From an uncultured Candidatus Binatia bacterium (GTDB lineage Bacteria; Desulfobacterota; Binatia; Bin18), in NCBI GenBank assembly GCA_965200965.1, contig OZ241744.1:960001-1024000 (forward strand): DNA of 64,000 nt, written 5' to 3'. Within the stretch, counting starts at the first letter, position 1; each line of letters starts with the position of its first letter. The position numbers and the translations under genes were made by a program. The notes beneath the pieces are model-generated. The model was given only the letters and a program-made list of their open reading frames with translations, was not told the origin of the DNA and did no database searches. Positions 1-64,000 of the stretch are shown piece after piece.

Positions 1-255
1 CAGGCGTGGACCGAGCAGAACCCGCCCCCCTCCTACCGGGGCAGAAACCCGCGCTTTTTTTACATTGTCCAGGTGTCGGTCAAGCCACCGGTCATCGCCA
101 TCTATACCAGCGCCCCGCAGGTCATCCCCAGAGGCTATGGGCGCTATCTTGAAAATCAACTCCGCGCACACTTTGCCCTGACCGGCACCCCGCTGAGGCT
201 GAGCTTTCGGACCCGGCGTAAAGAGCGCCGGCGGCCAGACAGGACCGCCGACTAG
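1..255 (+). CDS. der: Ribosome biogenesis GTPase Der/EngA, C-terminal KH-like domain (5'-truncated by the window edge)
   Basis: Frame 1 is open from base 1: QAWTEQNPPPSYRGRNPRFFYIVQVSVKPPVIAIY...YGRYLENQLRAHFALTGTPLRLSFR. This matches the EngA C-terminal pattern (PP...Y..Q....PP.F....Y.RYL.N.LR..F...GTP.R). Confidence 0.9.
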   Translation, partial: QAWTEQNPPPSYRGRNPRFFYIVQVSVKPPVIAIYTSAPQVIPRGYGRYLENQLRAHFALTGTPLRLSFRTRRKERRRPDRTAD

Positions 256-282
256 GGCGTGGTCTCTCCCCGGCGTGGCCGC

Positions 283-564
283 CTAGTCAACCACAATCCG
301 GTCACGCTCCGGAAAAAAGCACTCGTCCTGGTAATACAGCCCACCGCGCAAGCGACAGTCATGCTCATTGAAGGCTTCATAGCTCGCTTCGTAGCACTGC
401 TCGCCATACGAAAACCCGCCCCGCTGCTCGCACTGTTCGGCGGCGGTCAGCGGTGTCTCAATGGATTTTTTGAGGTAGTGTTCAAAATTGTCCCAGCGTT
501 GGGTGGCAGAGCCGCAGGCCGACAATGCCAGACCCGTCACAAGCAACACGCCTATCCGTCTCAT
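283..564 (-). CDS. Small lipoprotein with Cys-rich repeats
   Basis: Signal peptide ending in lipobox LSAC; two CxxRGGxxYxxxC-like units. Confidence 0.7.
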   Translation of the reverse strand: MRRIGVLLVTGLALSACGSATQRWDNFEHYLKKSIETPLTAAEQCEQRGGFSYGEQCYEASYEAFNEHDCRLRGGLYYQDECFFPERDRIVVD

Positions 565-577
565 CTTTTTGTCCCGA

Positions 578-1411
578 TTAGTACGCCGCTTCTCGCCGGG
601 CGATAATCCGGTTCACCAGGGCCAGGTCGGCCGGACTGTCAACATCAATCGCGCACTCGGCAAACGGCATCTGGACAAACGCGATACGCGCCCCAATGAC
701 CCGCTCGGCCCGTTGTCGGGCGGCTTCGGCGTCAAGTCTGCCCAAGGCCAGCAACACGAAGTTGAGCAGCCCAAAGGTGCTCAGCAAACGCCACGGACGC
801 TTACGAAACTGTCCGCTGCCGTGCCAGAAGGCCGCGGCAGCCTCGGCACCAGGGCCGGCGCGCAGGACAAAAAGGTTTGTGCCACAAAATCGCTCGCCCC
901 GGAGCGGAATAAAGCTGCGCGGTGAAGTGGGATAGGAGGCCCGAAAAAGCGACTCGGCCATCACCCCAACAGTCACGTCAGCGTCGCTCGTCCGTGCCGC
1001 CTGACAAAAGTATTCAAGCATGTCCGTCGTCAACAGCGGATGGTCGGCCGTAGTCACCAGCAGCAGGTCTCCGGCGGCTAATTGTCTGAGGTAGCCAAGG
1101 GCGCTGGTGCTGGGCGAGTCGCCCACGGGCGCAAACTGGAGCAGGCCGGCCTCGGCCAGGGTGTGAAGCTCGGCAATAGCCTCCAGACTACCCGGTTCAT
1201 CGGTGCTGACCACAAACCGCCGCACCCCGCACAGAGGCCCAAGGCTGCGCAGCACCCGCGACAACATGGGAATGCCCCGGACCGGCATAAGCGCCTTATG
1301 GCTCCAGCCCGCGGCCTGCGCCAGCGGCTCGCTCGGTCCCCGGCGGCCCGCCAGCACCAGGACGGTCAGATCCGCCCGAGGCGCTTCCTGTGCGGACACT
1401 CGATCGGACAT
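578..1411 (-). CDS. MobA-like nucleotidyltransferase (NTP_transf_3 family)
   Basis: VLAGRRG...HKALMPVRGIPMLSRV, TTADHPLL and C-terminal IDVDSPADL motifs. Confidence 0.85.
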   Translation of the reverse strand: MSDRVSAQEAPRADLTVLVLAGRRGPSEPLAQAAGWSHKALMPVRGIPMLSRVLRSLGPLCGVRRFVVSTDEPGSLEAIAELHTLAEAGLLQFAPVGDSPSTSALGYLRQLAAGDLLLVTTADHPLLTTDMLEYFCQAARTSDADVTVGVMAESLFRASYPTSPRSFIPLRGERFCGTNLFVLRAGPGAEAAAAFWHGSGQFRKRPWRLLSTFGLLNFVLLALGRLDAEAARQRAERVIGARIAFVQMPFAECAIDVDSPADLALVNRIIARREAAY

Positions 1412-1540
1412 GGGGCTATTGTAATCGCTCGTCCAGATTCAACCAGTCCCCTGTGGGGAGATGGCTGTGCCCCTGTCCCAGCTTGACGCTGGATTGACTG
1501 CCCCATAGGCTGGGGGATGTACTGAGAGAAGCCTGGGGAT

Positions 1541-2770
1541 ATGGTCGTGCGCATTTGGATTGATGCCACAGATCCGCGCAGTCAGTTATGCGTGTTTGGC
1601 ATGAGCCTTCTCGAACGCCAACTCCAGGCTCTCAGACAGGCCGAACTGAGCCCGAGCGAGGTGTGTATCGCCGTGTCCCAAGACACCGCTCCCCTGCCTC
1701 AGCTTGGGCAGCTGCCCCTCCGCTGGGAGCGGGCGAGCGGTTCGGTTCAGGACCGACTTGCCAGGGCCGTCAGCAGGGCAAACGGCGAAGCGCTCATTGC
1801 GACCGAGGGGCGGGCTGTTATTGATGCCCGTTTAATGCACTATGTGGCGCACCATCCGGGCTCGTATGCGGCTCTGGGCGGCGAGGGAGAGGCACACACC
1901 GTCCTGCTCCGACTCGAACATGACGCCCTGACCGAGCCGATGCCCGGGGCCCAGCTGCCGGCTCTGGTCCAGCGGCACATGACACAGGCCAAGCTCCCAG
2001 CGCTGTCCCTGACAGATATCCCGTCGTATATTCCCAAGCTCCGCCGCGCGTTGCCGGTGTACCTCTTTGGCGTCACCGACCCGCACAGTCGAGACGCGGC
2101 CGAGCGCTTTCTGTTCTGGTCAAACTACAAAGGCTCAAGCGATTTCTTTACCACACACGTTTATCCGCCCCTGGTGTGGCTGCTGGTCCGTCCCCTGACC
2201 CGTTGGCGGGTCCACCCGAACAGCGTCACCCTGGTGAGCATCGTTTTCACCCTTGCCGCGGTTCCCCTGTTCAGCCTTGGCTACTGGACCGCCGGCTTTG
2301 TGTTGTCTTATGCCATGAGCGTACTTGATTCGGTTGACGGCAAGCTGGCGCGTCTCACCTTTCGGTCCTCACGCCTGGGGGACTGGTTGGATCACGGCCT
2401 GGATATTATCCACCCGCCGCTGTGGTATGCGGCCTGGGCGTGGGGGCTGAGCCAGGGCAACCCCGACTCGGCGATGTTTCAGGCCGCGCTATGGATGACC
2501 GGGGTGTATAGCCTCGATCGCCTTGTGGCCGGGGTGTTCAGCTGGCGGCACGGCCGTTCGATTCACGGCTATACCCGACTGGACGAGCGTATGCGCACAT
2601 GTATCTCGCGCCGGAATATCAACCTGCCGCTGTTCATGGTCGGCATGCTGCTCGGCATTCCAGTTCCCATTTTTTATCTGATTACAGCCTGGCAAGTAGT
2701 CTCTTTTCTCTTCCACATCGACCGGCTGGTTCGCTTTTGGAAGGCTCAGCGCGCGGTCGCAATCCGCTGA
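1541..2770 (+). CDS. CDP-alcohol phosphotransferase with N-terminal NTP-transferase-like domain (CpgC-like)
   Basis: Signature HPNSVT...DSVDGKLARLT...GDWLDHGLD; YKGSSDFFT motif; several TM helices. Confidence 0.85.
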   Translation: MVVRIWIDATDPRSQLCVFGMSLLERQLQALRQAELSPSEVCIAVSQDTAPLPQLGQLPLRWERASGSVQDRLARAVSRANGEALIATEGRAVIDARLMHYVAHHPGSYAALGGEGEAHTVLLRLEHDALTEPMPGAQLPALVQRHMTQAKLPALSLTDIPSYIPKLRRALPVYLFGVTDPHSRDAAERFLFWSNYKGSSDFFTTHVYPPLVWLLVRPLTRWRVHPNSVTLVSIVFTLAAVPLFSLGYWTAGFVLSYAMSVLDSVDGKLARLTFRSSRLGDWLDHGLDIIHPPLWYAAWAWGLSQGNPDSAMFQAALWMTGVYSLDRLVAGVFSWRHGRSIHGYTRLDERMRTCISRRNINLPLFMVGMLLGIPVPIFYLITAWQVVSFLFHIDRLVRFWKAQRAVAIR

Positions 2771-2779
2771 GATACCGCT

Positions 2780-4528
2780 ATGCGCCTCTTGCTTGTCTTT
2801 GCCCGGGCCTACCCTTACCACAGTGCGCTTGTTCTCGGCTGCCTGCTCGTTTCTGTGGTCTTTGAGGGGATCGGCATGTCCAGTCTGCTGCCGCTGCTGA
2901 GCCTGGCGGTCAAGGGTCAGACCGACGCCCAGACCCCGCCCTCCTGGCTTGAACAGAATGTGAGCAATGGGCTCGCGCTCTTTGGTCTGCAACCCCAGGT
3001 CGGTACGCTGTGCCTGGTCATGCTCGGCGGGATGATCCTCAAAGCCGTCTTTGTCCTGCTCGCTCAGCGACAGGTCGGTTATACCGTCGCCCATATCGCC
3101 ACCGACCTGCGCCTGTCCCTGTTGCGCTCACTGCTGACCGCCCGCTGGGGGCATTATATTCGCCAGCCGGTGGGGAGTTTTACCAACGCCTTTGCCACCG
3201 AAGCGGACCGGGCCGCGGGGGCCTATCTGGCCGGAACCATGATTGTCTCGCTCGGCATTCAAACCGCGCTGTATACGGCCCTGGCGTTTGCTGTGTCGTG
3301 GCCGGTGACGCTGGGGGCGGCCGGCCTGGGGCTGGCGATTGTCGGTGTTCTCAGCCGCCTGGTCCGCATGTCGCGGCGGGCCGGGGCACGCCAGACCCGC
3401 CTCTTGAAGACCCTGCTGGGACGTTTGACCGACGCCTTGTCCGCGGTCAAACCGCTCAAAGCCATGGCCCGGGAGACCCTCCTCGGCCCCGTCCTGGAAA
3501 AAGAAACCCGCCGTCTGAACAAGGCCCTGCGCCGGGAGGTGCTGAGTCGGGAAGCCCTGCGCGCCCTGCAAGAGCCGCTGATCGTGGCGGTGCTGACCGC
3601 CGGACTCTATCTCGCCCTGAGCGGCTCGGCCTTGTCTGTAGACAGGCTGGGCATCCTGGCGGTGCTTTTTGAACGGACCCTCAGAAGCCTCAGCAAGGTC
3701 CAGCGCCAGTATCAACACCTGGCCGCCCAGGAAAGCGCGTACTGGTCCCTGCACGAGAGAATAGACCAGGCCCGGATGGAATGCGAAGCCACCCAGCCAG
3801 GGCCACAAGACACGCCACGGCTCAGCCAGGCGCTTCGCTTTGAGCAGGTCAGCCTTGCCTACGGCGACCGGCTGATTCTTGACAAGGTGTCTTTTTCTAT
3901 TCCGGCAGGGCGGCTGACAACACTGGTCGGGCCGTCCGGGGCCGGCAAAACCTCAACCGTCGATCTCATCGTCGGTCTGGTCCGTCCTCAGTCAGGCGCG
4001 ATCTGGATCGACGATCTCCAACTCGCTCAGGTCAATCTTCACGCCTGGCGCCGGGCGGTCGGGTATGTCCCCCAAGAGGGCCTGCTGCTGCACGACAGCG
4101 TGTTGACCAACGTGACGCTCGGCGACCCGAGCCTGACCCGCTCTGAGGCCGAAGCCGCTCTGCGGGCAGCCGGAGCCTGGGATTTTGTCAGCCGCTTAGC
4201 CGACGGCATAGACACCCCGGTTGGGGAGCGGGGCAGCCGCCTGTCCGGCGGTCAGCGTCAGCGCCTCGCCATTGCCCGGGCACTTGTCCATCAACCCCAG
4301 CTGCTCATCCTGGATGAAGCCACCGCCGCTCTTGACCCAGACAGCGAAGCCGTCATCTGTGCAACCGTGCAACACCTGCGGGGACACATGACGGTCCTGG
4401 CTATCTCGCACCAGCCCGCGCTCTTGGAGGCCGCGGACAGGGTCTATCACCTGGAAGGGGGCAGGCTGGAGCGGCTGCGGCAGGGTCTGGAACGCCCCAG
4501 TCTGCTGCCGCGCGAGGTGGAAGCCTGA
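2780..4528 (+). CDS. MsbA-like ABC exporter/flippase (fused TMD-NBD)
   Basis: N-terminal TM domain; Walker A GPSGAGKT, LSGGQRQR signature, LILDEAT Walker B, SH switch. Confidence 0.9.
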   Translation: MRLLLVFARAYPYHSALVLGCLLVSVVFEGIGMSSLLPLLSLAVKGQTDAQTPPSWLEQNVSNGLALFGLQPQVGTLCLVMLGGMILKAVFVLLAQRQVGYTVAHIATDLRLSLLRSLLTARWGHYIRQPVGSFTNAFATEADRAAGAYLAGTMIVSLGIQTALYTALAFAVSWPVTLGAAGLGLAIVGVLSRLVRMSRRAGARQTRLLKTLLGRLTDALSAVKPLKAMARETLLGPVLEKETRRLNKALRREVLSREALRALQEPLIVAVLTAGLYLALSGSALSVDRLGILAVLFERTLRSLSKVQRQYQHLAAQESAYWSLHERIDQARMECEATQPGPQDTPRLSQALRFEQVSLAYGDRLILDKVSFSIPAGRLTTLVGPSGAGKTSTVDLIVGLVRPQSGAIWIDDLQLAQVNLHAWRRAVGYVPQEGLLLHDSVLTNVTLGDPSLTRSEAEAALRAAGAWDFVSRLADGIDTPVGERGSRLSGGQRQRLAIARALVHQPQLLILDEATAALDPDSEAVICATVQHLRGHMTVLAISHQPALLEAADRVYHLEGGRLERLRQGLERPSLLPREVEA

Positions 4529-4546
4529 AACCGACACAGACCACAG

Positions 4547-6496
4547 ATGAAGCTGACACACACACTGTGGACCCTGGCACGCCTTTTTCCGTCGTCGGCC
4601 ACCGGCTCCGCTCCATGCAGCCCTGAACCGATTACACTGGGAGTACGCCCCGGGGTGAGTCCCGGCGTCAAGCCTCCGGTGTATCTTTTTGTCGGCACCG
4701 AAGCGGCTCAATATCGGGCTGAGCGCGTTTTTGTGTGGTCAATAGAACAGGTCCGCGACCCAGGCCGGGTGTATACCATTTACCTGATGAAAGACCTGGC
4801 CGGCTTTGACCGGCGGGGCTGGCTGACCGGCTTTACCAATTATCGTTTTGCCATTCCACACTTCGCCCGCGGCCTGGGCATTCAGCGGGCCATTTACAAC
4901 GATGTGGATCAGGTCTATCTGGCCGACCCGGGCGAGCTGTTTGATACTGATTTGGGGTCGCACGGCTTTGTGTCGATTCGAGACCGTGATACCTCGGTCA
5001 TGCTGATGGACTGTAGCCGGATGGCTGGAGTCTGGTCGCTCCCGGCGGCCCAGCGCGAACGCCGCAAGACGCTCGAGGCCAAAGCCACAGCCGTGTGGGG
5101 ACCGCTTGACCCGGCCTGGAACGCCCGGGACGAAGAATATCGGCCGGGTCACTCCAAGGTCTTGCACTATACCACCATCCACGCCCAACCCTGGCAGCCT
5201 TTCCCCGAACGCTACGCCTACCAGCGCAACCCGGTTGCCCACATCTGGTTTGATCTCGAACGAGCGGCAGACCGGGCTGGCTACCAGACCAAAGGATGGA
5301 ACGTGTCATCAGAGCGACGGGAAGGCGAGACGTTCCATCCTCGCGGCACGCCACCACCAACCCCCACCCCTGGCGATCCTCCCTCAGTCTGGGTGCTGAC
5401 GGCCGACAAACCCGGCCACACCACCCAGGCCCTCGGCCTAGCCGACACGCTCGGCTGGCCGTATGAGGAGAAAAGGCTCGCTTTCACCGGGCTGGCCACG
5501 ACCCATAAGCGCCTGTTTGGGGTGCGCGGCGCAACCCGTATCGGTCTGGACCGGAGCCGCTCAGCCCAACTTGGCCCCCTGTGGCCGGATATTGTGATTG
5601 CCGCCGGCTGGCGACCGGCGCGGGTGGCGCGGTGGATTCGGGACCACAGCCGGGGCAAGACGCGGCTGGTCCTCCTCGGCCGCAGAGGCGGCCACCTCAC
5701 CAGTCGCTCAGACATTGTGGTCAGCTGTAGACACTTTCTTCAGCCGCCTCACCCCCGACGGATTGAAACGATCGCACCCCTGACCCGGGTCACTCAACAG
5801 CGCTTAGAGACCGCCGCGGCCGAGTGGCGAGACATCCTTGAACCCGCACCACAGCCCCGCATTGCCGTGTTCGTTGGCGGGGCGACTGCCCGCTATCGTT
5901 TTGATCCAGACACTGCCTGCCAGCTGGGACAGGCAGTCCGCGCCTTGGCCCACGACCTTGGGGCGAGCCTTTTTGTCACCACAAGCCGACGGACCGCGGC
6001 CCAAGCCGGCCGCGTCCTGCAACAGGCCCTCGGTCCTGTCCAGCACATGCACATGTGGCAAGCCGGACAGCCGACAAACCCCTATCTGGCCTATTTGAGC
6101 CTGGCCGATGTGTTGATTGTCACCGGCGAGAGCGAATCCATGTTGGCCGAAGCCGCGGCAACCGACAAACCGCTGTACATCTACCCCCTGCCCGAACGTC
6201 CGACCCAGCTCGGCGCGCGGCTCAAAGACTGGCTGGTCAGGCGTGCCCAACAGCCCCGGCGGAATGCACGCGGCACGGTTCGTCCCCAGCGTGGGCTGGC
6301 CTATGTGTGTGGCAGACTCATTGAACGCGGCACAATCCAGCCCCGGCGGGACCTGAACGCGCTCCACTCGGCCCTCGTTCAACACGGCTTTGCCCACTTC
6401 TTTGGCAAGACGTTCAGCCTGGCGTCCCGACCACGCCTGCAAGAGTTTGACACGGTCGCCCGTCAGGTCCGCCAACTCTTGAAAGGAGAACGATGA
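4547..6496 (+). CDS. Fusion of a GT-A (GT8-like) glycosyltransferase and an ELM1/GtrOC1-family putative glycosyltransferase
   Basis: N-half: TGFTNYRFAIP, AIYNDVDQ (DxD), TSVMLMDC, WN, LHYT...QPW. C-half: WVLTADKPGH..QALGLA, PDIVIAAG, TTSRRT, NPYLAYL...VTGESESMLAEA. A Pro-rich linker joins them. Confidence 0.75.
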   Translation: MKLTHTLWTLARLFPSSATGSAPCSPEPITLGVRPGVSPGVKPPVYLFVGTEAAQYRAERVFVWSIEQVRDPGRVYTIYLMKDLAGFDRRGWLTGFTNYRFAIPHFARGLGIQRAIYNDVDQVYLADPGELFDTDLGSHGFVSIRDRDTSVMLMDCSRMAGVWSLPAAQRERRKTLEAKATAVWGPLDPAWNARDEEYRPGHSKVLHYTTIHAQPWQPFPERYAYQRNPVAHIWFDLERAADRAGYQTKGWNVSSERREGETFHPRGTPPPTPTPGDPPSVWVLTADKPGHTTQALGLADTLGWPYEEKRLAFTGLATTHKRLFGVRGATRIGLDRSRSAQLGPLWPDIVIAAGWRPARVARWIRDHSRGKTRLVLLGRRGGHLTSRSDIVVSCRHFLQPPHPRRIETIAPLTRVTQQRLETAAAEWRDILEPAPQPRIAVFVGGATARYRFDPDTACQLGQAVRALAHDLGASLFVTTSRRTAAQAGRVLQQALGPVQHMHMWQAGQPTNPYLAYLSLADVLIVTGESESMLAEAAATDKPLYIYPLPERPTQLGARLKDWLVRRAQQPRRNARGTVRPQRGLAYVCGRLIERGTIQPRRDLNALHSALVQHGFAHFFGKTFSLASRPRLQEFDTVARQVRQLLKGER

Positions 6497-7296
6497 TGAC
6501 CGATCATCCAGAAAGAAATCATCGCTCTCCTTTCGTGCCTCTTCCGCTTGTTTTTCTCCGCCACGGCCAGAGTGTGTGGAATCATCAGCGCCGTTTTACG
6601 GGTTGGGCCGATGTTGCACTCAGCCCCGCCGGCCACACCGAAGCCGAAACCGCCGGCAAACTGCTCAAGCAGGCCGGCTACCGCTTTGACGTGGGCTTTA
6701 CCTCGGTCCTCCAGCGCGCTCAGGCTACCTTGGACATTGTACTCCACACCCTGGGGCAGTCGCGGCTGCCGGTTCATGCCAGCTGGCGCTTAAACGAACG
6801 GCATTATGGAGCGCTGGAAGGTCTCAGCCGCACCGATGTGGCCGAGCAGTACAGTCCCCGGCAGGTCACGATCTGGCAGCAGTATTTTGACATCTGTCCG
6901 CCGCCGCTCGCCCCCAAGGACCGCCGTTTCCCCGGCCATGACACGCGCTACCGGGGACTGGCCGCGGCCGAGCTGCCGTGCGCCGAGAGCATCAAAGATG
7001 TCCGAGCCCGGGTGCTCCCCTACTGGCAGGACGCCATTGCGCCACGCCTCAAGGCCGGCCAGCAAGTCTTGGTCGTAGCCCACGGCAACAGCCTGCGAGC
7101 GCTCGTCACCTATCTCGACGGTGTGCCAGAGGCCACTATTCCACAAATCAAAAGACCCCTGACCGGAGAGCCGCTCATTTACGAATTTGACACCGGCGGC
7201 AAACCGCTCCGCCACTTTTACCTCAGACGCTCACCCAAACTGCAACGCTGGGCGCAATCGACTTTTGGCTCCGTGCTGCCCAAACCCTCAGCCTAG
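6493..7296 (+). CDS. gpmA: 2,3-bisphosphoglycerate-dependent phosphoglycerate mutase
   Basis: LRHGQSVWN..RFTGWADV, TSVLQRA, WRLNERHYGALEG and AHGNSLRAL motifs; ATGA overlap with the upstream gene. Confidence 0.9.
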   Translation: MMTDHPERNHRSPFVPLPLVFLRHGQSVWNHQRRFTGWADVALSPAGHTEAETAGKLLKQAGYRFDVGFTSVLQRAQATLDIVLHTLGQSRLPVHASWRLNERHYGALEGLSRTDVAEQYSPRQVTIWQQYFDICPPPLAPKDRRFPGHDTRYRGLAAAELPCAESIKDVRARVLPYWQDAIAPRLKAGQQVLVVAHGNSLRALVTYLDGVPEATIPQIKRPLTGEPLIYEFDTGGKPLRHFYLRRSPKLQRWAQSTFGSVLPKPSA

Positions 7297-7304
7297 GCCG
7301 CGCT

Positions 7305-8240
7305 ATGCCGTATCTTGATTTTGACCGGCTCCACGCCCTTGACCCGCGGGCGTTTCAGGCTCAGACCCCCTACCCGTGGATCAATCCAGCGGGTCTGCTC
7401 ACCCCGGACGGCTACCAACGCCTGGTAGACAGCCTGCCCGCGGTGTCACAATTCACCCCGCTGTTCGGGGTCAAACGCGCCCACGGGCAGCTGAGTCATG
7501 ACCGCTATGGGCTGGAGTATAGCCCGAGCCTCCAACTCGCCCCGGCCTGGCGGGCATTTATTGACGAGCTGGCCGCCAGCACCTATCGGCGTTTTGTCTG
7601 CCGCATGTTCGGCCTGGGGTCTGTCGAGCTGCGCTTTCATTGGCACTACACGCCCCGGGGCTGCTCCGTCTCTCCCCACTGTGACGCCAACCACAAACTC
7701 GGCTCGCATATTTTTTATTTCAATGCGAGATGGAACCCGGCCTGGGGAGGAGAAACCCTCATCCTGGACGACCGCGGGCGTTTTGATCGCAGCTCAGCCC
7801 CGGGGTTTGAGGATTTTGATCGGCGCATCGCCTGCCAGGCGGTGGGCAATCGCAGCCTGTTATTTCAGCGCAAAAAAAACTCGTGGCACGGCGTGCGCCG
7901 GCTGGAATGTCCAGCAGGCCAGCTGCGGAAAGTCTTTATTGTCGTCATTAACCGCACTTCGGCGCGTGACCGCCTACGCCGGCTGTTTGGCAGAAAAGCC
8001 AAGGGCTATGACCAGGCCGGAGTCAGGACGCCCGAAAGCGCTCAAAGGCCCCGGGGTCTATGCGCTTCCACTTCTTTTCAAAAAAATACAGCTTGGTCCA
8101 GGCAGACCTGTAGCATAGCTCAACAAAGGGCAGATAGGGCCGGAAGTCGGGGACCCCGGCCCGCATCAAGTGCCCGAAAAAGCGATCCTGAAACGGCTGC
8201 AGCCATCGCGCCAGGGCGTTGGCCACCCCGGTTCCAATGA
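7305..8240 (+). CDS. 2OG-Fe(II) oxygenase (recognisable domain ends near 8010; the remaining tail overlaps the convergent gene)
   Basis: HCD...WGGET...SWHGV...RKVF, i.e. the HxD...H facial triad and the 2OG-binding Arg. Confidence 0.8.
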   Translation: MPYLDFDRLHALDPRAFQAQTPYPWINPAGLLTPDGYQRLVDSLPAVSQFTPLFGVKRAHGQLSHDRYGLEYSPSLQLAPAWRAFIDELAASTYRRFVCRMFGLGSVELRFHWHYTPRGCSVSPHCDANHKLGSHIFYFNARWNPAWGGETLILDDRGRFDRSSAPGFEDFDRRIACQAVGNRSLLFQRKKNSWHGVRRLECPAGQLRKVFIVVINRTSARDRLRRLFGRKAKGYDQAGVRTPESAQRPRGLCASTSFQKNTAWSRQTCSIAQQRADRAGSRGPRPASSARKSDPETAAAIAPGRWPPRFQ

Positions 8241-8796
8241 GTTGATCTTTGCGCAGACTCTCGGCGTCTATGCCGCACACCAAGCCGGCTTTGTCGGTGA
8301 CAATAAAATTTTTGAGAACCGCATCCACATAGTCAAACCCGACCCAGACCCGGCCCGGGGCCAGTCGCCGGGCGGCAGCCCTGAGATCACGCCAGGCAGC
8401 GTCGGACACAATCCCAACCCGGTTGAGGAAGCGCAGGTCGCGCTGGAGTCGGGCCACAAACGGCGTATCCCCTATGTCCACCGTGCGGGGGGAGTGGCTG
8501 TACGCGGCGGCGTAGAAGTCGGCTATTTTTTCGACTACGGGCGGGTCAAGCCGAACAATCGGGCCGCCCGCAACATAGTCCAGCCACACTTCGCGCTCAT
8601 AGCGGATGACCAGGGGTGGAAAATGGGGACTGCCGTGAAAAGCCTCAAGATTGTGTTCGAGTTCGGCTGCCAGCGCGGTGTCGCGCAGAATGAGCCGTTT
8701 GAAGCGTCGCCCGTTGAGCCTTGGAAAAGAAGTGCTCTGCGAGTTCTGGAGGCGGTTGCCAGGCAGGCGCGACACCAGATAGCGTAACCGCCGCAT
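8023..8796 (-). CDS. APH/choline-kinase-like phosphotransferase (start uncertain: 8796, 8841 or 8967)
   Basis: VWLDYVAG hinge, catalytic-loop-like YVDAVLKNFIV and DFG-equivalent IDAE. Confidence 0.6.
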   Translation of the reverse strand: MRRLRYLVSRLPGNRLQNSQSTSFPRLNGRRFKRLILRDTALAAELEHNLEAFHGSPHFPPLVIRYEREVWLDYVAGGPIVRLDPPVVEKIADFYAAAYSHSPRTVDIGDTPFVARLQRDLRFLNRVGIVSDAAWRDLRAAARRLAPGRVWVGFDYVDAVLKNFIVTDKAGLVCGIDAESLRKDQLIGTGVANALARWLQPFQDRFFGHLMRAGVPDFRPYLPFVELCYRSAWTKLYFFEKKWKRIDPGAFERFRAS

Positions 8797-8839
8797 GAGG
8801 CGAAAGCTCAGCGTCTGGGGTGGAAAGCGTCGGAACAGC

Positions 8840-10090
8840 ATGGCCACATCAGCGGCCAACTCTAGCGCAAGCCCTGCCGGCCACACAAGCGGCCGGCGTA
8901 TCGGCCTGTTTGTCCGCTCGTTTGGCGGCGGCGGTGGCGCAGAGCGGGTCATGCTCAACTTGGCCACCGCCCTGGCCGCTCAAGGCCATCGGGTTGACCT
9001 GGTAATGGGCCGCAAAGAGGGCCATTTCCTGGATGAAATTCCCGATACGGTCACGGTCATTGACCTCAGGATTCGTTCAGCCCGCCAACTGCTGCCCGCG
9101 GCCCTGAAAAGACCGCATATCGCCGGAACCCTGACCGCAAGCCTGCTGCGGCGCAGATCACCCTGGATTCTGGGTGCCGTCCCCGGGCTGGCAGCCTATC
9201 TGAACCACCGGCGGCCGGCAGCCCTGTTATCCGCCCTCAGCTATCCCAATATCGCGGCCGTGCTGGCCCGGCGGCTGAGCGCGGCCTCAACCCGCACGGT
9301 CATCAGCGTCCATAACCATCTGTCGGTGGCCACAGCCGAGGCCGACAGAGCCGCGGACAAACATTTTCCCCGGCTAGCCTGCCGGGTGTATCCCGAGGCC
9401 GACCGGATTGTTGCCGTATCGGACGGGGTGGCCGAGGACCTGGCCCACACCCTCCAGCTCCCGCGCTCTCGCATCACCACCATCTACAACCCGGTATTCC
9501 GGCCGGATATTGTGAGCCTGGCCCGAGCCCCGCTCGAACACCCCTGGTTTGCCCCGGGCGCGCCGCCGGTCATCCTGGGCATTGGCAAGCTCAAGCCTCA
9601 GAAAAATTTTGGTGGTTTGATCCGGGCTTTTGCCCGTGTTCGGGCGACCCGGCCGGCGCGATTGCTCATTTTAGGCCAAGGACCTGAGCGTGAAGCCCTG
9701 CTGTCCCTGGCCGGCCAACTGAAGGTCGCCGACGCTATCGCCCTGCCCGGCTTTGTGGCCAATCCCTTCGCCTATCTTGGCCGCGCCGCGGTGTTTACCC
9801 TGTCTTCGGCCTGGGAAGGTCTGCCGACTGTGTTGATTGAGGCGCTGGCCTGCGGCTGCCCGGTGGTGAGTACGGATTGTCCGAGCGGCCCGGCTGAAAT
9901 CCTCAAACGGGGCGTTGATGGATCGCTGGTGCCGGTCGGGGATGACGTGGCCTTGGCTCACGCCATTCTGGCAACGCTGGACAATCCGCCCGACCGGGAC
10001 CGTTTACGCCACCGGGCGCGTCAGTTCTCGATAGACCGCGCGGCAGAGCACTACCTGTCCGTTCTGCTGAAAGATGAAAGCCCCGGCTAG
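8840..10090 (+). CDS. Glycosyltransferase family 4 (GT-B)
   Basis: GGGAERVMLNLA, IVAVSDGV, IYNPV, GKLKPQKNF, WEGLPTVLIEALACGCPVVSTDCPSGPAEIL. Confidence 0.92.
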   Translation: MATSAANSSASPAGHTSGRRIGLFVRSFGGGGGAERVMLNLATALAAQGHRVDLVMGRKEGHFLDEIPDTVTVIDLRIRSARQLLPAALKRPHIAGTLTASLLRRRSPWILGAVPGLAAYLNHRRPAALLSALSYPNIAAVLARRLSAASTRTVISVHNHLSVATAEADRAADKHFPRLACRVYPEADRIVAVSDGVAEDLAHTLQLPRSRITTIYNPVFRPDIVSLARAPLEHPWFAPGAPPVILGIGKLKPQKNFGGLIRAFARVRATRPARLLILGQGPEREALLSLAGQLKVADAIALPGFVANPFAYLGRAAVFTLSSAWEGLPTVLIEALACGCPVVSTDCPSGPAEILKRGVDGSLVPVGDDVALAHAILATLDNPPDRDRLRHRARQFSIDRAAEHYLSVLLKDESPG

Positions 10091-10923
10091 GTCTGTTCCA
10101 AGGCTGAAAATGCCACCGCCCGGTCCACCTTGACCTGCCGCTGGACGAACGCTGAGCGAGCCTGCATCAGATCGTCGAGGGTATCAACCTCAGCCCACCA
10201 CAGGCCCGTAATGCTGCTGGTTTCCACCAGGCCGGATTTGGCCAGGGTGTCAATCACCGACAAATACCAGCGCTGCAGGGCGGCCTTGTGGCGAATCGTT
10301 CGATTCAGGGCGGCCCGAAAGGCATCCACCCCCGAGTCGCGAAAGACCATCAGGCCGATGGACTCGCCGTCGGTCTGCTCCGCGGCCAGGGTCTTGCCAA
10401 CTGTAAACAGCCGTCCCTCGCCGCTCAGGCTGACCTTCATATCGTCGTCGTCGTAGCTGGCTTTGCGGTCGATGGCCAAAGTCACCGGAGCGGACGGCGC
10501 GCACAGGACACGCGCTAAAACCTGCGATTCAAACAGTGTATCGCCGTTGAGCAGCACGAAATCTTCGGTCATTTCGGGCACGGCCAGCCAGCAGGTAGCC
10601 AGATTGTTCGAGGCCGCAAAAAATGGATTATACTTGGTCTGGATGTCCAACCCATCGGGCCGACGGGTGGCCAGCAGGGCCTCAATCTGCTCGGCTCCAA
10701 AGCCGACCATCACAATGACCTGCTCCACACCACACGCGGCCAGAGCCTCAAGCTGGAGTTCCAGGATTGTGTGCTCGTCATCTATCGGCAACAGGCATTT
10801 TGGCACACTCTCGGTCAGCGGCAACAGCCGCCGAGCCTGACCAGCACTGAGTATGATTGCCTTCCGCGGCAGCCGCGTATACCAGTCGGCCGCCCCCCCA
10901 TTCCTACCCACTCCATCACGCAT
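10087..10923 (-). CDS. Phosphocholine/phosphoglycerate cytidylyltransferase-family protein (LicC/CpgD-like)
   Basis: KAIILSAGQARRLLPLT...PKCLL, NPFFAASNN, LLNGDTLF, DDMKV, GESIGL, WAEVDTLDDL. Confidence 0.85.
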   Translation of the reverse strand: MRDGVGRNGGAADWYTRLPRKAIILSAGQARRLLPLTESVPKCLLPIDDEHTILELQLEALAACGVEQVIVMVGFGAEQIEALLATRRPDGLDIQTKYNPFFAASNNLATCWLAVPEMTEDFVLLNGDTLFESQVLARVLCAPSAPVTLAIDRKASYDDDDMKVSLSGEGRLFTVGKTLAAEQTDGESIGLMVFRDSGVDAFRAALNRTIRHKAALQRWYLSVIDTLAKSGLVETSSITGLWWAEVDTLDDLMQARSAFVQRQVKVDRAVAFSALEQT

Positions 10924-11155
10924 GTGTGTGTTTCAATCCTCACCCAACCCAAAGCCTGGATGCGACGGGGCTGTTTTCCAGGCTGTCCGTCCGGTATAGG
11001 TGAGAACAGTGGGCAAATCAAGCCGCATAACCTCGAGCGGGCGACCGTCGCTCTCTTCCAGAGATATGATTGAGCTCTGCCGGCGACGGGGAGCGGTCTT
11101 CGATGCGGTCCTGGCCTGGCTGGGGAGCGGTCAGCAAGGCTCTCTTGGGTGGACT

Positions 11156-13426
11156 GTGGGTCGGACGCTGCACTGGTATATTGTGCGGGAGTTGCTCCGC
11201 CCTATCCTGCTCGCCTTTGGCGGCTTGACCGTCCTGCTGTTGACCACCGAACTGTTCGGGTTCTCTGATTTAATCATCAACCGCGGCTTTGGACTTGGGG
11301 CGATTATTCGGCTGATCGGCTTCAAGCTGATGGCTCTGGCCCCGACAACCCTGCCTTTTGCCTGCCTCGTCGGTATGCTTGTCGGACTCGGCCGCCTCAA
11401 AACCGACCTGGAAACCCTGGCCCTGCACGCCTCGGGCGTGTCTCAACGCCAGTGTCTTGGTCCAGTGCTGACGTTTTGCGCGGCCGTGACAGCCCTTGGC
11501 CTGCTCCTCAGCCTCAGCGTCTCGCCCTGGGCCAAGCGCGGTCTGGACAGCCTGCAAACACGCCTCGCGCGGGACAACCCGGCCGGCCTGCTGCGGGCCG
11601 GGGAGACACACACCTTTGGGAACACGCGTATTCTGGCGCGTGAGGTCTCAGACGGCGGCGAGCGGCTGAGCGGCGTACTGCTGTGGACCCCACACGTCTC
11701 AGGCGCAAGCTTTCTGGACGGCCAGACGATTTTTGCCCAGCGCGGCGAGGTGCGCTCCAACGGCAACGGCGAGGCGCAGCTGACGCTGTACAAGGGCTTG
11801 AGCCTGTCTCCGATTCGCGGCAGCGGCAACAGTACCCGTTTTGACACCCTGTGGGCATCGCTCCAGTATAGCCGGCCGCCGGCCGCCGCGGCCGGCGATG
11901 AACGACGCGCGGAACACCTGGCCTTCCGGGATGTGGCGCTGCGCGGCTGGCCACGGGACAGCCAGCCCGGAGATGAGCAGTCTGTACGGCTGGCTCAGAC
12001 CGAGTTTCACCGTCGCCTGGCCACACCGGTCGCCAGTCTGGTGTTCGGCCTGCTGGCTCCCCCCCTCGTCCTGCTCGGTCGGACCTTTTCGCGGGCGACC
12101 GGCGGGCTGGCCGGGCTGTTGATTACCGCTGTGTACTACGGCGTGCTCCAGCTTGGCAACGGCCTGATCCAGACCGGGCTTTCTCCCGCCGTGGGTGTTT
12201 GGCTGCCCAATATGCTGGTCGCTGGGATCGCCCTTGTCCTGGTGTCGGTCCAGAGCGGCTGGCCGCGCTGGAGAAACCCCATCGGCCTTTCTCTGGGTCA
12301 ATCGCCCTCCACTGCGATCGGCAATCGGAAAGATCACATCTTAGCGCGCTATGTGGCCCGTTCATACAGCTCTATGCTGCTGGTATCGTTTGGCTTTCTG
12401 TTCACTGGGTATGTTCTGGTTGATGTGCTGGAACGACTCCAGTGGTTTGCCCGCCACCAAGCCGAGTTTGGCGAGATCGTCCGTTTCTACTGTGCCCGCT
12501 CTCCGCTCCTGGCCTCGCGCATGCTTCCCATGTCGCTGTTGTTAGCTACCGCCCTGACCGTGGGGGTGCTGTCGGTCAACAGGGAGCTGATCGGGATGCG
12601 GGCCTGCGGCGTATCGGGGCTCCATGCCCTGAGCCCGATCGTGCTCATTGCCGGTCTGATAGCCCCGGCCTATCTGGTCCTGAACGAAGCGATGGTCCCC
12701 CGCACCAACGCCTGGGCCGACTGGCTCAAAATTACCGAGATCAAGGCTGTGGCGGGCGGGACCCGCCTCCAGCCGCTGGCCCTCTGGCATCAGCACGGCA
12801 AGCTGTACCACACCCGCCAGCTCGATACGATCAACGGACAAGCCCGTGACATCTCGATTTATGAACTTGACGACACCGGCCTGCCGACCAGTCGCACCGA
12901 TGCCCGCTCAGCCCGCCACATTGGCGACGGCCTCTGGGTCTTGACCGATCCCATCCGCCTGGCTGTTCGTGACAGTTCGTTTGAAGTGCTGCCGGCCCCC
13001 CCTCACATCCACCTTGGAACCGAGCCCCACACCCAACTTGACACCATGCACCTCAATGTCCGGCAATTATCCCGGACGATTCGCGACACCGAAGCCGGCG
13101 GCTACGATGCCACGGCCTACCGGGTGGCTTGGCATATGAAGCTCGCCGCCCCGCTGGCGTGTGTGTTCCTGCCGGTGGCCGCCCTCTTCTTCGCCCTCAG
13201 CGGCCCGCCGTTTCCCGGCCCGACCCTGACCATCCTGGTCAGCTGCGGCCTTGGTATCGGTTCAATCCTGCTGAGCGACCTGTTTGCCTCACTCGGTTAC
13301 GGCGGCCATGTTCCGCCCAGTCTTGCCGGCTGGGGACCGTCTGCGGTCCTGTGTCTGCTGGCCGCCGCCCTGGCCGTCCGCAGCCACTCGTTTGAAACCC
13401 TTCCCGGGCCGACCGGTCCCAATTGA
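11156..13426 (+). CDS. Fused LptF-LptG type permease (two YjgP/YjgQ halves in one ORF; the ORF is open from 11000, start uncertain)
   Basis: Half 1: TLHWYIVRELL...ETLALHASGVS...EFHRRLATP...WLPN. Half 2: ILARYVARSY...ELIGMRACGVS...WHMKLAAPL...AGWGP. No stop between them. Confidence 0.85.
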   Translation: MGRTLHWYIVRELLRPILLAFGGLTVLLLTTELFGFSDLIINRGFGLGAIIRLIGFKLMALAPTTLPFACLVGMLVGLGRLKTDLETLALHASGVSQRQCLGPVLTFCAAVTALGLLLSLSVSPWAKRGLDSLQTRLARDNPAGLLRAGETHTFGNTRILAREVSDGGERLSGVLLWTPHVSGASFLDGQTIFAQRGEVRSNGNGEAQLTLYKGLSLSPIRGSGNSTRFDTLWASLQYSRPPAAAAGDERRAEHLAFRDVALRGWPRDSQPGDEQSVRLAQTEFHRRLATPVASLVFGLLAPPLVLLGRTFSRATGGLAGLLITAVYYGVLQLGNGLIQTGLSPAVGVWLPNMLVAGIALVLVSVQSGWPRWRNPIGLSLGQSPSTAIGNRKDHILARYVARSYSSMLLVSFGFLFTGYVLVDVLERLQWFARHQAEFGEIVRFYCARSPLLASRMLPMSLLLATALTVGVLSVNRELIGMRACGVSGLHALSPIVLIAGLIAPAYLVLNEAMVPRTNAWADWLKITEIKAVAGGTRLQPLALWHQHGKLYHTRQLDTINGQARDISIYELDDTGLPTSRTDARSARHIGDGLWVLTDPIRLAVRDSSFEVLPAPPHIHLGTEPHTQLDTMHLNVRQLSRTIRDTEAGGYDATAYRVAWHMKLAAPLACVFLPVAALFFALSGPPFPGPTLTILVSCGLGIGSILLSDLFASLGYGGHVPPSLAGWGPSAVLCLLAAALAVRSHSFETLPGPTGPN

Positions 13427-13475
13427 AAACACGCGCGCGGCATGGTGAAATCGGCCCCCAGGGAGGTATGCGGAC

Positions 13476-14117
13476 ATGCGTATGATTCTTGTTGGCCCGC
13501 CGGGGGCAGGCAAAGGGACCCAAGCGGCATTCCTGGTCGAAACATTTCAGAGTACCCATATTTCCAGCGGCGATATGCTGCGGGCCACGGTTGCCGAGGG
13601 GACGCAGCTCGGCAAACAGGCCGACGCGTATATGAAAGCCGGCCAACTCGTTCCAGATGAGCTGGTGATCGCCATGATTATCGAACGGATTGCCAAGCCG
13701 GACTGTGCCAAGGGGTTTATGCTTGACGGCTTTCCGCGCACCCGGCCCCAGGCCGAGGCGCTCGACATCAACCTCAAAGCCGCCGGCGTCCGTCTTGACC
13801 TTGTGTTGCTGATCGAGGTTCCTGATGAACTGATCGTAGAACGGATTACCGGCCGTCGCTCAGACCCTGAGACGGGTGAAATTTATCACCTGAGCTTCCG
13901 ACCGCCGCCGCCAGACATTGCCGACCGGGTCATTCAGCGCAAAGACGACACGGCCCAAGCGTGTGCCGCCCGACTTGAAAAATACCACGCAGAGACCGCC
14001 CCGATCATCCCCTTCTATGAGGAACAGAGCCTTGTCAGGCGTGTTGACGGGAATGCCGCGCCCGAAGAGGTCACACGGCGTATCACGGCAGCACTGGGCA
14101 CCGGCCCCTATCAATAG
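13476..14117 (+). CDS. adk: Adenylate kinase
   Basis: GPPGAGKGTQA, HISSGDMLR, GQLVPD, GFMLDGFPRT..QA, QRKDDT. Confidence 0.97.
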   Translation: MRMILVGPPGAGKGTQAAFLVETFQSTHISSGDMLRATVAEGTQLGKQADAYMKAGQLVPDELVIAMIIERIAKPDCAKGFMLDGFPRTRPQAEALDINLKAAGVRLDLVLLIEVPDELIVERITGRRSDPETGEIYHLSFRPPPPDIADRVIQRKDDTAQACAARLEKYHAETAPIIPFYEEQSLVRRVDGNAAPEEVTRRITAALGTGPYQ

Positions 14118-14156
14118 CCGGCCTACCGCGCCTTCCCAAGGAGGTCAGCCAGAAAA

Positions 14157-15104
14157 ATGGGCGAAAAACAAAACCGCGGGTCGCCGGCCGCGGAGTTTGC
14201 CCCCCCGGCCGTCCCGGAGCCGGCGGACGACCCGGGCCAGGACCTGGTCCTGTCCGACCCCCTCCAGCGCTATTTTGCGGCCATTGGACACTATCCGCTG
14301 CTGAGTCCCGAAGAAGAACATGACTTGGCCGTTGAGTACAAAGAGTACGGCGAACTGCGGGCCGCCTACCGGCTGGTGACCGGCAATCTGCGGCTGGTGG
14401 TCAAGCTGGCCCGGGAGTACCAGCACGCCAACGAACAACTGCTGGAGCTGATTCAAGAGGGCAATCTTGGCCTTATGGAAGCGGTCCAGAAGTTTGACCC
14501 CTACCGCGGGGTGCGCTTCCCGTCCTATGCGGTGTGGTGGATCCGGGCCTATATGTTACGCTTCCTGCTCCAGAACTTTCGCCTGGTCAGGATCGCCACT
14601 ACCCGCGCCCAGCGCAAACTCTTCTACAACCTGCGGCGTGAAAAGGAACGGCTGGAAGCCCAGGGCTTTGTTCCCAGCCCCAGGCTGATCGCCCAGCGCC
14701 TCGATGTTGCAGAAGCCGATGTCGTTGAGATGGAGCAACGCCTGGCCGCCCCGGACACCTCGCTCAGCCTGCCGCTTCACAACGCAGAGCCGGGTGCCTC
14801 GCTCGAAGACATGCTGGCCGACCCCACAGCCTCACCCGAGCGTCAGGTGGAAACCGCCTATGACCAGCGGCTGATGCGCCAGCACATCGCCGCCTTTGCC
14901 GGGCAGTTGTCGGGCCGCGACCGGGTTATTTTTGAGCAACGGCTGACCGCGGTGCAGCCACGCTCCCTTCAGGACATTGCCGACCAGTACGGGCTGAGCC
15001 GTGAGCGCGTACGGCAGCTTGAGGGACAGATCAAAAAGAAGCTCAAAGCCTACCTGCTCGAGGTGTTTGACGACGCTGAGGCCATCAGTTTTGACGACGG
15101 CTGA
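14157..15104 (+). CDS. rpoH: RNA polymerase sigma-32 factor
   Basis: LIQEGNLGLMEAVQKFDP, RFPSYAVWWIRAY, RpoH box TTRAQRKLFYNLR, region-4 SRERVRQLE. Confidence 0.9.
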   Translation: MGEKQNRGSPAAEFAPPAVPEPADDPGQDLVLSDPLQRYFAAIGHYPLLSPEEEHDLAVEYKEYGELRAAYRLVTGNLRLVVKLAREYQHANEQLLELIQEGNLGLMEAVQKFDPYRGVRFPSYAVWWIRAYMLRFLLQNFRLVRIATTRAQRKLFYNLRREKERLEAQGFVPSPRLIAQRLDVAEADVVEMEQRLAAPDTSLSLPLHNAEPGASLEDMLADPTASPERQVETAYDQRLMRQHIAAFAGQLSGRDRVIFEQRLTAVQPRSLQDIADQYGLSRERVRQLEGQIKKKLKAYLLEVFDDAEAISFDDG

Positions 15105-16001
15105 GGCGGCCGCGATGAGACCAGCAGCGGCTCCAGCGCGGCCAGCAACTCATCCACGCTGTGGTTAAGGCCGTCAAACACCTGCACCACCAGACCATTC
15201 CGGTCAATCACACAGGTCAGTAGGCGATGATCGACAATGCCGCCCGAGCCACCCCGATACTCGGCACCATAGGCGGTGGCCACCAGCAGGATATCTCGGG
15301 GCGAGCCGGTCAGAAACTTCCAGCCTGACAGGTCGGCGCGATAGCGCTCGGCGCAGGCTTTGAGCACCGGCGGGGTATCCCTGCGGGGGTCAATGCTCAC
15401 CGACACCAGCATGACCTGGGTGCCGGGATGCTCCCCGAGCCGGCGCTGCACATGGCTGAACCTGGTTGATAACATCGGGCACGGGCCGGGGCAGTGGGTA
15501 AAGATGAAGTCGAGCAGGACGACTTTGCCACGCACACTCGACAGACCAAACGGCTGGGCGTCCTGGTCGGTCAGCAGGAAATCCGGGGCAGGAAACGGGG
15601 TGAAGGCGACCGACTCCGGCCCTGCCTGCTCCTCGTCCGGGCGGTCTGGGGCAGCCCCCTGAGGCCGGTGTCAGGCGCTTGGCGGGTCCGCCTCGGCCAG
15701 ACGCTCAACGGCAAGCAGGGACAGGCTGTTGGAGCGGTGTTCCGGGCTGAAGCGGATCGGGTCTTCAGGGTTGAGGCCGCTCAGGACAGCGGGGTCTCTG
15801 AGCTCGAACTCCATTGTCATGGCCGGCATGAAGCCGGGGATTTCCTCATGCGCGATCGTGACCCGATTCTGCTCTGGCCTCAGGTGTTTGACCACGCCGC
15901 GCACAGACCTGCGGCTCGACCGGCTGGCAGGCCAGCAACGCCAGCCCGAGGCTGAGGGTGACGGCCAGTGCGCGGCAGGCTTGACCAACACCGATGGACA
16001 T
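15050..16001 (-). pseudogene. Disrupted lipoprotein with CusF-like copper-binding domain and SCO1/SenC domain
   Basis: ATG at 16001 gives a signal peptide with lipobox LLAC. A frameshift near 15910 leads to HEEIPGFMPAMTMEF (CusF-like). An in-frame TGA at 15671-15673 is followed by 45 open codons (APDFLLTDQD) into the SCO domain FIFTHCPGPCP...DPRRDT...DH. Confidence 0.75.
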
Positions 16002-16013
16002 CCAGGGGGGGCC

Positions 16014-17645
16014 TCAAAACTGAAAGATGGCGGTAAAGATGGTCTCGGTCCGGTTATTATACCCGCCGCCAAACCGGCCGCCAATAAACCACGGCTCTTC
16101 GGTGGACTTGCCCCAGTAGATGTCGTGGGTCAGACGAAAGACCAGATGGTTGGAATACAGGTACTCGACCTGCACCCGGTTATAGAAGGTCGTCCACAGG
16201 GGATTATAGGCCACCACGACCAGCGGCTGGATCAGGCCCCCGGGGCCGTAAATGGTTGAGGCCGACAGGGTGGCGACCACCCGGTCTTCAAAGATGCGGT
16301 CGGTGTTGACGCTGATATACCGGCCGGGGATGACGGTACCCGAGCCGGGATCGATCGCCCGATGGGCCGACGGCACGCCCCGGAAAAAACGGTTGTAGTC
16401 GGTGTAGTGCTGCCAGAAAAACTGGCCGCTGATGAAAAAGGTCCGCAGGCTGTTCAGCGGTCGAATCCAGGTTGGCCGGTCAAAGGCCAGCATCAGCAGG
16501 GTTTCCTCGGTGGTTTTATAGCCGTTGTTATCCGTGTCCAGCCGCCGCGGCACGCCGCGCGGGTCGCGCGTGTCGAGCGTCATCGGGATGCCGGTGGTGT
16601 AGGTGGCTTCGAGCCGGTAGACGGTCTGGGTATAGACTTCTTCGGAATAGTTGGCCGACACGCCAATGACGTGGCTGCGCGGGTTGACCAGGTCAACCGG
16701 GACGGTCAGGATGCCGTCGGTGACAGGACCGGTGCGGTCGTTGCGGACCTTGACCCCGGTTGAGTCGGACAGGGTCCAGAAGTAGTGCAGGCCAAAGTCA
16801 ACCAGCCCGTAGACGGCCTTGAAGCGCACCCCGAGTTCGCTGTTTTTCAGCTGCCAGTCGGGTTTTTTGTTCCGCGCCTCGGTGACGAGATCGACCACAG
16901 TGCCGTCATCCAGCAGAGCCGTATTGACCGGTCCCCGCCGGCGCGAGCCGTAAAAACACCACGGTCGATAGGGGTTGCCGCAGCCGCGGTTGGGTTTGAA
17001 ATCGCCGGGGATCCAGATGCCCTCAATAAACGACTCCTCAAACGGCCCGAACTTGCCAATGTCGTAGATGGCACGGGTCATAAACAGCGGGAAGCGGATA
17101 TCTTCCCAAGGCTCGCGGCTCCAGTGCCAGGAGGTATCCAGGGGGTTAATGACATCGAGGGCCCGGAAGGTGTCGGTTTCGCCCCAGATGACCTGCTGGC
17201 GGCCGATGCGCAGGGTGATGGGCGGAATGGCCAGGTCCAGGTAGGCTTCCCGAACCCAGTTCTCGTACTTCAGGTGAGAGCGGCGGCCTTTGCTGAAGTG
17301 TTTACGCCGTGAGTCAGAGAGGTCATAGGTCGAATCGTAGGCAAAGCGGTAGATGAGCTTGAAGGTCGCCTCTTCAATCAGTCCAGTTGACAGACCGCCC
17401 AGAGAGGTCTGGCTGTTTCGGATGAAGTTCCAGGTATTTTCCAGCTGCACGGTGTTGCGCTGGATGACGAGGGTGGCGTCCTGGTACTGGGGGGTACGCA
17501 GCACAAACTGGCTCTGCATAAAGCCTTCGAGCTCTAAGTCGTCGCGCAGATTGATAATCGCCGGCACCTCAACCGCGGATGCCAAGACCAGACCAAGAAC
17601 GCTCAGGCAGCCAAGAATCTTTGAGAGTTGAGGGGATATATCCAT
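16014..17645 (-). CDS. DUF1302-like outer-membrane beta-barrel protein
   Basis: RBS plus signal peptide; REAYLDL...LRIGRQQVIWGETD.FRALDVINPLD motif; C-terminal Phe (IFQF). Confidence 0.8.
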   Translation of the reverse strand: MDISPQLSKILGCLSVLGLVLASAVEVPAIINLRDDLELEGFMQSQFVLRTPQYQDATLVIQRNTVQLENTWNFIRNSQTSLGGLSTGLIEEATFKLIYRFAYDSTYDLSDSRRKHFSKGRRSHLKYENWVREAYLDLAIPPITLRIGRQQVIWGETDTFRALDVINPLDTSWHWSREPWEDIRFPLFMTRAIYDIGKFGPFEESFIEGIWIPGDFKPNRGCGNPYRPWCFYGSRRRGPVNTALLDDGTVVDLVTEARNKKPDWQLKNSELGVRFKAVYGLVDFGLHYFWTLSDSTGVKVRNDRTGPVTDGILTVPVDLVNPRSHVIGVSANYSEEVYTQTVYRLEATYTTGIPMTLDTRDPRGVPRRLDTDNNGYKTTEETLLMLAFDRPTWIRPLNSLRTFFISGQFFWQHYTDYNRFFRGVPSAHRAIDPGSGTVIPGRYISVNTDRIFEDRVVATLSASTIYGPGGLIQPLVVVAYNPLWTTFYNRVQVEYLYSNHLVFRLTHDIYWGKSTEEPWFIGGRFGGGYNNRTETIFTAIFQF

Positions 17646-17825
17646 CCAGAAACTCCTTTCAGGAGGCCGGGTCGGGCTGTGGCCGGTGCCACGAGCGTCG
17701 GCAGGCTCAGCCAAAGAGTATGCTGGCCGGAGAGCCGGAGAGCAAGGGGGTGCCCCGCTTGGCCTGGCCGGCTGGTAAAGTGTGGGAAAGAAGAGGATGA
17801 TTGAGCCGGGATACAGGAGGGCAGC

Positions 17826-19280
17826 ATGTCACACCCATCACCATCGGCCACCATTCGCGCCCGGCTCAAGCACCCTGTTATTGACTCGGACGGACATATG
17901 ATTGAGTTCGAGCCCGGGTTCCTGGACTACTTGAAGCAGGTCGGAGGCCAGTCCATGCTTGATCGCTATCTTTCCCCAGAGCGAAACACCGGGAGTTGGG
18001 GCAGGCTGTTTGACTGGTACCGCCTGTCAGCCGAGGAGCGCCGGGCCGGGCACGCCACGCGCTCCCCGTGGTGGGCCTTGCCGACCAAAAACACCCTGGA
18101 CCGGGCCACGGTCAGCCTGCCCAGGTTGCTCCATGAGCGCCTGGACGATATCGGCATTGACTTCACCGTGCTGTATCCCTCGCTGGGCCTGGCTTTCCCC
18201 CATATTGAGCATGCCGAACTGCGCAAGGCGAGCTGCCGGGCGCTCAACATGTTTGTGGCCGATTACTTCCGCGGCTACGCCGACCGCATGACCCCGGCCG
18301 CCTGCATTCCCATGCATACGCCTCAGGAAGCGATAGATGAGCTGGGCTACTGTGTCAGCATCCTTGGCCTCAAGGCGGTGATGATGGCCGGTCATGTCCA
18401 GCGGCCCATCCCGGCCGCGGTCGCCAGGGACGCCGGGCTGGGCCGGCACGCCTTCTGGATCGACAATTTCTGTATTGACAGCGCCTGCGACTACGACCCG
18501 GTGTGGGCCAAGTGCGTGGAACTCAAGGTTCCCCCGACCTTTCACTCGCCCGGCATGGGCTGGGGCAGCCGAACCACCTCAAACTATATGTATAACCACA
18601 CCGGGCATTTTGCCGCGGCCGGCGACGCGGTGTGTAAAGCCCTGTTCATGGGGGGTGTCACCAGGCGCTTTCCAGGTCTCAAGTTCGGCTTCCTGGAGAG
18701 TGGCGTTGGCTGGGCCGCGGACCTGTACGCCGGCATGGTTGCCCGCTGGGAGAAGCGCAACCCCCACGCCCTGGAGAATTATAACCCGGCCAACTTGAAT
18801 ACCGAGCTGTTTGTGGACCTCCACAGGCGCTATGGCGATGCCATCGTCAGGGCCAAGCTCGACAGCCTGAACCCGCGCCGCGGCTCTTTGGCCGGGACGC
18901 GTGAGGACCCGGACACCTTGGACGACTGGGCCCGCTGTGAGATCACCACCGCAGAGGATATCAAAGCCCTGTTTGTGCCGCATTTCTACTTTGGCTGTGA
19001 GGCCGATGATCCCCTTAACGCCACCGCCTTCAGCACGAGAATGAACCCCTTTGGCGCACGCCTCGGTGCCGTCTTCAGTTCAGACATGGGTCACTGGGAC
19101 GTACCCGACATGACCGCCGTCCTGGCCGAAGCGTATGAGCTGGTGGAAAAACAGCTTCTGACGGAACGTGATTTTGAGGATTTTGTGTTTACCAATCCGG
19201 CCGAGCTGTGGACCGGGATGAACCCCGAGTTTTTTTGCGGCACGGTAGTTGAAGACGCGGTCAAAAAAGTGGCGACCTGA
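17826..19280 (+). CDS. Amidohydrolase-2 family metal-dependent hydrolase
   Basis: VIDSDGH, LYPSLG, DPVWAKCVEL...FH, FLESGVGW, FSSDMGHWD. Confidence 0.88.
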   Translation: MSHPSPSATIRARLKHPVIDSDGHMIEFEPGFLDYLKQVGGQSMLDRYLSPERNTGSWGRLFDWYRLSAEERRAGHATRSPWWALPTKNTLDRATVSLPRLLHERLDDIGIDFTVLYPSLGLAFPHIEHAELRKASCRALNMFVADYFRGYADRMTPAACIPMHTPQEAIDELGYCVSILGLKAVMMAGHVQRPIPAAVARDAGLGRHAFWIDNFCIDSACDYDPVWAKCVELKVPPTFHSPGMGWGSRTTSNYMYNHTGHFAAAGDAVCKALFMGGVTRRFPGLKFGFLESGVGWAADLYAGMVARWEKRNPHALENYNPANLNTELFVDLHRRYGDAIVRAKLDSLNPRRGSLAGTREDPDTLDDWARCEITTAEDIKALFVPHFYFGCEADDPLNATAFSTRMNPFGARLGAVFSSDMGHWDVPDMTAVLAEAYELVEKQLLTERDFEDFVFTNPAELWTGMNPEFFCGTVVEDAVKKVAT

Positions 19281-19331
19281 TTTTCGGTCCCGCTTTTTGG
19301 ATAAGGACTGAACGCTCATTCAGGTTTTTGT

Positions 19332-19529
19332 ATGGCAGCAAAGGAATGGCCAGTCTGCCGGGCATGCGGTCAGGGGGTGCTCCTCCCCCTCTCGGACTAT
19401 GGACCGCACGGGGGCGACATCCCGTTCAAAGTCTGGGTGTGTCATAACCCGCACTGTGGCTTTAGCCTGCGTATTGACAAAGGCCGGGTCAGCGCTGAGC
19501 ATGTGTCCCAGCCCGCACGCCCGGCCTAG
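19332..19529 (+). CDS. Small zinc-ribbon protein
   Basis: 65 aa with CRAC...CHNPHC Cys pairs; fills the gap between annotated genes. Confidence 0.6.
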   Translation: MAAKEWPVCRACGQGVLLPLSDYGPHGGDIPFKVWVCHNPHCGFSLRIDKGRVSAEHVSQPARPA

Positions 19530-19581
19530 CGCTCTGCATCCGCCTCACCAGTTGGCTGCGGTCTGACCCCAGACCGACCGC

Positions 19582-20457
19582 CTACACGGTCTGCGCCCGC
19601 TCCACGACCGGGGCCACCCGGTCAATACAGCCGAGCGGGTTGCCCTCGGCAATCTCTTTGGCAAACGGCTGTGAGAAGAGGACGATCCGACCCGCGCCGG
19701 CGTCCCGGAAGGCAGCCAGTTCGTCGGCCGACAAGGCACCATCTCTGGGATCAACAAACGCCGACATCTCCAGCGCGTCCGGGTCACGGCCGGCCGCGCT
19801 GGTCATGTCCCGAATCGTGTTTACTTTTGTTTTATAGTCCTCGGGGTCAAACGCCAGCGGACACCAGCCGTCATAGGTGCGGGCGACCCGTTCCAGGGCT
19901 TTTGGCACATGTCCGCCCAAAAAGATCGGTGGACCGGACGGCTGGGCCGGTTTGGGATCGCAGTAGACGGGCGGGAACTGGACCATTTCGCCCTGATAGC
20001 TGGGCTCGTCTTGGGTCCAGCAGATGCGGAGCGCTTCGGTTGTCTCGCGCAGGCGTCTCCACCGCAGCCGAAAACTGGTACCCATGACCTCGGTCTCTTC
20101 GCGCAGCCAGCCGGCACCGACCCCGATCATCACCCGCCCGTTGGAGTACATGTCAAGACTGGCGATGACCTTGGCCGTGATCAGCGGCTCACGCTCCGGG
20201 AATAAACAAATGCCGGTCGCCAGCTTGAGCCGTGCGGTAGCCGCGGCGGCCATTGTCAGGGCCACAAACGGGTCTGCCCAGCGGTTGTAATGCTGGGGCA
20301 GTCTTCCCCCGCCCGGCACCTCGGTTTTGAAGCCAACCGGAATCACCGGGTGTTCGGGAATCCACAGCGACTCAAAGCCCAGCCCTTCGAGCCGCTGGGC
20401 AATTTCGGTGATATTCCTGGTGTTTGAGGTGGCCGGGATCAGAATGCCAATATCCAT
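19582..20457 (-). CDS. LLM-class (probably F420-dependent) oxidoreductase
   Basis: GFESLWIPEH, DPFVAL..AAAAT..LKLATGI, GVGAGWL.EE, PKPAQ..GPPIFLGG; RBS AAGGAGG. Confidence 0.88.
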   Translation of the reverse strand: MDIGILIPATSNTRNITEIAQRLEGLGFESLWIPEHPVIPVGFKTEVPGGGRLPQHYNRWADPFVALTMAAAATARLKLATGICLFPEREPLITAKVIASLDMYSNGRVMIGVGAGWLREETEVMGTSFRLRWRRLRETTEALRICWTQDEPSYQGEMVQFPPVYCDPKPAQPSGPPIFLGGHVPKALERVARTYDGWCPLAFDPEDYKTKVNTIRDMTSAAGRDPDALEMSAFVDPRDGALSADELAAFRDAGAGRIVLFSQPFAKEIAEGNPLGCIDRVAPVVERAQTV

Positions 20458-20474
20458 CGTGTGTTCCTCCTTTT

Positions 20475-21632
20475 TCAGGCTGCCGGAAGGCTGTCCAGCG
20501 GCAGCAGAAAAGCCCACAGGTCGCGCCGGACGCCGGCGTTTTTCATGGCCAGTTGAGCCGAACGCATGACCTCGCCGGCTTTGGTCAAGTCCCGATACCA
20601 GCGCGCGCCGGCCCAGGCTGCCGGGGTATGTGTGACAATCGCCAGGGCCGCGGTCTCGTAATAGCCTCGGATGTCCTGGGCCACCCGGGCCGGAATGCCG
20701 GGAATCTCAGCCTCTTTCCACGGCGTTCCCTGGGCAATACGGATAAACGCCTCGAGCGCAGCCGGGATATCGTCCGGCCCGACCGCGCGGCCGGCGGCAA
20801 CGCGGTTGCCGTACTGGGCTACCGCCCGGTCGTAGGCTGCCCGCAGGCCACGCGCCTCATCCACCGCGGGGTGGGCGTCGGGGTCGTAGCGGGGCGGGAG
20901 GGAGCAGACCAGGGTCTCGGAGCCCTGGTCTGTCACCCGCTCAGGAAAATCTTCCAGGACCGGCTGGTCAGATTTCAGCAGGGAAAATCCGTGGGCCAGG
21001 ACCCGGTGCTGGAAGGCTGCATCGCCGGGCTTGCCGAGCGGACGGCCGAGCGGGAAGTCGCAGAACAGACCACGCGGCGGAGCCGTATTGAGCAGCTGCT
21101 CACGGATGGAACCCAACACGATCGTGGCCATACCGGCCGCCTCAAAGATATGGGCCAGCGTACTCACGGTACGCGTACACAGCGGTCAGACCGGGGTCAG
21201 CACGACGACATCAACGCCCTGCTCGCGCAGACAGGCCGCTCCGGCCGGTCCGCCGTCCAGGCGAATCCGGGCCAGATCAAACTGGTTGCCGGCGTAGGCG
21301 AGGTGCTGGTCGGCCAGCCTGCCAATTGTGCCCTGGGCGGCGAGTTCACCAAGCCGATCGATCGGGAACACCACATTCAGATCAACCGCCACGCCCGAGG
21401 TGTCGAAGTTCGGACTCCAGTGCCCAACCAGATAGTCCCGCCGCGAGCCGTCAAGCACCCGGTAGCTGGTATCCATCGGGGCAAAGTCGTCCTGCTCAGG
21501 GTGGTGGAGTGAGGCCGATGTCACCAGCGCAACGGTGGCCTCTTCCAGCCGCGGCGGGCTGGTAAAGGCCGGGGTATCAAACACCGGACACTCAATGTTG
21601 CGGACCTCGTCTTTGATCCCTGTATCAGACAT
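20475..21632 (-). CDS. Selenoprotein of the D-proline/glycine reductase B (PrdB/GrdB-like) family with a C-terminal extension, 385 aa, Sec149
   Basis: ORFs 21186-21632 and 20475-21167 are in the same frame, separated by a TGA at 21186-21188 plus 6 codons. Read-through gives VVLTPV-U-PLCTRTVSTLAH (UxxC). PrdB-like motifs VALVTSA, DLNVVFPIDRL, PPR...FPLGRPLG. A SECIS-like hairpin follows the UGA. Confidence 0.9.
21158..21188 (-). promoter_or_regulatory. Bacterial SECIS element
   Basis: mRNA reads UGA-CCGCUGUGUAC-GCGUAC[CGUGA]GUACGC: a perfect 6-bp stem starting 11 nt after the UGA, with G-U in the apical loop. Confidence 0.8.
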
Positions 21633-21641
21633 GCCGCCTCC

Positions 21642-22841
21642 TCAGTTGAGTTTGTAGACCTTGGCCACGTTTTCGCCCAGGACGCCGCGGCGGGCCGTGT
21701 CAGTCATGGGTGCCACCATCTCGCCCAGTTCTTCGAGATAGTTATCGGGATGGTCGGGGTGGGGGTAATCGCTGGCCCAGAAAAACTTGTCCTCGCCAAC
21801 TATGGCGGTCAGCCCGGCAATCGTCCGCTCTTCGGGGTCGGCCGAAATATAACACTGGCGCTTGAAGTAAGAGGAAGGCGGGTCTTTCAGCCTGACCGTT
21901 GCGTTCAGCGTCGTGCCTTTGAAGATGGCGTCGGCCCGGTCCAGGAAGTAGCCGATCCAGCCGGCCTGCGACTCTAAGACCACAGCGCGCAGGCGCGGGA
22001 AGCGCTCAAAGACGCCGAACTGAAAAAACGTGGCAAAGGCGTGCTGGACGGCCTGACCGGCGAACAGATCGTTATACCAGGCCGCCCAGCCAAACTTGTC
22101 GTAGCGGTGGTGGATGCTGAACTCGGGCGGCTCAAAGGTCGGATGAATGGCCAGCGGCACGTCGAGGTCTTGGGCCGCGGCAAAGACCGCGTCGTGGCGC
22201 GGGTCGCCATGCGGAATGCGGGTGATCGTAAATGGAGCGACAAACGCGCCTTGACAGCCGTCTTTGACGGCGCGTTGCAGCTCACGCGCAGCTGCCTCAG
22301 GCTCGCCCAGGGACAGATGGGCAATCGGGATCAGCCGTCCACCGGAGTCGCGGCAAAAGTCGGCAATCCAGCGGTTATAGGCCCGGCAGCAGGCCGACGA
22401 CAGCTCGGCATCAAACAGCTCGGCCTCCCACAGCAGACCGAGGGTCGGATACAGAATGGCCTTTTCCATATGTTCCCGGTCGAGGAGTTCCAGCCGCTCC
22501 TTCATGTGCATTGTCCCAAACGCGGCACCCCGCAGATAGGTCTGCTCCGGTCCCATCCGAATGGCCCGTATGTCTTGCGGGTTGACCTCGCCACTCAGCG
22601 CCTTGCGGCGGAGTTGGTGCGCTTCTTCAACCTGCTTGCCCATACCGCCCAGCGTGCCCAGCATCCCGGGTTTGACCAGCTTGGCCGGCTTTTGATCAAC
22701 CTCCAGGTATTCATAACCATCCTCACCGACCCGCAGACGCAAGGCTCGTTCACGATACTGGGGTTCGAGATAGGATTCCCACAGATCGGGCGGTTCCAGA
22801 ATATGGCCGTCACAATCAATCACTACAGGTTCTGCCGTCAT
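21642..22841 (-). CDS. Amidohydrolase-2 family hydrolase/decarboxylase
   Basis: VIDCDGHILEP, LYPTLG, RAYNRWIADFC, LAIHP, LESQAGW, WASDYPHPD. Confidence 0.9.
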   Translation of the reverse strand: MTAEPVVIDCDGHILEPPDLWESYLEPQYRERALRLRVGEDGYEYLEVDQKPAKLVKPGMLGTLGGMGKQVEEAHQLRRKALSGEVNPQDIRAIRMGPEQTYLRGAAFGTMHMKERLELLDREHMEKAILYPTLGLLWEAELFDAELSSACCRAYNRWIADFCRDSGGRLIPIAHLSLGEPEAAARELQRAVKDGCQGAFVAPFTITRIPHGDPRHDAVFAAAQDLDVPLAIHPTFEPPEFSIHHRYDKFGWAAWYNDLFAGQAVQHAFATFFQFGVFERFPRLRAVVLESQAGWIGYFLDRADAIFKGTTLNATVRLKDPPSSYFKRQCYISADPEERTIAGLTAIVGEDKFFWASDYPHPDHPDNYLEELGEMVAPMTDTARRGVLGENVAKVYKLN

Positions 22842-22915
22842 GTCCTCCGTCCTCTCGTGTCTTGTTGCTGCGCCCCTTGGACTACAGCCTTTGTGTTTTT
22901 GCGCTCATAAGCGGC

Positions 22916-23254
22916 TCATACCCCAGCCCGCCGGGGCGCAATACCGGCCACATCAACATAGACCTCGTCGCCCTCAATTTTGACCCGATAGCGCGCCAAC
23001 TCGCAGTCATCGGGATTGATGCCCCGGCCGGTGGTCACATCGAACTCCCAGCGGTGCGAGTTGCAGATCAATACCCGCCGTCCGTCGAACTCACCGGCAG
23101 ACAGGGGGAAACTCTGGTGCGGACACTCGCCCTGTATGGCGATCAGTCCACCGCCGTGGGGATGGACAAGGACAATGGCTTGTCCGTCTACCTCGAATTC
23201 GGCAAGGTCGCCCTCCCAGACCTCATCCACCCGACACACCCGGATAAACGCCAT
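22916..23254 (-). CDS. Rieske [2Fe-2S] ferredoxin, toluene-4-monooxygenase TmoC-like
   Basis: CPHQ...CNSH ligands; TGRGINPDDCELARY closely recalls TmoC. Confidence 0.85.
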   Translation of the reverse strand: MAFIRVCRVDEVWEGDLAEFEVDGQAIVLVHPHGGGLIAIQGECPHQSFPLSAGEFDGRRVLICNSHRWEFDVTTGRGINPDDCELARYRVKIEGDEVYVDVAGIAPRRAGV

Positions 23255-23451
23255 CGTCTTTCGCCACTCTATCAGGACAGGGGATCGTCGCCATGTGTTC
23301 AGCGTGTTTCGCTCTGGTGCGGCAACACTAAGCTATCTCACCGCTCCGAGCAACACCTGTCATACGCCCAGCGGGGATATGGCCGATGTACCGCCATCTG
23401 CAGGAGCGCGAGCTGCCGCATTGCGGGCGGTTGGCTGAGGGCGTGGCGTGG

Positions 23452-23910
23452 TCATGGGCTGTCAAGCTGTGGCGTCACGCGTACCGCAACAATTTTGCCG
23501 GCCTGCACCCGGTCGGCTACGGGCCTCGCCCAATACAGCAGCCATGCCGCCCAGTATTTGCGCTCATATCCGACATTGATCCGGTCCAGAGTCGGCCTAT
23601 CGGTCACGATGTGTGTCTGTCCGGTAAAGGCCGGGCCGGCCGTGTCGTCAAGCCACACTTGGGCCGGACTACCCCGCCGGATGCGCCGGGCTTTATACGA
23701 GCCTGGCGCGGTATGGAAATAGATGTCCTGCCCGTCGTACAGGAACCAGACAGGAGCGGCCCTGCCCCATTCGCCGTTCGCGCGCCGGGTCGCTATGGAT
23801 ATCAGTTTCCGGGTCTCGAGAGCCGTTTTCATCGAATCCTTCAGTTGGCCCGCGCCATAGGCGACAACGCACACGCTGAGGGCCAGCAGAAGAGCGAGAA
23901 GAAGAGGCAT
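23452..23910 (-). CDS. Exported pyridoxamine-5'-phosphate oxidase-like (split-barrel) protein
   Basis: RBS GGAGG; signal peptide MPLLLALLLALSVCVVAYG; IATRRANG...PVWF...KARRIRR..P...Y.RKY. Confidence 0.7.
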   Translation of the reverse strand: MPLLLALLLALSVCVVAYGAGQLKDSMKTALETRKLISIATRRANGEWGRAAPVWFLYDGQDIYFHTAPGSYKARRIRRGSPAQVWLDDTAGPAFTGQTHIVTDRPTLDRINVGYERKYWAAWLLYWARPVADRVQAGKIVAVRVTPQLDSP

Positions 23911-23968
23911 GAGGGTTCCTCCATCCGTCGGGAGCGGCACGTTCAGGTCCGCAAATACGACCCCCCGT

Positions 23969-24208
23969 TCACAGCAATGATCCTGCCAGTGGCAAAGTTG
24001 GCCTGACCGGAAGACAGAAAGGCGACAATCGCGGCACCTTCCTCGGGAAGGTCTGGTGCGGCCTGCCGGCCAGCGAGGCCAGGGTCTCCTCAGCCACCGA
24101 GCGGTCCTGGTTATAGTGGATCGCGACCCGCCCGCCCCGCTGGGCGATGGCGCGGCCAATGCCACGCGCCGCGCCGGTGACGAGGACGGCTTTGTTTGTC
24201 ACGCTCAT
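23969..24208 (-). pseudogene. Truncated SDR oxidoreductase fragment
   Basis: AVLVTGAARGIGRAIA...VAIHY Rossmann start, but similarity stops after about 55 aa and there is no YxxxK. Confidence 0.7.
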
Positions 24209-24309
24209 GCCTATGCCTCCGCTTGCTTCCTGACCCGGAGACTACCATAGATTCAAGAAGAATTGAATGATATGGCAGTCGCATGAACAGTGCAGGAGGA
24301 ACAGAGTCT

Positions 24310-24795
24310 ATGCAGATAAGGTCTCGTTCGGCAATCGTTCTCAGTCTCGCCTTTTTGCTGGTGTGTTTGTCGTCGCTCGCCTACGGGGCAGACGATCTCG
24401 CGGCTCTCAAAGCAAACTTTGAGGCGGAAATGACGGGTCTCAATACCAAGGACCTCGCCGCGGCCCTGGCCGAGACCCACGATGATATCGTTCTGTTCGG
24501 GATCTTCTCGCCTTTTCCTTCAGACGGCAAAAAAGAGTTTGAGCAAGCGGTCAAATCGTACTTTGGCAGCTACGCCAAGGCCGAGTTTACCCCCGTCTCG
24601 CCGCAGTTTCGGATTGTTGGTACAACCGCGGTCGCCTGGGGCCACTACCAACTGGCCGCCACTCCCAAGGGCGGGGAGCAGACGGCCTACTCACACGGCC
24701 GGTACATCTTCACCCATGTCAAGGTCAACGACAAATGGCTCATTCTGAGCATGCATATCTCGCCGCTTGAACCGTATCGACAGCCCCCGTTCTAA
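24310..24795 (+). CDS. Secreted SnoaL/NTF2-like protein
   Basis: Signal peptide; GRYIFTHVKVNDKWLILSMHIS C-terminal NTF2 pattern. Confidence 0.75.
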   Translation: MQIRSRSAIVLSLAFLLVCLSSLAYGADDLAALKANFEAEMTGLNTKDLAAALAETHDDIVLFGIFSPFPSDGKKEFEQAVKSYFGSYAKAEFTPVSPQFRIVGTTAVAWGHYQLAATPKGGEQTAYSHGRYIFTHVKVNDKWLILSMHISPLEPYRQPPF

Positions 24796-24927
24796 ACTCC
24801 GGCCGCCTGTGGCGGGGCACGCCGGCCGCACTCAGCCACCAGGGCCATGCTCCGGCTTACACGCCGAGCTCGGTGGGGTCCCGGTGGCGTTCAGGGGGAG
24901 TAAAGAACCGGCTGGGAGGAGCGAGCG

Positions 24928-25332
24928 ATGAAAGGACACGCCCGTCAACTCATGACCGCTCCTGTGGCGACGGCTTCGCCTGAGACAAGCCTGGCTGAGG
25001 CGGCTCGGGAACTGGCCGACATCGCGATCAGCGGTTTGCCGGTTGTGGAGAGTTCGGGCCAAGTCGTGGGAATCATCACCGAAAGCGATTTGCTGAACGC
25101 CCTGCTCCAGTCAGTACCAGCCGAGACACCGGTCCGCACCCTGATGACCCGGTCGGTCGTCACGGTTGACGAGTTTGCCTCGGCCAACAGCGTCGTGCGG
25201 CTGCTGCGCCTCAAGCAACTCCACCATCTGCCCGTCACCCGTCAGGGGAGTGTCGTGGGCCTTATCACCCCCCAAGACGTGATTCGCTATGTTGTCACCC
25301 ACGAGTTCCCGCCTCCCCCCGATGTGGCCTGA
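24928..25332 (+). CDS. CBS-domain protein
   Basis: Two CBS repeats (ISGLPVV...VGIITESDL; HHLPVT...VGLITPQDV); RBS GGAGGAG. Confidence 0.88.
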   Translation: MKGHARQLMTAPVATASPETSLAEAARELADIAISGLPVVESSGQVVGIITESDLLNALLQSVPAETPVRTLMTRSVVTVDEFASANSVVRLLRLKQLHHLPVTRQGSVVGLITPQDVIRYVVTHEFPPPPDVA

Positions 25333-25426
25333 GCGTGTGTTGCAAAGCTGCGCCACCGTGCTCTGGCGTGGGCTATCCGGCTTGTTGAGCTGACAGGCCG
25401 GCAGACAAGCCCTGCTTTCCGTTGAC

Positions 25427-25612
25427 TCATTCTTCCCGTCTCCGCTCGAGCTCGCGCTCCTCATCCAGCCATTTCTGACATTCCTCGTCACAGTGTGGGC
25501 GGGCTGGCAGAGCCCGCGCGATGCCGGGTTCCAGTTCTCCCGGCGGGCTACGCCACGACGCACAGGCACTAACGGTGAGCACCAGAGCGAATAACAGCGG
25601 GGTCAGCAGCAT
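25427..25612 (-). CDS. Small lipoprotein
   Basis: RBS AAGGAGG; MLLTPLLFALVLTVSAC lipobox; starts 10 nt after the protease stop. Confidence 0.6.
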   Translation of the reverse strand: MLLTPLLFALVLTVSACASWRSPPGELEPGIARALPARPHCDEECQKWLDEERELERRREE

Positions 25613-25622
25613 GGCTTCCTCC

Positions 25623-27209
25623 TTAGCAGCCCGGCGGGTCACAAGTTCGTGTAGAAGGTGAGCGGAAGGGCGACTTGGTGCCCCAGAAATGGGAGAACGG
25701 CATCCCGGCGTTCTGGAAAGCGCGCTTGATATGATCGGCGGGAATAAAGGCTGCTCCGCGCCGGTTTCCGAGACTCGCAAGCGGTCCTCCGGCAATAAGG
25801 ACTCCGGCGACATGCCGGTTGCCCCGCCCGCCAAAGGCCACGAGTGCACCAGAGTCTCCCCCTATCACACCAGCATTAAGCCAATCGACACAGCACACGC
25901 GATACAGTTTGCCGCTACTTTTGTAGATCATGGCCCGTTGGGTAGTCAGGACCTTCGAAGTGACGTGTGTGCGTGACCCCCAAATCACCAGTCTGTGGCC
26001 GCTTCTGGATGTGCGAATCCTGCCAGACGGACCGTTGATATAGCTGCTGGCAGACCGTTGCATTCGGCGGGTCGGTTCGACACCGGTCGGGTTATTATGA
26101 GGCGGGGCATCATAGTGGCCAAAGGGAGTATGGGCGATGGCCGCAATGTCAGGATAGATCGAGGTCGGATTATTGGGCGCACTGTCTAGCAAACAGGGTC
26201 GGTCATTGCTGACAGAGTAACTACACGGGGTCAGGCGGAACGTCTTGGCCACATAGCCAAAGAGGTTCCCTGAGGATACCGTCGGTTGGTAGATAGGCAC
26301 AGTGCCCGGGGTCGGATTCGGATCATTCATGTTCAACTTGACATTATGGGCAGCCGTGAGGGACCAGATCAGGCAACACCCGCCGGCGTGCCGCACGACA
26401 TGGGGACCGAGCGTCCCTGCCCACATGGATCTGTTCGTGGAAGGATTGGCCGACATGATCCCAGCCCCGGCCGGCACAGGCCGAAAGCGCGCATTCTGGT
26501 GGCTCTCCGCCTGCATCATGTCTTCGATCACCACTTTGACGGGCACACCCTCAATTGTCAGCGGGACGAGGTCGGTGTTGCGTGCCGCGTTGGGACGAAT
26601 TGACACTTCGAATCCTTCAGTTCCAATACCGAATGCATGGACGCCAGGAATACTCATAATCTCGTCCATGTTGCGGTAATGGATGCGGATCAGGTCAATT
26701 TTCGGCACGGGATAGTCATCGGAAAACGGCTCATCGTCAGTCGGACCAACATAGGCTTGGCGTCCAATATACCAGATCGGTTCGCCGGTGTCAGGGTCAA
26801 TCGTTTCGCGCTCTTCGCCGTCCTCCAGCGGAGCAGGATTCGGGACATGGCGCAGAATCAGGTGTTCCTTGTCCCCGACTTCGACACTCTCGAAGATTTG
26901 GTAACGTCCTTCATTAAGTCCTGGCACGGTGAAACATGTGTCACACTCGAAGTGTGGCAGACGGTCGTCTACGCGCCCGATCGGGCCGGGGTACTGCGGT
27001 TCGGGGTCTTCGTCTCCAGGCAGAGAGGGGTCGTCAAGGGCACCGCTTCCGTCATCAACAGAACCGATGGAGCCTTGCCCCTGTCCCGGTCCCATACCAG
27101 GATCAAGCAAGTTTGATCCTGATTGGGCAAAAGCGGACGGAACAGTGAGAAAGGAAAACAGGGTAACCGGGAATATCCAGAACCAACGACGGGAAAAAAT
27201 CTGGCACAT
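25623..27209 (-). CDS. Secreted trypsin-like (S1/Nal1-like) serine protease with acidic pro-region
   Basis: Signal peptide ending SAFA-Q; catalytic triad motifs LTAAH, DIAAI and GGDSG. Confidence 0.8.
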   Translation of the reverse strand: MCQIFSRRWFWIFPVTLFSFLTVPSAFAQSGSNLLDPGMGPGQGQGSIGSVDDGSGALDDPSLPGDEDPEPQYPGPIGRVDDRLPHFECDTCFTVPGLNEGRYQIFESVEVGDKEHLILRHVPNPAPLEDGEERETIDPDTGEPIWYIGRQAYVGPTDDEPFSDDYPVPKIDLIRIHYRNMDEIMSIPGVHAFGIGTEGFEVSIRPNAARNTDLVPLTIEGVPVKVVIEDMMQAESHQNARFRPVPAGAGIMSANPSTNRSMWAGTLGPHVVRHAGGCCLIWSLTAAHNVKLNMNDPNPTPGTVPIYQPTVSSGNLFGYVAKTFRLTPCSYSVSNDRPCLLDSAPNNPTSIYPDIAAIAHTPFGHYDAPPHNNPTGVEPTRRMQRSASSYINGPSGRIRTSRSGHRLVIWGSRTHVTSKVLTTQRAMIYKSSGKLYRVCCVDWLNAGVIGGDSGALVAFGGRGNRHVAGVLIAGGPLASLGNRRGAAFIPADHIKRAFQNAGMPFSHFWGTKSPFRSPSTRTCDPPGC

Positions 27210-27407
27210 GACACACATCCTTTCTACCCATGGTATGGGTATGGGCGGATAAATTGGACAGCGAACATCCACGGTCAGGTCTACTCTCCTTTCTTCGGCC
27301 AGCGTGGCCGATGCCAGATTGTTGCGTCTGCGCATCACACCGCTCCTGTCTCCGCACCAGAACGGAAGAATGATCAAGAGCGGCGGCAGCTGTATACAGA
27401 ACCTATT

Positions 27408-27423
27408 TGCAAGCTGTGTGCCA
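27408..27423 (-). promoter_or_regulatory. Sigma54 (-24/-12) promoter upstream of the protease gene
   Basis: Minus strand TGGCACACAGCTTGCA, with exact GG-N10-GC spacing. Confidence 0.8.
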
Positions 27424-27474
27424 CGCCGAAAACGGCTGTACAGGACCGATTTACCACCTCTCGCCACCCGCGAC

Positions 27475-27490
27475 GTCCCATTTTTAGGAC
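27475..27490. promoter_or_regulatory. Putative enhancer (bEBP binding site)
   Basis: GTCCCA-TTTT-TAGGAC, a near-copy of the palindrome at 29032-29047, about 50 bp upstream of the -24 box. Confidence 0.55.
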
Positions 27491-27709
27491 AGAGCAAGGG
27501 CTTAGATGTTGCAAAGCTGGGATACCGCGCTATGAGGCAGTGGGGATGCAACCGCCCTGGCAAGTCTGATCACAGAGCTGCTGGCGGTGGAAACCGGCCA
27601 GTATGCGGAGCGGGGGATTCAGACCAACAAAACGGACTAGCGCCATTCGGACCGCTCCCAAATCGCGCCCACCGCATAGCTCGCAAGGTCGGGATGATTT
27701 GAGCGAAGC

Positions 27710-29020
27710 TCAGTCGGGCCCAATCCCAAGTTGCTCCATTTTGCGGTACAGCGAAGAGCGGCTGATCCCCAGCAGCTTGGCCGCCCGCCCTCGGTCCTGA
27801 CCGGCTTCCCGCAGCACATAGTCGATGTGGCTTTTTTCGTAGCCCTGGAGCGCACTTTTCAGTTCATAGCCACCAGGGTGGCCGGTGTCGCGTCTGAACA
27901 CGCCTCTACTCGCACGCTCTAGGACATTCTCCATCTCGCGCACATTGCCCTTCCAGGGCGCGGCGATGAGGAGCTGCATGGCCTCGTGGGTCACCCCCTT
28001 GCAGTTTTTCTTCATCTCCACATTATGACGCTGAATCAGATGCTCAACCAAGCGGGGAATATCGACCCGCCGCTCGCGCAGCGGCGGCACCGCAATGCCG
28101 ACCACATTGAGTCGATAGAACAGGTCTTCGCGGAAGCGCCCGGCCTCGGTCTCTTTTTCGAGATCCCGATTGCTGGCGGCCAGGATACGCACATCGACCT
28201 GTATGGGGGTGGCCGCCCCGACTGGCAAGACCTCTTTGCGCTCAATAACCCGCAACAGCTTGGGCTGGAGGGGCGGGGGCAGCTCACCGATCTCGTCCAG
28301 GAAAATCGTCCCTCCCCGGGCCTTGCGGAACAGGCCGTCCTGAGCGCTCAGGGCACCTGTAAACGCGCCCTTGGTATGGCCAAACAGTTGGCTCTCTAAG
28401 AGCGTGTCCGGGATAGCGCTACAGTTCACGGGCAGAAAGACCTTCTCCTTACGCGGACTCTCAGCGTGAATCGCTCGGGCGACGAGTTCCTTGCCTACCC
28501 CGCTCTCGCCGGTGATCAGAACCGTGCTGGCCGCCGGCGCAACTTTGCCGATCATCTTCAGCACCTCGCGCATCGCCGGGCTCTCCCCCACCATACCGCC
28601 GGGGTCAATATGTCGGTTGACCTCGCGCCGCAACATCTGATTTTCCCAGGCCAGGCTCTTGTGCTCCATCAGCCAATGGACCTTGCGCAGTAAGTCATCA
28701 AGCACGATCGGCCTGAGCAGATAGTCTTGGGCACCGAGCCGGAGTGCAGCAACAGCCGTATCAACCGAGGCATGGGCGGTCATAATCATCACAAAGGTTT
28801 GGGGGGCAACCTCTCGCACATGCTGGAGCACATCTAGGCCGTCGGCCCCAGGCATGCACAGGTCGGTCAGCACCAAGTCGAAGTCGCACTCATCAATGGC
28901 AACTAGCGCCGCCCGGCCATCGGTGACCTCATGGACCCGATAGCCTTTTTCGTGCAAAACCCGACAGATATTTTTTCGCGGGATGGTTTCATCTTCGGCC
29001 ACGAGAATGGTTCCCATCAT
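27710..29020 (-). CDS. Sigma54-dependent response regulator (REC-AAA+-Fis HTH, NtrC/AtoC family)
   Basis: REC (AEDE, TDLCMP), GESGVGKE, GAFTGA, LDEIGE, GRFREDLFYRL, WKGNVRE, AAKLLGISRSSLYRK. Confidence 0.93.
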   Translation of the reverse strand: MMGTILVAEDETIPRKNICRVLHEKGYRVHEVTDGRAALVAIDECDFDLVLTDLCMPGADGLDVLQHVREVAPQTFVMIMTAHASVDTAVAALRLGAQDYLLRPIVLDDLLRKVHWLMEHKSLAWENQMLRREVNRHIDPGGMVGESPAMREVLKMIGKVAPAASTVLITGESGVGKELVARAIHAESPRKEKVFLPVNCSAIPDTLLESQLFGHTKGAFTGALSAQDGLFRKARGGTIFLDEIGELPPPLQPKLLRVIERKEVLPVGAATPIQVDVRILAASNRDLEKETEAGRFREDLFYRLNVVGIAVPPLRERRVDIPRLVEHLIQRHNVEMKKNCKGVTHEAMQLLIAAPWKGNVREMENVLERASRGVFRRDTGHPGGYELKSALQGYEKSHIDYVLREAGQDRGRAAKLLGISRSSLYRKMEQLGIGPD

Positions 29021-29031
29021 AACAATACCCC

Positions 29032-29047
29032 GTCCCAAAAATGGGAC
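29032..29047. promoter_or_regulatory. Perfect palindrome, putative autoregulatory site
   Basis: GTCCCA-AAAA-TGGGAC immediately upstream of the regulator start. Confidence 0.55.
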
Positions 29048-29086
29048 ACTAGATGATCTGGATACACGCCAGCCGGCCGCGCTGTG

Positions 29087-30199
29087 TCACAGTTTTGGCG
29101 AATAGCGCTGCGTGTCGTAATAGCGCTCGATATCCACCGTCTTGAGGGTGCTGACGGCCTCGCTCAGCGGTGCCAGCGACAGCCGGCAGGCCGGGGCCAC
29201 CCCCTCGGCGCTGACCATCTGGCCGAAAGCTCCCTCGGTCGCGGCATCGACCGCGGCCGCGCCAAACAGCCGGCCCATGATGCGGTCCACCACGCTTGGA
29301 GCGCCCCCGCGCTGACTATGGCCGATGATAAGCGCCCGGGCGTCAAAAGGCGTCTCTCGCCGGATGCAGTCGGCTAACAGGTTGCCAATGCCGCCCAGCC
29401 GCTCGTGGCCAAACGCGTCGCGGTCGGCGTCCCGCGTCACCAGGCCCTCATCACGCGCGGTCGCGCCCTCGGCCACCACGACAACCGCATAGCGGGGGTA
29501 ACGGCGATCGTGCTCGCCGCGTTCCAGACGGTCGGCCAGCAATTCATAGGCGTGGGTGTGGGAGAAAGGATATTCAGGAATCAGCGACATGGACGCCCCG
29601 CCGGCCATTGAGCTCCACAGGGCCAGGTGGCCGGCGTGGCGACCCATGACCTCAACGATCTGCACCCAATGGTGAGAGCCGGCCGGGGTACGGACCTGCT
29701 CAATCACCTCGGCGCAGTTCCGCAGTGCTGTATCAAAGCCGAGGCTGTAATCGGTGCGGTTCAGATCGTTGTCAATTGTCTTGGGGATGCCGACGATCCT
29801 GCCGCCCTGCTGGCACAGCCGGCTGGCGACCCCCAGCGTGTCTTCCCCGCCCAGAGCGATCACCGCGTCGAGTTGCAGGCGGTCGATATTGGCCAGCACC
29901 TCCCCGGAACGGTCGCTCGGCTCGGTCTGGCCGGGCAACGGAGTGCGAAACGGGTTGGTCCGCGACGAGCCGAGGTTGGTTCCTCCGTCACGGTCCCAGC
30001 GGCGGACCATATAGTCCTCCAGCCGCAGCCATTCCTGACAGCCCTCGTCCAGCAGACCGTGCCAGCCGTCGTACAGACCGATGACCTCAATACCCAGCGT
30101 GGTCGCTTTGTAGACAGTGGCTTTCAGCGCAGGATTCAGGCCAGGCGCGTCACCGCCCCCGGTCAAGAGCCCAATCCGTTTGATCTGTCGCATACTCAT
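29087..30199 (-). CDS. pfkA: 6-phosphofructokinase (PfkA family; ATP versus PPi specificity not resolved)
   Basis: GLLTGGGDAPGLN, GGTNLGSSRTNP, GGEDT, PKTIDND, GFDTA, EVMGRHAG, VAEG, GHSQRGG. Confidence 0.93.
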   Translation of the reverse strand: MSMRQIKRIGLLTGGGDAPGLNPALKATVYKATTLGIEVIGLYDGWHGLLDEGCQEWLRLEDYMVRRWDRDGGTNLGSSRTNPFRTPLPGQTEPSDRSGEVLANIDRLQLDAVIALGGEDTLGVASRLCQQGGRIVGIPKTIDNDLNRTDYSLGFDTALRNCAEVIEQVRTPAGSHHWVQIVEVMGRHAGHLALWSSMAGGASMSLIPEYPFSHTHAYELLADRLERGEHDRRYPRYAVVVVAEGATARDEGLVTRDADRDAFGHERLGGIGNLLADCIRRETPFDARALIIGHSQRGGAPSVVDRIMGRLFGAAAVDAATEGAFGQMVSAEGVAPACRLSLAPLSEAVSTLKTVDIERYYDTQRYSPKL

Positions 30200-30429
30200 A
30201 TGGCTTATCCTTTCTCTTGCTTTCCGGTTGAGCCCAGAGATAGGCTGCGGTCAGCAAAGGAGTTCACTATGCAGTTCCTGATTACCATCACCTGGCGCGC
30301 CGGCTCAACCGTCGCGCAGAACCGTTCAGCCGCCAGCGTTGAACCCAGAGGACCCCTCTTTTCTCCCGTCTGTCCGTGTATGGGAGACTTTGCTGAGCGT
30401 TTCTGTTGAGCCCGAAAAGGAGTAGAGCC

Positions 30430-32157
30430 ATGCCCCGCCTCGTCCTGTCCTGTTTTGTGTCCCTCTTTGTCCTTCTCCCTGGAGCCGGTCCGGGCTGGGG
30501 CCAGACCTCACCGCCCACCCTGGAGAGCCGGGTCCAAACTTTAGAGGCCACAGTCGCCAAGCTGACCCGCTACATTCAGGTGATTGAGAATGCAGCCACC
30601 AGCACTTACCACGGCCTCACAGGCCCGCATGTGGTCTTCACCGGGGCCAATGTCCACATCCGCAGCGGGTCGGGGGTGACCCATAAAGGGCGGTGGGTCA
30701 ACGGAGACTGGGAGAGCGAGGCGGTGGGGCTGGGCAATCTGATTATCGGCTACAACGAGGCGAACGATTCGCCGACTGCGGACACGGCCCAGCGGGGCGG
30801 CTCGCACAACCTGGTGATTGGGAAGAATCATCAGTACCTCACCTCCGGCGGGCTGGTGGCGGGGCATAACAACGTCATCTCCGGCTATGCGACCAGCGTG
30901 AGCGGGGGCCAGAGCAACACGGCGACCAGCAGCGTGTCGAGCGTGAGCGGCGGCTACCGTAACACGGCCAGTAACTGGGCGGCGAGCGTGAGCGGCGGCG
31001 AGCTCAACACGGCCAGCGGCGGGACTTCCAGCGTGAGCGGAGGATCCCTCAACCGAGCCACTAACACGAACGCCAGCGTGAGTGGGGGCCGGAAGAACAC
31101 AGCCAGCGGCAGAATATCCAGCGTGAGCGGCGGCTGGAGCAACACAGCCAGTGGTTATGGGGGCAGCGTGCTCGGCGGCAACAGCAACACGGCCATCGGC
31201 GGTAACTCCAGCGTGAGCGGCGGCGTTGGCAACACGACCCGAGGGAGTGACTCCAGCGTAAGCGGGGGCTTTGGCAACATCGCCGGCGGCTCGGCGACCA
31301 GCGTGCTGGGCGGCCAGCGTAACACGGCGACGAGCAGCGCGGCCAGCGTCGGCGGGGGCAGCGGCGTGACCGCGACCGGCGTGGCCGACTTCCGCCACCT
31401 CTGGCCTGCCTGCCTGACCACCGAAGCCGCGACCGGCCAAACCACGAAAGATGTGGTCTTTGAGGGCTGCAACATCCACATCCGCAACGGGTATAGCACC
31501 AAGCGGACCAATACCATCAACGGGCGCGGCAACCTGATCGTCGGCTACAACGAAGACAATCGCATCACCGTCGGGGTTGCCCCGCGGACCGCGGGCACCA
31601 ATGACCGCAGCGGTTCGCACAATGTGATAATTGGCCCCGAGCACGAGTACAGCGGTCATAGTGGCTTGGTGGTGGGCTTAGGGAACATCATCAGCGGTGA
31701 CTATGCCAGCGTGAGCGGCGGCAAAGACAACGAAGCAAGCGGTGACTATGCCAGCGTGAGCGGCGGACAGGACAACGAAGCGTGGGAAGACGCCTCGAGC
31801 GTGAGCGGCGGCTTCGGGAACACGGCCAGCGACTCGTATGCCAGCGTGAGCGGCGGACAGGACAACGAAGCGCGGGGCGACTATGCCAGCGTGAGCGGCG
31901 GCAAAGACAACGAAGCAAGCGGTGACCATGCCAGCGTGAGCGGCGGACAGAACAACGAAGCGCGGGGCGACTATGCCAGCGTGAGCGGCGGCAAAGACAA
32001 CGAAGCGCGGGGCGACTATGCCAGCGTGAGCGGCGGACAGGACAACGAAGCGCGGGGCGACTATGCCAGCGTGAGCGGCGGACAGAACAACACGGCGAGC
32101 GGGAAGCGGACCAGCATCAACGGGGGCAAGAACCAGACGGTCAGCGGCGACCTCTAG
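30430..32157 (+). CDS. Secreted duplicated beta-solenoid protein with 15-aa SVSGGxxNxAxGxxA repeats
   Basis: Signal peptide, short coiled coil, and two copies of a cap module (VVF.G.N.HIR.G...GNLI.GYNE...R.GSHN..IG), each followed by about 10 SVSGG repeats. Confidence 0.8.
   Translation: MPRLVLSCFVSLFVLLPGAGPGWGQTSPPTLESRVQTLEATVAKLTRYIQVIENAATSTYHGLTGPHVVFTGANVHIRSGSGVTHKGRWVNGDWESEAVGLGNLIIGYNEANDSPTADTAQRGGSHNLVIGKNHQYLTSGGLVAGHNNVISGYATSVSGGQSNTATSSVSSVSGGYRNTASNWAASVSGGELNTASGGTSSVSGGSLNRATNTNASVSGGRKNTASGRISSVSGGWSNTASGYGGSVLGGNSNTAIGGNSSVSGGVGNTTRGSDSSVSGGFGNIAGGSATSVLGGQRNTATSSAASVGGGSGVTATGVADFRHLWPACLTTEAATGQTTKDVVFEGCNIHIRNGYSTKRTNTINGRGNLIVGYNEDNRITVGVAPRTAGTNDRSGSHNVIIGPEHEYSGHSGLVVGLGNIISGDYASVSGGKDNEASGDYASVSGGQDNEAWEDASSVSGGFGNTASDSYASVSGGQDNEARGDYASVSGGKDNEASGDHASVSGGQNNEARGDYASVSGGKDNEARGDYASVSGGQDNEARGDYASVSGGQNNTASGKRTSINGGKNQTVSGDL
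30895..31380 (+). repeat. Degenerate 45-bp coding tandem repeat, about 11 units
   Basis: agcgtgagcgg(c/g)gg-like unit recurs every 45 nt. Confidence 0.8.
31696..32154 (+). repeat. Highly homogeneous 45-bp coding tandem repeat, about 10 units
   Basis: Units such as gccagcgtgagcggcggacaggacaacgaagcgcggggcgactat recur nearly identically. Confidence 0.9.
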
Positions 32158-32502
32158 TCCTGATGCGGTCTTCTGGGGCTGGAGGGCCGTGGTCCCCGCC
32201 CGCCCCGTCCTGGGGCTGGCCTTGTTGACGGGCTACGCACCAGCCCCACCCGCATTCCGTCGGGGCTTTTGTGTCCGCAGGGGGCAAAACGTATGCCATA
32301 CGCAGGCTGCGCAGCCCGGTCGCTGGCAGCGCGCTCGTGCTTGTTGTTCCAGGTACGGAAGAGCCGAGACACCTGAGCCGATATCTCAGAGCCTTATTTT
32401 ATCACCGCAATATCACTTTTTCGGCTTGACTGTTGGCCGCGGCCCAGGCCAGGATGGGCGCAAGGAGGAAGGGGAATCTTCGCGCATAAGGAGGTCGTAG
32501 TC

Positions 32503-33048
32503 ATGGCAGTAGATATCAGCGAGGGTTTGCAAGAAGAAGAGCAGATCATGGCCGAGCGGGCGGCTCCTGCCCAGCGCCGGCTGGAAGAGAGCGCGCTGCA
32601 CGAACCGATCAGCATCCTGCCCTATGTGCCGCCCCTGAATGTCAGTCCCCAGACGAGTGTAGCTGAGGCCGTGCGCCTCATGCGGGAGCAGCGGGTGGGC
32701 TGTGTTCTGGTCCAGGAGGCCAACCGCCTCGTCGGCATTTTTACAGAGCGCGACCTGTTATACAAAGTGCTGGACAGGGCTCAGGACTTGACCCAGGTTC
32801 TGGTCGAATCTGTGATGACGCCAGACCCGGAAGCCCTGCCCACAGACGCTCCGCTGGCTTTTGCCCTCAACCGTATGGGAGAAGGCGGCTTTCGGCGCAT
32901 CCCGCTTGTGGACGAAGCCCATCGGCCGGTCGGCATGCTGTCGGTCAAGCACATTATTTCCTATCTGGCCGAGTTCTTCCCTGAGGCTGTGCTCAACCTC
33001 CCCCCCCAGGCTGAACTGCTGCACCCCGGCGATATTGACGGGGGCTGA
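32503..33048 (+). CDS. CBS-domain protein
   Basis: VGCVLV...LVGIFTERDL, VMTPDPE, FRRIPLVD...VGMLSVKHI; RBS AAGGAGG. Confidence 0.88.
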   Translation: MAVDISEGLQEEEQIMAERAAPAQRRLEESALHEPISILPYVPPLNVSPQTSVAEAVRLMREQRVGCVLVQEANRLVGIFTERDLLYKVLDRAQDLTQVLVESVMTPDPEALPTDAPLAFALNRMGEGGFRRIPLVDEAHRPVGMLSVKHIISYLAEFFPEAVLNLPPQAELLHPGDIDGG

Positions 33049-33061
33049 GGGGTGCCACGCC

Positions 33062-33862
33062 TCAACCGACCCGGGCACTCTGCCCGCCGTCAACCGGCAG
33101 AATCACGCCGGTAATAAACCGGGCTTCGTCCGAGGCCAGAAACAGCGAGGCATAGGCGATATCCCAGCCTGTGCCCATTTTTCTCCCCAAGGGCACCTGA
33201 GCGTCGCGTTCTTCCCGGAGGGCCTCTTTGGACATATGACGCGCGGCCGAAATGCCCTCAATCGCCATCGGGGTGTCCATCAGACCGGGCATAATGGCGT
33301 TGACCCGAATGCCGTATCTGGCATTGCCAAGTGCCATCTGGTGGGTCATGGCGTTGATGCCGGCCTTGGAAGTTTTATAGGCCAGCATGCCGACCGAGCA
33401 CACCGCGGCAATTGAGGAGATGCTGATGATGCTGCCACGGCCCTGCTCGCGCATCACCGGCAGGCTCTGCTTACACGGCAGGAAAACGCTCTTCATGTTG
33501 ACATCCATGATCCGGTCCCAGGCTTCTTCTTCAAGGTGGGTGGGACCTGAGTCGCGGTCTCCAATGCCGACATTATTATGTAGAATATCAAGGCGGCCGA
33601 ACTGTTGGACACAGCACTCAACCATGCTCCGACAGTCGTCCGAGTTGGTAGCATCGGCCCGGAAGGCGACGGCATGGCCGCCCTCTGTGGCGATCATCTG
33701 GCAGGTGTCTTGGGCTGACTCCAGCCGTCGGTCTACCACCAACACCCGAGCACCTTCGCGGGCATAGACAATAGCGGTGGCCCGGCCGTTGCCGATCGTA
33801 TCGCCCGGTGTTTGCCCTGCCCCAACAACAATCGCCACCTTGTCTTTGAGTCGGTCTGCCAT
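33062..33862 (-). CDS. SDR oxidoreductase
   Basis: KVAIVVGAG...IGNGRA, LHNNVG, ISS, YKTSK, IRVNAIMPG, VDGG. Confidence 0.92.
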   Translation of the reverse strand: MADRLKDKVAIVVGAGQTPGDTIGNGRATAIVYAREGARVLVVDRRLESAQDTCQMIATEGGHAVAFRADATNSDDCRSMVECCVQQFGRLDILHNNVGIGDRDSGPTHLEEEAWDRIMDVNMKSVFLPCKQSLPVMREQGRGSIISISSIAAVCSVGMLAYKTSKAGINAMTHQMALGNARYGIRVNAIMPGLMDTPMAIEGISAARHMSKEALREERDAQVPLGRKMGTGWDIAYASLFLASDEARFITGVILPVDGGQSARVG

Positions 33863-33911
33863 ACGTCCTCCTCTGCGGCAGGGGTGCGTACCCTGCGGTG
33901 TTTCAGCGGAC

Positions 33912-33926
33912 GCTAGCACCGTGCCA
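33912..33926 (-). promoter_or_regulatory. Possible sigma54 promoter for the SDR gene
   Basis: TGGCACGGTGCTAGC, GG-N10-GC spacing, but TAGC instead of TTGC; about 50 bp upstream of the ATG. Confidence 0.45.
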
Positions 33927-34111
33927 ACCCAAGCACAAGAAAGGGGGTGCTGACCGGATTAGTCTGGCTTATACTTGTTCCTTTTGCATTTCATGTCTGT
34001 TCCACAACACCCGTCTTGACTGAATGAACGCTCATGTCATATTTGTAGCCGTAGACAAAAACACGCGCGATTGCGAGAGCGCATCCGCTCAGGTCGCACC
34101 CAGGAGGCATA

Positions 34112-35568
34112 ATGACGCACCGGGCTGTTCAGCTCGTCGCACTGCTCGTCTTGACGGCTCTTCCAGCCGAAGCCCGACTGCTGGCGGCCCAAGACACCGT
34201 CCAGCGGAGTTGGAAAACCCTTGAGGAACTGTCCACACAGGAACGCCGAGACATTGACCTGGCGACTGACACGCCCCGTCACCCCGAGGTGGCCTATCTG
34301 CCGGCCGAGGCCTACCCGTTTACCCCCCTTACACCGCGGAAGAAATGGGCTACCGGGTTATGGAATACAACCCGCGTCCGCGTTGGTCGGGAGTAGTCGC
34401 CAACAGTTGGGCCTCTATTGGCGACTCTGGGGTGCTGCTGAATCCCGGCAAATCCATCACCTTTGTTGATTATGCGCCAACCGAGCGCGGACTGACCGGG
34501 GTGCAGGCCGAGTTTCGTCTCAAGGCTGGCGAGGAAGTCTACCGTTCGCTGAGCCAGGGCGTCGCCCCGCCGGCGGCCGAGGGATCACAGTGGATTGCGA
34601 TCCATTATCGGACCGATAAGAGCTTTTACAAAAAGGAAGAGCGTTTCCGCTATTCGCCGTCTATCCGGCGGGTGCGCCACCAGGTTCCCCGGCGACGCCA
34701 GAACCGTTTTCCCAACATGGCCCTGACGCCGGATGACTCGTATGGGCGTGACGCCTGGGAGTTCAGCTGGCGTATACTGGGCACTGACGTGGTGTATCAG
34801 ACGGTGCGTTTTCCACACACGCGCCCGACGATTACGCTCCGAGACAGCCACACCGAAGAATTTCGAGCGTATCAGACCCAGTCGCTCAAACTGATGGGAG
34901 ACACTTACGCCCACTACACCGCTGAGGGCGGGGTTGAGTGCTACGTCGTTGAGGCCATTGCGCGGGAAGACTGGCTGCCGGACTATTATGTGCCGCGTCT
35001 GATCTTCTGGCTGGACAAACACGCGTTTTTTCCCCTGCGGATCGAACAGTATGGCCCGGACGGCAGGCTGATCCATATTGAGGTCCGCATGGCTGACCTG
35101 TTCAATCCGGCCCTGGGCAAGCGGGGGTATGGGACCCGTTTTATTGTCCATTGGCACATTCCGCCCGATATCATGTCCTACATGTCCAACGACAGCCACA
35201 AGGTGATCGAGTGGGATGCGCGGGAAGCCGAGATTTATTTCAATCCCGACTTCCTGCGCCGTCAGTGGTATCTCGACACCTCAATCAAAACCCAGGCTGA
35301 GGTGAGGTATCCAGAAGAGTTCTTCCTGCGCCCGAGCATTTGGCCGGACAAGTTTCCAGACCAGCGGCCGATAGAGCTGTCGGCTGCCATGCAGGCCAAG
35401 CTGCAAGCCCAGAACGCGGCCAAGCGGCTGGTTTTCCGGGGCGAAACCCCGCCTGTTCAGGTGACGGCCGAGACCCCGGCCTCCTCAGACCAGTCCGCCG
35501 CTCAACCCGGCGTCGGCCAGCAAGACACGACGGCCCGCTATGTCCGCAATCCGGCCAGCCGACGCTGA
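34112..35568 (+). pseudogene. DUF1329-like periplasmic protein, frameshifted in a C6 run at 34323-34328 (possibly a sequencing error)
   Basis: The signal-peptide ORF 34112-34396 joins ORF 34345-35568 if one C is added (YPFTPPYTAEEMGY). Motifs YSPSIRRVR, WRILG, CYVVEA, IEQY. Confidence 0.7.
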
Positions 35569-35578
35569 CTTTCCTCCT

Positions 35579-35619
35579 GCGGGTGGGAGGCCGGATGCCC
35601 TCCTGAGCCTCCCGCCCGC
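35579..35619. terminator. GC-rich hairpin between convergent genes
   Basis: GCGGGTGGGAGGC...GCCTCCCGCCCGC, 13-bp stem with one G-U pair; no clear U tract. Confidence 0.4.
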
Positions 35620-35767
35620 GCCCTCCGCTCCGTCAATGGTTTCGTTGAAAGGCCGTGATCGCCCATGTATTATGATGATGCTGCACAATTTCATGCCGAA
35701 AACTGTGAGGAGGGCCGGCGGGCCTTTCCCGAAAAACGCCACGCACACTTCAGCGGAAAATACGGCC

Positions 35768-36640
35768 TCACAACTCCCCGACCCGCCGCGAGGTCGTGGC
35801 CTCCCCGGTACTGCCCCGGTTGACATGGCTGTTGTGCGCTTGGGCCTCCTGCCTGAGCGAAAAGCGCCGCCACATGTCCGGGCCGACCGCGGTCAGCCCG
35901 CCGTCAACGACGAGGGCTTCGCCGGTGACAAAGGCCGCGTCCTGACTGGCCAGAAACAGGGCTGCGCCGGCAATGTTCTCCCCCTTGCCGTGTTCCGGCC
36001 AGGGCTGAAAGCCGGCCAGGGCCCGGGCCGCGGCCGGCGGGTCACCCCGGTCGGTGAGTCCGGTCAGAATCGCCCCTGGGCAAATGGCGTTGACCCGAAT
36101 CCGATCGGGGGCGAGTTGAACGGCGGACGATTTGGTCAGGTTGATCACCGCGGCTTTGGCCGCGGAATAGACCAGCGGCCCGGAACCGCCGCTCAGCCCC
36201 GCGGTTGAGGCGGTATTGATGATTGAGCCGCCCCAGCCCTGTTTCTTCATGGCCCGGGCGGCATGCTTGATGCCCAGAAACACGCCCTTGGTCAGCACAT
36301 CAAACGTATAGTCCCACTCCTCAAGCGCAATATCCCACACCGGGCCGACCACGCCCCCTACCCCGGCGTTATTGAAGAGGATGTCCAGCTGGCCGAACTC
36401 AGACACCGCCAGTTCAATCAGGGCTACGACATCGGCCTCTCTGGCAACATCGGTACGGATAAAGCGGACCGCGTCCGCATGGCCGGCCTCACGCGCCAGA
36501 CCGAGCGTTTTTTCGCCGTTGGCGGCATTGTAATCGGCAATAACGACGCGCGCGCCTTCGTCAAGAAAACGCCCAACCGTTGCCCGACCCATTCCGCTCG
36601 CCCCACCGGTAATCACTGCAACCCTGCCTTCCAGTCTCAT
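35768..36640 (-). CDS. SDR oxidoreductase
   Basis: TGGASGMG, FNNAG, TAS, YSAAK, IRVNAICPG, VDGG. Confidence 0.93.
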   Translation of the reverse strand: MRLEGRVAVITGGASGMGRATVGRFLDEGARVVIADYNAANGEKTLGLAREAGHADAVRFIRTDVAREADVVALIELAVSEFGQLDILFNNAGVGGVVGPVWDIALEEWDYTFDVLTKGVFLGIKHAARAMKKQGWGGSIINTASTAGLSGGSGPLVYSAAKAAVINLTKSSAVQLAPDRIRVNAICPGAILTGLTDRGDPPAAARALAGFQPWPEHGKGENIAGAALFLASQDAAFVTGEALVVDGGLTAVGPDMWRRFSLRQEAQAHNSHVNRGSTGEATTSRRVGEL

Positions 36641-36807
36641 TGCGGCTGCCTCCTTTCGTCAATGCTGCCCACTATAGCGCACTTTGGCCCGGCCGACAGC
36701 ACCGCGCCCTGCGCCGGCTGGCTGAAGAAGTCCTGCCGGCCAGCCGTGACCTCGCAGGAAGTTTCAGGCTGCGAACCTGCCGCAGTTGGGGAAATATGCG
36801 TGCCCAC

Positions 36808-36888
36808 AGGCATGGATTGTCATGCAGATTCGCAAGGCCATGACGCAAGCCGAGCAGCGCTACATGCTAACCGGGATTGTCAAGATGA
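36808..36888 (+). mobile_element. Possible IS1595-family transposase remnant
   Basis: AWIVMQIRKAMTQAEQRYMLTGIVKM resembles the TAW...IRxAM...LxGIVEMDE segment of IS1595 transposases. The match is very short. Confidence 0.35.
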
Positions 36889-37540
36889 TGGAGAAGACAC
36901 AACCATTGAAGGTCATTGCAGGCGCACCAGACAAACCACTCATTATCGGAGATATTGAGATTCCCTGCTATGTCCTGGAAGATGAAACACGGGTGTTGAG
37001 TCAACGTGGAGTGACCAGTGCCATTAAGTTAAATCCAGATGTCGGCTTTAGGATGCCGCAATTTCTGTCATCTAAAGCCCTGAAGCCCTTTATTTCTCAG
37101 GAGTTACAGCGGGCTTTTTCTCGCCCTATTCAGTTCAAAAATCCATCCTGGAGAAGTTCATCGCCAAAGAGTTGCAACCCTGGACCAAGACATTCCCCTA
37201 TGAGTTCTACCAGCAGATTTTTCGCCTCAAAGGCTGGCCGGGACCAGAGGGCGTCCGGGGGCCGCGTGTCTTAGGACACTATACGAACGATCTTGTCTAC
37301 GAACGCCCAGCCCCCGGGGTCCTCTCTGAGCTGCGCCGGCTCAACCCGAAGATGCCCCACGGGAGCCGCAAGAACAAACACCACCAGTGGTTCACCCCGG
37401 GCTTGGGACATCCCAAACTCAAGGAGCATCTGGCCGCCGTCATCATGTTGATGAAGGCGGCACCGAATTGGCAGCATTTCAAACGGAGTCTGGACCGCGG
37501 CGCTCCCAAGCTCAACGACACGCTCCCGCTGCCGTTTTGA
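36885..37540 (+). pseudogene. P63C-domain protein (phage Mx8 p63-like) with internal deletion and frameshift near 37145
   Basis: LIIGDIEIPCYVLEDETRVLSQRG N-part; after the junction ILEKFIAKELQPWTKTFPYEFY.QIFRLKGW...TNDLVYER..PGVL.EL...KHHQW...GHPKLKEHL in another frame. Confidence 0.8.
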
Positions 37541-37676
37541 AGAAGGTATTTTTGCGTCATGCCTCTGTTTGGATCAATCGTTTCGAGAAAGGACGTTCCG
37601 TTTTCTTCCTCCACATACGGAACTTGCAGAGCCGGCCAGGAAGGGGTATACGAGGGATGAACCGAGGGGGCCAGCT

Positions 37677-38294
37677 ATGCGCACAATCTACTATCATCCG
37701 CTGTCAACCTTTGCCCGCCGGGTCCGTATTGCACTGATTGAAAAAGGGCTGGACAGGGACACCGAGTTTGTTGAGGTCGATATGTTCGCCGAGGCCCACA
37801 AACACCAGCCCTATCTGTCGCTCAACCCCTACGGCCGGGTGCCGACCCTGCGGGAAGACGACGGCTTTGTGCTGTACGAGTCCACCGCTATTCTGGAATA
37901 TGTGGAAGCCCTCCACCCCACCCCGCGGCTGGTCCCGGCCGATGCGCGTGGACGTGGGCGTGTGTCGCAGCACATGAAACTGTGCGACCTGCAACTCACC
38001 CGCCAGACCGGGACGATCATCTTTCCCAGACGTTTTCTGCCCCAGGACCGCTGGAACGCCGCGGCGATGGATCAGGCCAAACGGGAGATTGAGAGCCACC
38101 TCGAAATTCTCGACCGCCAGCTCCAGGACACAGACTATGTGGTCGGCAACAACTACAGCCTGGTTGAGGTGTGCTACACCCCGTTTGTTGAGTTCTTTCC
38201 CCTGATGGAAATCACCCCGCCGCCCCACGTCGCCGCCTGGACCGCCCGGATACTCGCCCGGCCCAGCGCCCAGGCAACCAAACCAGCCCGCTAG
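37677..38294 (+). CDS. Glutathione S-transferase family protein
   Basis: STFARRVRIAL.EKGL, LNPYGRVPTL, LYESTAILEY. Confidence 0.9.
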   Translation: MRTIYYHPLSTFARRVRIALIEKGLDRDTEFVEVDMFAEAHKHQPYLSLNPYGRVPTLREDDGFVLYESTAILEYVEALHPTPRLVPADARGRGRVSQHMKLCDLQLTRQTGTIIFPRRFLPQDRWNAAAMDQAKREIESHLEILDRQLQDTDYVVGNNYSLVEVCYTPFVEFFPLMEITPPPHVAAWTARILARPSAQATKPAR

Positions 38295-38355
38295 GAAGCG
38301 GTCATGCCAGACGAACTGAGGGAGCAGGGCCACATTCGTGGCTTGATACGAGCGC

Positions 38356-39528
38356 ATGACGAACACCGCTGACCCCCAGACCTTTCTTGAGGCCATCCGT
38401 GGCCTCACGCCCCACATTCAGGACCGGATCGCCCAGATGGAGGCCGACCGCCGCCTGCCGGCCGAACTGGCCCGCTCCCTGGCCGAGACCGGCATCTTCC
38501 GCCTCATGATCCCCAGACGCTTGGGAGGTCTGGAGATGGACCTTATCCCGGTCCTGCACATCTTTGAAGAACTCGCCCGGATAGACGGCTCAACCGGCTG
38601 GTGCGCCATGATCGGCGCAACCGGCGGGACAACCAGCGCCTTCCTGAGCGAAGAGGTCGCGCGGGAAATCTACGCCAGCGATCCCCATGTTATCACCGCC
38701 GGCGCACTCGCCCCCTGCGGCCAGGCGCAGCCGATAGCCGGCGGCTACCGGGTGACCGGCCGCTGGCCGTTCAACAGCGGCTGCCAGCATAGCCGGTGGC
38801 TCATGGGCACGAGTGTGATTGTTGAGCACGGCCAGCCGCGCAAACTGCCGAGCGGCTTTCCAGAAACGCGGATGATGATTTTTCCGGCGACCGAAGCCGA
38901 GATTCTTGACACTTGGTCGGTGTCCGGGCTGCGCGGCAGCGGCAGTCACGACATTGCGGTCCAGGATGTGTTTGTTCCCGAGGAGCGCGCGGTGGCCTAT
39001 GGCACGGGCAAACGCCACCAATCCGGCCCCTTGTATACCTTCCCGATTTTTGGACTGCTGGCCGTCAGCGTCGCCAGCGTTGCCACCGGCATGGCGCGTG
39101 GTGCCATCCAGAGCTTTGTCGAGTTGGCCCAGACCAGGCGTTTGACTGGCAGCAGTCGCCTGCTCAGCCAGCGCGCCGCCGTCCAGCTCCAGGTAGCCCA
39201 AGCCGAGGCGCAGTTGCGGGCCGGGCGCGCGTTCCTGTTCCAGACGGTCCAGGACGTGTGGGACAGGGTGGTGGCCGGGCAAAAGATCAGCCAGCGCGAC
39301 AGAGCCATCCTGCGCCTATCCGCCTGCCACGCCGCCACCGCTTCCGCCCAGACCATTGATCTGATGTACCAGGCGGCCGGAACCGGGGCTATTTGGGACA
39401 CCAGCCCACTTCAGCGTCACTTCCGCGATGTGCATGTGCTTACCCAGCACGCAGTTGTTGCTCCGCCGATCTCAGAGCTGGCGGGAAAAATCCTGTCAGG
39501 AATCGAAACAACGTTTCCAATGCTGTAA
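38356..39528 (+). CDS. Acyl-CoA-dehydrogenase-fold flavin monooxygenase (HsaA/HpaH-like)
   Basis: GIFRLMIPRRLGG, DGSTGWC, GRWPFNSGC, DTWSVSGLRGSGSHD, LQRHFRDVH. Confidence 0.88.
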   Translation: MTNTADPQTFLEAIRGLTPHIQDRIAQMEADRRLPAELARSLAETGIFRLMIPRRLGGLEMDLIPVLHIFEELARIDGSTGWCAMIGATGGTTSAFLSEEVAREIYASDPHVITAGALAPCGQAQPIAGGYRVTGRWPFNSGCQHSRWLMGTSVIVEHGQPRKLPSGFPETRMMIFPATEAEILDTWSVSGLRGSGSHDIAVQDVFVPEERAVAYGTGKRHQSGPLYTFPIFGLLAVSVASVATGMARGAIQSFVELAQTRRLTGSSRLLSQRAAVQLQVAQAEAQLRAGRAFLFQTVQDVWDRVVAGQKISQRDRAILRLSACHAATASAQTIDLMYQAAGTGAIWDTSPLQRHFRDVHVLTQHAVVAPPISELAGKILSGIETTFPML

Positions 39529-39598
39529 AAGGAAAACGAAATCAGCCGTTGGGCAAAGCCGCCGAGTGCGCTCAGACGGCCGGCAGGAGGGTATCAGC

Positions 39599-40006
39599 AT
39601 GGCCCGAAAAGTGGAAAAAACAGAACACGAGTGGAAAGAACTCCTCACCCCGGCCCAGTTTGCCGTGTGTCGCGGCAAAGGGACCGAGCCGGCCTTCAGC
39701 GGCAAATACGCCTACTCCAAGGAACCCGGCATCTACCAGTGTTCGTGCTGCGGCGCAGAGTTGTTCGACTCCGACACCAAATACGAGTCGGGCACCGGCT
39801 GGCCGAGCTTCTGGCAGCCACTCGGGGCCGACAGCGTTGAAACCGGGCAGGACCGGAGTTGGGGCATGGTGCGTACAGAGGTGGTGTGCAGCGCGTGCGG
39901 TGCCCATCTGGGCCATGTCTTTGAAGACGGCCCAGAGCCGACCGGCCTGCGCTACTGCATGAACTCGGTCTCGCTGAACCTCGTCTCCAAGGAGGGCAAA
40001 GACTAG
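39599..40006 (+). CDS. msrB: Peptide-methionine (R)-S-oxide reductase
   Basis: GTEPAFSG, CSCC/CSAC Zn pairs, SGTGWPSF, HLGHVFEDGP, RYCMNS. Confidence 0.96.
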   Translation: MARKVEKTEHEWKELLTPAQFAVCRGKGTEPAFSGKYAYSKEPGIYQCSCCGAELFDSDTKYESGTGWPSFWQPLGADSVETGQDRSWGMVRTEVVCSACGAHLGHVFEDGPEPTGLRYCMNSVSLNLVSKEGKD

Positions 40007-40992
40007 GCCGGTAGCGGGTCTTTGAGGGCTGACGGCCCGGCCTGCACCGGCAATCCCCTTGTCTCGGCCAGGCCCAGCATCAGATTGAGATTCTGAATGG
40101 CCACGCCACACGCCCCTTTGCCCAGATTATCGAGGGTTGCCACCAGCAGCATATGGCCCGAGGCATGGGACAGCACATGAATCTCCAGCCGGTTGGTGTC
40201 ATTACACGCCTGGGGATTGAGGCTGCGTTCCTCAACGGCTGAGCCGTGGGGCATGAGCTTGACAAAAGGCTCATGCCGATAGCGGTGGTGAAAAACCTCC
40301 CACACCGCCTCGCCAGTCGTGCCCGGCGGCAACAGCGAGACGTGGAGCGGCACCTCAACCCGCATCCCACAGCGGAACGGCCCAACGGCCGGGACAAACT
40401 GCGGCTCGAGGTGCAGGCCAGCGTAGCACACCATCTCCGGGATATGCTTGTGGCGGCTGCTCAGGGCATACGGGGCCTCGTAGGGCAACCCGCCCAGCCC
40501 GAGCTGCGGGTCCTCCCACCTGTCAATCAGCGGCCGCCCGCCTCCCGAATAGCCGGACAGGGCGTGGATAGACAGCCCGGCCTGGGGCACCAGGACAGCG
40601 GCGTCAACCAACGGCCGGACCAGCAGCACAAAGGCCGAGGCATAACAGCCGGGGTTGGCGACCCGTTTGGCGGTCCGAATGGCGTCCCGCTGGCCGGGCT
40701 GGAGCTCGGGCAGACCGTAGACCCAGCCCTCCGCCACCCGGTGGGCGGTACTGGCGTCAATCAGCCGGGTCTGGCTGTCTGCGGCCCAGCCGGCCGCCTC
40801 CCGGGATGCCTCGTCGGGCAAACACAGGACAGCGATATCCGCGGCCAGCAGGCACTCCCGACGGGCGGAGGCGCTCTTCCGCAGGTCCTCGGCCAGGCTG
40901 ACAATTTCGACATCGCGGCGGTTCGCCAGCCATTGTCTGATACGCAGCCCGGTCGTGCCAACGTGACCGTCAATATAGACCTGTGGACGCAT
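40003..40992 (-). CDS. argC: N-acetyl-gamma-glutamyl-phosphate reductase (type 2)
   Basis: VYIDGHVGTTGL, LCLPD, IDASTAHR, ANPGCY, SGYSGGG, LDNLGKGA. Confidence 0.95.
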   Translation of the reverse strand: MRPQVYIDGHVGTTGLRIRQWLANRRDVEIVSLAEDLRKSASARRECLLAADIAVLCLPDEASREAAGWAADSQTRLIDASTAHRVAEGWVYGLPELQPGQRDAIRTAKRVANPGCYASAFVLLVRPLVDAAVLVPQAGLSIHALSGYSGGGRPLIDRWEDPQLGLGGLPYEAPYALSSRHKHIPEMVCYAGLHLEPQFVPAVGPFRCGMRVEVPLHVSLLPPGTTGEAVWEVFHHRYRHEPFVKLMPHGSAVEERSLNPQACNDTNRLEIHVLSHASGHMLLVATLDNLGKGACGVAIQNLNLMLGLAETRGLPVQAGPSALKDPLPA

Positions 40993-40994
40993 GT

Positions 40995-42152
40995 TCAGAC
41001 ATCCCTCCGTCTCCGCCGAGCGTGTGCCGGCCAGGCCGCCGACCTGGCCTCCAGACCCTCAAACCAGGGCAGCACAACGGTCTCATTAATGCGGTAGGGA
41101 TAGGCGTGGCCCCAGTCCGGGATCGCACGAAATGTTATCGGATAGCCAAGTCCACTGAGGAGTTGTTGGGTCTGGCGGGCAAAGGCGATCGGGAAGATCG
41201 GGTCCTGTTCGCCGTGTACCAGCAGGATGGGCAGGTCCCGGCCACGGCCGCGGCGCAGCAAGTGGTCGGCCGCGGTGTGGAGTTGGGAGGCAATCGGCGC
41301 AATCCCGGCAAACAACTCGGGAAAACTCAGACCCAGAATATGGGTAAAAATCCCCCCGTCGGAAAAACCCGAGGCGTAGACGCGGCTGCGGTCAACCGCG
41401 TAGGTCTGCCACACCTCGTCAAGCATACGGCGGATGGACCGCAGGTCAACGGCCGGGTTGGGCGGCGTGCCCGGCGTGCGAATGGCCGACCAGGTCTCAC
41501 GCGAGGATTTCGGCGACAGCAGCACATACCCCTTGCTCTTGGCCAGGCGCAACCAGGTCAGAATGTAATCGTCGTCTCGGCTATAACCGCCGTGTAGACA
41601 CACGATGAGCGGCCACTGTCTGCGCGGCGTATAGTTCTCGGGCACATAGAGCGAGTAGGCATAGCGCTGCCCGGTCTGTTCCTGACGCAGCAGCCCGACC
41701 GGGACATCAAGGTCCGGGCTGTGGGTTTCCAGGCGGGCCAGCTCGGGCAGTGCCTCGGGCAGCACCCAGTACTGCTGGAGGAGCGGCAGGTCGGCCCGGA
41801 TGCGGTACAATACCCGCTTGCCTCGACACAGCAGAAAGCGGCCCTTCAAGAAACGGATGGCAAAGTCTCGGCCAACAGCGCTGACAAAAGCGCCGTAGGC
41901 ATCCGCGCAGTGCTCAATCGCCTCGGCCAAACTGGTGTGGAAATCGCTCAGACGCTGGGGGGGAACGAGGCTGGCCAGCTCGCTCTTGAGGCCGTGAAAC
42001 AGCTCGCCAACCGTGGCTTCCAGGGCCTCACGCTGCTCGGCCAGGCGCGACATATGGAACTGCTCCTGATAGGTCTCCATCGTGCGCAAAAAGGGCAGCA
42101 GCTTGTCTTCAAGCTGGCGAATGCCGGCGGTGTAGCGAATTGCAGCGTCCAT
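40995..42152 (-). CDS. Phospholipase/carboxylesterase (PHB-depolymerase-like alpha/beta hydrolase) with helical N-terminal extension
   Basis: YVPENY...WPLIVCLHGG, GFSDGG nucleophile elbow, VHGEQD, WGH. Confidence 0.8.
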   Translation of the reverse strand: MDAAIRYTAGIRQLEDKLLPFLRTMETYQEQFHMSRLAEQREALEATVGELFHGLKSELASLVPPQRLSDFHTSLAEAIEHCADAYGAFVSAVGRDFAIRFLKGRFLLCRGKRVLYRIRADLPLLQQYWVLPEALPELARLETHSPDLDVPVGLLRQEQTGQRYAYSLYVPENYTPRRQWPLIVCLHGGYSRDDDYILTWLRLAKSKGYVLLSPKSSRETWSAIRTPGTPPNPAVDLRSIRRMLDEVWQTYAVDRSRVYASGFSDGGIFTHILGLSFPELFAGIAPIASQLHTAADHLLRRGRGRDLPILLVHGEQDPIFPIAFARQTQQLLSGLGYPITFRAIPDWGHAYPYRINETVVLPWFEGLEARSAAWPAHARRRRRDV

Positions 42153-42280
42153 GCGTCCCCCTGTTGTGGCTTTGCCCCGTGGTGGAGTCGCCTTGTCCCT
42201 CACCACACTGTCACACGCCCGCCCGAAAAGGCAAGCGGGCGGACTGTCACCAGGCGTCTCTTCCTGCTATGCACACGCGT

Positions 42281-43723
42281 ATGCCTGAACACCACCAGCG
42301 GCGTCTGACTGCTCTGCAAGCCTCGTTCCTGTACCGGGAGCAGCCCGGCCAGCCCATGCATATCGGCGGCTGTGGGGTGTACGAGGGTCATGTCCCCCGC
42401 ACCACCGTCGTCCGTCTGCTCGAAGACCGCCTCCACCTGCTCCCCCGCTACCGGCAGAAGGTTGTCGCCGCCCCGTTTGGCATTGCGCAGCCAGGCTGGG
42501 AAGACGACCCGGATTTCGAGCTGTCGGACCACATTGAGGAGCGGACGCTGCCCCGGCCCGGGGATGACCGGGTGTTAGCGCGCGTTGGCGGCCGTATATT
42601 TGCCGAACCCCTTGACCGCGCCCACCCATTATGGAAACTCATCCTGCTCCGGGGTCGGCACGACGGCAATACGGCGATTCTGGCCAAGGTCCATTACGCC
42701 CTGGTCAAAGGCATCACCGGCACAGCGCTGAGCACTGTTCTGCACGATATCCGGCCCGACGCGCCCCCGACCCCGCCGCCGCCCAGTGACTGGCAGCCGG
42801 AGCCCATGCCAGATTTTTTGACCCGACTGCAAAACGCGCTCCATGACACGATCACCACCACGACCAGGCTCGCGGTCAATACAGGCTTGTTCCCGCCGGG
42901 GGCGCGGCTGTGGTCAGGCTCGCCGGCCGGCGTTGGTTCCCGGCTTGGCGCGGCGCTGTCTCCCCTCCTGCGGCCGGTATCCCGCCTGCCGTTCAACGGC
43001 CGGCTGTCCGGCGTGCGCCAGTTTGCCTGGACCGAACTTGCTTTTCCTGAAATTCGGGCGGTCCGGTCATCCCTGGGCGGAACGGTCAACGATGTCGTCC
43101 TGACGATCATCTCCGGCGCTCTGGGCAGCTATCTCAGGGAAAAAGGACACCGGCCTGAGGGTCTGAATCTCCGGCTCGCCTACCCGGTCATGCTTCACCA
43201 TCATGCCAGCGGAGACGAGTCTGAGGACGAGACACCCGCGATTTCAAGCCTGCTCGTGCCGCTGTATCCGGGCATGGCCGACCCGGTCCAACGTTTCAGG
43301 GCCGAACACCAGGCCCTGGAAGCATGCAAGAACCGCCGGCAGGCCCACGCCTTGGCCGAGCTGATGACGCTGAACCGTTTCCTCCCGCCGGCCGTCCAGG
43401 CCCTGAGCCAGCAGTTCGGGCTGCCCAAGCGCGTGGCCAACACCGTCTCGCTCAACATCCCCGGCCCCCAGATTCCGCTCTACCTGGCCAGCCACAAGCG
43501 CCTCGGCTTCTACCCCATTGGTCCGCTCAGCACCGATATCGGTCTCTTCCACATCACCTCAAGCTATAACGACAAGCTGACCATCGGCGTCACCGTAGAC
43601 CCCCATCTGATGCCGGATGTGTGGCACTACGCCGACTGCCTGCGTGGGGCGTTTCAGGAGCTGCGGGAGGCGGCCGACCGCACCACATCCCCGTCCGACA
43701 GGCCGGCCCGGCAGGTCGCCTGA
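42281..43723 (+). CDS. Wax ester synthase/DGAT-family protein with degenerate active site
   Basis: PMHIG, PRYRQKV, WEDDPDF, PLDRAHPLW, GGTVNDVVL, NIPGPQ.PLY, ITSSYN. The HHxxxDG motif reads HYALVKG. Confidence 0.85.
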   Translation: MPEHHQRRLTALQASFLYREQPGQPMHIGGCGVYEGHVPRTTVVRLLEDRLHLLPRYRQKVVAAPFGIAQPGWEDDPDFELSDHIEERTLPRPGDDRVLARVGGRIFAEPLDRAHPLWKLILLRGRHDGNTAILAKVHYALVKGITGTALSTVLHDIRPDAPPTPPPPSDWQPEPMPDFLTRLQNALHDTITTTTRLAVNTGLFPPGARLWSGSPAGVGSRLGAALSPLLRPVSRLPFNGRLSGVRQFAWTELAFPEIRAVRSSLGGTVNDVVLTIISGALGSYLREKGHRPEGLNLRLAYPVMLHHHASGDESEDETPAISSLLVPLYPGMADPVQRFRAEHQALEACKNRRQAHALAELMTLNRFLPPAVQALSQQFGLPKRVANTVSLNIPGPQIPLYLASHKRLGFYPIGPLSTDIGLFHITSSYNDKLTIGVTVDPHLMPDVWHYADCLRGAFQELREAADRTTSPSDRPARQVA

Positions 43724-43755
43724 GCGACCGGGCGACACCCCGGCCCGGGTGCCGG

Positions 43756-44331
43756 CTATACTGTATGCTCGGTGAATCCGTTCACGTCGTAGGCCATGAC
43801 CATCAGATCGTGGGTACGGCCGTCCCGGTCAATCACAAAATCAGACAGCAGCGCTTCGGGCTGAAAGCCTAAACGCTCAAATGTCGCAATCGCGCCTTTT
43901 TGATCGGGCATCATCTGAGCCACGATGCGGCTGAGGCCCATCGCGTGGGCCAGCGCAAAAATTTCGCGGGCCAGGTGACGGCCCAGCCCCTGGCCGCGGT
44001 AGGCCGGTCCGACCAGAATCCGAATTTCCCCCAAGTGGCGCTGCCAGGTGACTTGGTGGTGGTGCAGAATCGCATAGCCGGCAATCTGGCCGTCAGCCTC
44101 GGCAATAATGGTGGCGGTGGTGTTTTCTTCGAGCTGACGGACCCATTGCCTCACCACCTCGGGCTGGGTGATATCCATCCGCAGGTGGAGCAGATCATAG
44201 GCCGGCAGGCTGTTGGCAAAGCTGAGCAGCCGGTTGGCGTCAAACGCGCTCATTGGCCGCAGGGTGACGGCCTGGCCGCCACGCAGGGTGATGAGTGAAG
44301 GATGGGCAGACTGCCGGGGGGTGTCTTCCAT
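43756..44331 (-). CDS. GNAT acetyltransferase
   Basis: VGPAYRGQGLGRHL acetyl-CoA motif; FERLGF. Confidence 0.85.
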   Translation of the reverse strand: MEDTPRQSAHPSLITLRGGQAVTLRPMSAFDANRLLSFANSLPAYDLLHLRMDITQPEVVRQWVRQLEENTTATIIAEADGQIAGYAILHHHQVTWQRHLGEIRILVGPAYRGQGLGRHLAREIFALAHAMGLSRIVAQMMPDQKGAIATFERLGFQPEALLSDFVIDRDGRTHDLMVMAYDVNGFTEHTV

Positions 44332-44472
44332 GCCGGTGTTCCTGTCTCAGCGCGTGCTCTCGGGTCACGCTTGCGTCTTCTATCCCAGTCTGCCAAGTCC
44401 TGGCAAGAGCGGGGTTTGAAACGAACCTGTGCTTGCAAAATTTCCCATCCTTTGCTAGCAGGGAAGACCCGT

Positions 44473-45231
44473 ATGAACTGGCGTTCCACTCCCGCGTATC
44501 CCGACTATGTGTGGCAACTGTCTCAACTCCTGCCCTCTGCACTCTACCGGGACCCACCGCTCCGCCCCGGCGGCGGCGAGCCGATTTTATTGATTCCAGG
44601 GTTTCTGGCCGGCGACTGGACGCTGCGGGTGCTGGCCGGCTGGCTGGGCCGCCTCGGCTATCGGTCCTACCTGTCCGGCATTGACTGGAATGTTGACTGT
44701 CCGAACCGGACCAGCGAACTTCTGCGCTGGCGGCTTGACCACATTCTGCAAGAAACCGGCCAGCCGCTGACTCTCGTAGGGCACAGCCTCGGCGGTATGC
44801 TGGCCCGTTTTCTGGGTGCGGCCTATCCGGCACAAGTCAGCGGCGTCATTGCCATCGGCTCGCCGCTCACTCCTCCCGTTGAGGTCAACCCAATCGTCTT
44901 GCTTGCCTCACAGGTCTTATACCCGATCAGACGGCTCCGTGGGCACGTTCCACCCGAGTGCGGCAGTCTGGAATGTACATGCCAGTTTCAACAGACTGCT
45001 TTTGGCCCCTTACCGGCGGGCGTTGACTTCGCCTCCATTTTCTCCAAAGAGGACGAAATCGTGGCCTGGCACTCCAGTCTCGACCCCCAAGGTCACAACC
45101 TTGAGGTCCCGGGAAGACACCTCGGGCTGATTGTCAATCGCTCTGTCTATCAGGCCCTGCTCCAGGTCCTGTCAAAGGGTGTGGACGAAGCCGGGAACGA
45201 CCATATGGGAGAAGACGACAAAAAGAACTGA
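44473..45231 (+). CDS. Alpha/beta hydrolase (lipase/esterase)
   Basis: LLIPGFLAGD, LVGHSLGG, IGSP, SIFSKEDEIV, HLGL. Confidence 0.88.
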   Translation: MNWRSTPAYPDYVWQLSQLLPSALYRDPPLRPGGGEPILLIPGFLAGDWTLRVLAGWLGRLGYRSYLSGIDWNVDCPNRTSELLRWRLDHILQETGQPLTLVGHSLGGMLARFLGAAYPAQVSGVIAIGSPLTPPVEVNPIVLLASQVLYPIRRLRGHVPPECGSLECTCQFQQTAFGPLPAGVDFASIFSKEDEIVAWHSSLDPQGHNLEVPGRHLGLIVNRSVYQALLQVLSKGVDEAGNDHMGEDDKKN

Positions 45232-45263
45232 AGGATGCGCACCCAAGCTTGTCTTCCAGCGGC

Positions 45264-45743
45264 TCAGCGACTGAACGGTTCTGTATAAGTGGTGTCTGGC
45301 TCATCGGCGGACGTTTCAAACGACCTGGCCGCGGCGTTCTTTGCCACCACTCCCTTGGTGTAGACATTCACGTCCCACAGGGCTTCGCCATCGCCGTTCT
45401 CATCCTTGAAGGTGAAGCGGACCCAGTAGCTTCCAGTCCGAAACTGGTCAAGCGCGTTAAAGTACTGGCTCAAGGTCTCGACAATCCGGTCCTTCCGAGA
45501 AGGCAGGCCGGCTGTCCAGGCTCCCAACTCCCAGGGGTTGCCGGCCCGGGCGCTGTCCTGAGAGCGTTTCTCAATGTTCGAGATGACGCTGAACAGCCCC
45601 CCTTCCCGCTTATGCGCTTTGACCAGCTGAATCGCCTGTTTTTCCTTGGGGCCCATCTCGGTCGGCTCACCGCAGCCGGCCAGGACGCCCAGCCCAAAGA
45701 CCAGCAACGCGAGCAGCGTAGTATTCTGCACTATGGATCGCAT
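45264..45743 (-). CDS. Lipoprotein of unknown function
   Basis: Signal peptide with lipobox LAGC; RBS GAGGGG. Confidence 0.7.
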   Translation of the reverse strand: MRSIVQNTTLLALLVFGLGVLAGCGEPTEMGPKEKQAIQLVKAHKREGGLFSVISNIEKRSQDSARAGNPWELGAWTAGLPSRKDRIVETLSQYFNALDQFRTGSYWVRFTFKDENGDGEALWDVNVYTKGVVAKNAAARSFETSADEPDTTYTEPFSR

Positions 45744-45986
45744 CCCCTCGCCCTCCAAATGAGCAAAATTCAGCCGGGGGCTCTGCACCCGTCCCGGCTG
45801 TTGGCCAGGGATTGTACAACGAAAGAAGCGCCCGGTCCATCAGCACGGCCCACTTCCGGGCGGTCTGTGAGCGGGGAAGATAAAGGCAAATCGGGCTGAG
45901 GCTTGCATTTTCGTCACCTGGGTGACACACATGTGCTTGGCGAGCGCAGCTGCGCTGTTTCAGATAGCCGGGCGAGACGAGGGAGA

Positions 45987-46691
45987 ATGATACGCCGACC
46001 CGTTCTGAACATCATGAGCCTACGGCGGATGAAGACCTTTGCCAGGGCGTCTGATCGTCAACTCCACGCTATTTTGTCCGAGATCACCCTGGAACGCTTT
46101 GAGCGTCGGACAACCCTCTTCCGCCAGGGCGACCCGTCCGACTCCCTCTATGTCCTGGTTTCCGGCGTGATCAAGCTCTCGCTGCGCACCCCGGAGGGCG
46201 AGGACATCCTGGTCAGCCTGATTTCACCCGGCGAACTGTTCGGCATCACCTCCCTGCTGCCCGGCATGCAGCGACCGTTTCGGAGTGAGGCGTTCAGTGA
46301 CTGCTGGGTTGGCCGGTTGTCGGCTGAGGCTTTGGTCAGCACCCTGCTCGGCGTCCCGTTTGCCGACTTCAGTGCGCTGATGGACGGCACGGTCAGCCGC
46401 TGGTTCGGCCTGCTCCAGCGCTACGCCCATTTTCAGGGGCTCGACCTCCAGCATCGTCTGGCCTTTGCCCTGCTGGAACTGGCTCAAAAGTTCGGGGTCC
46501 AAGAGGCGCGGGGGACGCTCCTCATTCTCCAGTTGACCCACGAAGACCTAGCCGATCTGGTCGGGGCTTCGCGGCAAAAGGTCACTGAACACCTGCGGAC
46601 CCTGGAGCGGAAATCCCTCCTCCAGCGGGAGGGGCGCAGGCTCATCGTGTCACCCAAAGGTTTACGCGACCTGGTGCAAATTGAGCACTGA
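45987..46691 (+). CDS. Crp/Fnr-family transcriptional regulator
   Basis: LFRQGD...LYVLVSG.IKL, PGELFG, LTHEDLADLVGASRQKVT HTH. Confidence 0.92.
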   Translation: MIRRPVLNIMSLRRMKTFARASDRQLHAILSEITLERFERRTTLFRQGDPSDSLYVLVSGVIKLSLRTPEGEDILVSLISPGELFGITSLLPGMQRPFRSEAFSDCWVGRLSAEALVSTLLGVPFADFSALMDGTVSRWFGLLQRYAHFQGLDLQHRLAFALLELAQKFGVQEARGTLLILQLTHEDLADLVGASRQKVTEHLRTLERKSLLQREGRRLIVSPKGLRDLVQIEH

Positions 46692-46716
46692 AAAAGGGGG
46701 CTGCACGAGCCCCCTT
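46691..46716 (-). terminator. Rho-independent terminator between convergent genes
   Basis: AAGGGGGCT-gcacg-AGCCCCCTT, with the A run giving a U tail on the minus strand. Confidence 0.75.
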
Positions 46717-46738
46717 CCGGGACAGGGGACACGAGGGA

Positions 46739-47044
46739 CTAGACGCTGGCTTCTTCTTCGGACGGCTTGTCCAGCCGCCACAGTTGACGCGCCAGCGTTG
46801 TGGAGGAACCAATGAGCTGCCTGGCCACAGAGAGTTGGGCCTCAACCATCGGTGCCATTGGGGTTTCCTTGGCCCAGGCGGTTGTTTTTTCGCTCATCTC
46901 CAGGGCTTGACTGGCCCATTTCTCGCTGTTGTCAATGTACTGTGCCGCCATCTCCCGCATCGGAGCCAGCATCGGGGAGTTGCTCAGGTTCAGTTTGCCA
47001 CACATTTTGGCAAAAGGATTGTTGGTCCACAGATTGTCGGCCAT
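46739..47044 (-). CDS. Small amphipathic helical protein, phasin-like
   Basis: Strong RBS GGAGGAG; 101 aa, Ala/Glu/Met-rich helical pattern; lipid-metabolism context. The family call is tentative. Confidence 0.55.
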   Translation of the reverse strand: MADNLWTNNPFAKMCGKLNLSNSPMLAPMREMAAQYIDNSEKWASQALEMSEKTTAWAKETPMAPMVEAQLSVARQLIGSSTTLARQLWRLDKPSEEEASV

Positions 47045-47187
47045 GATGTTCTCCTCCTCAGATCGGATTGACGTTTCTGACGCTTGATCGCTCTGGGACA
47101 GATGCTGGCTCATATCGCTAACTTTTGCAAGCGCAGTTCGGCACCTTGAGGGACAGGAACAGTCACCCAGGTGACAGGATCGCGCTT

Positions 47188-47556
47188 TCAGGCCGAGCCT
47201 TCGCTCTCGTTGACCTTGCGGAACGAGCGGTACATGTCGATCAGCATCTCTCGCTGACGGGCCGACAGATGGGGGTCATGCAGGACCGCCCTCACCACAT
47301 CGCTGGCTTCGGTCTCTTGGGGGTCAAGAATACCGGCCTGGGTGTACAGTGTTTCCGCGGAGATTTTCAATCCTTTGGCCAAAGACTGGAGGATGACGCT
47401 GCTCGGCATGCGCAGGCCCCGCTCAATCTGGCTCAGGTAGGGATTGGAAATGCCGCACAGCTCGGCCAGTTGGCGGATGGAGAGCCGGGACAATTCACGC
47501 TGCCGGCGGAGAAACTCGCCGAGACTCGCATACGGGTCAGGTTGTGTTGCAGCCAT
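47188..47556 (-). CDS. XRE-family HTH regulator resembling actinobacterial Rv0474-type proteins
   Basis: LGEFLRRQRE...SIRQLAELCGISNPYLSQIERGLRMPS...ISAETLYTQAGIL...AVLHDPHLSARQREML. Confidence 0.85.
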   Translation of the reverse strand: MAATQPDPYASLGEFLRRQRELSRLSIRQLAELCGISNPYLSQIERGLRMPSSVILQSLAKGLKISAETLYTQAGILDPQETEASDVVRAVLHDPHLSARQREMLIDMYRSFRKVNESEGSA

Positions 47557-47564
47557 GCGCTCAG

Positions 47565-47595
47565 TGCTAGCGCACTTTGCTTGCGGATGCAAGCA
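47565..47595. promoter_or_regulatory. Putative operator: TGCTWGC boxes, including the palindrome TGCTTGC-GGAT-GCAAGCA
   Basis: TGCTAGC at 47565-47571 and a perfect 7-bp inverted repeat at 47578-47595, just upstream of the XRE gene. Related boxes occur at 44430-44460 and 47117-47133. Confidence 0.6.
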
Positions 47596-47600
47596 GTGGG

Positions 47601-48485
47601 TCAGCCGAGCGGCAGACCGGCCTTCCTGGCCCGCTCTAACACCATCCGTTCACGGTCGGCAATCGGACCGTCAATCATCCGCCCCCGGAAGGCAACCGCG
47701 CCCTTGCCTTCGGCCACCGCTCCGTCAAAAGCCGCGAGCAGGTCTCGGGCATAGGCGACTTCTTCCGGGCCCGGGGTGTAGACCGCGTTGACCGGCTCAA
47801 TCTGGCTGGGATGGATGCAGGCTTTGCCCTCATAGCCGAGATGTTTGCCCTGGCGCGTCTCGGCCACCAGGCCTTCCACATCGGGGATATCCAGATACAC
47901 ATTATCAATCGGCACGATGCCGGCCGCTTTGGCTGCGGTCACGACCTGACAGCGGGCGTGCAGGACAATCCCGTCGCTTGACGGGCCGGCCTGTATCCCC
48001 ATCGCCAGCGAAAAATCTCCATGTCCAAACGCCATGCCGGCCAGACGTGGGCTGGCCTGGGCCAGGCTGAAAGCGTTGCCGATCGCCTGGGGCTGCTCAA
48101 TCAGCGGCAGCAGCGCTACCGAGCCGGGTGCCTGTCCGGCCCGCTCCTCAGCCAGCGAGACCAGTTTGTCCACAAACCGGATACCCTCAGGCGTGCTGGT
48201 TTTGGGGACGACCAGCCCATCCGCCCCGGCCTCAACCATAGCCAGCACATCATCCAGGAAATACGGCGTATCAAGAGCGTTGATCCGCACCGTGCGCTCG
48301 AAGCGCTCAAAGCCACTATCGCTCAGTACGTCTTTGAGCGTTTCCCGCGCAAGGGCTTTCCGTTCTGGAGCGACAGCGTCTTCGAGATCAAAGATCAGGC
48401 TGTCGGCCTGAGCGTTCTGTGCTCTGGCCAGAAACCGCTCACTGCTGGCCGGGACAAACAACAGGCTGCGGCGCAGGCGCGACAT
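47601..48485 (-). CDS. CitE/malyl-CoA lyase-family CoA-ester lyase
   Basis: RRSLLFVPA, FDLEDAV, VRINA, VVPK, LIE, FGHGD, GKACIHPSQI, GRMIDGP. Confidence 0.9.
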   Translation of the reverse strand: MSRLRRSLLFVPASSERFLARAQNAQADSLIFDLEDAVAPERKALARETLKDVLSDSGFERFERTVRINALDTPYFLDDVLAMVEAGADGLVVPKTSTPEGIRFVDKLVSLAEERAGQAPGSVALLPLIEQPQAIGNAFSLAQASPRLAGMAFGHGDFSLAMGIQAGPSSDGIVLHARCQVVTAAKAAGIVPIDNVYLDIPDVEGLVAETRQGKHLGYEGKACIHPSQIEPVNAVYTPGPEEVAYARDLLAAFDGAVAEGKGAVAFRGRMIDGPIADRERMVLERARKAGLPLG

Positions 48486-48495
48486 GGGATACTCC

Positions 48496-49698
48496 TCAGA
48501 TAACGCCCAAGTCCTTCAGTTCCGCCAGGCGATCGGGCGTTATGCCTAGTTGTCCACAATAGATCTCTTCGTTGTGGCTTCCCAGGTGGGTCGGGCCGGT
48601 CCAGCGGACCGCGCCCGGGGTGCGGCTCAGCGTTGGGACGACATTCTGCATTTTCAGCGGTCCGAGCTCCGGGTCGGTGACGGTGGTAATCGTCTGTCGG
48701 GCCTGAAAATGGGGATCAGCCATAATGCCTGCAATATCGTACACCGGGACCGCCGCACAGTCGTACTGGTCAAACTGCCTGAGCGCCGTTTCAAGCGTCT
48801 GGCGGGCGATCCAGCCGCCCACAATCGCATCAACCTCGTCGATGTTTGTGATCCGCGCCCGGTTGTCGGCAAAGCGCGGGTCGTCAATCAGCTCGGGCTG
48901 GCCAATGGCCGCAAACACCCGCCCGGCCAGGGCGTGGGCGTTGGCCGACAGAGCCAGCCATTTGTTGTCCCTGGTCTTGTAGATGTTCCGCGGCGCGCCA
49001 ATGGACGGGACGCGGTTGCCGGTCCGCTGCTGGACAATACCCAACTGGTCATAGCTCAGCGCCTGGTCGCCGGTGAGGGTAAAAATCGGCTCCAGCACGC
49101 TCAGGTCGATCATCTGGCCTGTGCCGCTGCTGTGGTCCCGTTCATACAGGGCAAACATGACCGCCCACGTCCCGAACTGGCCGGCCACGGCGTCCGCCAG
49201 GCCAAAGCCCGGCAGGGTCGGCGGCCCGTCCGGCTGGCCGGTGATATGGGCAAAACCGCTCATCGCCTCGGCCAGGGTCCCGAACCCGGGTTTGTCCTTA
49301 TACGGGCCGGTTTGGCCAAAGCCCGATACCCGGGCCATAACCAGCCGGGGGTTCAGGGCGTGCAGCACCTCCCAGCCAAGCCCCCAGCGTTCGAGCGTAC
49401 CGGGCCGGAAATTCTCGGTCAGGACATCGGCATCAGCCACCAGTTGCTTGAGGATGTCCCGGCCGGCCGGTTTGCTCAGGTCCAGGGTCAGGCATTTTTT
49501 GTTGCGGTTGGTGATCTTCCACCACAGCGGAATCCCGTTCTTGGCCGCCCCCAGCGAACGCAGGCTGTCGCCCAGCCGGGGGTGTTCGACCTTGATGACC
49601 TCGGCACCAAAATCGCCCATGTTCTGGGAGATCGTCGGCGAGGCAAACAGGACGGAAATATCAACGACTTTGAGTCCTTCGAGTGGCAACCGGGGCAT
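48496..49698 (-). CDS. Family III CoA-transferase (CaiB/BaiF)
   Basis: FGAEVIKVEHP..GD, NRNKK, ENFRPG, SGFGQTGPY, LADAVAG. Confidence 0.93.
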   Translation of the reverse strand: MPRLPLEGLKVVDISVLFASPTISQNMGDFGAEVIKVEHPRLGDSLRSLGAAKNGIPLWWKITNRNKKCLTLDLSKPAGRDILKQLVADADVLTENFRPGTLERWGLGWEVLHALNPRLVMARVSGFGQTGPYKDKPGFGTLAEAMSGFAHITGQPDGPPTLPGFGLADAVAGQFGTWAVMFALYERDHSSGTGQMIDLSVLEPIFTLTGDQALSYDQLGIVQQRTGNRVPSIGAPRNIYKTRDNKWLALSANAHALAGRVFAAIGQPELIDDPRFADNRARITNIDEVDAIVGGWIARQTLETALRQFDQYDCAAVPVYDIAGIMADPHFQARQTITTVTDPELGPLKMQNVVPTLSRTPGAVRWTGPTHLGSHNEEIYCGQLGITPDRLAELKDLGVI

Positions 49699-49728
49699 GA
49701 CTGGGCATCCCTTCTGGAGGCGGGCGGG

Positions 49729-50727
49729 TCAATCCCGCTCTAACCACACATCCGGCGAGGTCTCAACCCCGTGGCGGACGAAGATCGCGCTGAGCTCCGA
49801 CATATCGGCCTCCGAGATCTCCCAGCCCAGCGCGCCGACATTGTCCTCCACCTCGGCCTTGGTGCGACAGCCGACCAGGGCCGTGCTGATCACCGGATTG
49901 GAGCTCGTCCAGCGCAGGGCGAACTGCGGCAGGCTTTTGCCATAGCCGGCCGCCATGTCTTTGAGTTCGTCCACCGCGGCGATATTGCGGGGGAAGTACT
50001 CGGGGCCGAACAGGGTCTGGAACAGGGTGATGCCGCCCATCCGGCCCCGCCGGGAGCGCCAGTCGTCGGACTCAAAGTCCATATCCGCGCTGAAGGTTCC
50101 GCTCAGCAGTCCGTAGGCCAGTGAGCCGTAGGCCATCACCCCAATGCGCTGCTCACGGCAGTAGGGAAAGACCTCTTTGTGCATGCGCTGGTCAAACATG
50201 TTCCAGCAGTACTGGGCGACATCGACCCGGCGGGTCTGCATACAGGTCTCGATCTGCTGCCGGCGGAAGTTGGAGATGCCGACAAAGCGGGCCTTGCCCT
50301 GCTGGACTACATCGTCAAGGGCGCGCATGGTCTCCTCAAACGGGGTGTTCACATCCGGCCAATGCACCAGGTAGACGTCGATATAGTCGGTGTTCAGATG
50401 GGTCAGGCTTTTTTCAACCGACTCCATCACCCGCTGGCGGCTGCTGTCGCGGAAGTTGGGCGCTTCCTGATAGCCAACCCCGAACTTGGTGACAACAATG
50501 GCGTCTTTGCGCCGTGCGCCAAGCGCTTTGGCCAGCGATTTTTCTGAGGCCCCGAAGCCGTAGGCTTCCGCGGTGTCAAAGCAGGTAATGCCCAACTCAA
50601 GCCCACGCTGCACCGCCTCAATGAACTGGCTCTCCTCAATGCTGCCGTAGCCGCCGCCAATCTCCCAGCAGCCGATGCCAATGGCCGAGACCTGGAGGCC
50701 CGTGTTGCCAAACGGTCGATATTCCAT
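49729..50727 (-). CDS. Aldo/keto reductase
   Basis: FDTAEAYG, VTKFG, DYIDVYLVHWPD, GKARFVGISNF. Confidence 0.93.
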   Translation of the reverse strand: MEYRPFGNTGLQVSAIGIGCWEIGGGYGSIEESQFIEAVQRGLELGITCFDTAEAYGFGASEKSLAKALGARRKDAIVVTKFGVGYQEAPNFRDSSRQRVMESVEKSLTHLNTDYIDVYLVHWPDVNTPFEETMRALDDVVQQGKARFVGISNFRRQQIETCMQTRRVDVAQYCWNMFDQRMHKEVFPYCREQRIGVMAYGSLAYGLLSGTFSADMDFESDDWRSRRGRMGGITLFQTLFGPEYFPRNIAAVDELKDMAAGYGKSLPQFALRWTSSNPVISTALVGCRTKAEVEDNVGALGWEISEADMSELSAIFVRHGVETSPDVWLERD

Positions 50728-50738
50728 AGCCTGCTCCT

Positions 50739-51485
50739 CTAGCGGGCGATAAACCCGCCGTCGATAACCAGTTCGGTTCCAGTCACAAACGACGCCTCGG
50801 CCGAGGCCAGATACAGCACGCCATAGGCGATCTCATCCGCTTCGGCGATGCGTTTCATCGGGTGCAGGCCGGCCGCCCGGTGTTTCCATTTTTCCCCGAA
50901 CGGGTTCAGGATTTCGGTATCCACCCCGCCCGGATGGACCGAGTTGACCCGGATGTTCTCTTCGGCATACTGCACGGCCGCGGTTTTGGTCAGCAGGCGC
51001 ACCCCGCCCTTGCTGGCGTGGTAGGCCGGCAGACCACCGCCGCCCACAATGCCGGCAATGGACGAGATATTGATGATCGAGCCGTGCCCCGCCGCCCGCA
51101 TGGCCGGAACAACGTATTTCATGCCCAGGAAGACCCCGGTCAGATTGACCGCCAGCGTCTTGTGCCAGGCGTCCAGCGGGGTCTGCTCAATCCCGCTGTC
51201 CTCACGCAGCCCGATCCCGGCATTGTTGACCAGAACCGTCACCCGACCAAACGCATTGCGTGCGTCGGTGACGACCTGCTGCCACACCTTCTCCTGAGAA
51301 ACGTCGTGTTTGATGAACAGGGCGGCCGGGCCGATTTCCTCCGCCACCTTGCGGCCCAGCTCGTCCAGGACATCGCTCAGGACCACCTTCGCCCCTTCGG
51401 CGGCGAACAGCCGTGCCTCAGCCTCACCCTGTCCGCGGGCCGCCCCGGTGATAATTGCTACCTCGCCGTCAAGTCTTCCAGCCAT
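50739..51485 (-). CDS. SDR oxidoreductase (3-alpha,20-beta-HSD/cyclopentanol dehydrogenase-like)
   Basis: TGAARGQG, VNNAG, NISS, YHASKGG, IRVNSVHPG, IDGG. Confidence 0.93.
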   Translation of the reverse strand: MAGRLDGEVAIITGAARGQGEAEARLFAAEGAKVVLSDVLDELGRKVAEEIGPAALFIKHDVSQEKVWQQVVTDARNAFGRVTVLVNNAGIGLREDSGIEQTPLDAWHKTLAVNLTGVFLGMKYVVPAMRAAGHGSIINISSIAGIVGGGGLPAYHASKGGVRLLTKTAAVQYAEENIRVNSVHPGGVDTEILNPFGEKWKHRAAGLHPMKRIAEADEIAYGVLYLASAEASFVTGTELVIDGGFIAR

Positions 51486-51612
51486 AGGCCCTGTGCCTCC
51501 TCTCTCTTGATCGTTCAGCCTGTCCCTATCAAGGCTATATCTGGCCGCACGCCGTCGGACAAGGCCGGGTTGCCTTGAAGCCGGGGGGCTGGGGGTGGTA
51601 TATCCGCCGGTA

Positions 51613-54003
51613 ATGGAGAAGAGCCGGCTGAGCGAGCGCGATATCTGCACCAAGTTCATCACCCCGGCCCTGCGGCGGGCCGGCTGGAACGAGCTGACGC
51701 AGATCCGCGAGGAGCTCAGCTTTACCAGGGGCCGCATCATTGTGCGCGGCCGGCTGGTCAGCCGGGGCAGGCTCAGGCGGGCCGACTATGTGCTGTCCTA
51801 TAAGCCAAACCTGCCCATCGGCCTGATTGAGGCCAAGGACAACCGGCACGCGGTCGGCGATGGTATGCAACAGGCCCTTGAGTACGCCACCACGCTTGAC
51901 ATTCCCTTTGTGTTCTCCTCCAACGGCGACGGCTTTGTGTTCCACGACCGGACCTGCGGAACAGAAACGGCCATCGCCCTTGACGCCTTCCCACCGCCGG
52001 GCGAACTATGGGCGCGCTACTGCGCCTGGAAGGGCCTGAGGCCCGAGGCCGAGCGGATTGTGCTTCAGGATTATTGTGACGACGGCAGCGGCAAGGCCCC
52101 GCGTTACTATCAGATCAGCGCTATCAACGCCGCGGTTGAGGCCGTCGCCACCGGCCGCGACCGGGTTCTGCTGGTCATGGCAACCGGAACCGGCAAGACC
52201 TATACCGCTTTTCAGATCATCTGGCGACTGTGGAAGGCCGGCCGCAAGAAGCGTATCCTGTTTCTGGCCGACCGCAATGTGCTGGTCGATCAGACCATGA
52301 ATAATGACTTCCGGCCCTTCGGCCCGGCAATGGCCAAGCTCTCGAGCAGCGCCGGCACCATTGACCCCGGGGCCGGTTCCGCCCCGGGGGTGCGCCGCAT
52401 TGACACCGCCTATGAGGTCTATCTCGGCCTGTACCAGGCGATAACCGGCCCGGAGGACAGGCAGAAGCTCTATCGGGAGTTCTCGCCCGGCTTCTTCGAT
52501 CTCATTGTCATTGACGAGTGCCACCGCGGCAGCGCTGCCGAGGACTCGGCCTGGCGGGAAATCCTGGAGTATTTCGCCAGCGCCACCCAGATCGGCCTGA
52601 CCGCCACCCCCAAAGAGACCCGCTATGCGTCCAACATCCACTATTTTGGCGAACCAGTCTATTCCTACTCGCTGAAACAGGGCATCCGTGACGGCTTCCT
52701 GGCCCCCTACAAGGTCATCAAGGTCCATATTGACCGGGACGTGCAGGGCTACCGCCCCGAACAGGGCCAGCTTGACCGTGACGGCCGGGAGGTCGAAGAC
52801 CGGCTGTACAATACCAGGGACTTTGACCGCAGTCTCGTGCTGGACGAGCGCACCCGGCTGGTGGCCCACAAAGTCACCGGGTTTTTGAAGGAGAGCGGCG
52901 ACCGCTTCCAGAAAACCATTCTCTTCTGTGTTGACCGGGAGCACGCCGGCCGCATGAGGCGGGCGCTCGTCAATGAGAACGCCGATCTGGTGGCCAAGGA
53001 CCCCCGCTATGTCATGCGCATCACCGGCGGGGACGCCGAGGGACAGGCCCAACTTGACAACTTCATTGACCCCGAATCGCGCTCCCCGGTGCTGGTCACA
53101 ACCTCACGGCTGCTGTCCACCGGGGTGGATGTCCAGACCTGCCGGCTGATTGTGCTCGATCGGCCGGTCGGCTCAATGACCGAGTTCAAGCAGATTCTCG
53201 GCCGCGGCAGCCGGGTCCATGAGGATACCCGCAAGTTCTATTTCACCCTGATGGACTTCCGGGGGGCGACTCAGCATTTTGCCGACCCGGACTTTGACGG
53301 CGAGCCGGTCCAGGTCTATGAGCCGGGCGAGCACGACCCGATCAGCCCGCCCGACACCACCCCGGACGGACCGCCGGCAGAGCCGGACGAGACCAGCATC
53401 TCCGGCCCGCCGGACTGCTCCGGCCCGGCCGGCGGCCGGCCCAAGGTGTATGTGGATGGGGTCAGCGCCAGCATCGTTGCCAAGCGGGTGGAATACCTCG
53501 ACGAGGCCGGCACGCTCATCACCGAGTCGCTGCGTGACTTCACCCGCAAGGCGCTCACGCGGCGCTTTGCCAGCCTTGACGCCTTTCTGCGACGCTGGCG
53601 GGCCGAGGAGCGCAAGCAGGCGATCGTGGACGAACTGAAGGCCGAGGGGCTGGACTTTGACATCCTGACCCGGGAGCTTGGCAGGGACCTCGACCCCTTT
53701 GACCTCATCTGCCAGGTGGCTTTTGATGCCACGCCGCTGACCCGGAGCGAGCGGGCCGCCAAGGTCAGAAAGCGCGATGTGTTCCACCGGTACGCCGGCC
53801 AGGCCCGGGCCGTGCTTGACGCCCTGCTTGACAAGTACGCCGACGAGGGGCTGTTCAACCTTGACGACACCGGGGTGTTGCGCATCCCGCCGCTCAACCG
53901 CCTCGGCACCCCGGTACAGCTCATCAGGGCCTTTGGCAGCAAGGACCGCTTCGTTGCCGCGGTGCGTGATCTGCAAGCCGCCCTGTACCAGGAGAGCGCC
54001 TGA
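51613..54003 (+). CDS. hsdR: Type I restriction enzyme R subunit (EcoAI/EcoEI-like)
   Basis: ADYVL...IEAK nuclease motif, MATGTGKT, DECHRG, GLTATP, TGVDV, QILGRGSR. Confidence 0.95.
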   Translation: MEKSRLSERDICTKFITPALRRAGWNELTQIREELSFTRGRIIVRGRLVSRGRLRRADYVLSYKPNLPIGLIEAKDNRHAVGDGMQQALEYATTLDIPFVFSSNGDGFVFHDRTCGTETAIALDAFPPPGELWARYCAWKGLRPEAERIVLQDYCDDGSGKAPRYYQISAINAAVEAVATGRDRVLLVMATGTGKTYTAFQIIWRLWKAGRKKRILFLADRNVLVDQTMNNDFRPFGPAMAKLSSSAGTIDPGAGSAPGVRRIDTAYEVYLGLYQAITGPEDRQKLYREFSPGFFDLIVIDECHRGSAAEDSAWREILEYFASATQIGLTATPKETRYASNIHYFGEPVYSYSLKQGIRDGFLAPYKVIKVHIDRDVQGYRPEQGQLDRDGREVEDRLYNTRDFDRSLVLDERTRLVAHKVTGFLKESGDRFQKTILFCVDREHAGRMRRALVNENADLVAKDPRYVMRITGGDAEGQAQLDNFIDPESRSPVLVTTSRLLSTGVDVQTCRLIVLDRPVGSMTEFKQILGRGSRVHEDTRKFYFTLMDFRGATQHFADPDFDGEPVQVYEPGEHDPISPPDTTPDGPPAEPDETSISGPPDCSGPAGGRPKVYVDGVSASIVAKRVEYLDEAGTLITESLRDFTRKALTRRFASLDAFLRRWRAEERKQAIVDELKAEGLDFDILTRELGRDLDPFDLICQVAFDATPLTRSERAAKVRKRDVFHRYAGQARAVLDALLDKYADEGLFNLDDTGVLRIPPLNRLGTPVQLIRAFGSKDRFVAAVRDLQAALYQESA

Positions 54004-54006
54004 GCC

Positions 54007-55458
54007 ATGTCGGTCCGCAGCCTGGTCAAATCCATCCAGAACATCATGCGCCAGGACACCGGGGTTGACGGCGACGCCCAGCGCATCAGCCAGCTGTGCT
54101 GGATGTTCTTTCTGAAGATCATGGACGATCAGGACCTGGAGTTGGAACTGACCCGGGACGGCTACCGCTCGCCCATCCCGGATTGCTTCCAGTGGCGGGC
54201 CTGGGCCGCGGACCCCGAGGGCATGACCGGCGAGGCGCTGCTCGGCTTTATCAACACCGAGCTGTTCCCGGCCCTCAAAGGGCTGGAGACCGCCGGCCGG
54301 GACAAGCGCGGCCGGGTGGTCCGCAGTGTGTTTGAGGACGCCTATAACTATATGAAGTCCGGGCAGCTCATGCGCCAGGTGGTGAACACGATTGACGCCA
54401 TTGACTTCAACGACAAAGACGACCGCCACCACTTCGGCGACATCTATGAGCAGATGCTGAACGACCTGCAATCCGCCGGCAATGCCGGCGAGTACTACAC
54501 CCCGCGGGCCGTGACCGCCTTTATGGCCGACCGGATTGACCCCAAGCCTGGGGAGAGCCTGTTTGACCCGGCCTGCGGCACCGGCGGCTTTCTGAGCTGC
54601 GCCCTGCGTCACATGCGCGAGCGCTATGTCAAACGGCCCGAAGACCATCGGGCCATGCAGGCCGGCCTGCGCGCCGTGGAGAAGAAGCAACTCCCGCACA
54701 TGCTATGCGTCACCAATATGCTGCTGCACGGCGTTGAGGACCCCGGCTTTGTCCGCCACGACAACACCCTGGCCCGGCCCTGGATCAGTTGGGGGGACGC
54801 AGACCGGGTGGACATTGTGCTGACCAACCCGCCCTTTGGCGGCAAGGAAGAGGGCGGCATTGAGAGCAATTTTCCCCAGCATTTCCGCACCAAGGAAACC
54901 GCCCACCTGTTCCTGGCCCTGATCGTCCGGGTGCTCAAGCCGGGCGGCCGCGCCGGCGTTGTGCTGCCCGACGGCTCGCTGTTTGGCGAGGGGGTCAAGA
55001 CCCGGCTCAAGGAACACCTGCTGGCCGAGTGCAACCTGCACACCATCGTCCGTCTGCCCAACTCGGTCTTCAAGCCCTACGCCTCCATCGGCACCAACCT
55101 GCTGTTTTTTGACAAGGGCGAGCCGACCGGCGACATCTGGTTCTACGAGCACCGCGTCCCCGACGGCCAGAAAGCCTACTCCATGACCAAGCCGATCCGG
55201 CTGGAGCATCTGCACACCTGCATGGACTGGTGGGGCGGGCCGCAACGCACCGGCCGGCAGGAAACCGCCTGCGCCTGGAAAGTCAGCGCGGAAGAAGTCA
55301 AGGCGCGTGGCTATAACCTGGACATCAAGAACCCGCATACCGCCCAAGCCACGCCCGGCGACCCCGCCGAACTGCTGGCGCAACTGACTGCCGCGGAGGC
55401 CGAAGCCGCCTCGCTGCGCGCCCGGTTGAAGGCCGTCCTGGCCGACGCGCTGCAATGA
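54007..55458 (+). CDS. hsdM: Type I R-M methyltransferase subunit (N6-adenine)
   Basis: GEYYTPRAV, DPACGTGGFL, NPPF. Confidence 0.96.
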   Translation: MSVRSLVKSIQNIMRQDTGVDGDAQRISQLCWMFFLKIMDDQDLELELTRDGYRSPIPDCFQWRAWAADPEGMTGEALLGFINTELFPALKGLETAGRDKRGRVVRSVFEDAYNYMKSGQLMRQVVNTIDAIDFNDKDDRHHFGDIYEQMLNDLQSAGNAGEYYTPRAVTAFMADRIDPKPGESLFDPACGTGGFLSCALRHMRERYVKRPEDHRAMQAGLRAVEKKQLPHMLCVTNMLLHGVEDPGFVRHDNTLARPWISWGDADRVDIVLTNPPFGGKEEGGIESNFPQHFRTKETAHLFLALIVRVLKPGGRAGVVLPDGSLFGEGVKTRLKEHLLAECNLHTIVRLPNSVFKPYASIGTNLLFFDKGEPTGDIWFYEHRVPDGQKAYSMTKPIRLEHLHTCMDWWGGPQRTGRQETACAWKVSAEEVKARGYNLDIKNPHTAQATPGDPAELLAQLTAAEAEAASLRARLKAVLADALQ

Positions 55459-55587
55459 AGGCAGGGTCTGAGCGAAAGGCGTGAAGGTGTCGCCTTCCGG
55501 TCGATCTGATGACCCGTTCACTCCCCGCTGGGGGGCTGTCAGTCAGCGGCCTCTCTGCCAGCTCTTGTGCAGAGAGAGGAACAGGGC

Positions 55588-55823
55588 ATGACAGATTTTG
55601 AGGCCGCCACCATTGCCGTCCGGCAGACACAAGCCGCCCATGCCTTGTGGGTGGGTTTGTGCAGGTTGCCGTGGTCGCACTCGGCATTCCGGCCATGTTG
55701 TGGGAAGGCATCAGACGGGGGAGGCAGCACGCCGACCGCCACGCCGAAGCCATGACCGCGTTGAAAGCCCTGATTGAACGGAGTGCGCCGAGGAGTGAAC
55801 GGCAGGAGAGAGAGGAGCGCTGA
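55588..55823 (+). pseudogene. Frameshifted small single-TM protein between hsdM and hsdS
   Basis: MTDFEAATIAVRQ...LWVG continues in another frame near 55658 as VQVAVVALGIPAMLWEG...RHAEAMTALKALIERS, ending at TGA 55821-55823. Confidence 0.45.
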
Positions 55824-55827
55824 CCCG

Positions 55828-57534
55828 ATGAGCATTGACGCCCTGCTGACCCACTTTGACCGGCTGATCCAGACCCCCGAAGCCGTCTCGCGCCTCCGCC
55901 GTTTCATCCTTGACCTGGCGGTACGCGGCAAGCTCGTGCCGCAGAACCCGGCGGATGAACCGGCATCGGAGTTGTTGAAGCGGATTGCCGCGGAGAAAGC
56001 GCGGCTGGTGAAGGCGGGGGGGATAAGAAAAGAACGGACTGAACCAATACTCTCGGGAGACCGCCCTTTCAAGCTTCCAGCAAGCTGGCGTTGGGTAGCC
56101 TTCGGAGAACTGCACACTCTCATTCGGGGTGTAACCTATTCAAAATCGGATGTCTCCGATTCAGCAGGAGAAGGCTATCTACCGATTCTCCGCGCAAACA
56201 ATATTGCTATTCGTCTTAACCACGAAAACCCAGTATTCGTAAAACGCGAGAGGATATCGCCGGATCAATTCCTGCGACGAGGCGACTTTATGATTGCCCT
56301 TTCCAGCGGCAGCAAAAACTTGGTGGGCAAGGCTGCTTTTGTACCCGACGACTTCAACGAAGGATTTGGCGGTTTTTGTGGGGTGATCCGTTTGACTCAT
56401 ACCAGCCTTCAAGGCTTCGTCGGAGTATATCTCCAATCAAACCTTTATCGGGACAGTATCGCAGCAGGCAGTCGCGGGATTGGGATTAACAATCTCAAAA
56501 AAGAAAAGCTCTCCAACCTATATTTCCCTCTCCCCCCTCTGGCTGAACAGCGCCGGATTGTCGCCAAGGTGGATGAACTGATGGGGCTGTGTGACCGGCT
56601 GGAGGCAGCGCAGGCGGAACGAGAGACGACGCGCAGCCGGCTGGCCGCGGCAAGTCTCGCCCGGCTCAACGCCCCTGACCCTGACCCGGCAACATTCCGG
56701 CAGCATGTTGCCTTTGCCCTCGACAACTTCACCCCGCTGACCACACACCCTGAGCAGGTCAAGGCGCTGCGTCAGACCATCCTCAACTTGGCGGTGCGGG
56801 GCAAGCTCGTGCCGCAGGACCCGGCGGATGAACCGGCATCGGTGTTGTTGAAGCGGATTGCCGCGGAGAAAGCGCGGCTGGTAAAGGTGGGGGAGATAAG
56901 AAAGCCGAAAGCGATTCCGGCGCTGAGAGAAGAAGAATTGCCGTTTTCGTTACCCGCAAACTGGCAATGGAGCCAAATCGCGGAGATTGGATTGCTGAGT
57001 CCACGGAACGAAGCAGCGGACGACATTGAGGCGTCGTTTGTTCCAATGCCAATGATTGCGGCTGACTACGGTGTGACATGCAGCCATGAGGTTCGACAAT
57101 GGGGGGAGATCAAAAAGGGTTACACGCACTTTGCCGAAGGGGATGTTGGCTTGGCTAAGATTACCCCGTGTTTCCAGAACGGAAAATCTACTGTCTTCCG
57201 AAACCTGACTGGCGGGCTGGGAAGCGGCACGACGGAATTGCACATTGTCCGCCCCCTGTTCATTGATCCGAATTTCGCCGTCCTTTTCCTCAAGAGTCCA
57301 CACTTCATCAAAACCGGTATCCCCAAAATGACCGGCACGGCCGGCCAGAAGCGGGTGCCGACTGAGTATTTCGCCCATTCCCCGTTTCCGCTCCCACCCC
57401 TCGCTGAGCAGCGCCGGATTGTCGCCAAGATGGATGAATTGATGGGGCTGTGTGACCGGCTGGAGGGGAGCCTTGCCGCGGGTGAGGGTACGGGGGGGCG
57501 GCTGGTTGATGCTATGCTGTATGGGCTGCTTTGA
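55828..57534 (+). CDS. hsdS: Type I R-M specificity subunit with two TRDs
   Basis: Repeated ILxLAVRGKLVPQ.PADEPAS.LLKRI and FPLPPLAEQRRIVAK.DELMGLCDRLE segments flanking two lower-GC TRDs. Confidence 0.95.
   Translation: MSIDALLTHFDRLIQTPEAVSRLRRFILDLAVRGKLVPQNPADEPASELLKRIAAEKARLVKAGGIRKERTEPILSGDRPFKLPASWRWVAFGELHTLIRGVTYSKSDVSDSAGEGYLPILRANNIAIRLNHENPVFVKRERISPDQFLRRGDFMIALSSGSKNLVGKAAFVPDDFNEGFGGFCGVIRLTHTSLQGFVGVYLQSNLYRDSIAAGSRGIGINNLKKEKLSNLYFPLPPLAEQRRIVAKVDELMGLCDRLEAAQAERETTRSRLAAASLARLNAPDPDPATFRQHVAFALDNFTPLTTHPEQVKALRQTILNLAVRGKLVPQDPADEPASVLLKRIAAEKARLVKVGEIRKPKAIPALREEELPFSLPANWQWSQIAEIGLLSPRNEAADDIEASFVPMPMIAADYGVTCSHEVRQWGEIKKGYTHFAEGDVGLAKITPCFQNGKSTVFRNLTGGLGSGTTELHIVRPLFIDPNFAVLFLKSPHFIKTGIPKMTGTAGQKRVPTEYFAHSPFPLPPLAEQRRIVAKMDELMGLCDRLEGSLAAGEGTGGRLVDAMLYGLL
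55905..57466 (+). repeat. Direct repeats of the HsdS conserved regions (55905-56029 with 56778-56902; 56524-56605 with 57385-57466)
   Basis: Near-identical DNA segments visible by eye. Confidence 0.85.
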
Positions 57535-58582
57535 TGATAGGCTCGTACCGGCTTGCAGGTTCCAAGAGGAATGCTTTAGAAACGCTCTCTCCCAATTCGT
57601 CTAGCGTCAACTCCGCCACGCCGGGCAGTTCCGAGACTGCACGGGTCCAATCGTCCATTTGAATCTGTTCTCCATTTATTGAGGCGCTCACCCGCGTGAT
57701 TCTGTCCGCACCGATCAGGAGTCCGGCTTGTCCAAGGGCGTTGAGGGACTGAAGCCGCATTGCCGCGTAGATAATGTCCATCCACGCGAACAAGCCGCCG
57801 CGCACTATCTTCAGGCGATTCACGACATATGGGTCATCCCCGCATCCCAAGCTCAGAATCCGCACTCGATCACGAGGCACAGAAAAACAGGACAACGCAT
57901 CAACGAGAGCTATCATGATCGGATTGTTCGCCCAGACTCCTCCGTCAACGAACGTGTAGCCGCTGTCTTCGAGCGGCTTAAAAAATGTCGGAGCGGCTGC
58001 CGTGGCAGCCGCAACCTTTGTCATAAGCTCACTGCCGTCCTTCCAAAAATCAGGGTGATGGGGAGTTTTGAAGATATAGACTTCGCTATAGCGACCCTCG
58101 AACGAGGGAATACACAACCGCGTCTGCGCTTCACCAAATTTTCGGTTGCCGAGAGTGTCATCCAGGACACGCATAAGCGCTTTCCGGTCGTAGCGAAACT
58201 TGAAGTACTGGCCAATGTTCCTTATACAACGCCTTGCTACTCCAATGACCCCGTTTCGCGTAGGCGGGAAGATTTCGCGTCCGCGTTTAACATAGAGGTT
58301 GAGCAGGTCTGCGGCCCGGAGACCCGAGGCAAGGCCAAGGGCAATGATCCCACCTGTTGAGGTTCCTGCAATGAGGTCAAAATACTGCGCCGCAGAAGCC
58401 CCTCCCAGGTAGCGCTTCTCCAATCCAGCCAGGAAAGCGGCTGGGAATATCCCACGGATGCCGCCGCCATCAATGGAAAGGATGCGAAAGTCCTTATCTT
58501 CCGGCCAAGGGAGGCGAACCCGACGGCGCTTAAGCGTTCCAGAGGACCGTTTCGGGGGAGCGTTTTCATCATCGTTACGCAT
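57512..58582 (-). CDS. CBASS patatin-like phospholipase effector (CapV-like)
   Basis: ILSIDGGGIRG, GTSTGG, AAPTFF, VDGGVWANNP; lies downstream of the CD-NTase. Confidence 0.9.
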   Translation of the reverse strand: MRNDDENAPPKRSSGTLKRRRVRLPWPEDKDFRILSIDGGGIRGIFPAAFLAGLEKRYLGGASAAQYFDLIAGTSTGGIIALGLASGLRAADLLNLYVKRGREIFPPTRNGVIGVARRCIRNIGQYFKFRYDRKALMRVLDDTLGNRKFGEAQTRLCIPSFEGRYSEVYIFKTPHHPDFWKDGSELMTKVAAATAAAPTFFKPLEDSGYTFVDGGVWANNPIMIALVDALSCFSVPRDRVRILSLGCGDDPYVVNRLKIVRGGLFAWMDIIYAAMRLQSLNALGQAGLLIGADRITRVSASINGEQIQMDDWTRAVSELPGVAELTLDELGESVSKAFLLEPASRYEPIIKAAHTA

Positions 58583-58599
58583 AGAAGAACCGGATTGCC

Positions 58600-59037
58600 C
58601 TAGCCGTGCCGTCCGCCGCCTGTCCATTCCCCCGTCGCCAGCCAGCCCTCGTAGCAGGCAAGCCAATTTATTGTCCAGGGGATTATAGTCTGAGCAACCG
58701 CACGCCCGGGATGCCACTCTCTGGTATCTGGGTCGTACAGGCACAGAATAGGCAGATTCAGATTGTTCCGATTTGGATAGTGATGCGGAATGGGATCAGA
58801 TGGAGCTCCCGATCGTCGGCGGAGCAGAGGATTGATTACGGTCACTTGTGGAATCCGTGGCAGAGCGGATTTATTGTGATTTTCCTCTCGCTGTAACAAG
58901 ACTTGGACCGTGTAGGTCTGACACAAGGGTTTTAACGGTCCTTCCCAAAGCGCTTCCCAACGGGTGCGACGGAGGACCTTGAACCTCGGCCACCCCCTCC
59001 GCATGAGTTCAATCTGTTTCATTGTTGACAGGATCAT
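58600..59037 (-). CDS. Stand-alone bacterial E2 (ubiquitin-conjugating-like) protein of short type II CBASS
   Basis: WEGPLKP, PHHY...LCLY...W...TIIPW...WL..YE.WLATGEW.GGG.H; ATGA overlap with the CD-NTase stop. Confidence 0.85.
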   Translation of the reverse strand: MILSTMKQIELMRRGWPRFKVLRRTRWEALWEGPLKPLCQTYTVQVLLQREENHNKSALPRIPQVTVINPLLRRRSGAPSDPIPHHYPNRNNLNLPILCLYDPDTREWHPGRAVAQTIIPWTINWLACYEGWLATGEWTGGGRHG

Positions 59038-60281
59038 CGTTTCCTCCGTTCGGTCCCATAGAATCCGTGTCTAGGTGTTGGGCGACTGACAGATGGGGCC
59101 GTCGCACCTGGAAGAATCAACCTTCCGCTTGTCGGATCGTGCCGGCTGCGCCCATCACGCACCCCTTTCCCGGTTCGCTCGTTGAATGCTTTGATGGCCT
59201 CTGTTGCGGGTGCTTCGCCAAACAGGCGCACCATGATTTCCTGCATTTCCGCTAGGTCGCATCCTGCAACCAGCCGATCGACTTTGCCGACCAGCACCTC
59301 AAGATCGTTGATGAACAGAGCCTGATCTTCCAGCTTCTCCGGCCAACGATCCGTCAGCACATCCTCTCCGCACACCGGATTGACAATATGCACGAGCCGG
59401 TTTTGTTTTTCAGCTTGGCGGAAGACGGACAACATGTGCTGTGCCTGGAGAAGCAATTCTTTGGACAGGCGGTCTGTATGGTTAGCCGCATCGGCTACAA
59501 GTTTCGCGATCATGATCGACGGCGGTCGCCTACCTAACCGGGAGTCATACTGCACGTTGCGCCAGCGTTTCAGGAGTTGCAACACGATGACGGCCTTCGA
59601 TTTACGAAACGGCGGCTCCTGTGGGGGAACAGGATCGCTGTCCGCTTCAGCCCGCGTGCGCAAACGCTCATACTCCTCGGCCCGCTCCTCAAAGATGTCA
59701 GCGAAGCCGTGGTCCAACGGCGTGTTGATATTAAACCACTCAGCGAACCCGTAGGGGTTAGCGATTATCCTGCGGCCCTGCTCCCGCGGTGTCTCCGGTC
59801 GGTGGTGAAATATCCAACTTTGCCGCTCCTGGGTGCTCACCATCCGCAGAGCAGGCGTGACATCGAGGTGCATGGCGTCGCTGTAATGAACTGTGACGCA
59901 CCGTGTTCTGCGTTTTGCCATCCGGTAGTACCGAGATCCTGGCTCCCCCCGGATCGCTTCAAAGAGCAAGTCCAGAACTTCCTGCGGTGATGTATTGGTT
60001 GGCAGATCAAGCTGGGAGACCACATCAATGTCGAACTCGTCAGTCCTGAGTCTTGAGGCTATAGTAGCCCCGATAGCCATTGACCCCTGCGGGTAGAACA
60101 ACTCGACGCGATCCTTTAAGGGGCTCCCGTCTCGCTCAATCCGTTTGTTTATGACCTGGTATCGAGACACGGCCTTATCGTAGTCCGTCCGGCTGAGTTG
60201 CACGCGGATAGCCACATCGGCTAAGAGGATGTCAGATGGCTCGGTGAGGAATTGCCGCGATGATTTTGTCTTCGTTGACAT
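59034..60281 (-). CDS. CD-NTase (cGAS/DncV-like cyclic oligonucleotide synthase), probably clade G
   Basis: YPQGSMAIGATI...DEFDIDVV, RCVTVHY...MHLDVTPA, ANPYGFAEWF, QLLKRWR, NPV..EDVLTDRW; tail HGFYG-TERRKR; RBS GGAGGT. Confidence 0.92.
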   Translation of the reverse strand: MSTKTKSSRQFLTEPSDILLADVAIRVQLSRTDYDKAVSRYQVINKRIERDGSPLKDRVELFYPQGSMAIGATIASRLRTDEFDIDVVSQLDLPTNTSPQEVLDLLFEAIRGEPGSRYYRMAKRRTRCVTVHYSDAMHLDVTPALRMVSTQERQSWIFHHRPETPREQGRRIIANPYGFAEWFNINTPLDHGFADIFEERAEEYERLRTRAEADSDPVPPQEPPFRKSKAVIVLQLLKRWRNVQYDSRLGRRPPSIMIAKLVADAANHTDRLSKELLLQAQHMLSVFRQAEKQNRLVHIVNPVCGEDVLTDRWPEKLEDQALFINDLEVLVGKVDRLVAGCDLAEMQEIMVRLFGEAPATEAIKAFNERTGKGVRDGRSRHDPTSGRLILPGATAPSVSRPTPRHGFYGTERRKR

Positions 60282-60352
60282 TGGGCACCTCCAAGTTCCA
60301 ATTCTGTGTCTCCGGACACTACCACCGTTCTTTCCCGGATTCAACCCCTCAG

Positions 60353-60387
60353 TTTACAATTTATATCTGAAAGTCTAATTTTGTAAA
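60353..60387. promoter_or_regulatory. Overlapping divergent sigma70-like promoters / inverted-repeat operator
   Basis: TTTACAA-N21-TTGTAAA in an AT-rich intergenic region. Each arm is a -35-like TTTACA with a TAnnnT 17-18 nt downstream on its own strand. Confidence 0.6.
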
Positions 60388-60410
60388 TATCGGTCAAGGA
60401 GGGATAGATT

Positions 60411-61490
60411 ATGATAGGACAAAGACTTAGGATCGCCCGCGCCGCCGCCGGCCTGTCTCTCCGTGCTTTTTCAGCAAAAATTGGAAACCAGGTCACGGCC
60501 CAGGCTATCGGGAAATATGAGCGTAACGAATGCATGCCCGGCTCGGGCGTGCTCATCGCCCTCGCCGGCGCGCTCGGCGTCTCGGTGGACTACCTGCTTG
60601 GCGATCAGGAGATGGTGCTTGAAGCGGTCGAGTTCAGGAAGAAGGCCATCACCAGCCGGCGGGAGGAGGCGCACGTTGAGGCCAAGGTGTTGTCTCTCCT
60701 GGAGCGCTATCTGCTGGTTGAAGAACTGCTCCAACTCCCGAGCGTCAAATGGCACAGCCCGCCCGAAGCCCCCTACCCCGTCAACGCCATTGCCGAGGCC
60801 GACCGCGCCGCCCGAAGCCTGCGGGACCACTGGAGCCTTGGCAACGATCCCATCCAGAACATGGTCGAGTTGCTGGAGGAACAAGGGATCAAGGTGCTGG
60901 CCGCCCCGCTGGCGAATATCGACGGTCTGACGGCGCGTGTCCGCCGGTCAGAGAAAAGCGCCGTGCCGGTTATTGTAGTAAACAGGGGGGAGTGGGGAGA
61001 GCGGCAGCGCTTCACCCTGGCCCATGAATTGGGCCACTTGGTCATGGATGTGGCCGCCAAGGTGGACGAGGAGAAGGCCGCGCACCGCTTTGCCGGGGCT
61101 TTCCTCATGCCGGCAAATGCCCTGTGGGCAAAGATCGGCAAACACCGCACCTCAATGGGTTTGGGTGAACTGTGCGGCGTGAAGCAGCTTTTTGGGGCAA
61201 GTATGCAGGCCGTCACCTATCGCTGCAAGGACCTGGGGATTTTCAGTGAGAGCCTGTTCCGCCGGCTGTTCACCGACTTCAATCGCCGCGGCTGGCGCAG
61301 CCCGCCGTATAAGGAGCCACACGCGATGCCGGGCGAAGCGCCACAGCGTTTCGAGCGCCTGACCTTGCGCGCCCTGGCCGAAGGGGTTGTTGCTGAGGCC
61401 AAGGCCGCGGAACTGCTCGGCCTGTCGGTCTACGACCTGAACCGGCGGATGGAGGAGCCGCCGGCTTCCGAAGCCGCGGCGCGGGACTGA
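60411..61490 (+). CDS. XRE HTH fused to an ImmA/IrrE-family Zn metallopeptidase
   Basis: IGQRLRIARAAAGLS...IGKYE...LAGALGVSVDYL HTH; RQRFTLAHELGH (HExxH), EKAAHRFAGAFLMP. Confidence 0.92.
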   Translation: MIGQRLRIARAAAGLSLRAFSAKIGNQVTAQAIGKYERNECMPGSGVLIALAGALGVSVDYLLGDQEMVLEAVEFRKKAITSRREEAHVEAKVLSLLERYLLVEELLQLPSVKWHSPPEAPYPVNAIAEADRAARSLRDHWSLGNDPIQNMVELLEEQGIKVLAAPLANIDGLTARVRRSEKSAVPVIVVNRGEWGERQRFTLAHELGHLVMDVAAKVDEEKAAHRFAGAFLMPANALWAKIGKHRTSMGLGELCGVKQLFGASMQAVTYRCKDLGIFSESLFRRLFTDFNRRGWRSPPYKEPHAMPGEAPQRFERLTLRALAEGVVAEAKAAELLGLSVYDLNRRMEEPPASEAAARD

Positions 61491-61495
61491 GCCGG

Positions 61496-62005
61496 ATGCA
61501 GGTTCTGATCTCCGATACCTCCGTTCTTATCGATCTCAAACGCGGCTCCCTTCTGAAAGCCAGCTTCCGCCTGCCGTTCCAGTTCACCGTTCCCGACCTG
61601 CTGTACGAACGGGAACTGAAAGGTCAGGGCGGTGAGGAGTTGATAGGGCTTGGCCTCACTGTTGAAGAATTGGACGGCGACGGCGTGATGCTCGCCCGTA
61701 CCTATCGGCAGCGAGCGCCGGCCCTTTCCCTTCCCGATTGCTTTGCCCTGGCCCTTGCGCAAACACGATCATGGATTCTACTGAGCGGCGACAGGGCGCT
61801 TCGCCAACTTGCGGATGATGAGGCGGTCGAGTGCCACGGCGTACTCTGGCTGCTTGACGAGATAGACGCCGCCGGCGCGGCAAGTGTCCAGGAATTGCGC
61901 GATGGCCTGATCGCTATCTGGCAGCATCCGCGCTGCCGGCTTCCCACGCGTGAAGTCCGCGGTCGTCTGGCCCGCTACGCCAAACACCAGCCAAGTTCGG
62001 CCTAG
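61496..62005 (+). CDS. PIN-domain protein (DUF3368-like), putative toxin
   Basis: ISDTSVLIDL, ERE, LSLPDCFALALA, LLSGDRALR, HGVLWLL; starts 5 nt after the peptidase stop. Confidence 0.85.
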   Translation: MQVLISDTSVLIDLKRGSLLKASFRLPFQFTVPDLLYERELKGQGGEELIGLGLTVEELDGDGVMLARTYRQRAPALSLPDCFALALAQTRSWILLSGDRALRQLADDEAVECHGVLWLLDEIDAAGAASVQELRDGLIAIWQHPRCRLPTREVRGRLARYAKHQPSSA

Positions 62006-62009
62006 CAAA

Positions 62010-62043
62010 CAGGTCGGATTACGCCTCCGGCTCATCCGACCTG
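62010..62043. repeat. REP-like palindrome between convergent genes
   Basis: CAGGTCGGAT-tacgcctccggctc-ATCCGACCTG, a 10-bp perfect inverted repeat resembling GTAG-family REP sequences. Confidence 0.55.
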
Positions 62044-62090
62044 CATGGCTTTGGACCACATCGCCACCCGGGATCGCGTGGAGCCGCTGG

Positions 62091-63146
62091 TCAACGCAGG
62101 GCTGTACGAGGCATTGGGTTCCGGATGTTATTCTTAAGTATCTTAAAACGGAATTCCAACGCGTGAGCGTCGTTAAGTGCTTGCACATAACGGTCGAACT
62201 CGAGCAGATCGTAATCTGCCTCTCCAATATCCTCTTGAGCAATGTCACGATTCTCTTCTCTTTTTTTCTGAAAATCGGCAAAGGCCGACCTTTCGATCTC
62301 GTTAATCCATCCCTCTCGCAAGGCGGTCTTGAATAGGAAATAGTAGAGAACGACATTCCCGATAGACTTCAGAAGAGGATCTCCTTCCGTGAAAACCTTG
62401 TTCATTGCCTGCAAGGTTTTCCGAGTGTTATCCTTAATCTCCTGGAGTCTTTGCTTTTCAATGTTGGGCCCCTCTTTGACAAACCTGTCCAAGTACACCT
62501 TTTTGGTATCCACTAACTTCTCCTGGTATTCGAATAGCAAAAATTTTGCGGCCAAGTCGTGATAACGGTAGCGTCCGCTGGCAAATGGGACTTTCTTTTG
62601 AAAGAATGTATGCTCCGTTAGAGACCTGATTATCGGGGTCAACGGACCTGGAAATGCGTTTCTCTTCTCGGCAGCATTAAGTGGAACGGCCTCATTCAGC
62701 CTTGAAAACATGTCCTCAATTATTTCCGTGTCGTCCGTTTCAACCACTACCACAGACAGGTTGTACGAATCGAACTTGATTTTGCGTTTTGGGTATTTCT
62801 CTGCGAGTTCTCCATATGTGAGTCCGCCCGGACGCTGATCAGCATCGTCATCAATGAAGCTGAAGTCCTCCGCTAAGGAATAATCCCCTGCGATAAACTT
62901 CCAGATGGCTTCAAGTCGCTGCCTCCCATCAATGATTGAATATTTGTACTTTGTCGGTGACGGATACTTATGGAGATATATTTTGGGAATATCAAACCCG
63001 TTGAGAATAGAATCAATTAGTAATTGACGCTTCTCGATTGGCCAGATATCGCTCATCCTTTGATAGTCTGGATCTACCTCGATATGCTCTTTGTCTGCAT
63101 ACAGATAGAGAATTGAGCTTTGCGGCAGTTCCGATATTTCCATCAT
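62091..63146 (-). CDS. DUF262 (ParB/Srx-like, GmrS-type) domain protein with no recognisable HNH domain
   Basis: PDYQR..IW...LIDSILNGFDIPKIYL, IIDGRQRL, MFSRLN...PLNAAEKRNA. Confidence 0.88.
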   Translation of the reverse strand: MMEISELPQSSILYLYADKEHIEVDPDYQRMSDIWPIEKRQLLIDSILNGFDIPKIYLHKYPSPTKYKYSIIDGRQRLEAIWKFIAGDYSLAEDFSFIDDDADQRPGGLTYGELAEKYPKRKIKFDSYNLSVVVVETDDTEIIEDMFSRLNEAVPLNAAEKRNAFPGPLTPIIRSLTEHTFFQKKVPFASGRYRYHDLAAKFLLFEYQEKLVDTKKVYLDRFVKEGPNIEKQRLQEIKDNTRKTLQAMNKVFTEGDPLLKSIGNVVLYYFLFKTALREGWINEIERSAFADFQKKREENRDIAQEDIGEADYDLLEFDRYVQALNDAHALEFRFKILKNNIRNPMPRTALR

Positions 63147-63913
63147 GACAACATCCTCTGCGCTTCATGGGCCACGCTGTCGAGTTCTGGAAACACGGTC
63201 AATCTCGTATGCCTCAAATGTTCAAGTTCTTTAAGAATTTTAGGCTTTGCGTCAGAAGGAATGATAATCCGCCAGACATGGCTCTTGTCGCCGACATCTT
63301 CGCCGACATCTTCAATTGGTGTGAAATCTCTATGGCTAATTGTAAACGTACCCAACTGGGCTGCGATACGCGGAGAATTGCGCGGCGCTATCGCCGCAAT
63401 CGGCTTCATGTGTGAAGTTTTTTCTTTTACCAGCGTGGTAGGCAGGTAGTTATTCAGAATATCGTCCTGGTCAAAGGCCGGAATCTCCAAGCCATGTTCG
63501 AAAAAGATCTCTGAATGGTGGTTGAGGGCTACCGGGTCAATACACCATAAAGCGGCATCCTTGCCTTTGGAGGAAGTATCAGTATCATCCACAGCGAAAA
63601 ATAAACCAACAAGAGGGCTTTCCGTCCAATCAAGGAGCCGCGTTTTTAAGCGATGATGTTGCATCAGGAACAGCCATTCCCATTCCGTGTTCGGTTTGGA
63701 TGAAAGGTGAGGTATTGCGTTTTGCTTGAATCTTTTTATTAGCAGATTTTCTGCTTCCGCCATATCTCTCCCATGCCTCCCAAGCCCAGGGACCAGCTGC
63801 CAAGCCAAGTCGCTCTGGCCCCGGAACCAAACCAGGGAGCCGTTCTTTGCCTGATCGTCTAAAACTTCCAGCAAACCGCCAATACCTTCGATTTCTCTAT
63901 CTCTAAACCGCAC
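63143..63913 (-). CDS. FRG-domain protein
   Basis: WFRGQ....W.LVPGL.R, LMQHHRLKTRLLDWTESPLVGLFFAV, RIAAQLGTFT, VFPELD; its stop overlaps the DUF262 start. Confidence 0.92.
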   Translation of the reverse strand: MRFRDREIEGIGGLLEVLDDQAKNGSLVWFRGQSDLAWQLVPGLGRHGRDMAEAENLLIKRFKQNAIPHLSSKPNTEWEWLFLMQHHRLKTRLLDWTESPLVGLFFAVDDTDTSSKGKDAALWCIDPVALNHHSEIFFEHGLEIPAFDQDDILNNYLPTTLVKEKTSHMKPIAAIAPRNSPRIAAQLGTFTISHRDFTPIEDVGEDVGDKSHVWRIIIPSDAKPKILKELEHLRHTRLTVFPELDSVAHEAQRMLS

Positions 63914-64000
63914 GCCCTAACCCTACCGCCTCGGATTTCGGTCGAACGCTGGATTTTCATCGCAGCACACGAATCGATTTGACAAGCTCGCGGAGCGCAA

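Follow-up and report, generated by a model that had tools for sequence, protein, structure and literature searches.

Two apparent genes on the minus strand of the window (the whole stretch of DNA analysed here, 64,000 nt from an uncultured Candidatus Binatia bacterium) are very likely a single gene of 385 codons in which an internal UGA encodes selenocysteine (Sec). Reading through from 21632 to 20475 yields 148 aa, a TGA, a further 236 aa and a terminal TGA. The internal TGA at 21188-21186 is codon 149 of a 385-residue protein and translates in the context TPV-U-PLC, which upholds, for the minus strand, the original prediction that two same-frame ORFs are joined at this position. Judged from its alignments, the product is a PrdB homologue carrying the active-site residues, and it is a fresh member of an uncharacterised ocean selenoprotein group that was catalogued in 2005-2008. 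We propose that it is likely a self-contained PrdB-type selenol reductase with a different substrate, whose helical C-terminal domain is predicted to replace PrdA. The features of the gene and its immediate neighbours are collected in Table 1.

Table 1. Features of the long-form PrdB-like gene and of the adjoining genes (window coordinates).
Feature	Position	Strand	Basis or remark
Long-form PrdB-like selenoprotein gene	20475..21632	-	385 codons + stop; full-length collinear relatives
Ribosome-binding site AGGAGG	21637..21642	-	4 nt before ATG, from sequence
PrdB-like alpha/beta catalytic domain, residues ~1-234	20931..21632	-	TIGR04483, PrdB alignment
Predicted Sec149 (in-frame TGA) in U-P-L-C152	21186..21188	-	TGA conservation, alignment with PrdB U151
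SECIS-type hairpin	21158..21174	-	6-bp stem, 5-nt loop CGUGA, loop begins 17 nt after UGA
C243, third conserved cysteine (L-x-C-x-x-P), linker ahead of C-terminal domain	20904..20906	-	alignment
C-terminal domain, residues ~240-385, predicted all-helical	20478..20915	-	relatives, predicted model
Amidohydrolase_2 gene, upstream, 9-nt gap	21642..22841	-	domain match
F420-type LLM oxidoreductase, downstream, 17-nt gap	19582..20457	-	TIGR03619 above cut-off
Rieske ferredoxin, head of same-strand run	22916..23254	-	domain match

Sequence conservation indicates that UGA149 is almost certainly decoded as Sec. We compared 95 loci, comprising the best 80 of at least 581 related stretches and 15 from relatives, with the locus itself and three duplicates included in the count. 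TGA at codon 149 and the motif U-P-L/M-C are present in all 95, despite varied terminal stops (TAG in 40, TGA in 34 and TAA in 21). The original prediction depended on homologues having Cys or Sec, rather than Trp or Arg, at this position, and all 10 full-length database homologues, taken from protein entries, have Cys there as part of C-x-x-C. Among 14 representative segments, position 149 is Cys in 12, Gly in one and Arg in one.

The SECIS hairpin that had been claimed for this gene, GCGUAC[CGUGA]GUACGC, is present on the minus strand at 21174-21158, beginning 11 nt past the TGA. The rules for bacterial SECIS elements in the available text of PMC13188914 specify a loop of 3-9 nt, a stem of 4-16 bp, a spacing of 16-37 nt and a G within the first two loop positions, and the hairpin agrees with every one of them (loop 5, stem 6, spacing 17, G at loop position 2). 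Its energy is borderline, with the bare stem at -6.8 kcal/mol missing the published -7.5 limit and a 28-nt fold reaching -8.2, and the 91-nt hairpin region shows no folding advantage over shuffled sequences (z 0.21). Perfect stems of at least 6 bp with the same geometry lie 3′ of 62 of 2297 TGA, 20 of 771 TAA and 42 of 1220 TAG stops of coding-like ORFs in the same genome, which is ~3% for each stop type. By itself the hairpin is modest to weak evidence, near chance, and conservation is the convincing part. Across 91 coding sequences, counted without one frameshifted locus and the three duplicates, the least variable of 129 synonymous columns were T158, T153, R154, G115 and T155, four of which fall within the hairpin. 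At one stem position, 10 of the 91 sequences show a compensatory change of U-A to C-G; these 10 are kin rather than independent and may reflect few events. In 4 of the 91, the outermost pair does not form. It is the TGA in 95 of 95 loci, together with the synonymous constraint at the hairpin, that makes the SECIS reading convincing.

The genome, a single contig that is 99.3% complete with 5.7% contamination, contains the full set of selA, selB, selC and selD that had been suggested as a check: a tRNA-Sec was found, and SelA, SelB and SelD match above cut-off, with SelD itself carrying an in-frame TGA. Additionally, 48 of 50 carrier genomes drawn from the 80 best loci have a SelA match that passes the cut-off. 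In the genome studied here, selA (+) and the tRNA-Sec gene (-) lie tail to tail at G000:C1:1720603-1722075, and selB adjoins selD near 3.22 Mb.

The claim that the protein is a PrdB homologue was borne out by profile and pairwise comparisons. Residues 12-218 match TIGR04483, the best NCBIfam match, with an E of 3e-32 and 111.9 bits, under the cut-off of 300, and annotated PrdB proteins are 31-32% identical over residues 1-224, with U149 aligning to U151 and the following x-x-C kept. PF07355 matches at 23.5 bits against a cut-off of 22 with the first ~220 profile positions absent, and the TIGR01918 match, which begins at profile position 221, scores 30.2 bits, under its cut-off of 65.45. In the alignment, H71, D77, G115, R154, E164 and R187 are common to the long form, PrdB and GrdB-like proteins; H71, G115, E164 and R187 are invariant in all 46 rows of long, short, PrdB and GrdB-like sequences. 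A catalytic-domain tree of these 46 rows places all 28 long forms in one clade with 99/96 support, the bootstrap being not fully settled, and this clade is separate from PrdB, from GrdB-like proteins and from the short orphan forms. The best 80 of at least 581 related stretches are led by sequences of Candidatus Binatia (87-92% identity), with Entotheonella, marine Pseudomonadales and Acidimicrobiia next (63-78%).

We observed a number of further relatives. Loci L096-L102 are more divergent long forms of 34-51% identity, and one genome (G006) has two long copies. Short forms number one to four in many genomes of the class, nearly all with TGA. The genome studied here has one as its second PrdB-like gene (locus L006, G000:C1:3479957-3480520, plus strand), which has an in-frame TGA (U-P-V-C) and a hairpin and is divergent from another LLM gene. 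Three UGSC-family genes of the same genome likewise combine an in-frame TGA with a 3′ hairpin; they lie at G000:C1 positions 2801916-2802350 (-), 2189923-2190360 (+) and 666300-666731 (-). A short PrdB-like gene on a Roseomonas plasmid (L124, NZ_CP061179.1) has a true Cys codon (C-P-V-C) and adjoins selO.

The predicted model of the whole chain is confident (pLDDT 92.9, pTM 0.91) and shows an alpha/beta domain joined through an extended linker to a helical domain; the pTM suggests that the two domains sit in a fixed mutual placement. Foldseek finds nothing for the full model at an E of 0.001 or lower, an absence that is no proof of a new fold. Residues 27-234 return generic alpha/beta fold matches only, the best with Z 8.7, rmsd 3.4 and 136 aligned residues. 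PDB sequence and profile searches for solved relatives, with the PrdB/GrdB domain included, gave nothing significant.

The extra C-terminal region named in the original prediction is real and conserved, with 157 relatives among 50%-identity representatives and no Pfam family below E 0.006 in any of 75 members. Folding it, which had been proposed as a check, gives a domain predicted to be all-helical within the whole-chain model. Its conserved residues are E259, R269, D320, Y325, E326, W345, T350, G353 and W373. C243, which opens the domain, is Cys in 77 of 83 aligned segments (50%-cluster representatives). A fold search with the domain alone reached at best Z 4.4 (rmsd 5.0, 74 aligned), and the best Foldseek E values were 1.2 in the PDB and 0.68 among viral models. 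Matches to the domain occur in 2 of 151 genomes of the phylum. When 149 representatives of the domain were sorted, 16 spanned the Sec site, 59 began in the C-half of PrdB, 54 were domain-only (at most 25 residues before the match) and 20 had longer unmatched leaders. Of the last 20, the 10 inspected look like frameshifted or chimeric gene calls, so that free-standing forms of the domain are at most candidates.

The long form differs from the characterised members of the superfamily in both its domains and its company. PrdB (TIGR04483; Terrisporobacter, the Ligilactobacillus plasmid copies and the C. difficile Prd system of PMC11229817) shares the Sec position and U-x-x-C, but has 241 aa and a U-G-T-C motif and lies in a prdC-prdA-prdH-prdB cluster, whereas the long form has ~145 extra residues and U-P-L-C, without the prdC-prdA-prdH genes. 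GrdB, GrdF and GrdH (PF07355, TIGR01918) and FarB of Synergistota (PMC10838667) have a homologous Sec-bearing domain; in comparison with GrdB and FarB, the long form is without the first ~220 profile positions and stops at U-x-x-C where their motif runs on to U-x-x-C-x-x-C, and searches for GrdA and GrdE found neither. Short orphan PrdB-like selenoproteins, such as the L006 copy, share the core, the UxxC and the lack of partners, but have no such helical C-terminal domain and branch outside the long-form clade.

With a PF07355-related domain, a UxxC motif and close relatives that are listed there, the gene belongs to the marine 'Proline reductase PrdB' UxxC group, with which it shares the motif TPV-U-PLCTRT. 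The accessible parts of two papers report 42 Sargasso 'PrdB' UxxC selenoproteins (PMC1088965) and 235 Sec ocean sequences of the group against 110 with Cys (PMC2398784). The novelty implied by the original prediction does not hold, since the visible part of Dataset S1 of PMC2398784 already prints long-form entries under '#Proline reductase' that share the motif and include the C-terminal domain in full; JCVI_READ_1091141751968 and other reads contain this domain to its end. In their accessible text, the papers on the marine group treat its members as proline reductases and leave the extra domain, the missing PrdA and the third cysteine unremarked, and the available text of PMC1794560 and 10.1101/2022.07.06.499078 holds nothing further on the long form. 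A literature search confined largely to papers outside subscription found no functional study of the partner-less group or of its C-terminal domain. Three points are new here: the long forms group in a single clade that excludes true PrdB, the extra domain is predicted all-helical, and C243 is conserved.

The absence of prdA, grdE and grdA near the gene, part of the original prediction, extends to the entire genome. PF09338 (PrdA/GrdE) has no match in it, the positive control being found in 4 of 151 genomes of the phylum, and GrdA is likewise absent, with positive controls matched in 4 of 4. A tblastn search of the genome with two PrdA, one PrdH-like protein and a proline racemase gave no match at E 0.01; TIGR04480 had no match either, in a search in which no positive control matched. 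The sole PrdC match lies near the second PrdB-like gene and reads as a protein that we take, from its motif, to be of the complex I NuoF type. PF09338 was found in 2 of 50 long-form carriers, both Entotheonella, and orphan status, that is, without PrdA or GrdE, is general for the long-form group. Entotheonella (L114-L116; G194, G222) has several GrdE-like and GrdB-like genes and provides the only tested carriers with PF09338. The original prediction also noted no thioredoxin genes nearby; the genome encodes thioredoxins and a TrxR-like gene (match 326, under the cut-off of 343) elsewhere.

Genes for a Rieske ferredoxin, an amidohydrolase, the selenoprotein and an F420-type LLM enzyme follow each other closely on the same strand, and the selenoprotein gene is probably on the same transcript as the upstream amidohydrolase; a search for a sigma-70 promoter found no match within 19200-24300. 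The description of these neighbours as aerobic-type catabolic genes was not borne out, as the three are not specifically aerobic and are not conserved beside the gene. No partner is shared across 80 loci, and neighbours are conserved only within lineages. The commonest neighbour cluster is MFS transporters (19 of 80 loci), and an amidohydrolase cluster occurs at 13 of 80. Since the neighbours are lineage-bound and the genome has ~43 LLM-like and ~30 amidohydrolase-like loci, they carry little information.

The window has other features of note. A 583-aa protein at 30406-32157 (+) with many S-V-S-G-G repeats and weak matches to UspA1 and an ice-binding beta-roll is probably, from its sequence, a surface beta-roll protein. 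A long ORF at 25623-27563 (-) has a signal-like segment, an acidic region and a G-D-S-G motif that is presumably serine-protease-like; the 530 aa tested had no Pfam or NCBIfam match. A single ORF at 11000-13426 (+) contains two LptF/LptG stretches and is apparently a fused LptF-LptG.

The chemistry proposed for the long form draws on the known reductases, as described in the accessible text of the papers cited. Proline reductase binds proline through a pyruvoyl group; its Sec attacks the alpha carbon of the bound substrate, and the selenoether is then resolved by a cysteine (PMC11229817, PMC10298544). GrdB-type complexes act on glycine betaine and on fluoroacetate, which can form no Schiff base, without a pyruvoyl proprotein (PMC10838667), but these systems still employ a GrdE-like subunit and GrdA/GrdC. 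In the long form, SelB would read the hairpin and Sec149 would be inserted, a step that is virtually assured. The Sec149 selenolate would then attack a carbon of a small substrate with a pre-activated leaving group, for which a pyruvoyl Schiff base would be unneeded; candidate leaving groups are a betaine-type ammonium, a sulfonium or a halide beside a carboxylate. C152 would attack the resulting selenoether, freeing the reduced product and leaving an Se-S bond, as proposed for proline reductase, and C243 in the linker would relay electrons from the thioredoxin system, reopening that bond. The role proposed for the C-terminal domain is to close over the site and determine specificity. We put the joint probability of an activated substrate, resolution by C152 and relay by C243 at about 0.4.

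We favour a self-contained enzyme acting on an activated substrate because the protein retains U-x-x-C and the shared His, Asp and Arg, no partner was found, and betaine and fluoroacetate offer a precedent. Counted in support of this explanation are the Sec machinery, the PrdB-like active site, the single clade, the lack of PrdA, GrdE and GrdA and of a conserved neighbour, the pTM, the conservation of C243, and the thioredoxins and TrxR-like gene of the genome. Counted against it are the precedents' reliance on a GrdE-like subunit and GrdA/GrdC and the mix of residues at position 149 in the 14 segments. Additionally, C. difficile PrdB U151C gives no proline reduction (accessible text of PMC11229817), yet Cys forms of the group look common, so plain thiol-disulfide chemistry fits better on this point.

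That point is part of the case for the main rival, a stand-alone thiol or selenol oxidoreductase for disulfides, sulfoxides or peroxides. On this reading the PrdB fold would have been turned to redox housekeeping, with the C-terminal domain serving to bind a substrate that is a protein or a thiol. This is possible, though we consider it rather doubtful. The UxxC/CxxC motif with its apparent Cys forms and the lack of a conserved catabolic operon agree with it, as does the abundance of the group, which the accessible text of PMC1088965 and PMC2398784 places among the commonest ocean selenoproteins beside peroxiredoxin- and thioredoxin-like families. Such an enzyme would nevertheless have kept the His, Asp and Arg of C-N-cleaving enzymes, and the best fold alignment is a weak one to generic alpha/beta sandwiches.

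We consider it unlikely that the protein supplies the Sec subunit to a larger reductase complex, with a partner gene elsewhere whose product is unrelated to PrdA/GrdE or too distant from them. The characterised relatives all act in complexes (accessible text of PMC11229817 and PMC10298544), and the genome has the second PrdB-like Sec gene and the three UGSC-type Sec genes; however, no neighbour is shared between lineages in the 80 loci, and the gene occurs in unrelated phyla at 63-78% identity, among the best 80 of at least 581 stretches, without a companion.

A single-chain analogue of PrdA plus PrdB, in which a cut before C243 would create a pyruvoyl group on the C-terminal domain and an amine Schiff base beside Sec149, is very unlikely. 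The near-invariant C243 stands in L-x-C-x-x-P, spaced as in the L-T-C-I-G-P site that two annotated PrdA proteins have, and the accessible text of PMC11229817 describes a cut of PrdA between T420 and C421 that happens only while it is bound to PrdB. Against this, the likeness is merely a three-residue spacing noticed post hoc, the preceding Thr is not kept (A 44, S 14, T 9 and V 9 of 82), the domain shows no profile resemblance to pyruvoyl proproteins (E 0.52 to PrdA, probability 1.6% to a GrdE), and tblastn found no PrdH-like maturase in the genome.

A true D-proline reductase subunit is highly improbable: TIGR04483 is the best NCBIfam match and JGI labels some relatives PrdB, but the score lies far below the cut-off, the clade is separate from PrdB, the genome has no match to prdA, prdH or proline racemase, and its sole PrdC match is the NuoF-type protein. 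There is next to no chance that the TGA is a real stop, separating two genes or marking a pseudogene; gene callers do split the gene there, most database matches are C-terminal halves of ~214-245 aa and the hairpin alone is near chance, but the TGA is kept in all 95 loci whatever the terminal stop, full-length Cys homologues exist and the break lies within one domain of the model.

Annotation of these genes needs correction, as pipelines split them at the UGA, and the name 'proline reductase', in use since 2005-2008, is unlikely to be right given the missing PrdA. With its 385 residues, monomeric look and apparent natural Cys forms, the long form offers a practical way into the function of the group and the structure of the PrdB/GrdB domain, and C243 and the helical domain offer specific residues to test. 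If the single-chain reading is true, the long form would be a one-chain reinvention of proline reductase that performs Stickland-type C-N cleavage without PrdA or PrdH, and such cleavage would be available to oxygen-exposed marine bacteria.
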